NCBI GenBank assembly: GCA_051294905.1
Contig: CM119372.1
Coordinates: 12,526,001 to 12,590,000 of the forward strand
Source of the DNA: Botryllus schlosseri
Lineage: Eukaryota
Direction of reading: 5' to 3'
Length of the DNA stretch: 64,000 bases
Below, one piece after another: positions 1 through 64,000 of this stretch. Within the stretch, counting starts at the first letter, position 1, and each line of letters begins with the position of its first letter. Below the pieces are notes generated by a model. That model had not been told where the DNA came from and did no database searches. It saw only the letters and a list, made by a program, of their open reading frames with translations. The position numbers and the translations under genes were made by a program.

Positions 1-3000
1 CCTGGATGAAGCGTTTACGAGTTTAGCTCCGGAAAATTTATTTCAATTTCTCAGCTATGCAACTTCACGGCCCGTTCGCCGAAAGAATAGAAAAGATTAC
101 CAAGAACCGACAATTTGGATATAGTAAATCCCTACTTGTCATCTATAATAACATCTTAGTAGGTAACATACAGTCCTACTACACAGTAATAGGCAATACT
201 CTACGTGAACGATTCTTAACCTTAGTGCGGATCCCTAAATATATTTGTCTGTTTGCGTGCTCTCCCTAACCGCAAAATCAGAGAAGCAGGTCATCACTTC
301 CGCCCATTCCTCATCATGGCCTCATATTGGCATCTAGTCTGGTTGCTGCCGAAAACAAAGTCATAACCTTCGCTCGTGGCCTGGTGAGCGTTGAACATGA
401 GACTAAAATGAGAGGAGATGTTGTAAAGTAAAGGACAATGTAGTTTTATAGTGGTGGTTTCAACAGTGACCTTTCATGGACCTCTTAAGACCAGTCCGCA
501 GATCCCAAAGTGGTACATTGACCCTTAGGTTAAGAACCTCTGTTTTACGGGCCGTTTGAATAATCTAATAAACCTGTGGGACTCTTACATGCTTATTCGG
601 GTTACTATATGCGAATCATTTGATGCAGCATGCAGTATACTCAGATGTATTATTCAACATATATTTCGGCGAACAAATTAGCAAGCCGGACTCGACAGTC
701 ATTCATACCCATTGTCCTGCTTTGTAGTCGAATGTCGACGGCTTTTTGAATTCCAGATAAGTAACATGCGACGGGAGAAGCTCTGCTCTCACGACAGAAA
801 TTTCAGACTTGTTACGGCTGATGCTGTAGAGCTTGTCCAGCGTGTAAAGCACCGCCGGGCCCAAGAAGAAGTAGTAAAAGAACGGGCGCTGAAGATAAAA
901 GTAATACCCGGTATGAGCCGCGAGTTGGTGTCATGGGTATTTGGATAGGTACGTGGTATCTTGTCTGGTCAACATACATAACTTCACACACCTGTACCAA
1001 ATATCCGCTGCCGTGCAGGACCATGAAAAAGTACAGGAGAACGTATCCGTAGCTGTGAGTCCACCAAAACCAACGAAATACCCAAAGTCTCGCGTGGTCG
1101 CTTGCGAATACGTACCTGTAAGGTTCAGATTTGCAAATCGACGAGATCGTCTCGCGTATAAAGGCGGGGTTGCCATACCGTCCTTATTTCTAAGATTTGT
1201 CCTTATTTTGAAAGGTCAGGTCTTAGAAAACTCAACTGTCCTTATTTTTAGGAAATGTCCTTGTTTTCGATTTGCGTCCTTATTTTGTCTTATTTTCAAC
1301 AACTAAAGAACTTCGCTCGTTTTCCTCTGGTGTCTGTGTTGCTTAATATTCTAAAATTATGCCTTTGAGTTGTCATTTTATGACATAAATGAAAGGAACT
1401 CACGATATGTACATACCACAGGATTAGACTTCTAAGTGGTGAGATAGCTAGGGCGGCAGTGAGTGATATAGCAGTTTCGGCTGTACCAAGCTATCGCAGC
1501 GGACCTCATTTTAGCAGTTAACAGCAGTACCAGGGTTCTGCTGTGTAGTCTACAGCAGAATTAACTGTGGGGAAGGTAGCATTTATTGTGTAGTGAAAAA
1601 GGGAGCAGTGCAGTCGACACTTGGGTTAAAAAGTAGTCAAGCTATAAATCCTTGATAATTTCATTTAAATTATGTTGCAAATATAGTTTTAAGTACCACT
1701 AACAAGGCTAAATCTGATTAGCTAAAATGAGCAAGCGTAAAAATGTTATTCTTGAGGATTATGAGAGAGAATTCAAAGTATCAAACGAAGCTTGGAGGGC
1801 GAGTGTTTCGCTGTTTTGCACATCGCAATATCTGCAATTGTGACATTAACCTGGATGCCATAGGAAAGACCGCTATTTCAACTCTCACAGAGTATGTACA
1901 AAAACTCTCTAATTTTTCGACTGTCCTTATTTTTGGGACAATGTCACTGGCAACCCTGTAATAAAGGATTGACAATTTGCACAGAAATGGAAATAAAATA
2001 CAGAAACGGAATTATTCATGTCTCTCACCGTATTTGCGACATATTTCTCTGATTTTTCTCGAATCTTATGTTCGGATTCAACTTTGAAGTCGGGCTAGCT
2101 AGTCATATAAGAATCGTTGAAACCATTTAATGTTTAGCATGATATTTATTTTCCTTAAAGGTTGATATCAGCCGTACTGCCGCATAAGCTATAGTTTGAT
2201 AGCTGAGACCTAGACAGACCTGTTGGCAATAAAGCTGCTCTAATATCCAGAATATTGCGAAAATCCATAAACGACGTAACACAGTGCACACTGCACACAC
2301 TTACATCGTAATGACAACCAGGGTAGCAAGGATGCCTGTCAATCCCGTAATCGTTTGCCAAGCCCAGTAATGGAATTTAGGCAGCTCATCGCTGGTGCGC
2401 CAGTAGTCCGGGAAAAGGCAGCTCAAATCGCTGGACGGTTGCGTGGCTATGGAGTAGAAGTTGATCGAGTGTCCAAAGATATGAATAACTGTGGAAATCG
2501 AAAATATATTGCAACCGCCATGGTAACATAAACGCCACGCTGTCGCAAACCTGTGAATATCATCGCTTGCCATGCGATGTATCGGTGCATGGACACAGCG
2601 GCGTCAAACGGTATGTAGCGATTGAGGAAGGTTTCTCTTAGGAAGGTGATGGTGTTTCTGCTCATGGTCACGAGAAGGCAGGAATACGTGAACATCATCC
2701 CGGAGGCGGCGCCGCGAGTAAACGACACTCCGTAGCCGCAGATTCGACGGAGCCCGCCGTGCTCTCTTTCAACCGAGTAATCTGCGTCATAGGCGGAAAT
2801 GTAAGGGTGTTTGTTTGTTTGTTTGTTTGTTTGTGGTATTCATGGTGTTTGTCGACTACAACGGTCATCTACACCAGGCCGATAACTTATTTGTTTGATT
2901 CCGTAGCTGCCGACTTGTAGCGCGACCCACTTCTAGGCTTTTTTAAGACACCGCTTAAGCGAATAAGCTGGTGAGGAGGTGCCTAAATAAACCTCCAACA

Positions 3001-6000
3001 CTTATGTAGGAATTCTGGAGTTGACCTGGGTCGGACTCGAACCCACAACCCGTTGGTGATGTAGCTGTGTATTATACCACTACGCTATCGCGCCACAAAT
3101 GTACGGATTAAATAGTATATTCATATCGAAATGAACCCGAATATTTTCGGCTGACTCTCGTCAGGGGTAATCGTCAGCAACTAGTAGAGGATTGGAAAGA
3201 ACATTGTATATCAACATGATTGTTGTCAATACAACAATCATGTACAACAATCATGTTGATATATTCCTTTAAAGGTAGTCTAATTCTGAGAAACACGAAG
3301 GTACCTCGAGAATCTATGACTTATTGACATCTCCAAAGGTGATCAGTAACGCAGTACGCCTATTTTGTCGGAGTACTCAATATGGTTTCGCTCACTTGCA
3401 TTACTTACTCCAGTGTTTATGATTTTAGGGTATACTGCACTTCTACTACAGTTTTCCTTTTTAAGAAGAACTCATAGGCCTAGAATTCTTACTTTACTAC
3501 GTACCTGGAAATCGCTACATCACCTTGTAGCCTACTTGAGTAGAAATTTGCGACGTTGCTTGTAATTCTGCTCGAGTATAAAGAATGGCCACTTTGATCA
3601 ATACTGGAAATTCTCAGTAACAGTTCTGGACTTTTAGGTGGACGATGGCCAATAATTCTATATAGTCCTATAGACATGTAAGCTTCGCGCTTCACTGGAG
3701 CAGACGCCCGTTTTCAAAGGATGGGGGCACTTGTTTTCCGTGATATGCTTGTATCAGCATAACGGAATTCATACGGGCACTGAACAATTATAACCTCATG
3801 TTCAAAATATTTTCGCGTATTTTTATTTGATCTTGTACATTCCATTTCATCCCTTGTATGTTATAATGGAGCGGGTAACGAAAGAGTTCTTATACTTACA
3901 ATAAACCCTTTCCGCGAATATCGCCCAAGCCACCAGCGTGTACAACGTCAGCCAGTAGATGTGCATTCGATAATTCCGGATGTATTTTTGAAAGGCGATC
4001 ATTCGAATCTCGAATTGCGACGATTCTTTCTCCTCACGCTCGTGGACGCGGATGACGACGGTCTTGCGTCTCGCGAGTGCCCCGCGAGAAGTTGACGGCT
4101 CAGAGCTATCGCTAGTCGCCACAGATCTAAATATATATCTGATTTAGATTTGGAATATACAGCACAATGCAGGCATGGCGGAGGCGTATACAATAACCAT
4201 GTACGTACAGCTTATTATTATCAATGAAACGAAGGACCATATCGTTATGGAGGTCAAGTTAAACGTCTACAACGCGTTTTGCTACGCGGATTTGAAAATG
4301 GGCATTGGGCAAGGATTATTATGGGATGAGCTTAAACCAGATATGGAGAGGTCGTCCGGATTAATATATACTTATCTTGCGAAGCGCGGGTTGAGACGTA
4401 GAATTGATGGTGGAATAGGGTCCGTTGCGGAATTTTATTGTCGATTTTGAAAGCAATCGGTAACCAATAGATATGCATGGACTTGATTTGTAGTAAAATC
4501 AGCATTTGAGTTCGATACAGGATTTGAATTTAGAAATGTTAAAACCCGCGTGTCTGTTATAGTTACGTTAAGAGGGGCTTAAGATTGCGAAATACTGATG
4601 GCTGATATTATGCTGCACCTAAGCACGTAAGCATAACCACACGAAAGCATGTACCACAGCCTAAAATAAAGCTCGAACTGAACGATCATGGAAACAGCAA
4701 TTACATCGATGTTGGTGTCACTGACAATGATCACATTCAACGTATAGGCTACTATCGAGGAATAATCTATCAATGCTATCATATATTCAATAAGTATAGG
4801 CTATTATAGAGTAAACAATGGTAATACCATATTATACCTGCAAATGATGTTATTCTTATTTTCACAATAACCTACTGTAAAACGTATTAATGTTCAATTA
4901 CTCAAGTATGTCGTTCACCCAAGAGAGAATGGTTACGAAAGTGGATTAGGAATACAGGCTATATACAAGAAGCTTATGTTGCCGAATAACGAAGATTTAG
5001 CAAGTCTCTTTTATGTATATTATTATTAGTATTATGTATATAATATAAGTATTAATGTGAAAACTTTTCCTATTATTCCTGGATGTTAATATGATTATAC
5101 GACACAATCAAAATTTAGCTCAACGAAACTAGTAGCGCTACAAGCATAAGACGGAAAGTGATACAGTATAGTTGTATCTTGTATTAGTGAAGTGTATTGA
5201 TGAAAATTTCATTATAAAGACGACAGTTGCAGCATCAAGTTGATGCGATGAGTTTTGCGAGACGTCCACGCCACAACACTACACCTTCGTATAATTACTC
5301 TTCTTTCAGAGGTCGGAGCAGAACACGGATGAACTCTTGGCGAGGATACTCTAGTAATACAACGGAGATGAGCACTTACATATATGCAATATATATGTAG
5401 GCCTACATTGTACAAGTATATGCTGACACAAAAGCCAGCTTAGAGTTATACCGGATAATTCGCTCACACAAGATACCCGCATGCTGGTATGCAGACCTGG
5501 ATCTATCTAACAGACTTGTAGAGCAATATGTATAAATGATAAGATGCATCGATGAAATGAAACGTTGGTCAATGCAAATATATAGTGTTAATAGAGTGCT
5601 GATAAAATCGATTGCTCCAGCACTGCATGTATTTAGGCCGATGATATGGCATAACTCTCGGTGTTCGGATATCTATTGTAGAAATTGATATAAATTGGAT
5701 TTATGTTAGGTTTCCTTTGGATAATGCGTGCCAGACAATTCGAAGGAAGATGTGGTTGTATATTATCCGTGTTTAATCCCTTACTTTACATATTTAATAA
5801 TAAAAGCATATATATAATTGACTTTGAAAATCAATAAGCTTATAGGTAACCTTTGGACTATATTCGGACGTATTTCCTATAGCAATATGACTTTATATAT
5901 TTTTGTCCTGGATGTTTTTGCGGAATATACACCGACTAATGATATAGTTGCACAGTTTGCACACGATCTGTGCATATGCCAAACAGTAGGGCGGATCGAC

Positions 6001-9000
6001 AAATTAACTGGTCCTACTACGATCCTGTTTTTTAAAGCTCTGGTCCGACTCCGGTCCGAATCCTAGGCCGAATTCTAGAAATGAACGTGATCCGGTCCGA
6101 AAAACTACGATAATAACTATTTACTCACAGAATAGTATTGAACATTGATTGAAACAATGCAAATAGAAAATTAAAAACTCAAAGATCAAGCCCAACCCCA
6201 TCTGAAGTAATTATATGCCAACTTGGACTTGTCATGTGGTTTATTTTCATGAAGGTTTCACTTCGACTATTGATTCGAGGGAGGAAGTGGGCAACACTGT
6301 CCTCTTCTTAGTGAAAAGAACTGATCCGGCTCCGATCCGACTCCGGCAGTATCGGAAAAAGTACTGATCAGGCTCCGAACCGGCTTCGGCCAAAAATGAG
6401 AAAATCGGGCAGGATATCCAATCCGGTTCCGGTCCATGCTCAGCTCTATATGCATATGGCCTGAGTGCATGATGTGCATATGCCGCTGGACATGGAAGTT
6501 GCGGAAATGGCCTCGTAAGGCTTTTCAAGTCTTGCATCACCCTTCAATGCTATCCTGGAAAGGCCGAGTGCCAAGCAGGGAAGCCACGGTTACCAGATTT
6601 ACTGATCAGGTACTTGGTCTAACCGGTTAGAGGATTGAACTCATTAACTAACGCTCAAGAAGCCGGGCGCTTTACCATTACGTTATCTTGTCGGCGGGTC
6701 GAAATAACCATCCTTGGCATATCCGCGCGACCGCCCCAGTAATAAAACCGTATCATACATACAAATGTACGTTATACAGACGGTGCAGTCAATGTCAAAG
6801 AATTAATCTAAGTATTCTTAAGTACGGTTTAATTGATGACATCATTCGAAAACAACGCACTTGGCAATGCTTTCTTTGGCCGTTCGTCTTGCTTTATGAA
6901 TCCTAGTCTCCCGATTTCTGGAGATAGCTCCCTGACCGGTGCCGTTACTTTTTCCAATCTCTTGTCCCGCAAAAACATCTACAACACGACAAAAATATTG
7001 ATGTCGTAGTCAGGAGTTCCGTTATCGACGTTGTTGGTTTGGAATATAAAGCCACTTCGCCACATCGTGTATTGCTCGCGGTTAAAAAATCAACTCTGCC
7101 ACGCGAACCAGCTATAGCACGATGACCTACCTTCGCCGATTCGGGAGTCATCTAATTCGTCCGTGTACTGGTTCATGACGGTTTGAAAATCGTCGAGAGT
7201 CAACTGCGTCTTATGCTGGAATCCGTGGGTGTTCATAATTTCTTGCACCAAGCCGTCGATTGTTGACGTGTCTATGTTTGTATTCACCATATCCATCGTG
7301 GACCTGGAATGGTATCATTGTCGTTTCAGTTGGAATCAAATGTAATAGCTGAAGTCGGGTATTTTGTAATTATATCGTGAGTTTTTTTTGTCATGTATAA
7401 AAATATAGTTAATCGCTTGTTTCAAGGCGTATATACGGACAATGGGTTCGCTGCAAAACTGCAAATTGCTCGTGTTGAAGTATTCAAAAGTAAAGAAGGC
7501 AGTAAGTATACCAGCCAATGATGCATCCTATAGCTGTTTATGAGAACGGCCCGCACCGACTGGTCAAAATACTGACATGCAACCCCGCAAATAGACGTAC
7601 AGCTTCCATAGCTAGGTTGCGATTTCCAAGCTCAACTTCATAAAGAGTGCTGTACACCGGCGTTACTTTGCATGATTTTCCATAAACATCTTTTATGCTT
7701 GACTTGAGTCGTTACAAATATTTGTGAGATATATAACACTAGAAAAACATATTCGTGTGGGCTATGGATGCCTACTGGAGCATCATGCGAAACTCATCCA
7801 TCGTTAGCGTTCCTGACCGATCCACGTCGTACATGTCGAACATTAACTTTGCTTTGTCCTTGGCATCACCTGTAAACAGCAAACGATCCAGGTCAATATG
7901 TGTCAGGGCTAATTGAATGTCAAATCATAATTTCATGAGATCACGAAACCGCAATACCCCGATGGTACAACGTCGGGTTTTTTAAACAAGCTGAAGAAGG
8001 GTTGTTTGATGTCAGGTTTGACTATAGCTCGAAAGTGTCGAATGCCGAATGCTACCGGGAATTCGCTTCGTCGAACAAACCTTTCGTAAATATCCACATT
8101 ACGTCCAAGAATTCCCGGTAGTTAATGAAACCACTCCCGTCCTTGTCTGCCGTTTGAAACATTTGATCCACGAACAGACTATCGGGTCTCAATTTCAGGT
8201 GATCGGCAAGTTCTTGTTTGCTTAGATCAATATTCGCGTACTTGTGTCTATCGACGGATAGCGGCTGGGAACTTCCAAACTTGTAAACCTATGGTGATAA
8301 AACGAGAATACAATAACGGGTTATCGTATAGTTTATAAGCTGCCATCGAGGTCGAACACAACCTATTCTATCATGGAAAGATTAGTGAAAATGAATCCGG
8401 TCATTATTCCTACATTCTACGCATCGGTGTGGATATTCCGAAACAAATTGCGATGTCATATTTTCCCACCCATTTCGCGTATTGTCCAAAAAAGTTTTCC
8501 AGTTCTTCATCGCGATCTTCTTTCGTCTTCACGATATTCAGGAGATCCTTTTCCTTGATCGGCCCCATGTCTTGTAGTTGTACTCCCTCACCTTCCGAAA
8601 ATTCCCTGAACTTCTGTTGAAATCTGTGTCTTTCGATGGAATCGGTGAAAGTGAGAACCTGTCAATTAAAGTCAGATGTAATTGTACGACGGCATATAGC
8701 TGTTGCGTATCACTTACTCCTCGTCGTTGGAGATAATACAATCATGTATATATTATTGAAACAATATGTATGTACTCAGCTTGGGGAAGCTTACAAGATC
8801 GTATGTCTCCGTTTCAGCAAGGCTCACACCGAGTAAATATCTTGTTCGTGTGTTGGACTGCATTATTTTCACGGTTCCTCGAAGGGATATCGTCCGGAGC
8901 TTAGATCCGCGGGCCGATTTTATTATGATCGCTTTTCCGGGACCCAGAGAAATCTGGAAACAAATATATGTGCCTATTACACCATCGGGTTACCAGGGTG

Positions 9001-12000
9001 AAGACAGATGCATCACCACACCAGTGTTAAATTTTGTGCCGTCGTTTTGTCGTAATGCGTTCTACAGGGGTGGTAAAAGTAGTCAGCGTTGCTACTCAAG
9101 TAGAGGTAACGCGATACATTTCTATCCAACTACAAGTCAAAGTACCTATTTCCAAGACATGTCAAGCCCACTTCAAGTGGAAGTAGAAAATACATGGTAG
9201 GTTAGTAATCAAGAAATCAAGTAAGTAGTTTCAAAAATTAAGTTTGGTCAAAGGGTCGCACATTTTTACCAATTATTCGGAGGTGGTTACTTTCGCAACT
9301 GCAAAAAGACTATTGATACTGCGAATATAGGTACAAGTTTCGAAGCTCATTGAGTTACTGTGACATAGCGGATATTTCCTAAAAACCTAACTGAGTGTAC
9401 TCCAATAATAGAAGTACCTTTATACCGACCACCTTCGTATATTCATAGCGTCGCGATATTGACTCTTTCTGAAGCGACGACGAAGTTTAGAAAGCGGAAT
9501 TTTTTCATACCTTCAGTTCGGGTTATTAAGAATTTTCATTACCGGTATTGAGGAATTACCTTAATTTGCCGTTCTTCTTTCCCGAGTAATTCATCAGCAA
9601 TCGTAGTTTCGGCGTCCGCGCCAGAGCCCGCGTGTGCCGCGATTTTTTGAGAAGCTTTCCTTTGCAACATGCTCCTTCGCGCAAGGAAGTATAGTAACAT
9701 AATCATGACTGTAATAGACGCAAGGGGGAACGATAAAGAAAAAGTATCAGCATACCATACTGGCGTTCAACTTACGTATGACATAGAGGCCCAACGCTGC
9801 CCAGGACAACGCGTACGACAATTCGCTTCCACCGAAGTAATCGTAATATTTGGGCTCAGTGCAATCCTCCATGGTGGATGCCTTTAGAGGAAACGGCTGA
9901 GGACACTTGGCGTTCGTATCATCTAGGAAAATAAGAGTGTCGGCTTTTTCGATGTACACTGTGACCTTGGTCAATGTAAAGTGGGCCGTTGGAATTAAAG
10001 AGGTTACAAGCGGGGAAGGACTACTACTTGTACGTCGATTTATGGTTAAGTGTAGGTGTGAAGGTCTTGGGATTTCCACATATATCAAATGCAATTGTCA
10101 TGACAAATGAGCGACAGAGCCTCTGTATCACGGAAACAGTATATGTCATTGGTCATTTTGCGTTGGTCGCAAAGATGCACATTTCAATTTCGAACGTGGT
10201 CACCTGGTCACCTCCGATTATACACTATAAACGTATACGTGACCCATCGACTAAATCTATCTTTTGAAACTGCTTTAGTACTTTTTTCGTCTTCATTTTC
10301 ATTTTGAAGTATTTTGACATGTCTTTGAACTTGCTACTTCTACTTGTAACTGAGTAGAAATTTTCAGTGTTACTTCTATATATTCTTATGTAGCAACGCC
10401 GGCGACTTTGACCACCTACGGGCGAAATTGATATCACTCACTGCTCTCATCCCAAAGGAATGGCATATTCTGTATGTCGACATCGGTGAGATCCGGGTTG
10501 GTTCTGAGGATAACATCTTTCAGCGTCGTGCTCATAACGAATTCAAACTCTTCGTCAGACAACAATCTTGAAACGGCGATAGATATCGTTAAAGCCGTGA
10601 AAGCGATCGTCTCCGTGCCTACACACGCTCACCCGTTCGCGCGATTTTCGAACCAAAACCGGTCCCCGTCCCGAATACGAACGAACTGATCGAGGATTAC
10701 AGCGCGGAACAGTTCCCCCGGACCGTCTGTAGTAGTCTCCAGCAAGCCCCCGGTCCAAATGTCGACATTTTCTATGTTCCCGTTGTGAACCTCGATGAAC
10801 TTGCGTAGGAGCTAGAATAATTGCGAAACCAATTACATCCCTGTATCAACTGAGAGTTGCCAATCACTCACGTTCGGGCCGTCTCTGTCATCGTCACTGA
10901 ATAACTCCGGATTGACCGATGTGAAATTCTGCCGTCGCCCGAGACCTAGATACTCTCTGGCTGTGTTATAGTCCGGTAGACCGTGGTCTCGTCCTCTCTG
11001 TCATAGGTGTGTTTATGTTTATATATGGACCCGTTTTAAACCGTACTTAGGCGCTAATGTCTTGTCAAAAGTGTTGGCTAGGGTATAGTGCTCTTCAACG
11101 TTGTTTGGAGCTATGCATCCTTCAAAGTTGTAGCTCTGACTCATGCACCCCTACTAAGTCAAGCTACATAAACCGTAAATAAACCATAAATCTGAAAAGG
11201 GCATCAGTTTTATCTGTCAAATGTAAGACTTTTGTAGTTTGGGGATATGTTTTCATCAACATTTTAAAGTGAAATTGTCGTAACAACTGGTCGAAATAGC
11301 CAGCGATAACCAAGTTTCCATTTGGGACTGCATTGTAGATACGGAATTGTGGCAGAGTTACAGAAGATCATAAATCTCGTCACCGTGGCACGACCTTGAC
11401 ATGGATCTGTCGTCTGTATAATGCCGTATGGTACAATAGGAAACCTTCTATATAGTAGGTAGAGCAGAGGTCTCAAACTCAAATGCACTCGCGGGCCAAT
11501 TTCCTAGTTTTTGATGACGCCGCGAGCCGCAGCATCAATAATAGAGATATTCAATGTATAATTTCCTAGTAGGGCTCGTGTGACGGGACCTTGCAGACAG
11601 GCACCGTGGAAATGTAATTTACTATTGTACTATTCACGCTTGACATGGAAAAAAATCACATTTTCAAACATTTGAATAAAATTGTTTTTGTGCCGGGCAT
11701 AATTTGTTAAAAAATAATGAGTTGCAGACATTATGCGCGACGATGCATCATGAGATCGTAAAACTGTCCGGTTACAATATTGCAGCTATTGGACCTTTGA
11801 CGAGCCACGATTTTACGTAGAATATTTTAAAATCGACTGAAGATTGATCTGATATCAGAACATTTGAGCTGTGTAGCCTAATCCGGGTTTTGATAATTAT
11901 AGTCGTGATAAGTAGGCTGCTACTGTCATTGTCAAAGTCAAATTAAATCAGCGTTAGATTTTGTCTTCGATTATTATTGGAGCATATCAATAACAGCTGA

Positions 12001-15000
12001 AATATAATAATTATTGAGGCATAGTAATAGCATTGCTTCTTAACCTTTTTTGGTAATTGTAACTGTGCTTCCAATAAGATTCCTCGTGGCCCCTGTCCAT
12101 TTTCAACACAATTTCCGATGGTACCAATATTAAAATTAGAAAGCCCATTCACTTAAAATTGCGCTTAGCGCGAAGACTATTTTTCAGTTGAATAAATTGG
12201 CCAGGAAAATATTCCACTGCATAGGCCTGATTCCACAATGCATATCGTACCCCTGATGTGGTGCTTCGTACCCCGATTAGGTCAAAGAACCCCTGGAACA
12301 GAAATTTCCAATCGCCGAAGAATTCATTGGCGTTACAGCTGTGGAGCGTATATACTACTACCTTAGTCGCCACCGATAATAACATGAATTTATTATTATT
12401 AATTGTGAAAATGGGACATTGTGGCGCTTATCACCTTATCGGTCTGGTGCACCACGACCAACAATTTCGTATTACATGTCTCAAGTCGTTTACATTTAAA
12501 AAAGAATTGCTTAAATCAACACGTTGCTGGCCAGGACGAACTCAACGATAGGCGATAGAAGTTCTGGCCGTACGAGAAGGTTATCTGTGGTGAACTCAAC
12601 TTTCAAGTTCAAGCAGAAATCAATCAAATATGCTCGGTGCCAATCATATTTTGGGCATGCGAGGAGGAAGTGATCCACATTCTCGGGTACGAGACATAAG
12701 TCACACAATGGCGTGTCGATGCAGCCTATTTTGAATAAATGCCCCTTTAGGCGACAATGGCCGGATCGGAGACGGAATATTATCGTTTCATACAAAAGCG
12801 ATCTGTGCATTGAGGGAAACGTCGTATGTACCGTTTGGTGGAAACGTTTGTAGTGGTTTCCCGTCTCTGTGGAACGGTACTCGGTCTGCCACTCACTCTG
12901 GACGTATTTGCGTACTTCGTTCTTGACATCTCTATAGGTAATTACAGGTAGGCCTACTTCCTGACTGTCAAATGCAAAAGCGGCGGTGGAACGTGCAAGT
13001 TCATCTGCAACCTCATTGCCAGGAATGCCACTATGTCCTGGAACCCAGGAGAAGGCAACGTCGATGCTCATTCCTACCAACTGCAGGAACAGAGGGAAAA
13101 TCTTATTGAACGTTCTGCTCGGTTTGCGGTTCGGGTAGCGATTGTATTCAGAACACTAAGACAATCTGTGATAATAACATGGATAAAGAGAACAAACAAC
13201 ACCCAGCATGGGTACGTCACGGGGGTCACAGAATACCAATGGTTGCCATACTGACCAGATTAGATAACTATATACCCTGCGCAACGCATGCTACGACCTT
13301 TTTATATATTACTATTTCCCATGACAGTTTCATAGATTGTTGCGTCCGTAGGATTACCAAGTTACGGTTACGAGTCGCAAGTCCTTCTCTGATTTTGACG
13401 GTTGACCCGACTAAACTAGAGTCATTTTTATTTAATCATCCAGTCCATCCGTAATCGAGTAATTTTACGAAAGGTCGCACCAAACCAAATAACAATTTTC
13501 AGTCGCGAATCATCAACGGGTCTTGTTTTATCATCACGTAATAGCTGATCTTCTACCGCATGGTAGCTTAAGTGATATGATAGTGAAGCTCGTTGAGATT
13601 TCAGTGATTTTTATAGTAGTTTTAGGGTGAACTTCAAGTTCTTATACCTAAAAAGATATATGGCACTTGAATATATTGTTGAATACTTGAAATTCCAAAA
13701 TGCCGTCGCGGGCCGCGTGTTTGAGACCTCTGAGGTAGAGCATAGCGACGAGAGGATTTTGTTGCACTATATGATATATGTGAAGACCTTTTGCAGCAAT
13801 ACAGGAGATACAGGATACTGGGTCGATTCTTGGCATGTGAAAAATCTCACTTGAATATTGATGGCCATGAGATCACGACGAGAGAATTCGAGAGGACCAA
13901 ACACGCTTCCCCGTAAGTCGGGAGTTATGATGTTGTCTTCACGCTCGCAAATCTGACTGGCCATCCCCATGAGCAGTTCGCTGAAGCCATCTTCGGATGA
14001 ACCCAACTTTTCGGTCAACGCTTCCTGCCAATACAGAACAATATGGAACAGGTTCGTCGGCAAGAACGGTATAGAAATAAGACCACGGGTTTTTCCGTCT
14101 CGCAAACAACAGTTTTTTCGCAATACTTCCATTGTACTATAGTACAATGGGAGTATTGCGAAAAATTTGTGTTCATACTGTATAGAACTACATACAGCAC
14201 TTGTACATACAATATGAAATCTAACACTTTTCGTCATATCACAGTTCGACGAGATAGAAAATAAATGGTTGCTGCAATCTGCCTGTATTATCTATAGATG
14301 GACTAATAACCTTGTTATTGTTTTTGTGTCGGGTGACGTATCTCTTACATCGGAAATCCCGAAGCAACTGATTAAGAAATCTATATCGAAGATGTTTTGA
14401 CCGCCCATTGTTTTGCGGTTGGAGTTCGTTCGGTTTGATTTACGATACGAGATGTAAGACAATGTCCAACTATTACCGATATATATCAATACGGAGCCAA
14501 GTCGAAGACAAAAATATTCCCCGTATTTCGAGTTAGATTTACCGCAGTCGGTACATTGTCGTTCGCTACTGATGAGAGTCTGACGTAAGCTTTTGTAAAT
14601 ATATTCACATAATACAGTCATTGCTATTTCTGTACCGCGATTGGTTTGCCTGGAATTGGCAAGAATGTCCGCATTCAACAACATTTTCTTGTGCTTTTCG
14701 TAGTCGTACGTATACCCAGTGACATTTGCTCAAACAAAACGCAATACTGCAATATTATGATCATCTTCCAAAAAGTCTTGCATCCGGGGATATGTGTAAT
14801 ACATTGCGAAGCATGACTTTGATCACATCCGGCAGATATGAAGATTTGTCGAACAATTTTCATGCGAGTAAACTCTCACGCCTTTTCGCGGACAGTATGA
14901 GAAATAGCAACTGCAACATGTGTGGGACTCACGATGGCTTACCACATTTTGCATGTAATCGAAGTTTGCCGTGATTGGGCGTTGCGGCTAAGCAATAGGT

Positions 15001-18000
15001 TTCTTGTGCTTTCACATCTCAAGAAGACATTTCAAAAATTTGTTAGCATCTGAATCTGAGCTTATACATCACCAGTGTAGATGCGATAATAATTATCTTA
15101 CCGTTGGGTTCCAGTAAGTATTGCAGGTTCTCAGGCCCTTTCTGTTGACATGTACTTCTTGAAATTCATGCCTACTTCCCGCTGTCTGAAGCGACGTGTT
15201 GTAGAAAGTACATTCCCCAGTAGAACTGCAATCAAGAAAAGCCTGAGTGACTGACCAGCGTGGAAGACAATACTGCGGATATCCTTACTTGTCATAACGG
15301 CTCCTACGAAATACGCCTGGCGGAACTAAGGTGTGGCCGAAACGCATGGCGGCGCTTTGGAAAATGTGTGTAATCCCGGGATGAACGGATGATTTGTAAC
15401 CTGCATAAGTGCATAATGAAAACATAGAAATTGAGATGTCGGTGACCAGAGGGAGATTAGTGACTATTTTGTTGTAGTAAATAAAGCCCATACCTGAAGT
15501 GTGGAAGTTATAAATGTTAAAATAGAGTATAATCCCGGCATCACGATGCCATCATTAAACAAAGTTGAACCCGAATGTTGATTGCCGCCTAACGTGAGCT
15601 GGAAGTCTTGCGCACAAATTTGATATCGTTATGATTAGTATAGTTTCGTCCGATTTAAATTCGAAATATTTTTCAAAAGCAAGCACGACGCGACTTCTCG
15701 CTCTGTCATTATTGTATAATTGAATTTTGATTTCTTCCTGGGTGCGAGTGCGGATAGTCGTGCTAAGACGCTTTATGTCCTGAATATCCGAGCAACCTCA
15801 TTATTAGAAGGCTCTTGACAAACTACACAGTGTATAGAGTACACACATGAATGCTAATAATGTTATATTCCGTCTTTACCTTCGTATGAGGGTACCTCAT
15901 TACAGATCGCTATCGAGGCGGTACAGTTGCCGAGAAAAATGGGGAGCCATTCGTAGAATATGATTTTCTGTAACATACAAAGCCTTCAAATATCCATCGA
16001 TGTGAAAATAAAGCGTCGCGACCACACCTGATGGATCGCAATATTCTGGGCTCGGGCTTCGTTGTACACCTTTTCGTCCGAATAGCTCGGATATTCGTCC
16101 CGGATTTTCCTCGCCAGCCAATTGTGGTGTCGGAACCACATCACTCCGAATGTTAGGAGAAAGGGATTCTCATTCCCTCTCGGATTTCCGAGACCTAGGA
16201 AAAAAGTGTTGCCATGCTGTTTAACATGACTGCTTACCAGGGCTGTGGAGTCGGTAAATTTTACTACCGACTCCAACTCCGACTCCGACTTCACACGTTT
16301 TCAATGGACCGACTCCAACTCCGACTCCGACTCCTGAGCCTTTAAACGTACCGGCTCCGACTCCGGCTCCGACTCCGACTCGTGAGTCTTTAAACCTACC
16401 GACTTCGACTCCCACTCCCACTCCAACCCCGACTCCAACAGTATAACCAATTTACTTCGAAAATGACATGCCACAGGGACGGTTAAATGACCATCACATA
16501 ATCAATAAAGACATGCAAACATATGATTAACGATGGCATGCAAAACTTCTTCATTGTGGCACAGCTCGGATTCTTAACATGAAAGATTGCCTTTCTAAAT
16601 ATCCTTCCTTTTTTCATATTTTATCAGTTTTTATGACATGGACTCTCTAATAACCTAATAAGAATGAATCATTCAAACACGGCATATATCCCATCCTGTA
16701 TTATAAAAATGTTAGATAAAACAATCGAAGAGTTGCTCCTATATGAGTTAACTAATACAGAGATGCATCTTACTCATTTTCTCATTACACACTGTACTGA
16801 TTACAAGCAGACACACTATCACTACTAATAGACATTGGTCATAAACGGAATTTAGGAAGTAGTCAAATAGCATATGTCTAGTCTACATGCACTTAGTCAA
16901 GTATTCAAGGACTAGGACTTGCAGTCTTTCTTAATCATTTGTTCGACCCAAGCAGCTAAGCTACACTACAAATATTTTTAATTTTGTCAAGAGGGAAGGA
17001 GCGTTTGGTTATATTTACATCAATTTTACAACCAGACGATATATTTGCTCTGTCACAATATCATGGTATAATTCCAAAAATTGCACCAATTTGTGACTGC
17101 ATCGCGAAAATGCATATTGATTCTTTCTTCCTCTATGCAATTCAATTGTGATTTGCAAATAATGTCCAATTTTATCTATGTCAGGGGTAGCCAACCTTTT
17201 CGGTCAAAGGGCCACATGAGATTTACGAACCATTGCGCGGGCAACTTCAATGTTGATAACCTTTTTTCAGTCGTCCAATAGGAATGAACCGAATTAGGTA
17301 ACATTGAAAACAGGACTTATATGAATACGCTTTATAAATTGATAACAATTATGTCATGAAAACTCCGTGTGCAACTGTGTAGTGTGCAGTCGTGCTCTGG
17401 TCCCGCGAAGCACAAAATATTTCAAAGGTAATGAATGAATGAATTCGATAATTAAATATATTAGGCCTATACTTGCATATATTGGGGGCGCCTCTGTATA
17501 GCAATGGGCTCATTTGGCAAGGACAGGATTATTTGGCGTTTTAGACGTAGCAATATCGACGGTTTCTGTGAACATGCCTCAGTCATTTTGTGCAAATGTT
17601 TCATCGCCGACGATCTCGCTTCGAGCGCACAAGCGAAGCCGCATGTTGGACGACACGTTATCTCCTAATTGCGAGTATAGTTGGACTCAATTCTGTAAAT
17701 TACGCGTATTTATCATTTCCAGGAGGGTGATGTTATGTCTAATCTCGAGAATTACCTCGCAGGCCACACAACACCTTCTCGTGGGCCACATTTGGCCTTC
17801 GGGGCACGGTTTGGCCGCTCCTGATCTGTATCGTTACTAACCAGTGATTGATGGTACATAAAAATCCTATTATATAGGTCTTATTAGTAATTTAAAGATA
17901 CCTTTCGAAGCAATTGTTTTCATGATAAAGAAGTTGGAGTCGGAGTCGAAGTCAGGGTCATTTTCACAAACTCCGACTCCGACTCCGACTCCACAACCCT

Positions 18001-21000
18001 GCTGCTTACTAGGGATGGTGTGAGCCTCATGACGTCACGCAACGTCATATTGCTAATTCTAACCCTACATTTCAGTGAAGTGATAGCTTATATTAATAGC
18101 CAGATAATGCCACAATAAGGGTTGCATTTAAAACAAGCGGTGTTTTAAAACACTTTGTTTAAAACATGTTTTAAAAAACAGTGTTTTGAAAAAAAGGCCT
18201 TTCTAAAAAAACAAAATTGTGTTTCTTAAGCTGTAAAATTATGCCATAATTGTTTCAACGCTTTGCAAAAAACATGTTATTTGAGCCTACGGACAATTAC
18301 CACCCGATGTAGCCGACGCAAATCGATATGGGATGGTTGGAACCCTCAAAATAGTAGGCTCAACATCAATAGTACATATATTTCGTCAAAGGAGCTATTT
18401 TTACCCTATATTTTCAATTGTCAATGTCAATCCACTATGACGTCAAAATTGAATATTCGTGACGTCATGGCTTAAAAAAACATAGAAAACAATAAAAACA
18501 TGTTTTAAATTAGGGCAACCCTAGACACAATGCTGAAGTACATATTGACGTTTTAAACGTCGCCAAATGTATCAACTGGGGCAATAAAATGATATAATAA
18601 TCACATAAAATCAATATCTTCCGTCGCTTTGCCAACAATTTCGACGAGGACTTGCAAGGGAATATAAGCTTATACGACTTAACGGTCCAGGCCAGACCCG
18701 GCAATGTATTCGGCGTCTGAGTATTGCTATAGATCAGTGGTTCCCAACCTTTTTGTCTTCATTCCCTACTTCAGATTCAGTCCTATACTCTTCATTCCCC
18801 ACTACCCAAAACTATCGTCGTATTCCCTTTTAACTTTTGTCGTTACAGAGCAGGTATTTGCTTGTTTGAGTACACAAGACACACAACCAGTACGTAAGAC
18901 AATTTCCTATAACTGCGACAGAAAACGCATTGTGAACCGATACCAGTAACCCTCAAAATTTAGCGAAAGCGTTATTTCACGTCATGCTGGCTGTGTTTGT
19001 GAAGCCATCATTGGTTATCCAGAGTTCAAAAAGAGTTTTTGTGAACAACACAGAATATAATTTTCGACACGTGCATTCCAGAGCAGTTAACTGGTAAGAG
19101 TAATCGCGCATGTGTCTCCGTAAATATGCAAACTATCCTGTATATAATGTTTAACAAATGCGTCTATTACCCACCAGACACCATTGAATTCTCCACCAGT
19201 GGGGAATTCCCCACAGGCCGGGAACAACTGCTATAAATTGATATTGAGCAGAGAGTAAAACGGGTTTCTATACTTGCTACCGATATTACCCCCATTAAAA
19301 ATTTATACAGAAGTAGCCAACACCTCCATCGCACGGATTTGTTTTTTATGATACAATAAACACATGGAATCATGATTGACCCAGTACGCCTGCCAGATTT
19401 GTTGCATCAGACAACGACATCAATTTCATTGATTGGTTCAATAAGCATCATTCGATGACTACCTACAGGTAGTGTGGGTCAATTTCGCTCTCGTTGTTGT
19501 GTGATTGCGGGACAAACTCACAGCAGAGAGTCACTAAATATTCACAAACGGAAAGCTGGATATTTCGAGCAAACTTTTGTAACAAAGCAATAAAAAAATT
19601 TTGGTGCATGCCCGTTTGGTGCTGATTTTTTTATGCTGCCAGCGCCATGCATAGAGATGGTGCGAAGTTGAAATGCAAAGAATTCCAACCAAAGATGTTA
19701 TAATGACGTGAAAAATGGTAATATATGAAAAAGGTTCATAGTGCAGAACCTACCAAGGTTCGTTTGTGAACGTGAACCTCTAAATTTCTGATGCTCACAC
19801 ACAGACCGCGAACGTGAACCTCACGTTCACACCATCCCTACTGCTTACCATGCGCATTGCGCCATTTTATTCCATTGGCGGTTTGAATTAATTTTATATA
19901 TATGTTAGCTCTAATTACCATATTACATCGGATGATTCCTATATTTATTAATTTACAAAAAAAAACGTGATGCATGTAAAGTAAGCTAAGAGATCCGGAC
20001 ATGGTGAATACGTCGCGGAACGCCGATCCTGCTTATTCGGCAGTTATGACATGCGAGCCTTTATGTGACTATAAGGACAATTGTTCGGAACTTACGGAAA
20101 AACCTCTTTGCTGATTTAAGTTCATGGTCCCTGGGCGGTGGGGGATTAGCCAAAGGTAACCCGATCGTGTTTTCAATTGGTAACCGTCCCTTATCTTCCG
20201 ACGATGCAAGCTCCCCGCGGCAGTCTTTAGGGTTCTGTGATAGATATTGTCATGTGATTGTGCCGATTGTGCCTTATCTCTTCAGGTAGGCCAATATTGT
20301 ACTTGAGATGAAAAGATGTTGCTTTGTGTGGTACGTCCTTCGCAATGGTTATGAAGCCGTAGTGCGTCTGCCCATGCTTTATTCACTCCGTATGTGAGTC
20401 CGCCATCGATGAAAGACGTGATCTCGTTCAACTGTGTTACAGAGAAAAAGAACAGTCAGGTACTATATCGAAGTCAAAATATTTTCTTCTACGATGTAAT
20501 TGAACATTAAAGCAGCATCGGCCTCATCAACAACTGCGTGCGGTAAAAGTTTCGAAATCAATGGATTTTGTTATCTAGTGATGTGTGTCAGACGGCAAGA
20601 TATAATAAACGCCGCCTATTTAATTTCATAGAGTGTAAACGAAAGTCGTGTTTCTCGCCGATCTCCACCATAGAGTTGGGTGCGAATCGGGTAAACGAGA
20701 AACGGCACTTTCTGGCACTTTGCCTTCACTCCTCTTCCAAGGGATAATAAATATAACAAATACGTAAACAATTCTTATGGAGACATATCCCGGTGTGAAG
20801 TATAGGCGCCCTACACTTTGGCGGAAATCTCGTAAATACACCTCTCTATCACGCATGTATGTACGTTACGTACACATTTTACAGTGTATCAGACAGCCGA
20901 ATTTTATGTTTGCACCACTCCTTTTGATACTAAATTAACATTGTACACTGTATGCATAGCATAGTGCCGTATACTTGACATACATCCTGAAATGGATGTA

Positions 21001-24000
21001 TATAGGTATAAGATTCTATTACGCACGAAATGAGACCCATGGTCATTGGTCATACCTGTTGCCTGGGGAAATTCGGAGAGAACCCGCTTATGGCTTGTTG
21101 GTAGCGACTGCGAACGAGGGGGATTTCCACAGTACCGGTTCCTTCCGGGTCGTACAATGAGTCGTTTTTCGGGATCGGTATGTTGAAATATTCTGGCGGA
21201 CAGCCCGGCCGTTGTGCGTCGAGAATTTCCTCCACGACCTGTTGACCTACGCGGTCGCGACAACGTAATGCTTTTTTAGTTGGGTATATAAGTATTTACT
21301 TTGCACATAATAGGTATCATGACTTTCCTTTTAAAGTGGGTATATATAGTTACGACATTCAAAGTCACGCTATATATTCGAATACATTGTTAGCTTCAGT
21401 AGCCTTCTTGACATTAAGTAACATTCTTTGTTAAAGGTATATATAGCTTCTCTTCAAAGGATTTAATGGCACACGTCGCTGTCCATCATCATGCGCGATA
21501 CACCATAATGCCATAATGTTCCTACGGCGCATTATGGATACACCATAATAAAAACCGTTTCAAAACATTAATAGGCGGTCGCGGAATCGTGCTATTGTTA
21601 TAAACAAATTACTGCAGTTAATTTTGTGTGACCGTCATTTCTTGACAGCTACTATCTCCAGATGTATCGACATTGGACACATAGGTTGTGTTGTGACACT
21701 CACCGAAGAATACCATCAACGCAGTTTTGTTCAGATACGAGTTTTTGCCCGTGTCGCCTTTCATCAGCTGCTCACTAATCGTCCTAGGATTCGGTCTGTT
21801 CCATCCTGACGGCATGTATACTCCGTCTTGGTAATGGGACGGCAGGCGCCGCGTCAAAGGCATGTCTGACGAAAAGTTCAGGGGGGTTATAAGTTGACAT
21901 AAAAAGTCGGTATGCACCATGCTTGGGATTGACAAGCCGTTCAAGATTTGAGCAAAGCTATACTTCAATTCCTTATCCCGACTGAAAATGTGATGCACTG
22001 ACAATGGGGTTTGAATGTCGTTGTTGTTGTTGTGATTGTAGTTATGATATTTTTCGTCCGCAATGATCATTTAAACCAGGCCGATTTTCCATATTTTAAT
22101 TCCGTGTCTGCCGACTTATAGCACGGCCCACTTCTAGGCGTTTTAAGACATCGCTTTCGCGGTTCAGATGACGAGAAGGAACCTAGATAAACTGCCAACA
22201 CTGTGCTAGGAATTATGGAGTCAATCTCGGTCGGACTCGAACCCGCAATCCATTGGTGTTGCAGCTAGGGTTGCATCTAAAACAAATGGTTGTTTAAAAC
22301 ACTTTGTTAAAAACATGTTTTAAACAGTGTTTTAAACAAAGACCTTTAAAAAAAATATTTTTTTTCAAGTTGGGTAATTATGCCATAATTGTGTAAATAC
22401 TTTCCAAAAACATTTTGTATGAGCCTACGGACGACGATTACCACCCGATATAGCCGACGTATGCGACATGGGATGGGTGGAACCCGCGAATTATTCGATT
22501 CAACAGCTATAGTACGTAGATATGGATCATTGGTACGGAATGAATGTTCTGATGATGATGACCATCGACCGTAAAAATGCTGCAAGACGATGTAGTCCTG
22601 GTTAAATATATTTTGGACGGTATATGACAGATGTTGGAGGCCTATTTCGTCAAAGGAGCTATATTTACCCTATATTTTCAATGGTGATAACAATCCACTA
22701 TGACGTCACAATTGAATATGGGTGGCGTCATAGCTTAAAAACAATAAAAACATGTCTTAAACAAGGGCCTTTTTTCAAGCGATCTCAATTAAACGTGGAG
22801 CGACATTGTGATTTCAATAAAATAGCCATCAATGACGGAAATCAATCCCAATATTTATAGGAATTCTTTTATTCTTACCTACAACGCCCCATTCTGGATG
22901 GGCCCGGTTATTGTACCAGCCATCATAAGGTGGATACTCCTTTTCAGCCTCTTGACCTAGAATGTTGCAAATTGATATAAATTTATTAGGAGGGGAAAAC
23001 CTATGGTTTATTATGCTGTACGATGATGGATGAAATGAGACACTATGCAATGCATTATATTGCGTATTTGTGTTGCATTGTATTGGCGTATCTGTAGGCA
23101 TCAGGGTTGTAACCAAGTCACAAGGCTCCGAGTCACAAGTCAATCTCACTTTTATAGTTTTGACTCGAGTCAAGTCGAGTCATTTCAATTCACCACCGAG
23201 TCAAGTCCGAGTCCAAGTCAGCGAGCAGAGGGTCGAGTCCGAGTCATGGAATTATGACTCGAGTCCGAGTCCGAGTCATCGTGTTCACTGCTCAGTTTCC
23301 ACGTAAAGTCTTGGTAAACCCACTTTTTATAACTATGTTTGGTGATATCGAACGGTTCGCATTTACAATATACTAATTTTCCTCACTCTTAGCAGTTTTT
23401 GGTCGCATTTTCAAGTACCAGTACCAACAGACGAAATCCCAATAGTGTGTTGGCTTCGGAATTACAATGAAATGTCGGTCTTGGCCGTCTGAGTCTCGAG
23501 TCAATGACTTGGTTCGAGTCATGCGCATTGACTCGAGTCCAAGTCGAGTCAATACGCAGATTGACTCGAGTCGAGTCGAGTCATTTCCATATTTTGAAAA
23601 AATGACTCGAGTCAAGTCGAGTCATCAGAAAATCGTGACTCGAGTCGGACTCGAGTCGAGTCGTGACTCGAGTCATTACAACCCTGGTAGGCATCGTTGC
23701 TAATGATTCAGTCTTTAACTTTACATATATAGGCCTACCAACAAAAGACGATTATTTGATTACTTGAAAGAAGTGCGAACAGTAAAACACTTTTCTTTTG
23801 ACATAAACTGTGCGATACGAATGAATACGACGTGATACAAAGTATACTATACAACCACGGCAATTACTCAAGGCGGCGCTTATAGTAGAAAGTATAACTA
23901 TACCCTAGTTAGGCTTTTATGTAGTTCGCGAATTACATTCAGATGCTGCAGAAACTATGAATGGCATTGCCACTAATTTAGTAACAAGTGTGTTATAAAA

Positions 24001-24108
24001 ATAATGTATACTATCACTACTACATTATTCGTTAACACTAAAGAACGCAAAATGCGTCTTACCTGATATTATTTGCAATGTTGTCAGCAACAATGCTGCC
24101 CACTTCAT
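1..24108 (-). CDS. DUOX: Dual oxidase copy A (spliced gene; exons 1-27 in window, exon 28 begins at position 1, 3' end outside window)
   Basis: 27 exons with GT-AG borders and matching phases sum to 4023 nt (1341 codons) with no stop seen; motifs [21 protein letters not shown], two EF-hands, bis-His TM helices, KAGQW. Confidence 0.95.
709..888 (-). CDS. DUOX: DUOX-A exon 27
   Basis: [11 protein letters not shown]...AELLPS...FDYKAGQW. Confidence 0.9.
992..1115 (-). CDS. DUOX: DUOX-A exon 26
   Basis: YVFA...[26 protein letters not shown]. Confidence 0.9.
1165..1958. mobile_element. Non-autonomous hAT-like element
   Basis: TIR CGGGGTTGCCA/TGGCAACCCTG, near-TSD TATAAAGG; empty site in copy B near 37530. 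Confidence 0.75.
2305..2488 (-). CDS. DUOX: DUOX-A exon 25
   Basis: [12 protein letters not shown]...QTITGLTG. Confidence 0.9.
2551..2781 (-). CDS. DUOX: DUOX-A exon 24
   Basis: [21 protein letters not shown]...[13 protein letters not shown]. Confidence 0.9.
2808..3094 (-). mobile_element. tRNA-derived SINE family 1, full length
   Basis: A box TAGCGTAGTGG, B box GTTCGAGTCC, (AAAC)n tail; three more copies in window. Confidence 0.8.
3135..3178 (-). ncRNA. Minimal type I hammerhead ribozyme motif (DUOX-A intron 23)
   Basis: GCUGAC-GAUU-ACCC-CUGACGA-G-AGUCAGC-C-GAAA-AUAU-UC^GGGU: full catalytic core, stem I ACCC/GGGU, palindromic stem III. Confidence 0.7.
3900..4126 (-). CDS. DUOX: DUOX-A exon 23
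   Basis: ...[29 protein letters not shown]. Confidence 0.9.
5987..6447. mobile_element. MITE-like element with CCGGA/TCCGG subterminal repeats (ends approximate)
   Basis: repeat-rich ends; absent from the matching intron of copy B. Confidence 0.5.
6520..6690 (-). mobile_element. tRNA-derived SINE family 2, shared with copy B (about 45370-45500)
   Basis: degenerate A/B boxes followed by CTTCCCTGCTTGGC body; same intron position in both paralogs. Confidence 0.55.
6861..6978 (-). CDS. DUOX: DUOX-A exon 22
   Basis: [15 protein letters not shown]...RRTAKESIA; phase 1 in, phase 2 out bridges exons 21 and 23. Confidence 0.75.
7131..7303 (-). CDS. DUOX: DUOX-A exon 21
   Basis: STMDMVN...[13 protein letters not shown]. 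Confidence 0.88.
7776..7869 (-). CDS. DUOX: DUOX-A exon 20 (EF-hand 2)
   Basis: [22 protein letters not shown]. Confidence 0.9.
8081..8288 (-). CDS. DUOX: DUOX-A exon 19 (EF-hand 1)
   Basis: [19 protein letters not shown]. Confidence 0.9.
8470..8658 (-). CDS. DUOX: DUOX-A exon 18
   Basis: [13 protein letters not shown]...[13 protein letters not shown]. Confidence 0.88.
8795..8953 (-). CDS. DUOX: DUOX-A exon 17
   Basis: [24 protein letters not shown]...ETYDL. Confidence 0.88.
9560..9708 (-). CDS. DUOX: DUOX-A exon 16
   Basis: [14 protein letters not shown]...EERQIK. Confidence 0.85.
9776..9922 (-). CDS. DUOX: DUOX-A exon 15
   Basis: CPQPFPL...[15 protein letters not shown] (start of first TM). 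Confidence 0.88.
10442..10566 (-). CDS. DUOX: DUOX-A exon 14
   Basis: [19 protein letters not shown]...IQNMPFLW. Confidence 0.88.
10633..10811 (-). CDS. DUOX: DUOX-A exon 13
   Basis: [10 protein letters not shown]...[16 protein letters not shown]. Confidence 0.9.
10872..10997 (-). CDS. DUOX: DUOX-A exon 12
   Basis: [14 protein letters not shown]. Confidence 0.9.
11465..13732. mobile_element. hAT (Buster-like) non-autonomous element hosting a LINE fragment
   Basis: TIR CAGAGGTCTCAAAC/GTTTGAGACCTCTG, perfect TSD AGGTAGAG; empty site in copy B near 56748. Confidence 0.9.
12387..13169 (-). mobile_element. 5'-truncated non-LTR retrotransposon (I-group-like), RNase H plus CCHC finger
   Basis: [28 protein letters not shown]...HFLLAC; (TAA)n-like tail; 12-bp TSD GATAATAACATG. 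Confidence 0.88.
13851..14024 (-). CDS. DUOX: DUOX-A exon 11
   Basis: EALTEK...ELLMGMASQ...[10 protein letters not shown]. Confidence 0.9.
14114..14165. repeat. 52-bp palindrome
   Basis: two 26-nt arms, one mismatch, no spacer. Confidence 0.9.
14555..14602 (+). ncRNA. Degenerate hammerhead motif of the same family
   Basis: GTTCGCTA-CTGATGA-GAGTCTGAC-GTAAGCTTTT; GAAA box and 3' strand of stem I mutated. Confidence 0.45.
15102..15225 (-). CDS. DUOX: DUOX-A exon 10
   Basis: STGECTF...[12 protein letters not shown]. Confidence 0.88.
15289..15400 (-). CDS. DUOX: DUOX-A exon 9
   Basis: [30 protein letters not shown]. Confidence 0.9.
15880..15967 (-). CDS. DUOX: DUOX-A exon 8
   Basis: [13 protein letters not shown]...PSYE. 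Confidence 0.88.
16028..16194 (-). CDS. DUOX: DUOX-A exon 7
   Basis: [25 protein letters not shown]...IHQ. Confidence 0.9.
16238..18001. mobile_element. hAT-like element with (GGAGTC)n subterminal repeats
   Basis: TIR CAGGGCTGTGGAGTC/GACTCCACAACCCTG, TSD CTGCTTAC. Confidence 0.88.
17182..17823. mobile_element. Nested hAT-like MITE (related to 53476-54144)
   Basis: CAGGGGTAGCCAAC...TTGGCCGCTCCTG ends; shared internal sequence. Confidence 0.65.
18117..18523. mobile_element. Nested MITE (AAAACA-rich family; partial copy about 22266-22765)
   Basis: ends AAGGGTTGC/GCAACCCTA, TSD GCCACAAT/GACACAAT. Confidence 0.7.
18735..19230. mobile_element. Nested CAGTGG-type hAT MITE (related to 50696-52173)
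   Basis: CAGTGGTTCCC/GGGAACAACTG, TSD CTATAGAT/CTATAAAT. Confidence 0.75.
20096..20234 (-). CDS. DUOX: DUOX-A exon 6
   Basis: [11 protein letters not shown]...LANPPPP...KRFF. Confidence 0.88.
20303..20431 (-). CDS. DUOX: DUOX-A exon 5
   Basis: [15 protein letters not shown]...; donor GTACAA is weak and was chosen by phase. Confidence 0.75.
21056..21246 (-). CDS. DUOX: DUOX-A exon 4
   Basis: [24 protein letters not shown]...PRQQ. Confidence 0.9.
21704..21865 (-). CDS. DUOX: DUOX-A exon 3
   Basis: [17 protein letters not shown]...ALMVFF. Confidence 0.9.
22020..22265 (-). mobile_element. SINE family 1 copy, head interrupted by MITE at 22266
   Basis: body matches 2840-3060; B box GGTTCGAGTCC. 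Confidence 0.7.
22879..22956 (-). CDS. DUOX: DUOX-A exon 2
   Basis: [26 protein letters not shown]. Confidence 0.9.
   Translation of the reverse strand, partial: VKRLKRSIHLMMAGTITGPIQNGAL
23102..23686. mobile_element. hAT-like MITE with GACTCGAGTC repeats (partial copy about 61819-62040)
   Basis: TIR CAGGGTTGTAA/TTACAACCCTG, perfect TSD GTAGGCAT. Confidence 0.9.
24063..24108 (-). CDS. DUOX: DUOX-A exon 1 (signal peptide)
   Basis: [15 protein letters not shown] then G|GTAAG donor; phase 1 fits exon 2. Confidence 0.75.
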
Positions 24109-24267
24109 TTTGAATGAAGATAATCTTCAACAATAGCGATATATTTTCTGTAGGTTATCTACATGTGTCCTATGAACAAATATAAGCTTGTAGTTCTGAT
24201 ACTGGCATTTAACTGTATGATATGAAGGCTGCGGACCATCACCCATTCTTGGGGCTCGAAAACACCA

Positions 24268-26336
24268 CAGAGCATATGGAGTCACGGCAAATTTCGAGTC
24301 GAGTCAAGTCAGTAATTTCAGAATTTTTCTAGTCAAGTAACGAGTCATGTCATACCAATTTTCAAAGTGACTCGAGTCAACTTAAGTTATCTAATCTCAA
24401 ATTTTCCGATTTTAAGTCAATTTTAAGTCATTAAATATTTTAAGATCCTTCCGCTTGATTTTAAAGTGCGATTGCATATGCATAATTGCTTATAGTCTTA
24501 ACCACGTCAAACTAGTCGAACTTGGTGCAATGCGGTGACGTGCTGTCAGCGGAGGCAAGTGAGGCATCAGTGCCTCACCTGTCGTCACGATCACCAAAAT
24601 AAAATTGAAAAACCTTCAATGATTACAACTCCAATGATTATGGGTGTTTTCTATCAATGTTCATGAACTAATAAATGTTTAGCATTTTCACACACCACAC
24701 CACGGAATTTCGATATTTATTGTTCAAAAAAAAATATCGCGCTAAAGGAGAGGTGAGGCACAGACGCGCCAAACCCCAGTACGATAGCGAAATTAATCAC
24801 GAACAGCTCAAAATTTATGATTACTGGTATTAATCGAATGCTGTTGTCGCACTGATTCGTAAAATTTAACCATTAATTATGTCAGAGCACCGGAACCACC
24901 TTAAAATTACCAATGAATGTGAAATTCGACTTTGTTACGTTCAATAACAGAGTAGACAAACAAAGCTAACAATACGATAATCACACCGCAGTGATAAAAT
25001 GCGCCATCGACTTTGCACATCGACGGTGACTCTGAATTGTCTAGTTGTGACAGACAACATATAGTGCAGATCAAATACATTCCCTTACTGATGTAGCTGT
25101 TATGTTTTTTCCATTCATATCTATACCTTCAATCGTGGATATGTATCGTAGCTTCTTACATAGCCTCCGCGTGAAGACTGCTAATGTGATAACAAACAAA
25201 TCGCCAGCTGAATCAGCAACCATTTTGGGTTTATGTATTTGTAAATCTGACTCTAAAGAAGACAGTGCATCAACAACCATGAACCTCACCGCATGCCACT
25301 GGTACCATGTTACCTTAATCAAGCTACCAGAACGATATGTGTCACCGCTGTTATTTCCGATCAAAAAGCATGTCCATGTCCAAATACGAAAGGCCGCATC
25401 AATCCAAACCATACTGGGCTTCACTTCGTTAGGTAGTATAGCACTATCACTGTCACACCAACTTTTAAATCCTTACTGTCTTAACAGATGATATGCAAAG
25501 CAAATCGGGTTGGTGCATCCCCTGACACGCGGAATAGTTTCACAGATAAGCCGCGATAGATCAACAGACAAATGCTGTATTCGTCATCCCGAAGCATAGC
25601 CAGTGACTGATATCCATCTGCAAGGTTACATTGGTTTCTGTAGTTTGTTTCCAGTCGACTAGCGTCATAAAGACGTACCTGATTTTGCAGTCATTCGGTT
25701 TATATTCTGAATGAAAAGTATTTCGTGAAATCCCCTATCGCCCACAATGCTTTCGTGGTTCGATCTCTATTGTTGAAAAAACAGGTAGTCTTTAGCACTT
25801 CCTTATTTAACTATTTCTATTATCTTTGCCGCAACTGATTGCTCGACGAGGTGTGAACTCGAATAGCTGGTGCTACAATTCTTGCTAAATCGCAAGTAAT
25901 TTGGGTAAACAATATCTCAGACCGGAGTTCCTAATGTCAGCCCGACCGATATATATTCCTCCGTAAAAATATCAGCATTGACAAACTCCGAAACGGTGTC
26001 CGGTACATGCACTCATGTTTATAGAACCGCAGTGTCCTATACGGTGTGTAGGTGGACACAGCGAGATTGAATGGCTCACTGCATTTATATTTCGTCATAC
26101 TTTCCATTTGACCAAAGGATACATTACGGCAATGTTTTGCCGGCTTGATAAGCGCTAAATTAGATAAAACGGATATCAATGGAAAGCTGCTGCTATACTG
26201 ATTACGAAAACATAAATTTTATTCTGCGCGTGGCCCTGGAACCCCCAAAATAAGCCTCGAATGCTGCATTGTAACAGATTTCGGTATTGGGACGCACTGG
26301 TATAGTGTATGTATAATATATGACTCGCATGCTCAT
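24268..26336. mobile_element. Possible decayed hAT transposon with transposase relic (ends tentative)
   Basis: CAGAGCAT..GAGTC / GACTCGCATGCTC ends; minus-strand peptide ADSAGDLFVITLAVFTR...NGKNITATSVRECI resembles hAT DDE region. Confidence 0.4.
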
Positions 26337-29300
26337 ATGCAATGGCATTCGGTGGCATCATATTGTTAGGCGGATTTAGGGAAATTCCGCGATCAGTTTC
26401 GTTTCAGTTAATGACCGTTGTTGACTATAAATAGCAACTTTTTATCTCGATGTTGCAAAAACGGGGTCATTTCTGGATCAAAGTCGTACAGATCTAATCC
26501 GTAAATGAAACTTGGGAATTCGAAGAATCCCACCATAACGAACTAACCTACGGGTAGGTTATCCAGCACGCAGGCGGCCCGGATTCGATTCCCGCCGTCG
26601 GAGGTTATTCTGGGCTCCCTCGTCCCCCGTGTCGTTGTTCGTCCGGCGACAAAAAGCCCCCCAAAAAAGACCCAATAGAGAAAGAAAAAGAGGAAGATAT
26701 TGCTTCTAATAAAAAGGCCGACGAAGAAAGAATAACATCGAAGAAGACTGTGACAACGGGCACTATAGGTCGAGGTGGATGCCAGTTCAAAAGACTCCAA
26801 CTGGTTAGTCGTTCAGCATCCCCCTATCTGTTCATTACATCGCATTGTGTGTCTTGTATGACGCATTGTACGTTGTGTGTGTGTCTTGGGCAGATGAAAA
26901 TATAATCTGACGATTGATTGATTTACAGAGCTAATTAACATAACCCACAGTAACTTGAGGAGTGGAGCATAAAATTTAACGGGTACTACCTTGAAGGTTG
27001 ACACACAACGCATGCGGAGAATCACTGTTTCAAGCTAACGAAAACATTACATCTAACGAACGAAAGAAGCTGCTTCTGTGGATTCTTCGGGAAACTTATA
27101 GTAAGCATAGTAATAGTTCACTGAACGCAATAATTTTCTTGAGTTCCTTTTATGTATACGGTTGCATTGTAATGAGCAAATGTGCCTCACGTGCCTCACA
27201 CGTGATGCTTACTTTGCTTAATTTCAGTGGGGTTGGAATTCAACAAGAAAAAATTGGCGTAACAGTGAGCTATTATTAGATCCCTTTGGCAGAAATCGGA
27301 TCTTGAAGTGCACCTGACTCTGCCGTCATTACGTCTTTCTGTTTGCAAACTGACTACTTGGGTATTTAATTTCCGCTTTAATCGCAGATTTCTATCCTGA
27401 TTCTGATCCTGATAAGCGATGCGAAATTGCAACAATTTCCGCCATAGGAAATTTCTCTTGCCCTCTGTATTCAAATTCACCACCCGTTTCAATTGGCGCA
27501 CACTGTGCTCGGTAAACTCATCTCCACTCGTACAACGATGCCACTCCAGCTTGAGCTAATGACAATGTCGTTAAGTAACCCGATAACAGGCATAGTGCGG
27601 TTAACTTTGTCTCGAAGAGGTCGTTTTTCGCGATTTTAATTCATGTCTGCGACTACCTTGTCTGTATTGTATAGCCCGTTCCGTTGTCGACAATTTTCAT
27701 CACACAGAACACGTGTTACGAGTACAAATCAAATTGACTAATGCCGTACAATACGGCTCTCGCAATTATATCGTATACTCTAAATCAGTCTCAACTCCCA
27801 ATTCTAAATTTGCAATTCTAAATTTGCAAAGGCCAGGGCCCAGGGGTGTTCAACCTTTTTGCTATTAACGGCCGCATTTTTATTACTTGTATACCGTACG
27901 GCCGCATTTCAGCTATGGCAGTCGTAATGATGGAACACTTATAGACGACAAATATCCATGTGAAATAGGCTACCGACCGGGTTACTTCGCATGGTCTTCG
28001 ACAGCCCCGGTGATTTATGTGCGAGCACTGTTCTCTTGCGAAATATCTTGCACATGAAAGTCTCTGAGCGCCCATCTCATATTCAGGGCGCCGTGGCTCA
28101 TAAAGTGAAAGTAAATTCACGTCAGGACTTAGAACTATCGGAACACAAGCCGCTAAAAAAATTCCTGATTACTTTGCATACCGACGGCGATATTGGGGAC
28201 GCCCAATCAATCCCTGTGACAGACATAGGCAAGGCTGAAGCAGCACTTCGTCAGCACCAACAAAAGACCGTAGGCTTTGGGCACCCATTCGGTGATCAAC
28301 AAAGCTTCTGGGGTGAATCAAACCCCTTTTCTTAGACGTACAAGTATTCATATTATGGAAAGTTATCGGGATTCGTTGTCTAGTCGCGCTGAGTGCGGAA
28401 ATTTTTAAATTCAAGAATGAATTTCGTCAATAATATTAGTAGTTTCATATTTTACTACTAAATTCCAACCCTTTCTCAGCCGATGCTGTGTTCAGATTTA
28501 GCGATATAGTTGATGCAGGGACATTCTTCGAAAACTTAAGGCATGTAACAAAAGATAAAGCATCTGCGGGTAGGCCCATTCTTATTAATCACTTTTGTTG
28601 CATGCTGTTATTTCTTCAGGGTTGTCGGTAGAGTATTGGAATCGCCCAAACGTATGAGTAAAAACTTCTTTCGTTATTCCAAATTGGTATTTCTGTATGG
28701 GTGCATAATCTTCCTCTGCGGTACTCATTTGTACTTTGGGGTTAAGATTGCAAGGACATTGTTCTACATTTACACCGAAAAATGATGTCGCGCTGAAATC
28801 GAATTTTCTCAAGTTTAAATAAAATTTGGAGCCAATTCGTTAATTCAAATCGCATAGAAACGCTAATATCATCACGTATAGACGGCCGCTGTCGATCAAT
28901 AATGTATCTAGGCTTTAAGCGGTAGCGATCCTGCTGACCAGTAGTGACTATATATTGGGCTGGGCAAAATCGCGAACCTAGCTGTTTACGTGAGTGATTC
29001 GATTCTGATTCGAGTATTGGCTTCTAGTCGGGTATTCGAGTATGACTCATTTAGCTAGGACGATTTTCTGACATGTCCAAAAAAGGCAAAATTTTGTCAA
29101 AATTGTGGCGTTAGGTCAGTGATATGATTTACCACGTGATTTAGCGCGTATAGCAAACGAATGGAATCTATCCCGTCATCCGTCGCTCAGACATTTGAGT
29201 TTGACTCATCTCATTTCGTTGAATCTGCAATGCTATTGGATCAGACTGGCATTAAATGGCCTATTTCATTGGCATACAAATTGCAAATGTATTTCAACAA

Positions 29301-29820
29301 ATGTAGATAATACCATTATATATTTATCAATCCTTGATGTCACTTCACCAATTATCTCACTCGGCGTTGCGTCATATCGCAAAGCGAAATATTATACTTT
29401 CGATTTTCTGTCCCGGAAACAAATTTCTACATGTTTATGATATTGAAATGCAACCGAAAAGTATAGCTAAAGCATTGGATATATGATCGAGATGGATGGG
29501 CACGCAACGATTGATCGATGCTTTGTATGGTTTGAGATCTGTGGATAGATGAGAGCTCTCCAAGTGTTTTGAACCACGCAATTTACCCATCACTTTCGGA
29601 TCCCATCGTTGTGCCGATATTTGCTACGTGCGTCACACCGGAATATTGATGAATATTCGACCGAATTAATTTATTAAATAATTCAATCCTATTTAAAATT
29701 GATACAAGCAGAAAACAGAATTTCAATAATCTCAAATTGAAAGATTCAAACAGCCAGCTAAAAAATATTTACGGCGATTGATATGTTTTAGTTTTTATGA
29801 AATATTCACACTGTGCACAC

Positions 29821-30599
29821 CAGAGTTGGAGTAATTGTAATTTGTAATTGAGCTGAATGTAATTGTAATTGTAATTGAAGCATTTTCATTTTGTGTAATT
29901 GTAATTGTAATTGTAATTTGATAAAATTTTTGCATAATTACAATTTGAATTACAGCACATCGTTATTGAGACCTGACAAGCACAACACAAAATAATTGAC
30001 GCTTCTTCGTTTTACGATCAACAGCCAACCAGCGTTTACCGCAACACTAATAACTGTTTCCCATCAACATGTCAAAATTTATAAACGTTAAAATAATTGT
30101 TTTTCGCGTTGATAATGGTGTTATGAGTGCAGGATATTATGGTTACGGGTGGGGTATATTAGGGTTCCTACACATGCCACTTCCTTTTCTGTTATCTTCT
30201 GTTGCTTTCATTTAGGGCTTGAGCCACGATGCCATGTGACTAATAATTGGGCTTTTTTGTTGTGCAGTGCCGTAACTGCCACACCCCAAACCCCCCAATT
30301 GGGGGAAGCCCGAGCTCGAAGAGGGCTCAAAACTAAGTAGTTAATGAACTCGAATTATGCCAATTTATGCCGATTTAATGCTGCTAAGTGTATTGATTTT
30401 TGGGTAGCCTACTCTTCCGCCAAGAAAAACTATGCATGATTTATATAAATAAGCATTCCGGTATCGGCCATTATTGCGCCACGGTGTGCCAAGACATGAA
30501 GCTTAGGCAAACATGGGACTCTGAGAAGTGTGCCAAAAAGATCGGAAGCGGGTAAACCTGGACCAAAAAGGACTGACCTAATGTTGACCGAAAACTTCG

Positions 30600-30630
<31 letters not shown>

Positions 30631-31683
30631 ATTGTCCATAGGTGCCTGAATAGCTGGCGCCGAATTCTCAAGTCCTGGCATTCTGCACAGCACAGGACAA
30701 ATACCATCCTCCATAGAAAAGTTCCTTACCAGTAAAAAACACCAATTTGAAATCATGTGGGTCTTTCAGTTTAGTACGTTTGGGGGATTTCAATATTTTA
30801 TTAACTATACAGAAGAGAGAAAGTAAAAAATAGCAACATGCCAAACAATCAATCTATTAACAGATTATATTTTTATTTGCCCAAGACACATATACAATGT
30901 ACAATGCGATATATAGGACACACAATGCGATGAAATGAGCAGATAGGGGGATGCCGAACAACCAACCAGTTGGGGTCTCTTGAACTGGCAATAAGTAATT
31001 ATACCAACAGGCCCGCCCAAATATGTTTAATTATTAGCTACGTGCCCTAAATTTTCAAGACAACACTTCATTCGGTTCTAACGGTAAATTTGATTGCGTG
31101 GGGTCCATCACCCTACGGAGGGAGCCAAGACCAACGTTTTTTGGGGGGCTGACGAAGTGCTGTTTCGACCTTGATGCTGTATAACGGTAATCGCTTCGAA
31201 GAGATTAATAGTTTAGTAATTTTATGTTGCTCATCAGTCACGGTGATGAGTTTTTCCGTAACGCATAGTAGATTTCGGATTAATTCTGTCAGCAGTCATA
31301 TGAATATGATGATTACTTTATAGCGCTATTTCAATGTTCGGTGTTTTGCTTCTGCACAAATAGTCCCGGTCGTGAAATACCAGATTATTTCGCTGTGAAG
31401 CAGCTGGCATTATTTTCCATACGGTAACCAAATAAGGTGCAAATTAAAACTTGAGAAGTCATTCATTAAGCTATGACATTATAACAGCAGGTACCAGGTA
31501 GTACTCAAATCCAGAGTTGGACAATTAATTTTAATTGTAATTGGGCTGAATGTAATTAAATACATTTTTCATGTAATTGTAATTGTAATTTGATATTTTA
31601 GCAAGGAGTAATTGTAATTGAAACATGCAAGGAAGTAATTGTAATTATAATTGAGCTGCAATAATGTAATTCATCCAACTCTG
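29821..31683. mobile_element. hAT-like element with (TAATTG)n subterminal repeats
   Basis: TIR CAGAGTTGGA/TCCAACTCTG, TSD GTGCACAC/GTGTACAC. Confidence 0.75.
30601..30624. repeat. (TA)n microsatellite
   Basis: direct reading. Confidence 0.9.
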
Positions 31684-31896
31684 GTGTACACTGTAGGCTA
31701 CACTCATTTCGAAACGTGTACGGTTAAACTCTTAGTATATAAACCAATGTGGAATCTATAGAACGGTCTTCACTGCCCAGTGTCCACAAAACACTCACCG
31801 GAATATTCAACACTGGTCAAAAGTTCAAAGACACAGATATGCAGATCAAAGTCGCGTATCTAAGTCTTTTCAGTCACTAAGCCTCAGCGTAGCGGT

Positions 31897-32140
31897 TTGT
31901 TTTTGAGGTATTCAATGAATACTATTCATGGTGTTTGTCGACTACTATGGTCATTTACACCAGGCCAATATTCTTCATTTTTTATTCCGTGACTGCCGAC
32001 TTATAGCAGGGCCCCACTTCTAGCCTTTTTGTAAGACACCGCTTACGCGGATGAGGTGGCTAGCAGTAGCCTAGATAAACCTCCAACACTTGGGTATAGG
32101 AATTATAAAGTCGAACCCGGTCGGACTCTAGCCCACAACC
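31897..32140 (-). mobile_element. 5'-truncated SINE family 1
   Basis: body match; perfect 12-bp TSD CAGCGTAGCGGT. Confidence 0.82.
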
Positions 32141-32334
32141 CAGCGTAGCGGTGATTCGGATTCAGAATAAATTCGGTCATTGCCTGCTTACATATTATCG
32201 CAATCAAGAATTTAATCAAGAAAAGGCAGGAAGTCGCTACACATTTGCTACTAACACTTTAACATAAAGAGGGAACGTTCGAAGAAGAACTCGGAAAGGA
32301 TGGATACTTCTTTTCCCGTTCAAACAACAAGGAC

Positions 32335-32457
32335 TTAAAAATTCTCGAAATGGTGTGAGAAGATAGCCCCTTCGAACTTGTTCATCTCAGCGCAAGCCTC
32401 CTCAACGTTCTGCGTCATCGGTGGTGGCCCGCAGCTGAACACACCAAACTCATCGAC
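32335..32457 (-). CDS. DUOX: DUOX-B exon 32 (last coding)
   Basis: [12 protein letters not shown]...[11 protein letters not shown]. Confidence 0.92.
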
Positions 32458-35400
32458 CTGAAAACGTGTAGCAGTGTGTGATGTCTCGCATTATTGACTC
32501 GGGCAAAACAACCTAAATGAACTTCACTTTGATAACTTAGCGCGACAAACTCTCGGTCGCATTATGAAGTGATGTGTAAACGTACCGTTGTCTCGTATTC
32601 TTTGGACAAGGCCCTGAAGAAATCCCGGAATTTCGGCCGTCCAAAATGAGTGACAGCGCTAAGTCCGGTGAACAAAGACCTTCCTGACAGCCTTTGGAAC
32701 TTCCTTTCGCATATGTACTGAACGGAAGGTGCGTATTGAGCACAGCGTGGCAGTGATGCGAGGTTCACGTTCTGGTTTGTAAAGACGCAAATCAACATAC
32801 CAACATCAAAGTCCGGAAATCAAATCGAGATGGAATTTGGGTGATGAAAATATGAGGCTCCATTATTCCTTTGTCGTCTGCGTTTTCCGCTTCCCGAATG
32901 ATGTCTGTCAACCATTCGAACTCCTTCTGGTCACGCGTCAACCACATGAAGAATACCTGTAGCATGCGTATTTAGTTGACGCCATTAGGCCAATTACGAC
33001 ATCCATGTAACTTATTAGGGCGATTTTTTTACCTAAAAACGGAAGATTTTGACCTAAAAAATTAAAATTTTGACCTGATGTATGCAAATTAGGTGTTTTT
33101 GCACATAATGTAAAAATTATACTATTTATCTTCATTTCCGGTTGGAACTGTCTGTCCTTACGAAATAGTTTGGCCTGAAAAAACGTTTTTGGCTTAAAAA
33201 CTGACAAATTTTTGCATGAAAAAACTAGTATTTTAACGAAATCTGGCCCTATGAATAATTCATAGTTATATACCAGTGGTTCCCAACGTGGGCTATATCG
33301 CCCCCCAGGGGGCGATTTGGCGGTCTAGGGGGGCGAAAATAACGAAGGGGGCGATAGGGGGGCGAAAATGGAAGAAGGGGGCTATGGGGGGGGGGCGAAA
33401 ACAACGAAGGGGGCGATAGGGGGGCGATGGCGCGTTAAAACGGCTATATTGGAGTCGGGACCGTAACTACCGCACCCCAAACCCTCCAATTGGGAGTGGG
33501 GGCCCGAAATCGAAGGAAGCCAAAATTTATTTCGTGAATTAACATGAATGATAGAGTAATTTTTTAGAAAATCATGCGACTTTTTCAAAATTTTCGCGCT
33601 GTGCGCGATTTAATATCTTCATGTATCTTGATGTTGGGGTCCCCGTCATCCAACAAAAATACGCATGATTTATGGAAATGGGAGACTTCGGCGTCACCCA
33701 TTACTGCGCCACGACGCACCAAGACACATGAAGTTGGAGGCCATGTAACATGCGACTCCGAGAAGTGTGCCAGAACGATCCGCAGCGAGAAGACCTTGTC
33801 CGAAAGGAATGCCCTTGTGCTGACCGAAAACTTCGATATGTATACATATATGTTTAGTTGTCTATAGGCGCCTCAATGGCTGGCGTCGAATGTTTCTATC
33901 CTGGCGACCTTAACCCTACAGGACAAATTCCATCCCGCAAGGAAAATATTATTTGACATGTGCGTCTTTTAGTTTGGTACGTTTTGACGATTTCCATATC
34001 TTCTGATATAGCAGATATAGGAGGTCACGAAATAGCATCATGTAAAGAAGTCAATATAACAACGATTCCGCCGAGGATGTTTAATTATTATTTAGGGGTC
34101 CTACCTTTTCCAACATACCACATCGACCATATTGACCGATTCAAACATGAATTATATAAATTTGTTGCGCTTCGCTCGTTCAGGCGAAATACAGGGACTC
34201 ACCAAACAGTACATGAAATAGGGTATAGCTGATATGTAGCGACAAAAAGCCCACTGGCTGAGGGGGGTCTGGGGTTTGGTTTATCACCCTATGGGGCCAA
34301 AGACCAACGTTTTTTGGGGGGGGCTGACGAATATTGTTTTTCGGTTCCCAATATCTGGGGGGCGATGATCGGTGTGGAGCTTCAAAAGGGGGCGATGAGT
34401 CGAAAAAGGTTGGGAACCAATGTTATATACAGTTACATCACGTATTATGGCAGAAACAATTAAAATTTGTTGTAGTACAACGAAAGATACTTTCCTACAT
34501 TATCGGGTAAAAAATGTCTGTCCTTACTAAGTTGCTTGCCCACATTGGAGAAAGAACGTTCGACAGCAGCAGTTGTTGGCTGGCAACACTAAAGTTGTGT
34601 TGCTTCAGTCTGACAATGTTGTATATATCACAATTTTTCATCATGTGCTTCTTGATGTAAGAACCATGCAATGCCCAGCAAGCAGTCTTGTTTCAGTTAG
34701 GCTATTGCGGTACGTTGGCGGTAACACCATGTCAACCTATTGTTCCAGTTGACCGTCTATGATTCATAATGAGCAGACAATGGGCCGTCTACAACGGTAG
34801 GCATATAAAGTAAGCAACAAGCTGTAAAATATCAAATGATAAGTTCACCGACAGTGCAAAATCTACGATACAAACGAAATGCAGAGGTCAATAAAAATTT
34901 GACTTTGTAAACAATTTTGACAAATTTTGACCTAACGCTACAATTTTGACATGTCAAAAAAATCGCCCTATACTTAGAATCGTTTGCTAACTGCCACACT
35001 AACTCGATGTGAGGAGGTTGCTGAAGACAGATTCAGATTTCGAGTAAGAACGATAAAATAACGATTGGTGCCAGCTCAAGATATAGGATCATTGGAGAAT
35101 AAGATAAAATCTTGGCATATCGAATATTTCTTCCAACGCAACACATGTATTGAGACTATCATAAACTTTATAGTAAACAGATTTTCAGTATAAGATCGGT
35201 GACATTCTACAAAAGTCATTTCGTACGCGCCTACCTTTTTGCAGCGGATCTCCTGATTAATTCTTGTCTTGTGCACTAAATCTTTCAGTATAGATGCAAA
35301 GGGAGTAACCCCAATTCCGCCTCCCACTAATATCGAAACATCATATTTGTACCAGTCTTGATGTCCCTCGCCGAATGGACCATCCAAGAATAGCTATGAC

Positions 35401-38400
35401 AAACATCAAACATACATGCTTTTTACGAAAAGTAACAGCCTTATTGCTGCTTACTTTCGGATACGGTGAATCACGGAGTCTGTTTGGGTCGTAAATGTTG
35501 CGTAGATTTTTCGTCCACGGTCCGACTGCTCTGATGTGCAATTTTAAAGTTTGCTCGTGAGGTGATGACGTCAACGTGAAAGGGTGGTATTCGTTGTGCG
35601 ATTGAGAAAGGCAAGCAATGCGTACCTGGATGAAGCGTTTACGAGTTCATCTATTAGTAAGCTACCTCCAAGAAGCTGTTCGACGTGTTCGCTGTTCGTG
35701 TTTATCTTAGTAAAATATATGTATAATTGTATATTTCTCAGCTATGCAACTTCACGGCCCGATCCCCGAAAGAATAGATAAGATTACCGAGAACCTACAA
35801 TTTGGATAAAGTAGATCCCTACTTTTCATCTATATATAGCTTCTTTTTAGGTCACATACATTCCTACTGTACAGTAATAGACAGTACTCGATGGGGTGAT
35901 TCAGCTCCTTTAGGCCACTAGAGGGTGTTTATGCTGATTGCTTTCTGATTACCTTTACTGCGTGAATATTCCTTTCATTCTGTACTATAGTTAGGGGCGG
36001 CATCGTTTCTGTTCGCTGTTTACATGCCTTAATTCTGTTTTATTGCCTTGTTGTATTCAGATACATTAGCCCACCTTTATGTTAATAAAAGCCTAGGAAC
36101 TGATCGCATTGAGCTGGGTAAGGCGTTCCAATGCAGTGGTTCCCAAGGCAGGCATCAGCGCCCCCTGGGGGCGTTCGCGAGCGTCAATGGGGCGCTGGCC
36201 AGGAAATGGGCGATTGGGGGCACTGGATATAAACTTGGGAGGTAGGGGGCGCTAAGAGTAAAGGGGGCGGTGTAGGTTTAGAAGGCAACTGCTGCATAGT
36301 GTTGAAACGATTGATGAATAAAGCAGCTAAATTCGCAGTAAATATGCAGAATCGATTCATTCAGGGCAATTTAGGGTCGTCTGTCTATTAGGGCTCTTCA
36401 AAGATGACTTTTTTTCTCAAATCGCACTGGCTACTTGATAAAATTGTTAGGTTACCTAATTTAAGCCTACACACCAAATTTGGTTCAATTTCAACCAGTT
36501 GCCGCATTGCTACAGGAGAAGAAAGTTTCTATTTATTATATAGTTCCAGGATATATTCTATTAGAAATTCCTCACTGGATAATCAATCCATTCTGTTATG
36601 TTCCCGAGCATGAAATGATTGAGTGGCTGATTACATTGTAGTGTAAAACAATTTTGAATTCAACTCAAAGTTCTACATATCCAATCATTCGTTCTGGATT
36701 TACAATTAAATCAAATACTCTCATTGGAGTCGGCTTGACTTTTTCGTCGTTGTCCTTCCCCGCTGATATTGGATAGATCGCGTTGTCAGTGCTGTGACTG
36801 TAACTTTTAGAATGAGATTGTTATTATCAAAACTCAAACCCCGTATGACGAAGATAATGATAATAATACACCAGCTTCATCCATCTCATTATTAGCTATA
36901 ATAAATGCAGAGCAATTTTCGTTTTATGATTTAGGAGTGGTGAGGGGGTTTCGGGGGGCGTCTGGCACATCATCCGTTGTCCAGGGGGACGGTAGGCCGA
37001 AAAAGTTTAAGAAACACTGGTTAACTGTTAACATATATTTCCGCGAACAAATCAGCAAGCCGGATTCAGCAATCATTCATACCCATTGCCCTGCTTTGTA
37101 GTCGAATGTCGACGGCTTTTTGAATTCGAGATAAGTAACATGCGACGGGAGAAGCTCCGCTCTCATGACGGAAATTTCAGACTTGTTGCGGCTGATGCTG
37201 TAGAGCTTGTCGAGCGTATAAAGTACCGCCGGGCCCAAGAAGAAGTAGTAAAAGAACGGGCGCTGGAGATAAAAGTAATACTCGGTGTGAGCCACCAGTT
37301 GGTGTCAATGGTATTTAGAAAGGTGTGTGATATCTAGTCAGGTAAACATGCCTAACTTCACCCACCTGCACCAAATAGCCGCTGCCGTGCAGAACCATAA
37401 AAATATACAAGAGAATGTATCCGTAGCTGTGAGTCCACCAAAACCAACGAAATACCCAAAGTCTCGCGTGGTCGCTAGCGAATACGTACCTGAAATGTTC
37501 AGATTTGCATATCGATGAGAGGGTCTCACGTAAAGGATTTACGATTGAATCGAAACGGAAATAGAATACAGAAACGGAATTATTCATGTCTTTAATCTAA
37601 TCAAATGGTATTCGCTAGGGATGGTGTGAACGTGAGGTTTACGTTCGCGTTCTGTGTGTGAATGTGAATCCCACATATTTAGAGGTTCACGTTCACAAAT
37701 GAGCCTTGTGCACTTCATTCAACTTCGGGCCACTCTATGCAAGGCGCTGGCAGCATAACAAAACAATAAACATTAAACGAGCATGCATGCACCTTGCCAA
37801 AAATTTTAATGGCTTTGGTTTGCTCGAAATATTCAGTTTTCCGTTTGTGAATATTTAGCGACTCTCTGCTGTGAGCTTGACCCCCCAATCACACAACATC
37901 AAGAACCAGATGTACTACATGTATGTAGTCAACGAATGATGCTTATTCAATCAAACAGTACATTTATTGTAAAGAATACGTCGTAGTCTAATATAAAAAA
38001 AATCCAGCATCATGGTATTAACCTTGATTTAATATGTTTATTCAGACATAAAAATAAAATGTGTGCGATGGGGGTGTTGGCTAGACTACTGTTTAACTTG
38101 TTTATGTGGTAATCTTAGTAGCACGTATAGTAACCCCAATCTGCTCACTATCAATGTAGCAATAGTCAGACGCCGAATACATTGTCCGGTCTATCATCGA
38201 CCGGTAAGGCCTGAGCTTATAATCCCTTGCAAGTCCTCGTCGAAATTGTTGGCAAAGCGACGGAAGATAATGATTTTATGGAATTAATATAGCATTTGAT
38301 GGCTTCAGTTGATACATTTGGTGACGTTTAAAAAGTCAGCATTGTGGCATAATATGGCCTGAGTCGTCGCTAGGTATCTTGTATAGCACTCCACTGAAAT

Positions 38401-41400
38401 ATATAGAGTTGGAATTAGCAATATGACGTCATGCGACTTCAAGGTTCACGTTTGCGTTCATAAAGAACATTTCAAAAAGATTTGCGTTCACACGAACCTG
38501 AACCTTTTTCGAGGGTTCGCACCATCCCTAGATTCGTGACATATTTCCTCATTTATATGTCGAATCTTATGTTCGGATTCAACTATATGAAGTCGGGCTA
38601 GGCCAGGATTGATATATAGTCACATAAGAATTGTTGAAACCATTTGATAATTAACATAATATTTATTTTCCTTATACGTTGATATCAGCCGTACTCACGC
38701 ATAAGCTACAGTTTAGTAGCTGAGACCTAATAAGGTTCTGCTTCAAATCAGTTTTTTCCGTTGATATATTATTTTACTATCACCGTTTTGATTTTATTGA
38801 TTATTTTGGTTTTTTCAAATTTTCCGACGAGATGCGTGAATGTGGTTTATTATCGGACAATCATGTGCATTTTATATTAACCGGGGATAGGATTTCGTCA
38901 CCGGCACCAGTATTCTTCGGCTATTTGACAGACAGAGTGAAAAAGAGCAACGAGCGGCAGTCAATCAATATGAAAGTATTTTTGCTGTGGATAGTTAGTT
39001 GTCTGCGACATTTCCGAAGCACTTGTGGGGTACCGAAAAGGAAGCGAAATCCGGAGTCTCTATCGAAAGATTCCCTCATCTCTGATGCCTAAGCGTTGCA
39101 AAACTATTATGGATGGTCCTGATTTGACTCAACATATTTCCTCGCTACTAGAACAGATCAGCAATGAATCTAGCGACCCATCATTACCACATAGGCTAAA
39201 CGTTTTCAGCTATCATTATCATATAGGTTAAACGTTTTCAGCTATGTGGATGATGATTCACAGTACAACATTATTAAAGTTTAAGCGTAATCCTTCATCC
39301 CCTTGATTGGAATAGTCGTCATCCACCCCATTTTCTTTTGTTCGTATTGTTGTTATTACGAGTAAAATAAAAACAATAAAATAAAAAAAATCATGATTTG
39401 AATTATTTATTCGATTAAAATCGATTTTACTCGGGGGTAAAATGATTTTACCCGGAACCTACTGAGACCTACTACCAGTCGGCAATAAAGCTGCTCTAAT
39501 ATCCTGAATGTTGCGAAAATCTATAAACGACGGAGCACAGTGCACAAACTTACATCGTAATGACAACCAGGGTAGCAAGGATGCCTGTAAATCCCGTGAT
39601 CGTTTGCCAAGCCCAGTAATGGAATTTAGGCAGCTCATCGCTGGTGCGCCAGTAATCCGGGAAAAGGCAGCTCAAATCGCTGGACGGTTGTGTGGCTATG
39701 GAGTAGAAGTTGATCGAGTGTCCGAAGATATGAATAACTGTTGAAATCGACAAATATTGCAACAGCCATGGTAACATAGAAGCCACGCTGTCGCGAACCT
39801 GTGAATATCATTGCTTGCCATGCGATGTATCGGTGCATCGACACGGCGGCGTCAAACGGTATGTAGCGATTGAGGAAGGTTTCTCTTAGGAAGGTGATGG
39901 TGTTTCTGCTCATGGTCACGAGAAGGCATGAATACGTGAACATCATTCCGGACGCGGCGCCACGAGTAAACGAAACTCCGTAGCCACAGATTCGACGGAG
40001 CCCGCCGTGTTCTCTTTCAACAGAGTAATCTGCGTCATAGGCAACAATTTAAGGATATCATTGGGTACGGCAAGGGTTCTTGACCTGGTGCACGCGGACT
40101 AGTTTTAATCTGTCCACGGAAGGGAAATCTTAAAATCACAACTAACTACATTATTCATATTTTTTTCAATCTTTCTTTTTGAATTATGCCCATATTTTGT
40201 CTTATTTCCAGTGCTCACCACAGGTAGGGTTACCATGCGCCCTCTTCCAAGAGGATGTGTCCTCTTTTTTTACTTTTATGAAAGTGTCCTCGGAGGACGC
40301 CGAAATGTCCTCTTTTTTGAGATTTTGTCTTCTTTTTAAGAATTTTGGTTACAGGGCAAAATTCTACTGAGGTACAGTAAATCTGCACTGAAGTAACTCT
40401 CCGGTGGCTACTTCGGGAGCTGGGACGGAAAGTTGACCTTTTTTGTCAACTAACTGATGATGTGAAAGAGAAACTGTATTTTGGGAGCTGAGATCGAAAG
40501 TTGACCTTTTTTCTTTAGTCAACCGACCACGAAGTGCAAAAAATTTACCATTTTTACGGATTTTCCTCCTGTATTGCAAGTCTGAAAATTTTGAAAAAGT
40601 GTCCTCTCTTCACATTTCCAAAATGTGGTAACCCTAACCACAGGTCACAACAGCGACACGGACGAAACGAATAGTCGAGAACACTAATAACTGTACTCCA
40701 ACTTGCATTCGATCAGCGAGAAGGGCTGGGTGAAAGTGGTGACTTTATTTAGTCATTACCAGGCCGTATTATGTTTGGCATATTATGAATCATACTCCGA
40801 AATAATAGTACATACTGAGCGTTTCATCCCGCGTGGAACGAGATGCCGAAAGAGTTCTTATACTTACAATAAACCCTTTCCGCGAATATCGCCCAAGCCA
40901 CCAGCGTGTACAACGTCAGCCAGTAGATGTGCATTCGATAATTCCGGATGTATTTTTGAAAGGCGATCATTCGTGACTCGAACTGCGACGGCTCTTTCTT
41001 CTCCAATTCTTGGAGGCGGATGGCGACAGTATTACGTCTTGCGAATGCCCCGCGAGAAGTCGACTGCTCTGAGCGATCGTTGGTCGCCACAGATCTAAGG
41101 ATATATGCCGATACATATATGTGGAATATACAACAAAACGCAGGCGTGGCGGAGGCGTATACACGTACGTACAGCTTCTGATAATTATTATCACTTAATA
41201 GAAGGACCATGGCGTTATGGAGGTCATGTTAAACGTCTGTAACACGTTTTGCTACGCGGAGATGATAATGGGCAATTATTACACTGGTCAACACATATTT
41301 TTAGGCAGTCAAAGTAAGGGTGGTTGGGGGGTTTTCAAGCGCATTTATTCCGAATATGACCTTAGTTTTTTTCAAATTGGCTCTTGTTTTGGGGGGCTAT

Positions 41401-44400
41401 TTTCACTAAAATCGCGTAACTCCTCTGTATGGGCTGGAATCGGTGTTGCCCAAACTCTTTTGAGCTAGCACATCCCTGGACAACGGCTAGATCTAGAGTG
41501 TCAGCGCCCCCCCCCCGACTCCCCCTGACCACGCCTAAATCAAACGAAAGTTGTTCTGCATTTATTACAGCTAATTATGAGACGGGTCAAGCTGGTGTAT
41601 TATTATGATCACCCTCGTCGCATTGGGTTTGAGTTTTGATAAGAACAATCTATTTCGAAAATCTCCAGTCACCAGGTTCCGTACTGTGAAGTCGGTTTCT
41701 GCTGCGAGTCAGAAACCTTGTCACGGCTTTTAAAACACGTTCTATTAGTATTAAATATGATCGAGGAAAGGCAGCGGCACAAAACTCGACCCGATTCTAA
41801 TGAGAGTATGTCGCCATGATTTAATTGTGTATCCTATCCACAACGAATAATTGGATATATTGAACTTCAGTTTGAACTCAAAACTGTTCTACCTCTGACA
41901 CTATAATCTAACGCGAAACAATAACTTCATATTGTTAATTTATTCGCTAAAAGCTTTTCGACTGACTCTCATCAGTAGCGAACGTCAGTAATAGGGTGAA
42001 TCAAATTCAAAATGTAGAAACTATTTTGTCTGTATGACGTAATATTAACAAAAACAAACAATTAGTAGACAAGCAAGATACGTTAGCAACGATACAAAAC
42101 AAACGTATCTACAATCCTGGAATATTTCATTAATGTTATGTGTTGTTGTTTCCAGTTATTTATAACTGAATATGTACTCGTTAACGTTTGTTTTGTATCG
42201 TTACTATACCGTATATAGAAAAGTCGATTATAACTTGACAATGTTGATCCTGCCATTCAATGGACTAATTTAGCAGTCGGTAGCGCGGTAGGGGGTAGGG
42301 GTGTAGGGGGCGCTACGAGTAAACGGGGGCGGTGTAGGTTTGGAAGGCAACTGCTGCGTAGTGTTGAAACGACTGATGAATAAAGCAGCTGAATTCGCAG
42401 CAATATTCAGAATCGATTCATTCAGGGCAATTTAGGATCGTCCGTCTATCTCAGTGGTTCTTATCCTTGCCCCCAGCGCCGCCCAAGGGGCGCTGGCGAT
42501 TTTGAAGGGGGCGGAAACGCTCAGGGGGCGATATGGGGGGCGCTGGGCTCAGGGGGGCGGTATGGGGGGCGCTGGAGAAAAATGGCTTCGCAGTAGATGA
42601 TGTGGTGGTAGGACATATCCTTAATGAGTATTCAGAGCAAATTAACACCGAAAACTTCGTTATAGCCTTCAAAATACAAATAGTTTTATTTGTCCATGGG
42701 CGCCTAAATGACTGGCACCGAATGTTGCTGTCTTGGCAATCTGAACCCCAGAAGGCGAATTCCATCTGACAGAGAAAAATTATATGCCAGTGAATAAATA
42801 CCAATTTGAAATCGTGTGCGTCTTTTAGTTTAGTACGATTTGGCGACAGGGATATTCCTGTTGAGCGATATCCCCGTTGGGCGATATCCCCGTTGGGCGA
42901 TCCCCGTTTTTGATATAGCAGACAGGAGGTCACGAAATAACATCATGCAACGAAGTCATACCAACGGGTTCGCCCGCCCGAATATGTTTAATTATTAGTT
43001 ACGGGCCCTACAGTTTCCAAGACACCTCACAATGTTCGCTTTAAGTTTTGATGAGTCTGCGCACACTCAACAACTCACTGCGCTGACCCTTGGACAACAG
43101 TGCGTAACGACTAAAAAAAGGTCATAACTTCTGATTTGTTGTGCGCAACGTAGATTTTCTGTGCGCAGCGACCGTGTCGGCACTGCGCACGTGCGCAGCT
43201 TAGAGGGAACATTGTACCGCACTCAGCTCTACCGGTAAATCTGGTAACGTGAGCAGAGAGGACAAGAAATTGATAGCAATATATATGCAATCCTCGATCT
43301 TAGCCTACTGTCCGATTCTAGTATGATATCGACAGTTTTCGCGCTTCGCAAAGGCACGCTAAACAGTACAGCTGATTCCGCGGCAAAAGCGAACAACGTG
43401 ATGGGGGGCGGTCGGTTTACCACCCTATGGGAGCCCAAGACCCAAGTTTTTTCGGGGGCCTGACGAAGTGCCGTTTCGTTCCTGCCAACGGGTATACACC
43501 CGAAGATGTATGATTATTATTGAGAGGTCCTACCTTTTCAATCACACATCACTCAGCTTTACCGGTAAATCTGTTTACGTGAGCAGAGAGAGGATAAAAA
43601 TTGATCTCAATATGCATGCAATTCCCGATCATATTGACCAATTCAATCATTAATTAGTGAAATGTTTCGCGCTTCGCGCGTCTAAGCGAGAATAGCTGCC
43701 TCAGTAAATGGACGCCCAATGTAGATGACTATTATCAGCAAATATCGGACAGCCGAATGGGGGTCTGGGGGCGAAGCCCCCCGGAAGTTTGGTTTATCAC
43801 CCGATGGGGACTCAAGACCAACGTTTTTTGTTGGGGGGGGCTGACGAAGTGCTGTTACGGCCCTGGTAACGAATTAATTGTACCTACGGGCACGCCCGAA
43901 TAAGTTTAATTATTAATTACGTGCCCTTTATTTTCCTGTACACCAGCTCACTCCGCGCTGCTGGTAAATCTGATTACGTGGGCTGAGAGGATAAAAAGTT
44001 TATAGCGACTTATATATGTAAATACCACCTATTCATTAAAGCATTATAGAAAATTTTGGTACCTAGGGCGAACAGGCCACACAAACTTTGCTGACCATCG
44101 AAATCACGCTATGGGGTTCTTGGGGGCGAAGTCCTCAGAAGTTTGGTTTATCACGCTATGGGTGCACAAGGCAATCGTTTTTAGGGGGATTGACGAAGTG
44201 CTGTTGCGGCCCTCCCTCTTACTCATTGTCTTTATTACATTCCTTATAATATGAGGTTGGGGGGCGCTGGAGCACGATAATTTTTGAAAGGGGGCGCTGG
44301 AGGAAAAAAGGTTAAGAACCACTGGTCTATCTACTCAGCCGTTCCAGAAAAGTCCATTGTTACTTAACAATGTGGATCCTGCCTTTCAATGGAGTAATTC

Positions 44401-47400
44401 AGCAGTCGGCAGTATACCTGAAAACCGTGGTTCATTGTGTGCTTTCAGAACTACGAAGTATTTAAGCAATTATTGCTCACTACAAGGTGTGATGGCATTT
44501 TACGAGACACTGTCTTGTGTGATTTTATCCTCTGTGTCAAACGATCGTGGATTTTCCACAGCGCTTTCGTCACGGCGCGACACGTGGCCTTCGTCACAGC
44601 GTTCTGGTTGCGAGAAACGATATCGCGTCTACTTGACGGGCATATTTTGCAAAATTTATGAGAGGAATATATCCGGTCTTGGTAATAGTGAAACCATTGC
44701 CCTTACTCGCTCATATTTGATAGATCGTGTTGTCAGTGCTGTGACTGTAAATTTTAGAATGAGATTGTTCTTATCAAAACTCGAACCCAATATGACGAGG
44801 ATGATGATAATATTATAATAATGCACCCGCAGCTTCATCAGTCTCATTATTAACTATAATAAATGCAGAACAACTTTCGTTTTATGATTTAGGCGTGGTT
44901 AGGGGTGTCGGGGGGGGGGGGGGCAGGCACTTCATTCGTTGTCCAGGGGGGCGGTAGCTCAAAAAAGTTTGGGTACCACTGTTCTAGAGCTATGCTATGG
45001 TATGAGTTTCGGTATTTAGATAAATGGACATAAATTGGATTTATGTAAGGTTTTCATCGGATAGGGCGATTCAGAGGGAGAGGAGGGAGATATGGTTGTG
45101 CATGATCTGTATTTAATCTCCTCCTTTTTCATATATAATAATAAAAGTGCATGTAATTGACTTTGAAAGTCGATAAGCTTAGTTCAGACTCTCTGGATTT
45201 AGGACGTGATATATTTTCGAGCACGTGGATGTTTTTGCGCCATATACACTGACTCATGATATAAATACATTCCATCCGTGCATATGCATACCATGACTGC
45301 GTGATGAACAATTGTATAGGTGCCGCTAGACATGGAAGATGCAGAAATAGCTTTGTAAGGCTTTATAAGTCTTGCACCATCCTGGAAATGCTGAGCGCCA
45401 AGCGGGAAAGTCACGGATACCAGTTTACTGATTGGGTCTTTGGTCTGACCGGGCTGGGGGATTGAACCACTGACTAATGGGCCGCTATAACCAACCTTGG
45501 CACATCTGCGCGACAGCACCAATGAGAACGCCGTATCATGCATACAAATGTACGTACAGACGGTGAGGTCAATGTCAAAGAAACGATCAAGTTGTTCTAA
45601 GTACGGTATGATGACATCATTCGAAACCAACGCACTTCGCAATGTTTTCTCTGGCCGTTCGTCTTGCTCTGTGAATCCTGGTCTCCCGATTTCGCGAGAT
45701 AGCTGCCCGACCGGTGCCGTTATTTGATGCAGGCCCTTCTGTAACACGAGAAGGAATATTGTTGTAACAGTCAGGAGTTCCGTTATCGACATTTGCTGGT
45801 TTGTCATATAAAGCCACTTTACCACATCGTGTATTGCTCGCAGTTGAAAAAATCAAGTCTGTCATGCGTACCAGCTATGCATGACGATGACCATACCTTC
45901 GATGATTTGGTAGTCGTCTAATTCGTCCGTGTACTGGCTCATGATGGTTTGAAAATCGTCGAGAGTTAACTGCGTCTTATGCTGGAGTCCGTGGGTTCTC
46001 AGAAGTTCTTGCACCAAGCCGTCGATTGTCGACGTGTTCATGTTTGTATCCACCATATCCATCGTTGACCTGGAATGGTACCACTGTCGTTACAGTCGGA
46101 AACAAATGTCATACTTGAAGTATGGTATTTTGTAATTATATCGTGAGTTTTTTTCGTCAGGTATAAAAGTATGGTTAAATGCATGTTTCAAGGCGTATAA
46201 ACTGACAATATGTACGCTGCAAAACTGCAAAATGCTCGTGTTGAAGTATTTACCATTAAAAGTAAGGAAGGTAGTAAGTATACCAGCGAATGATTCATCC
46301 TATGTGACAACTGCCCAGTGCCCACAATGATGGGTCAAAATACGGATATGCATCCCCGCAAATAGACCTACAGTTTTCATAGGTAGGTTGTGATCAGTGG
46401 TGGCCCTACGATTGGGGGGGGGGGCTATAAGTTTGTAATGGCAGCTTCTGGTGAGCTCCGCCCCTCAGACCACCCTTTCGCGTCTATTGGTACCAACTTA
46501 ATATTAGTGCGCCATATGGAACGGGATTACGTCATGTGAATGTACACACTATAACACGGGTTTGAAGTAGTCTGGAATGTTGAATTACTTTAGCTCGAGA
46601 GCCTTCTTTTATCATACATTGTCAAATTATAAAATAAGTGAACCATTTAACTATAGCTCATGCCTTTATGTTGAAGATTTATGGCATATAGCGCAATCTT
46701 ATGGAATAGCGATACAACTGCTACAGGCTAAATGGACCCACACTAATCTGGAAAGCTACCGCCTGACATTAGTAACGAGCCAGCACACCACGTCAAGGTT
46801 TGAGCCAGGCACTGGATTAGGTCATATCTATTATTGCATGGTTGCAAAGGATAGGTCGCATCAAAACCAAGTACCTCTACCGCATGCAGAGACTTGATGA
46901 TTATCGGGATATGGGACTTTTCTAACAAATGCAGAGATTTGATGATTGACCAAAGAGGGGGGCCCTTCGACCAGGGGGCGGACAGCCCACCTCGCTCACC
47001 CCAAAAGCCACCACTGTTTGTGATTTCCGAACTAACTTCAGAAAGAGTGCTTTACACCTGCGTTATTCTGTGTGATTTTCCATAAACTTCTTTTATGCTT
47101 AACTTCAGTTGTTGCAAATATTTGTGATATATATGACACTACAAAAATAAATTCGTGTGGGCTATGGCGCTTACTCGAGCATCATCCGAAACTCGTCCAT
47201 CGTCAGCTTTCCTGACTGATCCACGTCGTACATGTTGAACATTAAGCTTGCTTTTTCCTTGGCATCACCTGTTAATGGCAAACGACTCAGATCAATATGT
47301 GTCGAAGCTTATTGAATGTCAAATGATAATCACGAAAGAGATCACGAAACCGATATTTCCGAAGATATGCTTCAAGCTCGTGGCGATTGAACGGCGTTAA

Positions 47401-50400
47401 CGAAAATTCAGACTTGTACAATGTACAATGCAGTCATACATGTAACTACTGTTCACTCGAATGATTTTGTGTCCCTCCGCATTACTCACATTTGTTCGCA
47501 ATTACTTAGGGATCAGAATTGTTTCATATATGTACTAACAGCATCATAATGCTGGATACATCGCCAATTTCAAGCTTTGGAGTGCGGGAAACTCGATATG
47601 GGGATGAGAGTGGCAAGCTAGCAACTATATTTTGGTTTAGGAATAATCTTTTCCTCATTCTTATCATCTAGATGTCGGTGATTCCCGACAACGTCGGGTT
47701 TTTAAACAAGGTGAAGAAGGGATGTTTGATGTCAAGTTTGACGAGCTCGAAAGTGCCGAATGCGACTATATTTCATGTCGCATTGCGCCGCAAATTCGCT
47801 TCGTCGGACAAACCTTTCGTAAATATCCACATTACGCTCATGAATTCCCGGTAGTTAATGAAACCACTCCCGTCCCTGTCTGCCGTTTGAAACATTTGAT
47901 CCACGAACAGACTATCGGGTCTCAATTTCAGGTAGTCCGCAAGTTCTTGTTTGCTTAGAACAATGTTCGCATACTTGTGTTCATCGTCGGATATCGGTTG
48001 GGACGTTCCAAACTTGTAAACCTATGACGATAAAAACAAGAATACAATAACGGGTTGTTAAACATATAGAATATATATATAATAGTGTATAAGCTTCCAT
48101 CGATGTCGAACACAACCTATTCGATCATGGACAAGATAAGTGAAAATGAATCCGGTCATTATTCCTGTACATTTTACGTATCGGTGTGGATATTCCCAAA
48201 CATATTGCGATGTCACACTTTCCCACCCGTTTCGCGTATTGGCCAAAAAAATTTTCCAGTTCTTCATCGCGTTTTTTCTTCGTCTTTACGGTATTCAGGA
48301 GAACCTTTTCCTTGACCAGCCCCTTGTCTTGTAGTTGTACTCCCTCACGTTCCGAAAATCCCTTGAACTTTTGTTGAAATCTGTGTCTTTCGTTAGAATC
48401 CGCGAAAGTGAGAACCTGTCAATTAAAACCACATGAAATTGTATGACGGCATGTAGGTGTAGTGTATCGTTTACTCGTCATCGTTGGAGATAATACATGT
48501 ATTCTTGAAACAATATATATGTACAAACACTGCTTGGCAAAGCTTACAAGATCGTATGTCTCCGTTTCATCAAGTCTCAAAGCGAGTAAAAATCTTGTTC
48601 GTGTATCGGACTGCATTATTTTCACGGTTCCTCGAAGTGATATCGTACGGAGCTTGGATCCGCGGGCCGATTTTGTTATGATCGCTTTTCCGGGACCCAG
48701 AGAAATCTGGAAGTGAATGTATGTGTCGATTACATCACTGGGTAATCAGGGTGAAGACAGGTGCGTCACAACACAAATGTTGGATTTTGTCGCGTCGTTT
48801 TGTCGTATATGCAACATAAGGTATTCTATACAGAGGTGGTCAAAGTAGTTAGCGTGCTTCTCAAGTAGAAGTAATGCGGTAGGCCTACGTTTCTATCCAA
48901 CTACAAGTCAAAATAGCCATTTCCAAGACATGTCAAAACCACTTCAAGTGGAAGTAAAAATGGTCTGAAAAGTAATTTCAAACAGTAGGGTTCGGTCAAG
49001 GAATCGTACACTCCTACCATGCAGTTAATCGGAAGTGGTTACTTTCGCAACTGCAAGATGCACTTTCGAGACTAATGCAAAATGACTATTGATACTATAC
49101 GAATAGAGGTACAAGTTTCGAAACTCATTGAATTGCTGTGATATAGGGCAGTGGTTCTCAACCACCAGTTCGTGGCAGGTTTCAAGCCGGTCCGTCAAAT
49201 ATATTGGATTTTTTTATCCCAATTCCAAACTGAAAGCTTGACGTTTGTCCGGTATTTAGAGAAATAAAACGTCAATTTTAAAATTGAGTTAGAATCTTGG
49301 AACGCATTTCAGTGCATGGTGTCAGCGTTTATGGTCTGCCTTGGACGTCGGGCAAAATGGTGCAAGTGTTGTGCGAAATTGTCGAAAACTAGACTATGCA
49401 TATCGTTTCGGACAAGTTATATGTGGAAGCTATTGAGACTCATTAATAAACGTTGTTTAATTCTGACAGTCCAATTAAGCGACAATTGTAAGCATAATAG
49501 GAGCTACAGCAAACATAAAAGTAGCATTTCTTTCAAAGGATACCGAACAATCACAATCAAGTTAGTGCTCTTGAACAGGTCTTCGCTAGCTTCGCCTTGT
49601 AAGAAACGTCAATCACACTTCGCAATGCACTCATAATTATCCAATATATGAAAAGCATCATCAAATGGAGTTTCCAGCATTACAATCGACTTGTATACAT
49701 TTGTCGTAAATCGTAATTAAATTTAGGGTTGATTTTGATTTTTTAAGGTTCACTGGTCCGCACCACTTGTTTCAAAGTTTTGCCGATCCGCGGAGCCAAC
49801 AAGGTTGAGAACCCCTGATATAGGAGGTATTTCACTATAGTTTATGACGATTTCACTCTTAAATGCGATGTACACTTATCGAAAAACTACTTTCTACTTT
49901 TTAAGATGCAAATCAGAAAAAGTAAGTAGCTTTGCCTAAAAAGTGTTCAATTATATAGAAGTGGAAATAGTCTACAAAATAACCACTTGAGAAAACACTG
50001 CAAGCAGGGAAAACCTACTTGAGTGCACTCTAATACTAGAAGTACTTTCTTACCGACCACCTCTGTAAATTCAGAGTCGCTGTTAGGACTCTTTCTGAAG
50101 AAGCGACAGAGTTTAGAAATCTAACATGCGGAATTTTTCATACGTTCTGTTCAGTTCAGTTTATTAAGAATTTACATTGCTGGTATTGAGGGGTAACCTG
50201 AATTTGCCGTTCTTCTTCCCCAAGTAATTCATAGAAAATCGCAGTTTCTGGGTTCGCGCCAGAGCCCGCGTGTGCCGCGATTTTTTGGGACTCTTTCCTT
50301 TGCAACATGCTCCTTCGTGCAAGGCAGTATAGTAACATAAGCATGACTGCAATAGACGCAAGAGGGATCGATAAAGAATGAGTAGAGCATAGCGTACTGC

Positions 50401-53400
50401 TGTTCGACTTACGTATGACGTAGAGGCCCAACACTGTCCAGGACAGCGCGTACGACAATTCGCTCCCACCGAAGTAGTCGAAATATTTGGGCTCAGTGCA
50501 ATCCTCCATGGTGGATGCCTTCAGAGGAAACGGTTGTGGACACTTGGCGTTCGCATCATCTAGGGAAATGAGACTGTCGATGTACACCGTGACCTCGGCC
50601 AATGTAGGGGCCAATGTATAGGGGCCATTGGAATTGAAGAGGCTATGTCGTGAGCACGAAACAATATTCGTAAGCACTTCTACTTCGAATTGAATCAGTG
50701 ATTTCCAAACGGTGGGGAATTTCCCAGTGGTGGGGAATTCAATGGTTTCTGGTGGGGTATAGACGCATTTGTTCAAAATTTTATACGGGACAGTCTACAT
50801 ATTCACGGAAACACATGCGCAATTACCGTTACCAATTAACTGCTCTGGAATGTATGTATCGAAAATGATATTGCGTTTTGTTCACAAAACCCCATTTTTT
50901 ACTCTGGATGGCCAATGATGGCGTCACAAACGCATTCAGCATGATTACTGACTAGTTTGACCTGAAATAACGCTTTCTCGAAATTTTGAGCGTTACTGGT
51001 ATCGGTTCACAATACGTTTTATGTTGCAGTTATTGGCGATTGTCTTGCGTACTGGTGTGGTTGTGTGTTTGTAGTATGTGATGCCAAAAGTGTTGGGTAG
51101 TGGAGAACAGGAACGTAACTGCCGCACCCCAAACCCCCCCAAGTGGGGGGGAGCGAGCTCGAAGGGGTCCAAAATTATTTTGTGAACTCAAATAAATTGT
51201 AGAGTTCTTTTTAAATTATGCCACTTTTTCAAAATATTTTTGCGCTGGGGGCGCGGTTTAATGTTGTCGAATATCTTGATTATTGGGTACCCTTCCCCTC
51301 GAAAATACGTAGAATTTATAGAAATGGACACTTCGGCGTCAGCCATTACTGCGTCTCGACGCACCAACTAAGACATATGAAGTTATAGGCCATGTAACAT
51401 ACGACTCCGAGAAGTGTGCTAGAACGATCAGCAGCGAGAAGAACTTGGCCGAGAAGGAATGCCCACAAGGTGACAGGAAACTTCGATGTATATACAATAT
51501 ACATATCGCCTATGTTTAGTTGTCCATAGGCAGCTAAATGGCTGGCACCGAATATTCCTGTCCCGGAGATATGAACCCCAGAAGACCAATCCATTGCCAG
51601 TAAAGCAATACTAATTTGAAACCGTGTGTGCCTTTTAGTTTTGGCGATTTCCATATCATTCGAAATAGCAGATATAGGAGGTCACGAAATAGCATAATGT
51701 AACGAAGTCAATATACCAACGGGTCCGTCCGAAGGTGTTTAATACGTATTTAGGAGTATTACCTTTTCTAACATACCTCACCCAGCAGTACCGGTAAATC
51801 TGATTACGTGAGCAGAGAGGGGATAAAAGATTGATAGCAATATGCAATTCCCGATCATATTGACCGATCCAAACATGAATTATAAAAAAAATTAACGCTT
51901 GGCGCGTTTAGTCGAAATAAGGCGACGCTCGAAACAGTAGACCCAATGTTGTTAATAAGTAACGAGGGAAGAGCGTACAGGTTCAGGGGGCTGAGGGGGT
52001 TCTAGGGGGCGTGGCCTCCAGAAGTTGGGTTTATCACCCTGTGAGTGGCCCAAGACCAACGTTTTTTTTTGGGGGGGGGAGACTGACGAAGTGCTGTTAC
52101 GGTCCAGGTGTGGAATGAAGGCACGGAATAAATCTGTAGTGGGGAATGAAGACAAAAAGGTTGGGAACCACTGGATTAAATGAACTAATACCTTGACTAC
52201 GATACTAGCAACACCAACAGTTAAGACAACAGCAACATACTTTTCAGTGCGCGAAATAGGTAGATAGTCTGCAATCATTCTAGTCCACGCCAGTACATTA
52301 CGACGAATGATCATTAACACAGAAAGGTAATCACAACAACACTGAAGTCGGTATCAAAATAACACCAAACATACAACAGGTTAGCGGGGAATGACTACCC
52401 GAGTGTCGATTCATGGTTAAGTATAGGTGTGCAGGCCTTTGAATTTCCACAGATCTCAAACACAATTGTCATGCAAATAAGTGAACGAACTATATCACGG
52501 TAACGTTATATGTTATTGGTCATTTTTCGTAAGTCGCAATGATCCAAATTTCTAATTTGAACGTGGTCACTGGCAGGGCTTTGGAGCCGGAGCCGGAGCC
52601 CGGAGCCGGAGCCCCGGAGCCGTGCATTTTCGCCGGAGCTGGAGCCGGAGCCGGAGCTCTACATAAAATTCAGCCGGAGCCGGAGCCGGAGCTGGAGCCC
52701 GTTATTTGAGGAGTAGCTCCGGCTCCGACGTATTTCATAAGATGCTATTATATATGCAACGACCACATCTGCTGATTTATCATAATTGAACAGCAGGCCT
52801 GAATTTTAATGCCGGGCACAGCAATGGCTTAGCCTTAGAGTAAAGTGCGTTCTAGTGCAACTATGGTGTTATCGACAATTGACAAGTATTCATTTTGACG
52901 TCACAAGCCAGCACGGCGGCACCTATGTCTTTGTTGCTACATCGGATGTTACTGACGGCTGACAGACTCTAGATTACTATAGATAGGCTTACCATACGTC
53001 CTCTTTTAAGAGGATTTGTCCTCTTTTTTGACTTTTTTGAAAGTGTCCTCGGAGGACGCCCTTTTGTCCTCTTTTTTGAGATTTTGTCCTCTTTTTTGAA
53101 AATTTAGGTCAGATTTAGAGGAAATTGCGAGTGATATGCCGCAAATTAGCACAGAAGTTAAGCTCCGGCGGGCATTTCGGAGTGAAAAACGGTGATCTTA
53201 ACTCTGAGCGAAAAGATGACCTTATTTTTTAGTCATCCAACTGGCAATGTTGAGAGAAAAACGGTATTTTGAGCTCTGAGCGGAAGTGATTACCCTTTTT
53301 TTTTTGTTTAGTCAACCGATCACGAAGTGGGAAAAATTTACCGGTTTTTGAGAATTCTTCTCCGGTTTTGCATGTCTGAACTTTCTGAAAAAGTGTCCTC

Positions 53401-56400
53401 TTTTTAGATTTCCAAAATATGGTAAGCCTAACTATAGATAACTAACCTATGGGTAGATTAGTAATCTATATAGACTAAGAATGGCCAACCTTCTCGCGGG
53501 GCACATGCAATTGACAACCGAGTGCGCGGTCCACTAGCCGCGCCAAGCGGGTAAAAGTTTTAAAGTTTATAAATAGACTAGGTCAATATTATTACTTGAG
53601 TATATTGCGGGTCTACTGTATACCGCCCGCTAGGCTCAGTTTGCAACGACACGACTGGTCGGCGTCTGGCCACATCGATATCAAACTTCTCCGATAATAT
53701 GCGACAATGATTTTGTGTCTACATTTCACCGTCGACGATCTTTATGCGAGCGCAAACGCGAAAAGACTTTCTCCCGTAATTGCGAATACATGTTAGACTC
53801 AATCGGGTAAATTTGGCGCTTTTTTCATTTTCAGTTGGGGGTAGGCTACCAAGCAAGAAATCGTGTGACAATTAAACACGCGAAGCGTGTAGAAAAATTC
53901 ACTACTATTTTAGTTTATTGTAATGTACGACGATTTACTGACTGAACCCCGGATCTGCCAATGCGTCGGAACTGAGTTTAGTCATCAACATCCCAAGTGT
54001 CGCAGCCAGACTTGTAATTTGTGGTTTACATTGCAAGTTCACAATCTGAGCAATTCATTTTCGATAATATAGTAGGAAATTACCTTGCGGGCCAAGCAAA
54101 ACCCTCTCGCGGGCCACATTTGGCCCACAGGTTGGCCATCCCTGATATAGAAAGGCCCATTCGATAATTTCAGAGCCGGAGCCGGAGCTGGAGCCGGAGC
54201 AGTGGTAATATTGCGGCTCCGGAGCTGGAGCCGGAGCTAATATATTATAGCAAAAAGCTCCGGAGCCGGAGCTGGAGCAGTTTAAATTTACGGCTGCTCC
54301 AAAGCCCTGGTCACTGGTCCCCTCCGATTAACCGCTAAACGTATGTGACCCATCGACCAAATCTGTCTTTTGAAACTATACTTACTTTAGTACTTTTCAT
54401 ATCTTATTTTCTACGTCCTCTTTACGTAGTTTTGACAGGTCTATGAAATTGCTACTTCTACTTGTAACTAAGTAGAAATTTTCAGTGTCACTTCTATATA
54501 TTCTTGAGCAGCAACACTGGCGACTTTGAACACCCGTGGGAGTAATTGATATCACTCACTGCTCTCATCCCAAAGGAATGGCATATTCTGTATGTCGACG
54601 TCGGTGAGATCCGGGTTGGTATTGAGGATCACGTCTTTCAGCGTCGTGTTCATAACGAATTCAAACTCCTCGTCAGATAACAATCTTCAAACGGCGACAG
54701 ATCTCGATGAAGCTGTGAAAGCTATCGTCTCCGTGTCTACAAGCTCACCCGTTCGCGCGATTTTCGAACCAAAACCGGTCCCCGTCCCGAATACGAACGA
54801 ACTGATCGAGGATTACAGCGCGGAACAGTTCCCCCGGACCGTCTGTAGTAGTCTCCAGCAAGCCCCCTGTCCAAATGTCGACATTTTCTATGTTCCCGTT
54901 GTGGACCTCGATGAACTTGCGTAGGAGCTAGAATAATTGCGAAACCAATAACATCCCTGTATCAAATGAGAGTTGCCAATCACTCACGTTGGGGCCGTCT
55001 CTGTCATCATCACTGAATAACTCCGGATTGACCGATCTGAAATCCTGCCGTCGCCCGAGAGCAAGATAATCTCTGGCTGTGTTATAATCTGGTAGACCGT
55101 GGTCTCTTCCTCTCTGTCATAGGCGAATATTTATGATTATGGATCGGATTTGACGCGTGCTCAGGCGGTAATTTCTTGTCATAAGTGTTGGATGGAATAA
55201 TGCTTTCACTCTTTTTTGGAGCGGTGCGCCCTTCAAAGTTGTAGCTTTGACTCGTGCACCCCTGCCGGTTTAAGCTATGCAAGCCCAGGTGTGTAAATTT
55301 TAAAAGTACATCAGTTTCATGTAAGATATTACGGAGGCTTATTACTGGAATTATGTCATGAAAATCACGAAACCAATAGGATATAAATAACAATAGGATA
55401 TAAATAAACCACCCCTGTGCACCCTTCTGTACTGTTGCACCCCATGTATATTTTTATGCACTCAGGGGTGCACCGAGCACACCGATTAAAGTGCACTGGG
55501 TTGGGATGTATGGAGAGATGAACACGCACGAACGCAAAACGTCATACGAAACTGCTACGAAATTCTTTAAATATATTTTACTCCACACGAATGGCAAGTC
55601 ATTGTAATTGAAGCGGTCGGTACCGGTCAGTACGGTCAGTACCTACTCTCACTGCTCAATCAAATGGTTATATTTTCTTGACTACCGCCGCATCCATACT
55701 TAACAGTATTGTCAGGCAAAACTTATTACTTGTTAGAGGTTAGACTTTAGTACAGCGGTTCTTCAAGTATACGGGTCGCGAAGGGTATAATTTTTGGTCG
55801 CGACTGCACCCGGGCAATCTCTCAATATCGATGTAATATTTGTTGCAGCGAAAATATTTCTTCGCGCCTCGCGCGATTTCGTGTGGATGTTTTGTCCATA
55901 TTCGAGGCCATGTGTTTGGTACAATGAGAGAGACACACATAAAATTTATCTGACATTGGTTTCTCTGGAAAATAAAGTCGGAGACCATTTGGAGGCCTTA
56001 GTGTTGGGGTGTGTGCAACGAGTGGGTGCGAGACTATGATGCACATCTATTTAGAGGCCAACCCATTCTGCCTTCTGCGCCGGTACACATGAAGACATGA
56101 AGTCTCGGCAGGCATATACGACTGGGCAAAGTGCGGTGCCAAACAGATCGGCGGCGATAAAACCTTGACAAAGAATGACCGTCGCTGGTTAGCCAAAACC
56201 TTGGAAATTGAAATGTCTGGTTGTCTGCACCTACACAGTTCCGTCCAGGCTGAGTGGTACAAATACAGTATAAATGCGACCGTAGAGGAAATCATGCATC
56301 CCAATTGGAAATCGCGTGTGGGTGAAATGTTTTATAGAGCTGAGTTGTGTACAACATGTTGTCTGCGCTGTCTACGTCATACATACCCGTAAACATAGCA

Positions 56401-59400
56401 TACAAATATTAAAAATATATTATTTTTATGTGTGAGGCTTGGGTCGCAAGATGACACCAAACTCAGATTTAGGTCGCAGCCTAAAAAAATCAAGAAGCCC
56501 TACTTTAGTAGCTTGGGGATATGTTTTCATAAACTTTTTAAAGTGAAATTGTCATAACAACTGGTCGAAATAGCCAGCGATAACTACGTTTCCATTTGGG
56601 ACTGCATTGAATATACGGAATTGTAGCAGAGTTACAGAAGCTTATCAATTTCGTTAAGGTTATGCAACCACAGAGCTGCCCCTCCGTGGCACGACCTTGA
56701 CATGAGTCTGAATGATGCAGCGGTACAATAGGAAACCATACACATGGTAGAGCTTAGAGACGAGAAGAATTTGTTACATTATAGTATATGACATATGTGA
56801 AAACCTTTTGCAACAATACAGGAGCTACTGTCAGGGTCTATTCTTGCCTTGCGAAAAATCTTACTTGAATATTGATGGCCATGAGATCACGACGAGAGAA
56901 TTCGAGAGGGCCAAACACGCTTCCCCGTAAGTCGGGAGTTATGATGTTGTCTTCACGCTCGCAAATCTGACTGGCCATCCCCATGAGCAGTTCGCTGAAA
57001 CCATCTTCGGATGAACCCAACTTTTCGGTCAAAGCTTCCTACCAATACAGAGCAATATGACCGATATTTCATTGTAATTTCGAAGAATAGTAAAGTAGCC
57101 ACACTATTGGGATTTCGTCCATTGGTACTGGTACTTGACAATGCGACCATAGAAACTGCTAAATGTGAGGAAAATTATTATATTATAAATACAAACTATT
57201 CGATATCACCTAACAGAGTTATAAAAAGTGGGTTTAACAAGACTTTACCTGGAAACTGAACTGTAAACATAATGACTTGGAATCGAGTCACAACATTATG
57301 ACTCGGACTTGACCCTCTGCTCGATGACTTTATGGTTACCATATTTGAGAATCGGGAATGAAGGACGCTTTTTGAAAATTTTCAGATTTAGAATTGTGGA
57401 GTAAAATTTAAGATCAGACACCCACCTCAGCCTAGGCGAAGTATATAAGAGGCATGCACAGATTGCACACTGAATGAAAAGTAATGCAGAGAATATAATA
57501 CGCAAGCGACAAAATGAGGTGACATGTGGCGGAGGGCGAGGTCGATGTTAGGTCGTGGTTCGGTAATCCTGAAGACTGGCTACTATTCATTTAGTAGAAA
57601 TTGCTTGTATTTCGACTTGAATGCGGACATGCTCGACGACTGTCGGATAGCCAGCGAGATGCTGTTCCACAATTGGGGTCCGGCATACTTGATAGAACAA
57701 TGCGTTTTCTTGTATTCAGTCCTGATCATATGGTAGTTTTTCTTCGTTGACACGGGTGTGCTGTACTTGTGCGCCTTTGTCTGCGCGGTGAAATATAGTC
57801 GTTGCACATCTAGGCCCCCGTGGGGCTTTGGTAATGATACGGATGATCCGATGTTAAAGTTTTTGCGGTGAGTCAATTGTATTCTTGCAGGCATCACCCC
57901 AACAAAGAATTCGGCTCAACTCCAAAAATAAGGTTTTTCTTTCACACTTTACGTTGGTTGACTATAAAAAGGTCGTCACTTCCGTTCGAACCACGAATAC
58001 ATTGCGAAGCATTACTTTGATCACATCCGGCTAATATGAATATTTGTCAAACAATTTTTATGCGACTAAACTCTTAAACCTTTTCCGAGAAATTTCGTGG
58101 TGGTAAGGGATATAGCAACTGCAACATGTGTGGGACATTTGATAGCTTGCCCGATTTTGCCTCTAGTCGAAGTGTGCCTTGAGTGGGTGAGGTGGCTAAG
58201 CAATATAGGTTTCATGTACAGAGAGTTAGCGTAGAGGTATAATCCACGGCTTCAACACCAATGGGTTGCGGGTGCGAGTCCGACGGAGGTTGACTCCAGT
58301 ATTCCTACCTAAGGGATGGAGGTTAATCATATGATTACCATATTTTGGAAATCTGAAAAGAGGACACTTTTTCAATTTTTATACTTACAATACTGGAGTA
58401 AAATCCTGAGAAAATGGTAAATTTTTCCCGACTTATTGGTAAGTTGACTAAAAAGGGGTCAACTTCCCGGCTCAACCCTGAAATACCCATTTCTTTCGGG
58501 TTTCCCGTTGGTTGATTAAAAAAGGTCATTTTTCTGTCTCGAGTCCAAAAATGCACGTTGGATCGTTCCTTGGCCGCCGATTTCCTATTTCTCAGTCCAA
58601 TTTCCGCGTCATTTAACCAAAATTCTCAAAAAAGAGGACATTTAGGCGTCCTCCGAGGACATTTTCAAAAAAGTCAAAAAGAGTGCAAATCCTCTTAAAA
58701 GAGGACGTATGGTAACCCTAGTGTATCTATAGGTTCCTCCTAGCCTCGTCATCCGCATAAGCGGTGTCTTATAAAAAGCCTAGATGTGGGCCGTGCTACA
58801 AGTCGGTAATTACGGAATCAAAAACAAAGAATACCGGCCTGGTGTAAAATGACCATGTAGTCGAAACACCATGAATATCAAAAACAAAACATTTCAAGAT
58901 GGGATATCAAAAATGTGATTGCATCTGAATCTGAGCTTAAATCACCAATGTAGATGCGATTATTATCTTACCGTTGGATTCCAATAAGTATTGCAGGTTC
59001 TCAGGCCCTTTCTGTTGACATGTACTTCTTGAAATTCATGCCTACTGCCCGCTGTGTGAAGCGATGTGTTGTAAAAAGTACATTCCCCAGTAGAACTGCA
59101 AGCAAGAAAAGCTAGAGTAACAGACCAGCCTGGAAGACAATGCTGCGGATATCCTTACTCGTCATAACGGCTCCTACGAAATACGCCTGGTGGAACTAAG
59201 GTGTGGCCAAAACGCATGGCAGCGCTTTGGAAAATGTGTGTTATCCCGGGATGAACGGATGATCTATAACCTGCATACGTGCATAATGAAAACATGGAAA
59301 TTGAGATGTCGGTTACCGGAGGGAGATTAGTGACTATTTTGTTGTAGCAATTATAGCCCATACGACGTACGCGAATTGTATATAATACGGGCGTCACAAT

Positions 59401-62400
59401 GCCGTCATTGAACAAAGGTGAGCCCGAATGTTGATTTCATCCTTACGTGAGCCCGAGGTCTTGCACAAATTTGATATCGTCATGATTAATAGAGTTTCGC
59501 CCGATTCATATTCTAAATATTTTTCAAAAGCGAGCACGACCCGACTTCCACCTCTGTCATTATATCTGAATTATGATTTCTTCTCGGGTGCGAATGTGGA
59601 TTGTCGTGCTAAGACGCTTTATATCCTGAATATCCGAACGACCTCATTAGAAGGCCCTTGGCAAACTACAGTATATAGAGTACACGACATGAATGCTAAT
59701 AATGCTATACTCCGTATTTACCTTCGTATGCGGGTACCTCATTACAGATCGCTATCGAGTCGGTACAGTTGCCGAGAAAAACAGGAAGCCATTCGTAGAA
59801 TATGATTTTCTGTAACAGGCAACGCCTTCAGATATCCATCGCTGTGTAAGTAAAGCGTCGTGACCGAACCTGATGAATCGCTATATTCTGGGCTCGGGCT
59901 TCGTTGTACACCTTTTCGTCCGAATAGCCCGGATGTTCGTCCCGGATTTTCCTCGCCAGCCAATTGTGGTGTCGGAACCACATCACACCGAATGTTAGGA
60001 GAAAGGGATTTTCATTCCCTCTCGGATTCCCGAGACCTATAACAAAAGATCGGCGCGATGTTGTGCAACAAATGCAACATGCCTGTGCTTACCGTGTGCG
60101 CATTGCCCACTCTTATTCTTGAAGCTAACTCCTACTAATTTAGAAGAACACCCGCTATACATATAGGCTCTGAGATACTGCTCAGACATAGTAAATATAA
60201 TCCAGAATTCAATCCTGCTTATTCGGCACTTGCTGACAGGCGAGCCTATATATATGTGACTATAAGGATAATTGATTCGGAACTTACGGAAAAATCTCTT
60301 TGCTGATTTAAGTTCATGGTCCCTGGGCGGTGGGGGGTTAGCCAAAGGTAATCCGATCGTGTTTTCAATTGGTAACCGTCCCTTATCTTCCGACGATGCA
60401 AGCTCCCCACGACAGTCTGTAGCGTTCTGTGATAGATATTGCAATGCGATTGTGGTGATTGTGCCTTATCTCTTCAGGTACGACAATAGTGTACTTTTTT
60501 AGATGAAAACATATTGCTTTGTGCTGTGCGACCTTCGCAATGGTTATGAAGCCGTAGTGCGTCTGCCCATGCTTTATTCACTCCGTACGTGAGTCCGCCA
60601 TCGATGAAAGACGTGATCTCGTTTAACTGTGTTACAGAGAAAAAGAACAGTCAGTTACTAAATCGATGTAACAATATTATTTTCTCCGATGTAATTGAAC
60701 ATTAAAGCAGCATCGGCCTCACCAACAAATGCGTGCTGTAAAAGTTTCGAAATCAATGGATTGTTTTGTATTGATGGGTGGCAGACGACAAAATGATTAC
60801 CGCCGCCTATTTAATTTCGTAGAGTGTAAACGAAAGTCGTGTATCTCACCGATCTCCACCATAGCGGATAGGGTGCGAATCGGGTAAGTGGCACTTTCAT
60901 GCCCTTTGCATTCACTCCGATTGCAATGAATAATAAATATAACAAATACGACATCTATTCTTATGGAGACATATCCCGATGTGGAGTAGGCTTCTCGTGT
61001 ACCAAACCCAATGAAGGCCCAGAAAGTACCGATGGCCTGATTAGCCCCCTACACTTTATTGGCAGAAATATCGTAAAGGCTCTTCTTTATCACCCATGTA
61101 TGTATACCAGTGGTTCTCAACCTTTTTCACGCTGCGGACCGGTAAAATTTCAAAAAATGTCTGGCGGACCGGTGAACTTTCAAAATTGAAATGAAGCCAA
61201 AATGTAAAGTATGCAACCGTTTTTTGCAATTATATGGTGATAGAGAGTGACATTTTATGGCAGTGAGTCTGCTGAGTCGAGGTAGAATTGTCTTGTCCAG
61301 ATAAAAGTGATACCGATGAGAGTCGTTTACAGTCTCTCTCGCCGAAGGCCGTGGGTTCAACCGACCACGCCAACTCGAATAATAATCTTCCTTTTGACAA
61401 TATCGAGAGAAGAAGCGTTTCGGAGTCGAATCAAGTACATTGTCGTGCTACCTTGCTCATTGCCCACTACCATCAGATGCAGGCTACTCTGGCAGCTACG
61501 AATACAATGCGTACCGCAAGAAAACACCGTACAGCAGCTATACCGGCCATGCGCAAATCCGGTCCGATAAAACACTTCGTCAGCCCACCCCCAAAAACGT
61601 TGGTCTTGGGCCCCCACAAGGCGATAAGCAAAACTTCCGGGGGCTTCGCCCCCAAACCCTGCAGTTGGGTGGAGGTTTTCACCTGTACTAGTGAGCACAT
61701 TCGTTCTACTCAGTGTAAGCAGAGAGTTTATGTAGCTTAATCGCGCCAATAGCGAAAATTTTTGATCATTCATGACTTAATCGGTTTTCTCGCTGCCGAA
61801 ATTTTGGCACGCTTTTCAGCAGGGTTGTAACCAAGTCACAAGACTTCGAGTCACAAGTCAATCTCACTTTTATAGTTTTGACTCGAATCAAATCACCACC
61901 GAGTCAAGTCCGAGTCCAAGTCAGCGAGCAGAGGGTCAAGTCCTAGTCATGGTATTATGACTCGAGTCCGAGTCCAAGTCATTTTGTTGACTATTCAGTT
62001 TCCAGTTAAAGTATTGTTAAACCAACTTTTTAGAACTCTTGAAATTGAAATTGAAAAATGTTGGAAAAAGTTTTTTTTTTTAATGCGCTATGATTTATAT
62101 TCATTTGCAAACTAATTTTGGGCCCTTTTCAAGCTCGGCCTCTCTCCAATTGGGCGGTTTGGAGTGCCCAAGTTACGGCCCTGCACAAAATGAATGAATT
62201 GAAAACGAATAATCGCGCAAACTGCACTGTTTAGCGATGAGCTCGTATCTGTTCTGTACTTATCGCCTTCAACATTGCATCTTGAAATTAAGGTATAAAA
62301 TTGTAATATACCTGGCGGACCGGCAGGAATGTCGTCGCGGACCGGCGGTTGAGAACCACTGATGTATACGACTATACAGCCTATCAGGTAGTCGAATTTT

Positions 62401-63916
62401 ATGTTTGAACCACTCCTTTCTATCCTAAAGTACAGAGTGCACTGTATACATAGTGTCATATACTCGATATACATTTCGAAATGGGCGTATATAGGTATAG
62501 GAATCTATTACGCTCGAAATTAAACCTATTGCCATACCTGTTGCCTGGGGAAATTAGGAGAGAACCCGCTTATGCCTTGTTGATAGCGACTGCGAACGAG
62601 GGGGATTTCCACAGTACCGGTTCCTTCTGGGTCGTACAATGAGTCGTTCTTCGGGATCGGTATGTTGAAATATTCTGGCGGACAGCCGGGCCGTTGTGCG
62701 TCGAGAATTTCCTCCACGACCTGTTGACCTACGCGGTCGCGGCAACGTAATGCTCTTTTAATAGGGTATATAGTATTTACTTTGCACACATCAGGTACCA
62801 GGACTTTCTTTTTAAAGTGGATTTAGTTACAACATTTAAAGTCAAGCTATATATTCGAATAAATTGTTGGCTTCACTTGCCTTCTTGATATTAAGTCACA
62901 TTCTTTGTTAAAGGTATACATAGCTTCTATTCAAAGGATTTAATGGCATGTGTCGCTGTCCATCAGCATGCGCGATACACTATACCGCCATAATGTTCCT
63001 ACGGCACATTATCGATACACTATTCTAAAAACCCTTTCAAAACATTAATATGCGGTCGCACAATTATGCTATCGTTACAAACTAATTATTATCGGCAAAA
63101 AATTGTCCCTGCGGGATGGCATTTGTCCTGTGGGATTCATTTCAGATCGCCAGGACAGGAACATTCGGCGCCATCAATTTAGGCGCCTATGGACAATTAA
63201 ACATGTATGTATATATATCGAGGTTTTGGGTCAGACCTAACATTTCGAGGTTTTGGATCAGACCTAACACTTTCATGGGCTGAACAGAAAATTTTCAAAC
63301 TTTTAGTTATATATTTCTATATAATATATAGAAACTTTCCTTCCCTGTAGCAATGCGGCTACTGGTTGGAATTGAACCAAATTTGGTGTGTAGGCTTAAA
63401 TTAGGTAACCTTACAATTTTATCAAGTAGCCAGTACGATTTGAGAAAAAAGTCATTTTTGAAGACCCCTAATGTCTGGGTACATCGTGGTGCAGTAATGG
63501 CCGACGCCGAAGTCTCCATTGCTATAAATCATGCGTATTTCTGTTGGGGGGAGGGTACCCAATAATCAAGATATTTGGCAATATGAAATCGCACGCAGAG
63601 CGGAAAAATTTTGAAAAAGTTGCATAAATTACCAAAAATATATTCTATAATTTTTGTTAATTCACTAAATAATTTTGAGCTCTCTTCGAACTCGCCCCCC
63701 CCCCAATTGGGGGGTTTGGGGTGCGGCAGCTACGGTCCTGGTTGTGATACTCACCGAAGAATACCATCAACGCAGTTTTGTTCAGATACGAGTTTTTGCC
63801 CGTGTCACCTTTCATCAACTGTTCACTAATCGTCCTGGGATTCGGTCTGTTCCATCCTGACGGCATGTATACTCCGTCTTGGTAATGGGACGGCAGGCGC
63901 CGCGTCAAAGGCATGT
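32335..63916 (-). CDS. DUOX: Dual oxidase copy B (spliced gene; exons 3-32 in window, exons 1-2 outside)
   Basis: 30 exons; exons 3-27 collinear with copy A; C-terminal HPFT (FAD), GGGIGVTPF (NADPH), FSCGPP and terminal HHFENF-stop. Confidence 0.95.
32586..32717 (-). CDS. DUOX: DUOX-B exon 31
   Basis: YICERKFQ...[15 protein letters not shown]. Confidence 0.9.
32801..32956 (-). CDS. DUOX: DUOX-B exon 30
   Basis: [16 protein letters not shown]...FDFRTLML. Confidence 0.9.
33016..34970. mobile_element. TIR element, TAGGGCGATTTTTTT family
   Basis: TIR TAGGGCGATTTTTTT/AAAAAAATCGCCCTA with TTTTGACC repeats. Confidence 0.75.
33274..34422. mobile_element. Nested CAGTGG-type hAT element with GGGGGCG repeats
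   Basis: CAGTGGTTCCCAAC/GTTGGGAACCAATG, perfect TSD TTATATAC. Confidence 0.88.
35235..35393 (-). CDS. DUOX: DUOX-B exon 29 (NADPH-binding)
   Basis: [14 protein letters not shown]...[17 protein letters not shown]. Confidence 0.92.
35455..35625 (-). CDS. DUOX: DUOX-B exon 28 (FAD-binding)
   Basis: VRIAC...[13 protein letters not shown]...HIRAVGPWT. Confidence 0.92.
36134..37019. mobile_element. CAGTGG-type hAT element
   Basis: terminal CAGTGGTTC/GAAACACTG; homologous to about 42280-44981; TSD not preserved. Confidence 0.65.
37083..37262 (-). CDS. DUOX: DUOX-B exon 27
   Basis: 180 nt, FDYKAGQW. Confidence 0.9.
37366..37489 (-). CDS. DUOX: DUOX-B exon 26
   Basis: 124 nt, [20 protein letters not shown]. 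Confidence 0.9.
37616..38530. mobile_element. TAGGGATGGTG family element
   Basis: TIRs present, decayed TSD; empty site in copy A near 2030. Confidence 0.8.
38730..39461. mobile_element. TIR element inserted in copy B intron 25
   Basis: flanked by direct repeat CTGAGACCTA; single site in copy A near 2203. Confidence 0.7.
39554..39737 (-). CDS. DUOX: DUOX-B exon 25
   Basis: 184 nt, [11 protein letters not shown]. Confidence 0.9.
39799..40029 (-). CDS. DUOX: DUOX-B exon 24
   Basis: 231 nt, TRGAAS...MHRYIA. Confidence 0.9.
40225..40636. mobile_element. hAT MITE, TAGGGTTACCA family
   Basis: TIR TAGGGTTACCA/TGGTAACCCTA, perfect TSD ACCACAGG. Confidence 0.9.
40868..41094 (-). CDS. DUOX: DUOX-B exon 23
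   Basis: 227 nt, [12 protein letters not shown]. Confidence 0.9.
41943..41989 (-). ncRNA. Minimal type I hammerhead ribozyme motif (DUOX-B intron 22)
   Basis: ACUGAC-G-UUCGCUA-CUGAUGA-G-AGUCAGU-C-GAAA-AGCU-UU^UAGCGAA: 7-bp stem I, palindromic stem III, overlapping AAUAAA. Confidence 0.75.
42452..44324. mobile_element. CAGTGG-type hAT element with tandem internal modules
   Basis: CAGTGGTTCTTA/TAAGAACCACTG, perfect TSD GTCTATCT. Confidence 0.88.
45636..45738 (-). CDS. DUOX: DUOX-B exon 22
   Basis: 103 nt, [10 protein letters not shown]...RRTARENIA. Confidence 0.75.
45897..46069 (-). CDS. DUOX: DUOX-B exon 21
   Basis: 173 nt, [10 protein letters not shown]. Confidence 0.88.
46395..47016. mobile_element. 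hAT-like MITE
   Basis: CAGTGGTGGC/GCCACCACTG, TSD GTTGTGAT/TTTGTGAT; empty site in copy A near 7616. Confidence 0.8.
47175..47268 (-). CDS. DUOX: DUOX-B exon 20 (EF-hand 2)
   Basis: 94 nt, [13 protein letters not shown]. Confidence 0.9.
47814..48021 (-). CDS. DUOX: DUOX-B exon 19 (EF-hand 1)
   Basis: 208 nt, [13 protein letters not shown]. Confidence 0.9.
48227..48415 (-). CDS. DUOX: DUOX-B exon 18
   Basis: 189 nt, matches copy A exon 18. Confidence 0.88.
48548..48706 (-). CDS. DUOX: DUOX-B exon 17
   Basis: 159 nt, ISLGPGK...ETYDL. Confidence 0.88.
49149..49817. mobile_element. CAGTGG-type hAT MITE
   Basis: CAGTGGTTCTCAACC/GGTTGAGAACCCCTG, TSD ATATAGGG/ATATAGGA. Confidence 0.8.
50198..50346 (-). 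CDS. DUOX: DUOX-B exon 16
   Basis: 149 nt, [13 protein letters not shown]. Confidence 0.85.
50413..50559 (-). CDS. DUOX: DUOX-B exon 15
   Basis: 147 nt, CPQPFPL. Confidence 0.88.
50696..52173. mobile_element. CAGTG-type hAT element with nested internal module
   Basis: TIRs; homologous (inverted) to 18735-19230 plus a ~1 kb insert. Confidence 0.75.
52984..53430. mobile_element. Nested MITE, TAGGG/CTTACCA family
   Basis: TIR TAGGCTTACCATA/TATGGTAAGCCTA, perfect TSD ACTATAGA. Confidence 0.9.
53476..54144. mobile_element. Nested hAT MITE
   Basis: ATGGCCAACC/GGTTGGCCAT ends, TSD ATATAGAC/ATATAGAA. Confidence 0.75.
54560..54684 (-). CDS. DUOX: DUOX-B exon 14
   Basis: 125 nt, matches copy A exon 14. 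Confidence 0.88.
54749..54927 (-). CDS. DUOX: DUOX-B exon 13
   Basis: 179 nt, DGDRFWFEN. Confidence 0.9.
54988..55113 (-). CDS. DUOX: DUOX-B exon 12
   Basis: 126 nt, [11 protein letters not shown]. Confidence 0.9.
55753..56502. mobile_element. Buster-like hAT element (GGGTCGC subterminal motifs)
   Basis: perfect TSD CTTTAGTA; empty site in copy A near 11229. Confidence 0.8.
56865..57038 (-). CDS. DUOX: DUOX-B exon 11
   Basis: 174 nt, [10 protein letters not shown]. Confidence 0.9.
57400..57745 (-). mobile_element. 3' fragment of CR1/L2-group LINE (bounds approximate)
   Basis: [34 protein letters not shown] resembles the ORF2 C-terminus of these LINEs. Confidence 0.6.
58220..58890 (+). mobile_element. 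SINE family 1 copy split by a TAGGGTTACCA-family MITE (58330-58720)
   Basis: tRNA-like head at 58220-58300, body resumes after TATGGTAACCCTA. Confidence 0.8.
58972..59095 (-). CDS. DUOX: DUOX-B exon 10
   Basis: 124 nt, [11 protein letters not shown]. Confidence 0.88.
59159..59270 (-). CDS. DUOX: DUOX-B exon 9
   Basis: 112 nt, [13 protein letters not shown]. Confidence 0.9.
59722..59809 (-). CDS. DUOX: DUOX-B exon 8
   Basis: 88 nt, KIIFYEWLP. Confidence 0.88.
59870..60036 (-). CDS. DUOX: DUOX-B exon 7
   Basis: 167 nt, [11 protein letters not shown]. Confidence 0.9.
60288..60426 (-). CDS. DUOX: DUOX-B exon 6
   Basis: 139 nt, [11 protein letters not shown]. Confidence 0.88.
60495..60626 (-). 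CDS. DUOX: DUOX-B exon 5
   Basis: 132 nt, [11 protein letters not shown]; one codon longer than copy A; weak donor chosen by phase. Confidence 0.75.
61108..62361. mobile_element. CAGTGG-type hAT element with nested modules
   Basis: CAGTGGTTCTCAACC/GGTTGAGAACCACTG, perfect TSD ATGTATAC. Confidence 0.9.
62538..62728 (-). CDS. DUOX: DUOX-B exon 4
   Basis: 191 nt, [10 protein letters not shown]...PRQQ. Confidence 0.9.
63755..63916 (-). CDS. DUOX: DUOX-B exon 3
   Basis: 162 nt, same peptide as copy A exon 3. Confidence 0.9.
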
Positions 63917-64000
63917 CTGACGAAAAGTACATAGGGGTTATAAGTTGACTTAAAAAGTCGCCATTTACCATGCTTGAGATTGACAAACCGTTCAAGTTTT

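Follow-up and report, generated by a model that had tools for sequence, protein, structure and literature searches.

A stretch of 64,000 nucleotides from Botryllus schlosseri (in the following, the window) contains a short hammerhead ribozyme motif within an intron of a DUOX gene, and an earlier note on this DNA proposed that it is transcribed with the DUOX pre-mRNA and could cut it. The question raised by this locus is whether the motif belongs to the regulation of its host gene or to a mobile element which happened to insert there, and whether a single copy would be able to cleave the host transcript.

Motif and host intron

The minus-strand sequence from 3178 to 3135 was identical to the one transcribed in the earlier note, and all of the parts named there were found: the catalytic boxes CUGACGA and GAAA, a stem I of ACCC and GGGU, a stem II of one pair (G10.1-C11.1), the palindrome AAUAUU and the cleavage triplet UUC, with the predicted scissile bond between 3139 and 3138 (Table 1). 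The motif thus follows the type I pattern of CUGANGA, a GAAA core and an NUH triplet. In a scan with Rfam, the motif in the DUOX intron gave no match at the gathering score, and none of the 15 matches obtained at E<=10 was a hammerhead. The hammerhead models of Rfam probably do not cover minimal forms. The weak miRNA-like matches of the scan correspond to the fold-back at 3207-3263.

Table 1. Positions of the hammerhead parts, the inserted element and the features of the host locus within the window.
Feature	Position	Strand	Remarks
Minimal type I hammerhead motif	3135..3178	-	sequence and alignment
5' pseudoknot strand of hammerhead	3178-3173	-	
6-bp pseudoknot	3150..3178 (3178-3173 with 3155-3150 of loop II)	-	covariation
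Stem I of hammerhead	3168-3165 with 3138-3135	-	
Hammerhead core	3164-3158	-	
G10.1	3157	-	
Loop II of hammerhead	3156-3150	-	
C11.1	3149	-	
GAA of hammerhead	3148-3146	-	
Palindrome of hammerhead	3145-3140	-	
C17 of hammerhead	3139	-	
5'-truncated Penelope-like element end (pLTR)	3107..3216	-	110 bp, 97.3% identical to full unit
Short fold-back at 5' junction	3207..3263	.	contains the first ~10 bases of the element in inverted form
DUOX host intron	2782..3899	-	1118 nt, GT at 3899, AG at 2782, phase 1
tRNA-like repeat, putatively SINE-type, older	2803..3097	-	A/B-box-like motifs, CAAA tail, directly downstream of element end
Second hammerhead, sister Penelope family, palindrome AAGCUU	41945..41989	-	different intron of DUOX paralog

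The exon at 2779-2540 matches mouse DUOX1 with an E of 3e-19, and DUOX-like frames, listed roughly by hand, place about 22-24 exons upstream of the intron. One contig of run X1 (contig 2) joins 2781 to 3900 exactly and without a gap. Since the GT-AG borders and this splice join enclose the motif, it is intronic and in sense to DUOX, as had been claimed. The window also comprises a tandem duplicate of the gene, in which 35733-64000 aligns to 46-21949 on the minus strand in many blocks of 78-94% identity, some of them intronic. In the matching intron of this paralog (40867-40030), the hammerhead core is absent.

Other repeats contribute to the DUOX introns as well. By our own reading of its sequence, the repeat at 2803-3097 would be a SINE; it showed matches of 74-81% elsewhere in the window, and ARAGORN detected no tRNA in it. 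Transcription of the hammerhead by Pol III from this repeat was ruled out, since the promoter would start downstream of the motif. A further older repeat in the hammerhead-bearing intron (3560-3334) showed 69-80% identity, with 39 other matches among 40 scored. In a DUOX intron, the minus strand at 12514-13155 contains a frame of 214 aa bearing an RNase H-like motif; this is probably the remnant of a LINE.

A Penelope-type element as the source of the motif

For a genome-wide count, a 34-base core pattern with one N was taken from the motif and compared with a reversed control in the 495.5-Mb genome. The exact matches amounted to 3153 (1597+1556), while the control gave 0; the motif is thus no chance occurrence. 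This density of one core per 157 kb corresponds to about 0.08 sense copies expected by chance in a gene of 25 kb. A genome search with 3090-3400, in which 40 of 1024 candidates were scored, resulted in 48 matches; those outside the own locus and its fold-back span approximately 3216-3106 at 91-97% identity. A second copy of the 3107-3216 family was not found in the 64-kb window. The other copies share a fixed 3' end and extend on the 5' side by varying lengths into an RT ORF. Compared to the full unit, the window copy showed three substitutions (3190, 3156 and 3127), none of them in the catalytic core, and it retains 18 nt of the ORF (ATG at 3124-3122), most of the ORF start being lost. The A in its loop II is a rare substitution, determined in 18 of the 3153 core matches.

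We were able to find full units in tandem, with four of them head to tail at a period of 2692 (G000:C16). The units at locus L047 comprise an ORF of 848 aa with RT and GIY-YIG, whose ATG follows the motif end by 10 nt and the cut site by 14 nt. This single ORF is of the PLE-type RT (RVT_1, E 7.8e-9, DKG and YVDD motifs), while a search of solved structures showed weak RT matches only (best E 8e-4) and no match to telomerase. Two observations underlie the assignment of a C-terminal GIY-YIG: its motif occurs at aa 726-741, and Atlas clusters were obtained at 0.94 (Pfam share of 22-30%). A Pfam search of the protein gave no GIY-YIG match, and no CX2-5CxxC linker was matched. Together with the tandem units, a pLTR bearing the hammerhead, 5' truncation, an inverted partner and a tail of 30-40 nt were observed, and inverted partners and tails were common among the copies. 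In an alignment of 43 rows, with overlaps between three pairs of loci and a choice of loci by likeness to the window copy, 21 copies, like the window copy, extend 28 nt beyond the motif, 7 extend 29-36 nt and 14 extend 50-71 nt, and one is cut by the end of the locus.

Based on these ORF motifs and this layout, the motif in the DUOX intron is assigned to a young and highly abundant Penelope/Poseidon-type retroelement as its pLTR hammerhead. The earlier proposal of a minimal type I hammerhead from a Penelope-like element, built for action as a dimer, is supported at the level of sequence. A non-LTR retrozyme was rejected, since only a single copy is present here and the repeat unit is a coding element of 2692 bp. 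A related ORF (57% identity at L052) likewise precedes the hammerheads of a sister family, for which 269 exact matches were counted in the genome.

Dimer-acting Penelope hammerheads are already in print (Cervera & De la Pena 2014, PMC4209133; review PMC6765202). The former describes minimal hammerheads in the pLTRs of metazoan Penelope-like elements, with thousands of single copies per genome. The present family resembles them in its type I topology, the 4-bp helix I, the palindromic helix III which needs a dimer, the pair G10.1-C11.1, the thousands of mostly single truncated copies and the pairs on opposite strands. With the Poseidon element of Anolis carolinensis (PAc), as described in the consulted sections of PMC11167929, it shares RT and C-terminal GIY-YIG, tandem units, a hammerhead at the junction of pLTR and ORF, and a tail past the ORF start, whereas the cut site lies 26 nt after the start codon in PAc and is predicted 14 nt before it in the 2692-bp element. 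The accessible portion of PMC10085705 contains no mention of the present family, and a literature search on ascidian Penelope hammerheads found nothing, which is not proof of absence from print.

The fold-back at the 5' junction would be a by-product of the insertion. Breaks at an imperfect palindrome, 38-40 nt on the 5' side of the motif, were observed at 3216 in the window and at five further loci (L007, L016, L017, L024 and L030), a selection biased toward the window copy. Inversions are frequent at this palindrome, which is possibly a site of fold-back priming. Contig 8 of run X15 matches 3908-3258 and then leaves the reference beside the 5' junction, with 65 letters unaccounted for, which is suggestive of an allele without the insertion and may represent one.

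These data also bear on a possible domestication of the copy for the regulation of DUOX. Like the hammerheads of RECK and C10orf118/CTCL and the HDV-like ribozyme of CPEB3, it has the sense orientation within an intron of a protein-coding gene, and domestication has been proposed for amniote intronic hammerheads (PMC6155905, consulted in part). However, those ribozymes are conserved across species, whereas the DUOX copy is one of more than 3000 copies of a young family; instead of being locus-specific and conserved in orthologous introns, it is missing from the intron of the paralog. In loop II it carries a substitution that is rare in the family, and the departure of the X15 contig from the reference at 3258 may reflect an empty allele. 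A regulatory role like that of the RECK hammerhead or the CPEB3 ribozyme is therefore considered extremely improbable.

Pseudoknot and competing hairpin

The earlier note overlooked a pseudoknot of 6 bp, formed by the 5' GCUGAC with its complement GUCAGC in loop II. Pseudoknots are reportedly discussed by Lunse, Weinberg and Breaker (2016), whose work may already contain the pseudoknotted form. A relaxed pattern (core only, U at position 7) gave 924 genome matches compared to 5 in the control, and the first 30 of these were aligned with both copies of the window and one from a full unit, resulting in 33 rows, 28 of them distinct and 0 dropped. Within the 28 distinct rows, 80.1% of the whole fold was paired and 9 of 14 pairs showed changes on both sides, including 3 of 4 in stem I and 2 of 3 in the palindrome, whose helix III is formed in the dimer only; the pair G10.1-C11.1 was present in 28 of 28 rows, being fixed by the search pattern. 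For the pseudoknot alone, 78.6% of 168 cells were paired and both-side changes occurred in 4 of 6 pairs. The expectation of the earlier note that the helices covary across genome copies was borne out, with a covariation score of 0.371 for the whole fold compared to 0.190 in shuffled (0 of 500) and at most 0.086 in slid alignments, and of 0.336 for the pseudoknot compared to 0.219 (0 of 500) and at most 0.107, although the shuffles overstate independence because the rows stem from few related families and not from independent lineages. The number of both-side pairs by itself was not significant for the whole fold (91 of 500), and for the pseudoknot it was reached in 107 of 500 shuffles.

As would be expected, the variation lies between families, the pseudoknot variants being GCUGAC/GUCAGC, ACUGAC/GUCAGU, ACUAAC/GUUAGU and ACUGGC/GCCAGU. 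Stem I and the palindrome covary between element families together with the pseudoknot; the hammerhead fold is thus under selection in the transposon. Families with a 6-nt loop II and GAAAC were also sought, but their 7 matches fell below the 15 of the control and thus gave no signal. One more core-like motif is repeated at loci L053 and L059 (1487-1548); its loop II differs, and the GAAAUGUAC downstream of it lies outside the A15.1-U16.1 register.

According to the consulted part of PMC6155905, minimal hammerheads usually lack tertiary contacts, and the hammerheads of PMC4209133 possess a helix II of 6-8 bp, whereas the present family comprises a one-pair helix II and the covarying pseudoknot instead. 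This architecture corresponds to a form described by Perreault et al. 2011 (PMC3088659, consulted in part), in which a six-pair pseudoknot links stems I and II and stem II is a single pair; about 40% of the hammerheads there use a pseudoknot, and the example tested cleaved at more than 1.2/min. That example is a metagenomic type II hammerhead, while the present family belongs to type I, has a palindromic helix III and resides in a retroelement. Since pseudoknot and one-pair stem II form a known fast architecture, the family could exceed the described minimal hammerheads in activity.

The 5' strand of the pseudoknot duplicates the CUGAC of the core throughout the family (window 3178-3150). Since both carry CUGAC, loop II can pair with either of them, which would be a possible off/on switch. 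The predicted MFE of the monomer is an inactive fold containing the core/loop II hairpin CUGAC/GUCAG, and this hairpin is possible in 89% of 140 cells. Taken together with the finding that HHR cleavage was dispensable for the insertion of PAc in vitro (PMC11167929), it could be supposed that a ribozyme fold is never adopted by the motif, not even in full elements, and that its sequence is kept for another function, for example protein binding or translation start. In contrast, none of the 5 hairpin pairs changed on both sides, which is a weak test because the search pattern leaves hardly any freedom on the core side, the hammerhead helices do covary, and the computed stability of the pseudoknot helix (-8.2 kcal/mol) exceeds that of the hairpin (-6.2 kcal/mol). 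We regard a purely non-catalytic motif as very improbable.

Consequences for the DUOX transcript

For the full element, a ribozyme acting as a dimer can be described as follows. Each 2692-nt unit of the tandem array supplies one hammerhead, and two units in one transcript would pair via AAUAUU to helix III, while the pseudoknot would align and hold stems I and II; judged from known Penelope hammerheads, the cut would then fall 14 nt before the ORF start. As a consequence of the palindromic helix III, a partner motif is needed. In the DUOX intron, a heavily 5'-truncated insertion would have landed by chance, to be transcribed with the pre-mRNA and, having no partner in cis, to be spliced out uncut and degraded. 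Altogether, it is very probable that the motif is the pLTR hammerhead of the abundant Penelope/Poseidon-type element and that the DUOX copy is such a chance insertion, most likely uncut. The copy is most likely inert because a second family copy is missing in the window, the palindrome of the second window hammerhead (AAGCUU) is incompatible, the computed AAUAUU homoduplex reaches only -0.2 kcal/mol, only 18 nt of the ORF remain and the core is absent from the paralog intron. A heterodimer of the two window hammerheads was ruled out, with +3.3 kcal/mol for their palindromes. Given these findings, the 3153 copies and the ~0.08 copies expected by chance, a cutting or regulatory role in the DUOX pre-mRNA is not supported, and its cleavage is unlikely. 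In the consulted part of PMC4209133, single minimal hammerheads showed no cleavage and dimers cleaved little. Related retrozymes are depleted in Xenopus introns, yet about 43% of the copies are intronic (bioRxiv 10.64898/2026.07.22.740005, consulted in part), which indicates that intronic copies are commonplace.

A lone copy might still cut the DUOX pre-mRNA to a meaningful degree in trans, together with Penelope transcripts or the element protein, as a side effect of element expression. The DUOX copy has retained an intact core, stem I, pseudoknot and palindrome, and the element-derived reads in the RNA runs indicate that partners in trans exist. Assistance by protein is known for a Poseidon HHR, as the PAc hammerhead cut only in the presence of the element protein (PMC11167929). 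However, the homoduplex is hardly stable, the PAc protein needed the first 172 nt of the ORF on the RNA for insertion, compared to 18 nt in the DUOX copy, and an intron of 1118 nt would be short-lived; for PAc, 0 RNA-seq ends were determined at the cut site according to the same part of that study. Meaningful cleavage in trans is thus quite unlikely. Its extension, which we consider distinctly improbable, would be a fast pseudoknotted hammerhead restrained by the missing helix III and the core hairpin, with element RNA or protein activating solo sense intronic copies, including that of DUOX, to cut host pre-mRNAs in trans. If true, a transposon burst would knock down scattered genes such as DUOX; a direct degradation of host pre-mRNAs by transposon activity would be new.

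With the preferred reading of a chance insertion, the motif is of little consequence for DUOX and represents an ordinary transposon scar. The family itself, being young, with tandem units, open ORFs and more than 3000 copies, is a test case for the role of Penelope hammerheads, and its covarying pseudoknot predicts specific compensatory mutants.

In the raw-read RNA runs X23 and X21, the depth of the DUOX exons was approximately 0-1 and the repeat bin was filled by reads from other copies; piled read ends were found only at 6057 and 6059. In run X23, 145 and 176 reads showed loose ends at 3107 and 3216. At 5979-6463, joints in all four runs skip about 483 bases, which may reflect an insertion, nested or polymorphic, within a repeat.

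Each of the two hammerheads of the window has the sense orientation relative to its host gene, but 2 of 2 are too few to carry weight. The second one is borne by 42218-41909, which consists of a sister-family fragment of about 198 bp (42106-41909) and an inverted piece (42218-42102).

Follow-up and report, generated by a model that had tools for sequence, protein, structure and literature searches.

The feature at 41939 to 41989 of the window, by which we mean the whole stretch of 64,000 nucleotides of the Botryllus schlosseri genome that was analysed, is the terminal-repeat hammerhead of a Penelope-like retrotransposon (PLE). Judged by its sequence it is a genuine type I hammerhead, with CUGANGA, GAAA and NUH in this order and an opening at stem I; its cleavage is predicted. 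It occupies positions 41989-41939 of the minus strand, where the hammerhead consensus places the cut at 41950|41949. All hammerhead parts that a previous sequence-only reading had quoted for this copy are present, though on the minus strand, and they lie as follows.

41909..42106, minus strand: 5'-truncated solo pLTR fragment of PLE family A1, 198 nt, in an intron of DUOX paralog B, in the gene's sense
41989-41984, minus strand: 5' leader ACUGAC, pairing with loop II over 6 bp, 8 nt upstream of the core
between leader and stem I, minus strand: G, read from the sequence
41982-41976, minus strand: 5' strand of stem I, 7 nt, with 6 of 7 pairs double-changed across 11 representatives
41975-41969, minus strand: catalytic core CUGAUGA (C3-A9), invariant columns in the alignment
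41968 and 41960, minus strand: G10.1 and C11.1 of stem II, enclosing a 7-nt loop (41967-41961) whose positions 2-7 (41966-41961) pair with the leader
41959-41956, minus strand: GAAA of the core
41956-41951, minus strand: palindromic stem III AAGCUU, with U17 at 41950
41949-41943, minus strand: 3' strand of stem I, pairing with 41982-41976
41944-41939, minus strand: AAUAAA, overlapping the end of stem I

All three stems are arranged around the core. Stem I has 7 base pairs and covaries, while stems II and III are minimal: the former is a single, invariant G-C pair and the latter, a perfect 6-nt palindrome, forms only 2 bp with a 2-nt loop as a monomer and 6 bp between two copies. The proposal that stems I and III differ between this copy and the one at 3135 and nevertheless pair holds for the pairs themselves, with the reservation that stem II is one pair and monomeric stem III just two. 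Compared with the intact young subfamily, the motif carries only two differences, G at 41986 and C at its partner 41964, where the subfamily has A and U. The UUU triplet, which would slow cleavage going by work on minimal hammerheads, is indeed there; it is not peculiar to this copy, since both the youngest intact subfamily and the unrelated family C have it. The AAUAAA noted at the 3' end is likewise present. It is kept in the A families, occurs in the family with a U3-A8 core pair and is absent from families B, C and D; in intact elements it holds an in-frame stop directly upstream of the ORF start.

A genome-wide search with the 20-letter core pattern, as the sequence-only reading had proposed, returned 251 exact matches, while the reversed control had none. 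With a loop-agnostic core pattern the number rose to 7,249 (control 0), or 0.94 per 64 kb. Evidently, the motif at 41939 is not a product of chance. The U3-A8 core family of the same genome, with leader TGTGCC and an equal spacer, contributed 952 matches (control 16). In families A, B, C and D the stem III palindrome is AAGCUU or AAUAUU; when the genome was searched for families in which stem III is some other palindrome, 45 matches were obtained versus 16 in the control, and no new family recurred among them. Catalytic positions are invariant in 11 of 11 representatives.

Intact elements consist of head-to-tail 2,778-bp tandem units with the motif in the pLTR. In the intact unit L031, the open frame (1567-4125) is flanked by motifs at 1531 and 4309, and inverted truncated copies are found as well. 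The motif lies 181 nt past the stop codon, and the predicted cut falls 20 nt before the next ATG. The single ORF has 850 aa from its ATG and matches RVT_1 with 39.3 bits (cut-off 29.6, E 7e-10). At its C-terminus the GIY-YIG Pfam model scores 19.6 bits (E 0.0012), below the cut-off of 22.6, and a GIY-YIG-like motif together with Cys/His residues is seen in the translation. Head-to-tail partial tandems (pLTRs), 5' truncation and adjacent inverted copies occur at L031, L032, L034, L035, L037 and L038. Full-length, stop-free elements, 99-100% identical, make up 36 of 54 scored matches. In family B, L180 and L182 encode an endonuclease C-terminus that is 54-58% identical to that of family A. Family C and the metagenomic locus L300 are tied to PLE ORF ends (52-63% identity), and no PLE relative was found in viral contigs. 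Weak matches of the element protein to telomerase RT (E 0.7) were also observed.

The leader pairs with loop II, as covariation supports. When the genome was searched with a pattern allowing 64 leader/loop combinations, 566 matches were obtained. A hand count of the first 100 of them gave 95 fully Watson-Crick paired copies, 3 with G-U and 2 with a mismatch. Four combinations are represented among the 95: ACTAAC/GTTAGT (42), ACTGGC/GCCAGT (29), ACTGAC/GTCAGT (23) and ACTGGT/ACCAGT (1). The covariation surmised from just the two window copies, and with it a type I hammerhead bearing a pseudoknot, is thereby borne out at the level of sequence. A metagenome scan yielded 121 loci, 87 of which belong to family C and carry TCTGAC/GTCAGA; the leader is intact in 76 family C loci, and 73 of these pair 6/6. 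Yet another combination, TGACGC/GCGTCA, occurs in L300 with a spacer of 9. Five of the six leader:loop pairs show double-sided changes in multi-copy families or other data sets, and the sixth does so in one copy.

Counted over 11 representatives, 90.9% of cells are paired and 10 pairs are double-changed; none of 500 shuffles, which ignore relatedness, reached this level, slid controls gave 24-40%, and the copies are not independent events. The count is conservative, because a MAFFT gap at the 5' end shifts the leader of L300 by one base and its six pairs were scored as unpaired. As a chance control, 38 pattern matches in viral contigs included none pairing 6/6, let alone with a stem I as well. 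The leader:loop duplex has a calculated energy of -4.1 to -8.5 kcal/mol in 8 of 8 representatives, and the rival hairpin between core and loop -0.4 to -6.2. Pairing is not uniform among copies. In the U3-A8 family only 2 of the 19 motifs read pair 6/6; its most amplified subfamily (4 of the 19) has a U-C mismatch at the outer pair and thus 5/6, and the remainder, picked for odd loops, is decayed. Loop variants of family B show no compensation in the leader, which is either unchanged or decayed. We therefore rejected the idea that they are compensated subfamilies and read them as post-insertion decay.

No Rfam model matched the window at gathering score. The comparison with Rfam hammerheads suggested earlier gave sub-threshold values, 16.6 bits for Hammerhead_1 on L171 (gathering score 34) and 18.4 for RAGATH-1 on the window copy (56.3). 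These scores mark a limit of the models for such a shape, not of the core. Minimum free energy folding of the lone 51-mer gave no hammerhead and no significant stability (z -1.27); ViennaRNA, which lacks pseudoknots, recovered the hammerhead for neither monomer nor dimer. The predicted structure of the window copy contains the core:loop hairpin. When two A1 copies are paired, the palindromic helix can grow to 10 bp by taking in A13, A14 and U17, and such a dimer would be inactive.

Two further fragments in the window accompany the one at 41939:

3105..3216, minus strand: 112-nt solo pLTR fragment of PLE family B, in an intron of DUOX paralog A, 2 differences in 112 nt to L180
14506..14623, plus strand: third pLTR fragment, family A, decayed, antisense to DUOX; the core is preserved, whereas loop, GAAA and stem I are disrupted

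The copy at 3135 agrees with its previous description (minus strand, leader 3178-3173, core from 3164) and repeats the ribozyme design of the 41939 copy, with a predicted cut at 3139|3138. The host genes are DUOX paralogs, matching mouse Duox1 residues 1003-1050 (weakly, E 0.056) and 1051-1137. In one paralog an exon ends at Duox1 residue 1050, and the 3135 copy sits in the intron that follows it; in the other, the 41939 copy lies upstream of the counterpart exon 41105-40848. The two introns are thus different ones and, judging from the comparison of the paralogs, neighbours. Without any gap, the 198-nt fragment aligns to intact L031:1400-1597 with 15 differences (14-15 to L007 and L025), and its extent, -131 to +67 around the core, is common to many loci; inspection of its flanks by eye revealed no target-site duplication. 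Separate arrival of the two copies was correctly supposed, as they belong to different PLE families. For the same reason, the sequence differences between them arose in the transposons and not in DUOX: what had been taken for compensatory changes within DUOX copies are inherited family differences. Given the genome density, two motif copies in one window are ordinary (P = 0.24 for at least two per 64 kb).

The explanation that we consider quite likely as a whole is that of a pLTR hammerhead with an activating pseudoknot and dimer- or protein-dependent cutting, left in DUOX as a neutral relic. Because the motif lies between the stop and the next ATG of head-to-tail units, cleavage in a tandem element would release unit-length RNA from read-through transcripts. 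The leader:loop helix may stack on the G-C pair and link stems I and II at their distal ends, replacing the usual loop-loop contact; an activating role is suggested by analogy with phage hammerheads and the mutants of Perreault 2011. Since the 6-mer palindrome of stem III is too weak as a monomer, and by analogy with known PLE and newt hammerheads, two copies probably pair through it, or the element protein assists, before cutting. A solo intronic copy could then not be expected to perform dimer-dependent cleavage in cis. With no same-strand partner in the pre-mRNA within the window, it is most likely that the DUOX copy seldom cuts and plays no part in DUOX.

The leader:loop helix might instead act outside the active fold, as a folding guard or off-switch which forms first during transcription, shields the core from the loop and is later released or melted by protein. 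Covariation shows pairing and says nothing of its timing, families A1, B and C have loops that complement the core (a hairpin contained in the predicted structure of the window copy), and the anole PLE hammerhead cleaves only with protein present (PMC11167929). However, leader pairing is retained in families A3 and D, whose core:loop hairpin (-2.4 and -0.4 kcal/mol) is weak or missing. The helix is, moreover, compatible with stem I and core, the spacing is identical in phage hammerheads, and a type II ribozyme required its 1-bp stem II and 6-bp pseudoknot for fast cleavage (PMC3088659). We regard a guard as unlikely. Still less likely, in our opinion, is a fold kept as a protein-binding or priming signal of the retrotransposon that rarely if ever cuts in vivo. 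When 3-6% of each of three RNA runs was mapped to a permuted element unit, 29, 60 and 91 reads lay over the base before the cut, and among the read ends listed from these low-depth runs no pile-up occurs at the predicted site. Reads ending at the cut site are reported as lacking in anole RNA-seq as well, catalytic mutants of the anole element are described as unimpaired in insertion in vitro (PMC11167929), and PLE hammerheads cut poorly in vitro (PMC4209133). On the other hand, read lengths suggest that the single-cell libraries were probably poly(A)-primed, so that cyclic-phosphate ends would escape them. The invariant catalytic positions and the compensated U3-A8 core pair of one family are what selection on a catalytic fold predicts.

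Domestication of the intronic copy, which would regulate DUOX-B by cleavage or by polyadenylation at AAUAAA in the manner of the vertebrate RECK and C10orf118 hammerheads, is hardly probable at all. The copy has the gene's sense, a sense copy is found in both paralogs, and none of the 7 private changes of the 198-nt fragment falls inside the 51-nt motif. The last figure is not significant (P = 0.12), though, and the copy was noticed through being intact. About one copy per window is expected from density anyway, the sense copies come from different families and reside in different introns, and the third copy is antisense and decayed. The motif in the DUOX intron is a PLE relic and very probably irrelevant to DUOX biology.

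PLE hammerheads have been reported as slow and without tertiary contacts. It is conceivable, if rather doubtful, that an animal PLE clade has joined the phage-type 1-bp stem II and pseudoknot to a stem III that works only in dimers, giving a ribozyme fast in pairs and silent alone. Such a ribozyme would be a counter, cutting tandem, transposition-competent transcripts and sparing host pre-mRNAs with solo copies. At least 36 intact, near-identical copies and natural compensatory variants for five of six pairs offer a clean system for testing the importance of cleavage. The form also exposes a blind spot of hammerhead searches in animal genomes: since Rfam and descriptors based on helix II miss it (at least 7,249 + 952 copies), PLE families listed without hammerheads may carry knotted or permuted ones.

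The parent element resembles Penelope/Poseidon-type EN+ PLEs in having one ORF that encodes an RT and, at the C-terminus, a putative GIY-YIG-like domain with CCHH-type residues, in the DKG motif, and in its tandem and inverted 5'-truncated insertions (PMC8557442). The tentative assignment to Penelope/Poseidon over Neptune or Nematis rests on the by-eye absence of a Zn-finger linker in the translation. A non-LTR retrozyme, built of short non-coding tandem units that each bear a type I hammerhead, was also considered; the units here are 2,778-bp coding PLEs and the window copy is solo. With the minimal hammerheads that Cervera 2014 (PMC4209133) describes from PLEs, the motif shares the pLTR location, type I topology, a short palindromic stem III suggesting dimers, mostly scattered solo copies of truncated elements and the existence of a U3-A8 core variant; the palindromic positions 15.2-16.2 and loop 3 of their consensus are found in it too. 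In the 56 PLE hammerheads of Fig. S3 in that paper, inspected by eye, helix II has at least 3 bp and an extra base usually follows A9, whereas the Botryllus motif has a 1-bp helix II, no extra base 9/10.1 and a covarying 6-bp leader:loop helix. A 2017 review likewise describes PLE hammerheads without tertiary interactions (PMC6155905), and in the literature, the Lünse 2017 set standing outside our comparison, a 1-bp stem II with pseudoknot was not found for PLEs.

In hammerheads at large this design is not new, a point that the sequence-only reading had missed. RAGATH-1 (RF03152) shares the single G-C pair of stem II and the 7-nt loop before GAAA that pairs upstream; in its members the loop pairing has 5 bp and the partner is exposed in the loop of a 5' hairpin, some 17-22 nt upstream, and the window motif has neither this 5' hairpin nor the long stem III hairpin nor a score of 56.3 bits. 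Closer in geometry are the phage type I hammerheads L311 and L326, where stem I has 7 bp and the linear leader immediately preceding it forms 6-7 bp with the loop. Both RAGATH-1 and the phage hammerheads were found here in phage contigs; their stem III is a stable hairpin, and they would be expected to work as monomers. Perreault 2011 (PMC3088659) describes a Watson-Crick pseudoknot replacing the loop-loop contact in all three hammerhead types; the ribozyme with 1-bp stem II and 6-bp pseudoknot tested there is type II and metagenomic. While the C10orf118 hammerhead of the same paper is human, intronic, single-copy and conserved across mammals, the Botryllus motif is a young high-copy repeat.

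The hammerhead motif in the DUOX intron is a relic of the terminal repeat (pLTR) of a Penelope-like retrotransposon (PLE). All 51 bases quoted in the sequence-only reading are present, running from 41989 to 41939 on the minus strand (the window copy), and the second copy it named was found at 3178-3135, also on the minus strand (the 3135 copy). Read as a type I hammerhead, the window copy has a 7-bp stem I, the core CUGAUGA and a stem II consisting of a single G-C pair that closes a 7-nt loop. After GAAA come the palindrome AAGCUU and U17; stem III has 2 bp with a 2-nt loop, yet is self-complementary, and the predicted cut site is 41950|41949. Loop positions 2-7 can pair with a 6-nt leader that lies 8 nt 5' of the core. 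An Rfam search of the window gave no match at gathering score, and minimum free energy folding of the lone motif produced another hairpin, not the hammerhead (z -1.27), so the structure was unproven from sequence alone; its support came from the genome.

Features of the window
46-21949 and 35733-64000, minus strand: tandem DUOX paralogs A and B, introns and exons alike, about 78-94% in aligned blocks
41909-42106: pLTR fragment with the window copy, 198 nt, 15 differences from the intact element
3135-copy fragment: 112 nt, PLE family B, not A
14506-14623, plus strand: third family A pLTR fragment, decayed, antisense to DUOX paralog A

Comparison of the window with itself revealed the two paralogs, and their intron and exon similarity suggests a fairly recent duplication. 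Flanking exon sequence matches mouse Duox1 weakly over residues 1003-1050 (E 0.056) and with E 7e-20 over residues 1051-1137. The 3135 copy lies 3' of the paralog A exon that ends at residue 1050 and the window copy 5' of the matching exon in paralog B; as had been proposed, they occupy different introns, neighbouring ones as far as the paralog comparison reaches. A paralog A intron also holds a 214-codon frame (12514-13155, minus strand) resembling, by eye, the RNase H end of a non-LTR retrotransposon.

In the 495.5-Mb genome, a 20-letter core pattern has 251 exact matches (reversed control 0), and the core pattern with a free loop has 7,249 (control 0), or 0.94 per 64 kb; the probability of two or more copies in one such window is 0.24. 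Copies share flanks over about 200 nt. Retrieval of clustered copies revealed the parent element: an intact family A locus (L031) carries an 853-codon open frame (850 aa from ATG) between two motif copies 2,778 bp apart, and five further loci (L032, L034, L035, L037, L038) contain tandem and inverted 5'-truncated copies. Its anatomy is that of a Penelope-like element, probably EN+, as set out in PMC8557442. The motif stands 181 nt 3' of the stop codon, with the predicted cut 20 nt 5' of the next ATG. Thirty-six of the 54 scored genome matches to the element are full-length, stop-free and 99-100% identical, hence the family is young. The endonuclease end of family B is 54-58% identical to that of family A. 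Many loci hold two broken family B motifs that face outward, lie about 360 bp from each other and carry the same fixed changes; this pattern suggests that another element has amplified an inverted-repeat unit of about 450 bp.

Broken family B motif pairs (G000, the Botryllus schlosseri assembly)
Retrieved loci L111 and L112
Contig C1: 8426516/8426884 and 11475958/11476319
Contig C3: 30748/31109 and 5656526/5656887
Contig C4: 2722542/2722903 and 3297685/3298046

Compensatory changes between leader and loop II, claimed from two copies, occur in other copies too. Of the 15 positions at which the window copy departs from the intact young element, just 41986 and 41964 belong to the motif; together they form one leader:loop pair, G-C in the window copy and A-U in the intact element. 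A pattern allowing 64 leader/loop combinations matched the genome 566 times (control 0). A hand count over the first 100 matches in the list gave 95 with Watson-Crick pairs throughout, split among four combinations (42, 29, 23 and 1), three with a G-U pair and two with a mismatch; since the copies are related, such pairing counts are not probabilities. Family B has GCTGAC/GTCAGC, and where its copies have variant loops, no compensating leader change was found. Scanning metagenome contigs with the loop left unspecified gave at least 121 loci. Family C (TCTGAC/GTCAGA) makes up 87 of those listed; 11 end at a contig edge, and 73 of the other 76 pair at all six positions. Of the 34 listed loci outside family C, L300 pairs 6/6 (TGACGC/GCGTCA, spacer 9) and L230 has a helix with two G-U pairs; the others resemble chance matches. 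Both family C loci and L300 carry pieces of PLE ORF (52-63% identity). Chance matches in viral contigs pair 6/6 in 0 of 38 cases.

The U3-A8 core variant matches the genome 952 times (control 16). This family, linked to a PLE ORF end (66%), has a 1-bp stem II, a 7-nt loop and the leader TGTGCC at spacer 8. Among 19 motifs read, four represent the most amplified form, with a U-C mismatch at the outer pair and five of six leader pairs, and two pair 6/6; the remainder, picked because their loops are unusual, show decay or truncation. In an alignment of 11 representatives, with the L300 row out of register to the disadvantage of the leader:loop helix, 90.9% of cells are paired and 10 of 16 pairs have changed on both sides; none of 500 shuffles scored as high, and slid controls reached 24-40%. 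Double changes in leader:loop pairs 1, 2, 4 and 5 occur in multi-copy families, that in pair 3 only in L300 and that in pair 6 only in one genome copy. The leader:loop II pairing is very probably real. The strength of a rival hairpin between core and loop varies by family from strong to almost nil; all eight representatives tested retain the leader duplex.

Reads making up 3-6% of each of three raw RNA runs were mapped onto a permuted element unit (L031:460-3200). Reads concentrate on the pLTR region, with depth mostly below 3 over the 5' half of the ORF. Of the mapped reads in run X24, 90% continue into sequence unlike the element; most therefore derive from truncated copies inside other transcripts. 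The strand ratio of run X22 at 1380-1471 is 177 to 6.5, pointing to the ribozyme strand provided that this is a 10x 3' library, as its read lengths indicate. Read depth at the base before the predicted cut is 29, 60 and 91, and uncut RNA exists; no pile-up of ends at this site was seen among the loose-end rows listed for the three runs. These reads neither show nor exclude cleavage there. In two runs, template-switch adaptor joins fall at L031:1364 and 1379 (7 and 5 reads), some 150-165 nt 5' of the core; transcription may start there, within the pLTR.

Nothing was found that points to a role in DUOX. Seven changes are private to the window copy relative to three other copies and none lies in the 51-nt motif, but P is 0.12, and its intactness is what drew attention to this copy. 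The window copy has its UUU triplet in common with the young intact subfamily and family C. AAUAAA does overlap the 3' end of the window copy, as was noted; families B, C and D lack it.

Mechanistically, the leader and six loop bases, with one base bridging, would stack on G10.1-C11.1; the resulting arm of 7 bp would run alongside stem I, also 7 bp, with their far ends joined, much like the loop-loop contact of other hammerheads. In the work of Perreault et al. (PMC3088659), fast cleavage by a type II hammerhead whose stem II has 1 bp depended on a 6-bp pseudoknot; this mutant result and the likeness to RAGATH-1 (RF03152) and phage motifs argue by analogy for an activating role of the leader:loop helix. 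PLE and newt hammerheads with such a stem III are reported to cut slowly as dimers (PMC4209133, PMC6765202), and an anole element's hammerhead to require its protein (PMC11167929). Tandem elements provide a partner copy in cis. The DUOX copy has no same-strand partner within the 64-kb window and, given its dimer-type stem III, presumably cuts rarely. By analogy, we judge that the motif would behave as a type I hammerhead stabilised by a pseudoknot and dependent on dimer formation.

In Rfam the window copy matches RAGATH-1 best (18.4 bits of 56.3 required), a motif that likewise has a G-C pair as stem II and a 7-nt loop. A pattern from its consensus, fixing three loop bases, retrieved 24 phage loci, of which 20 were scanned and 11 reached the cut-off; their loops pair with an upstream element. 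In phage loci L311 and L326 a linear leader immediately precedes a 7-bp stem I and, unlike in the window copy, stem III is stable. Viral-contig loci L311 and L304/L320 (1-bp stem II, linear leader pairing, stable stem III) fall below the cut-off or have no listed match, and L326, outside the scanned set, shows the same phage type I design with 1-bp stem II.

Six passages in the Naiad consensus sequences (PMC8557442 supplement), including entries ending just before the headers Naiad-3_Nbra and Naiad_Hcon, can be read by eye as complete hammerheads whose parts follow a non-circular order: core, stem II 5' strand, helix with leader, stem III 3' strand with GUC cut site, then stem I 3' strand, stem II 3' strand, GAAA and stem III 5' strand. 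Helix sequences differ between entries and all still pair. By sequence order this arrangement is type CSG, known to Eckert 2023 (PMC10085705) from two metagenome sequences only; Craig 2021 (PMC8557442) describes Naiads as lacking canonical hammerheads, some being marked HHR_core or HHR_half_core.

PMC4209133 already describes hammerheads in PLE terminal repeats, along with palindromic stem III and U3-A8 cores; pseudoknotted hammerheads and 1-bp stem II are likewise in the literature or in Rfam (PMC3088659; RF03152). By eye, helix II has at least 3 bp in the 56 PLE representatives of Cervera Fig. S3 (PMC4209133) and in the Craig File S2 table (PMC8557442), versus 1 bp here, and the review PMC6155905 describes PLE hammerheads as without tertiary interactions. 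In the literature compared, which did not extend to Lünse et al. 2017, the largest survey of these variants and one that could contain such a form, we found no description of a PLE terminal-repeat hammerhead combining 1-bp stem II with a pseudoknot. What may be new here is the combination, not its single features.
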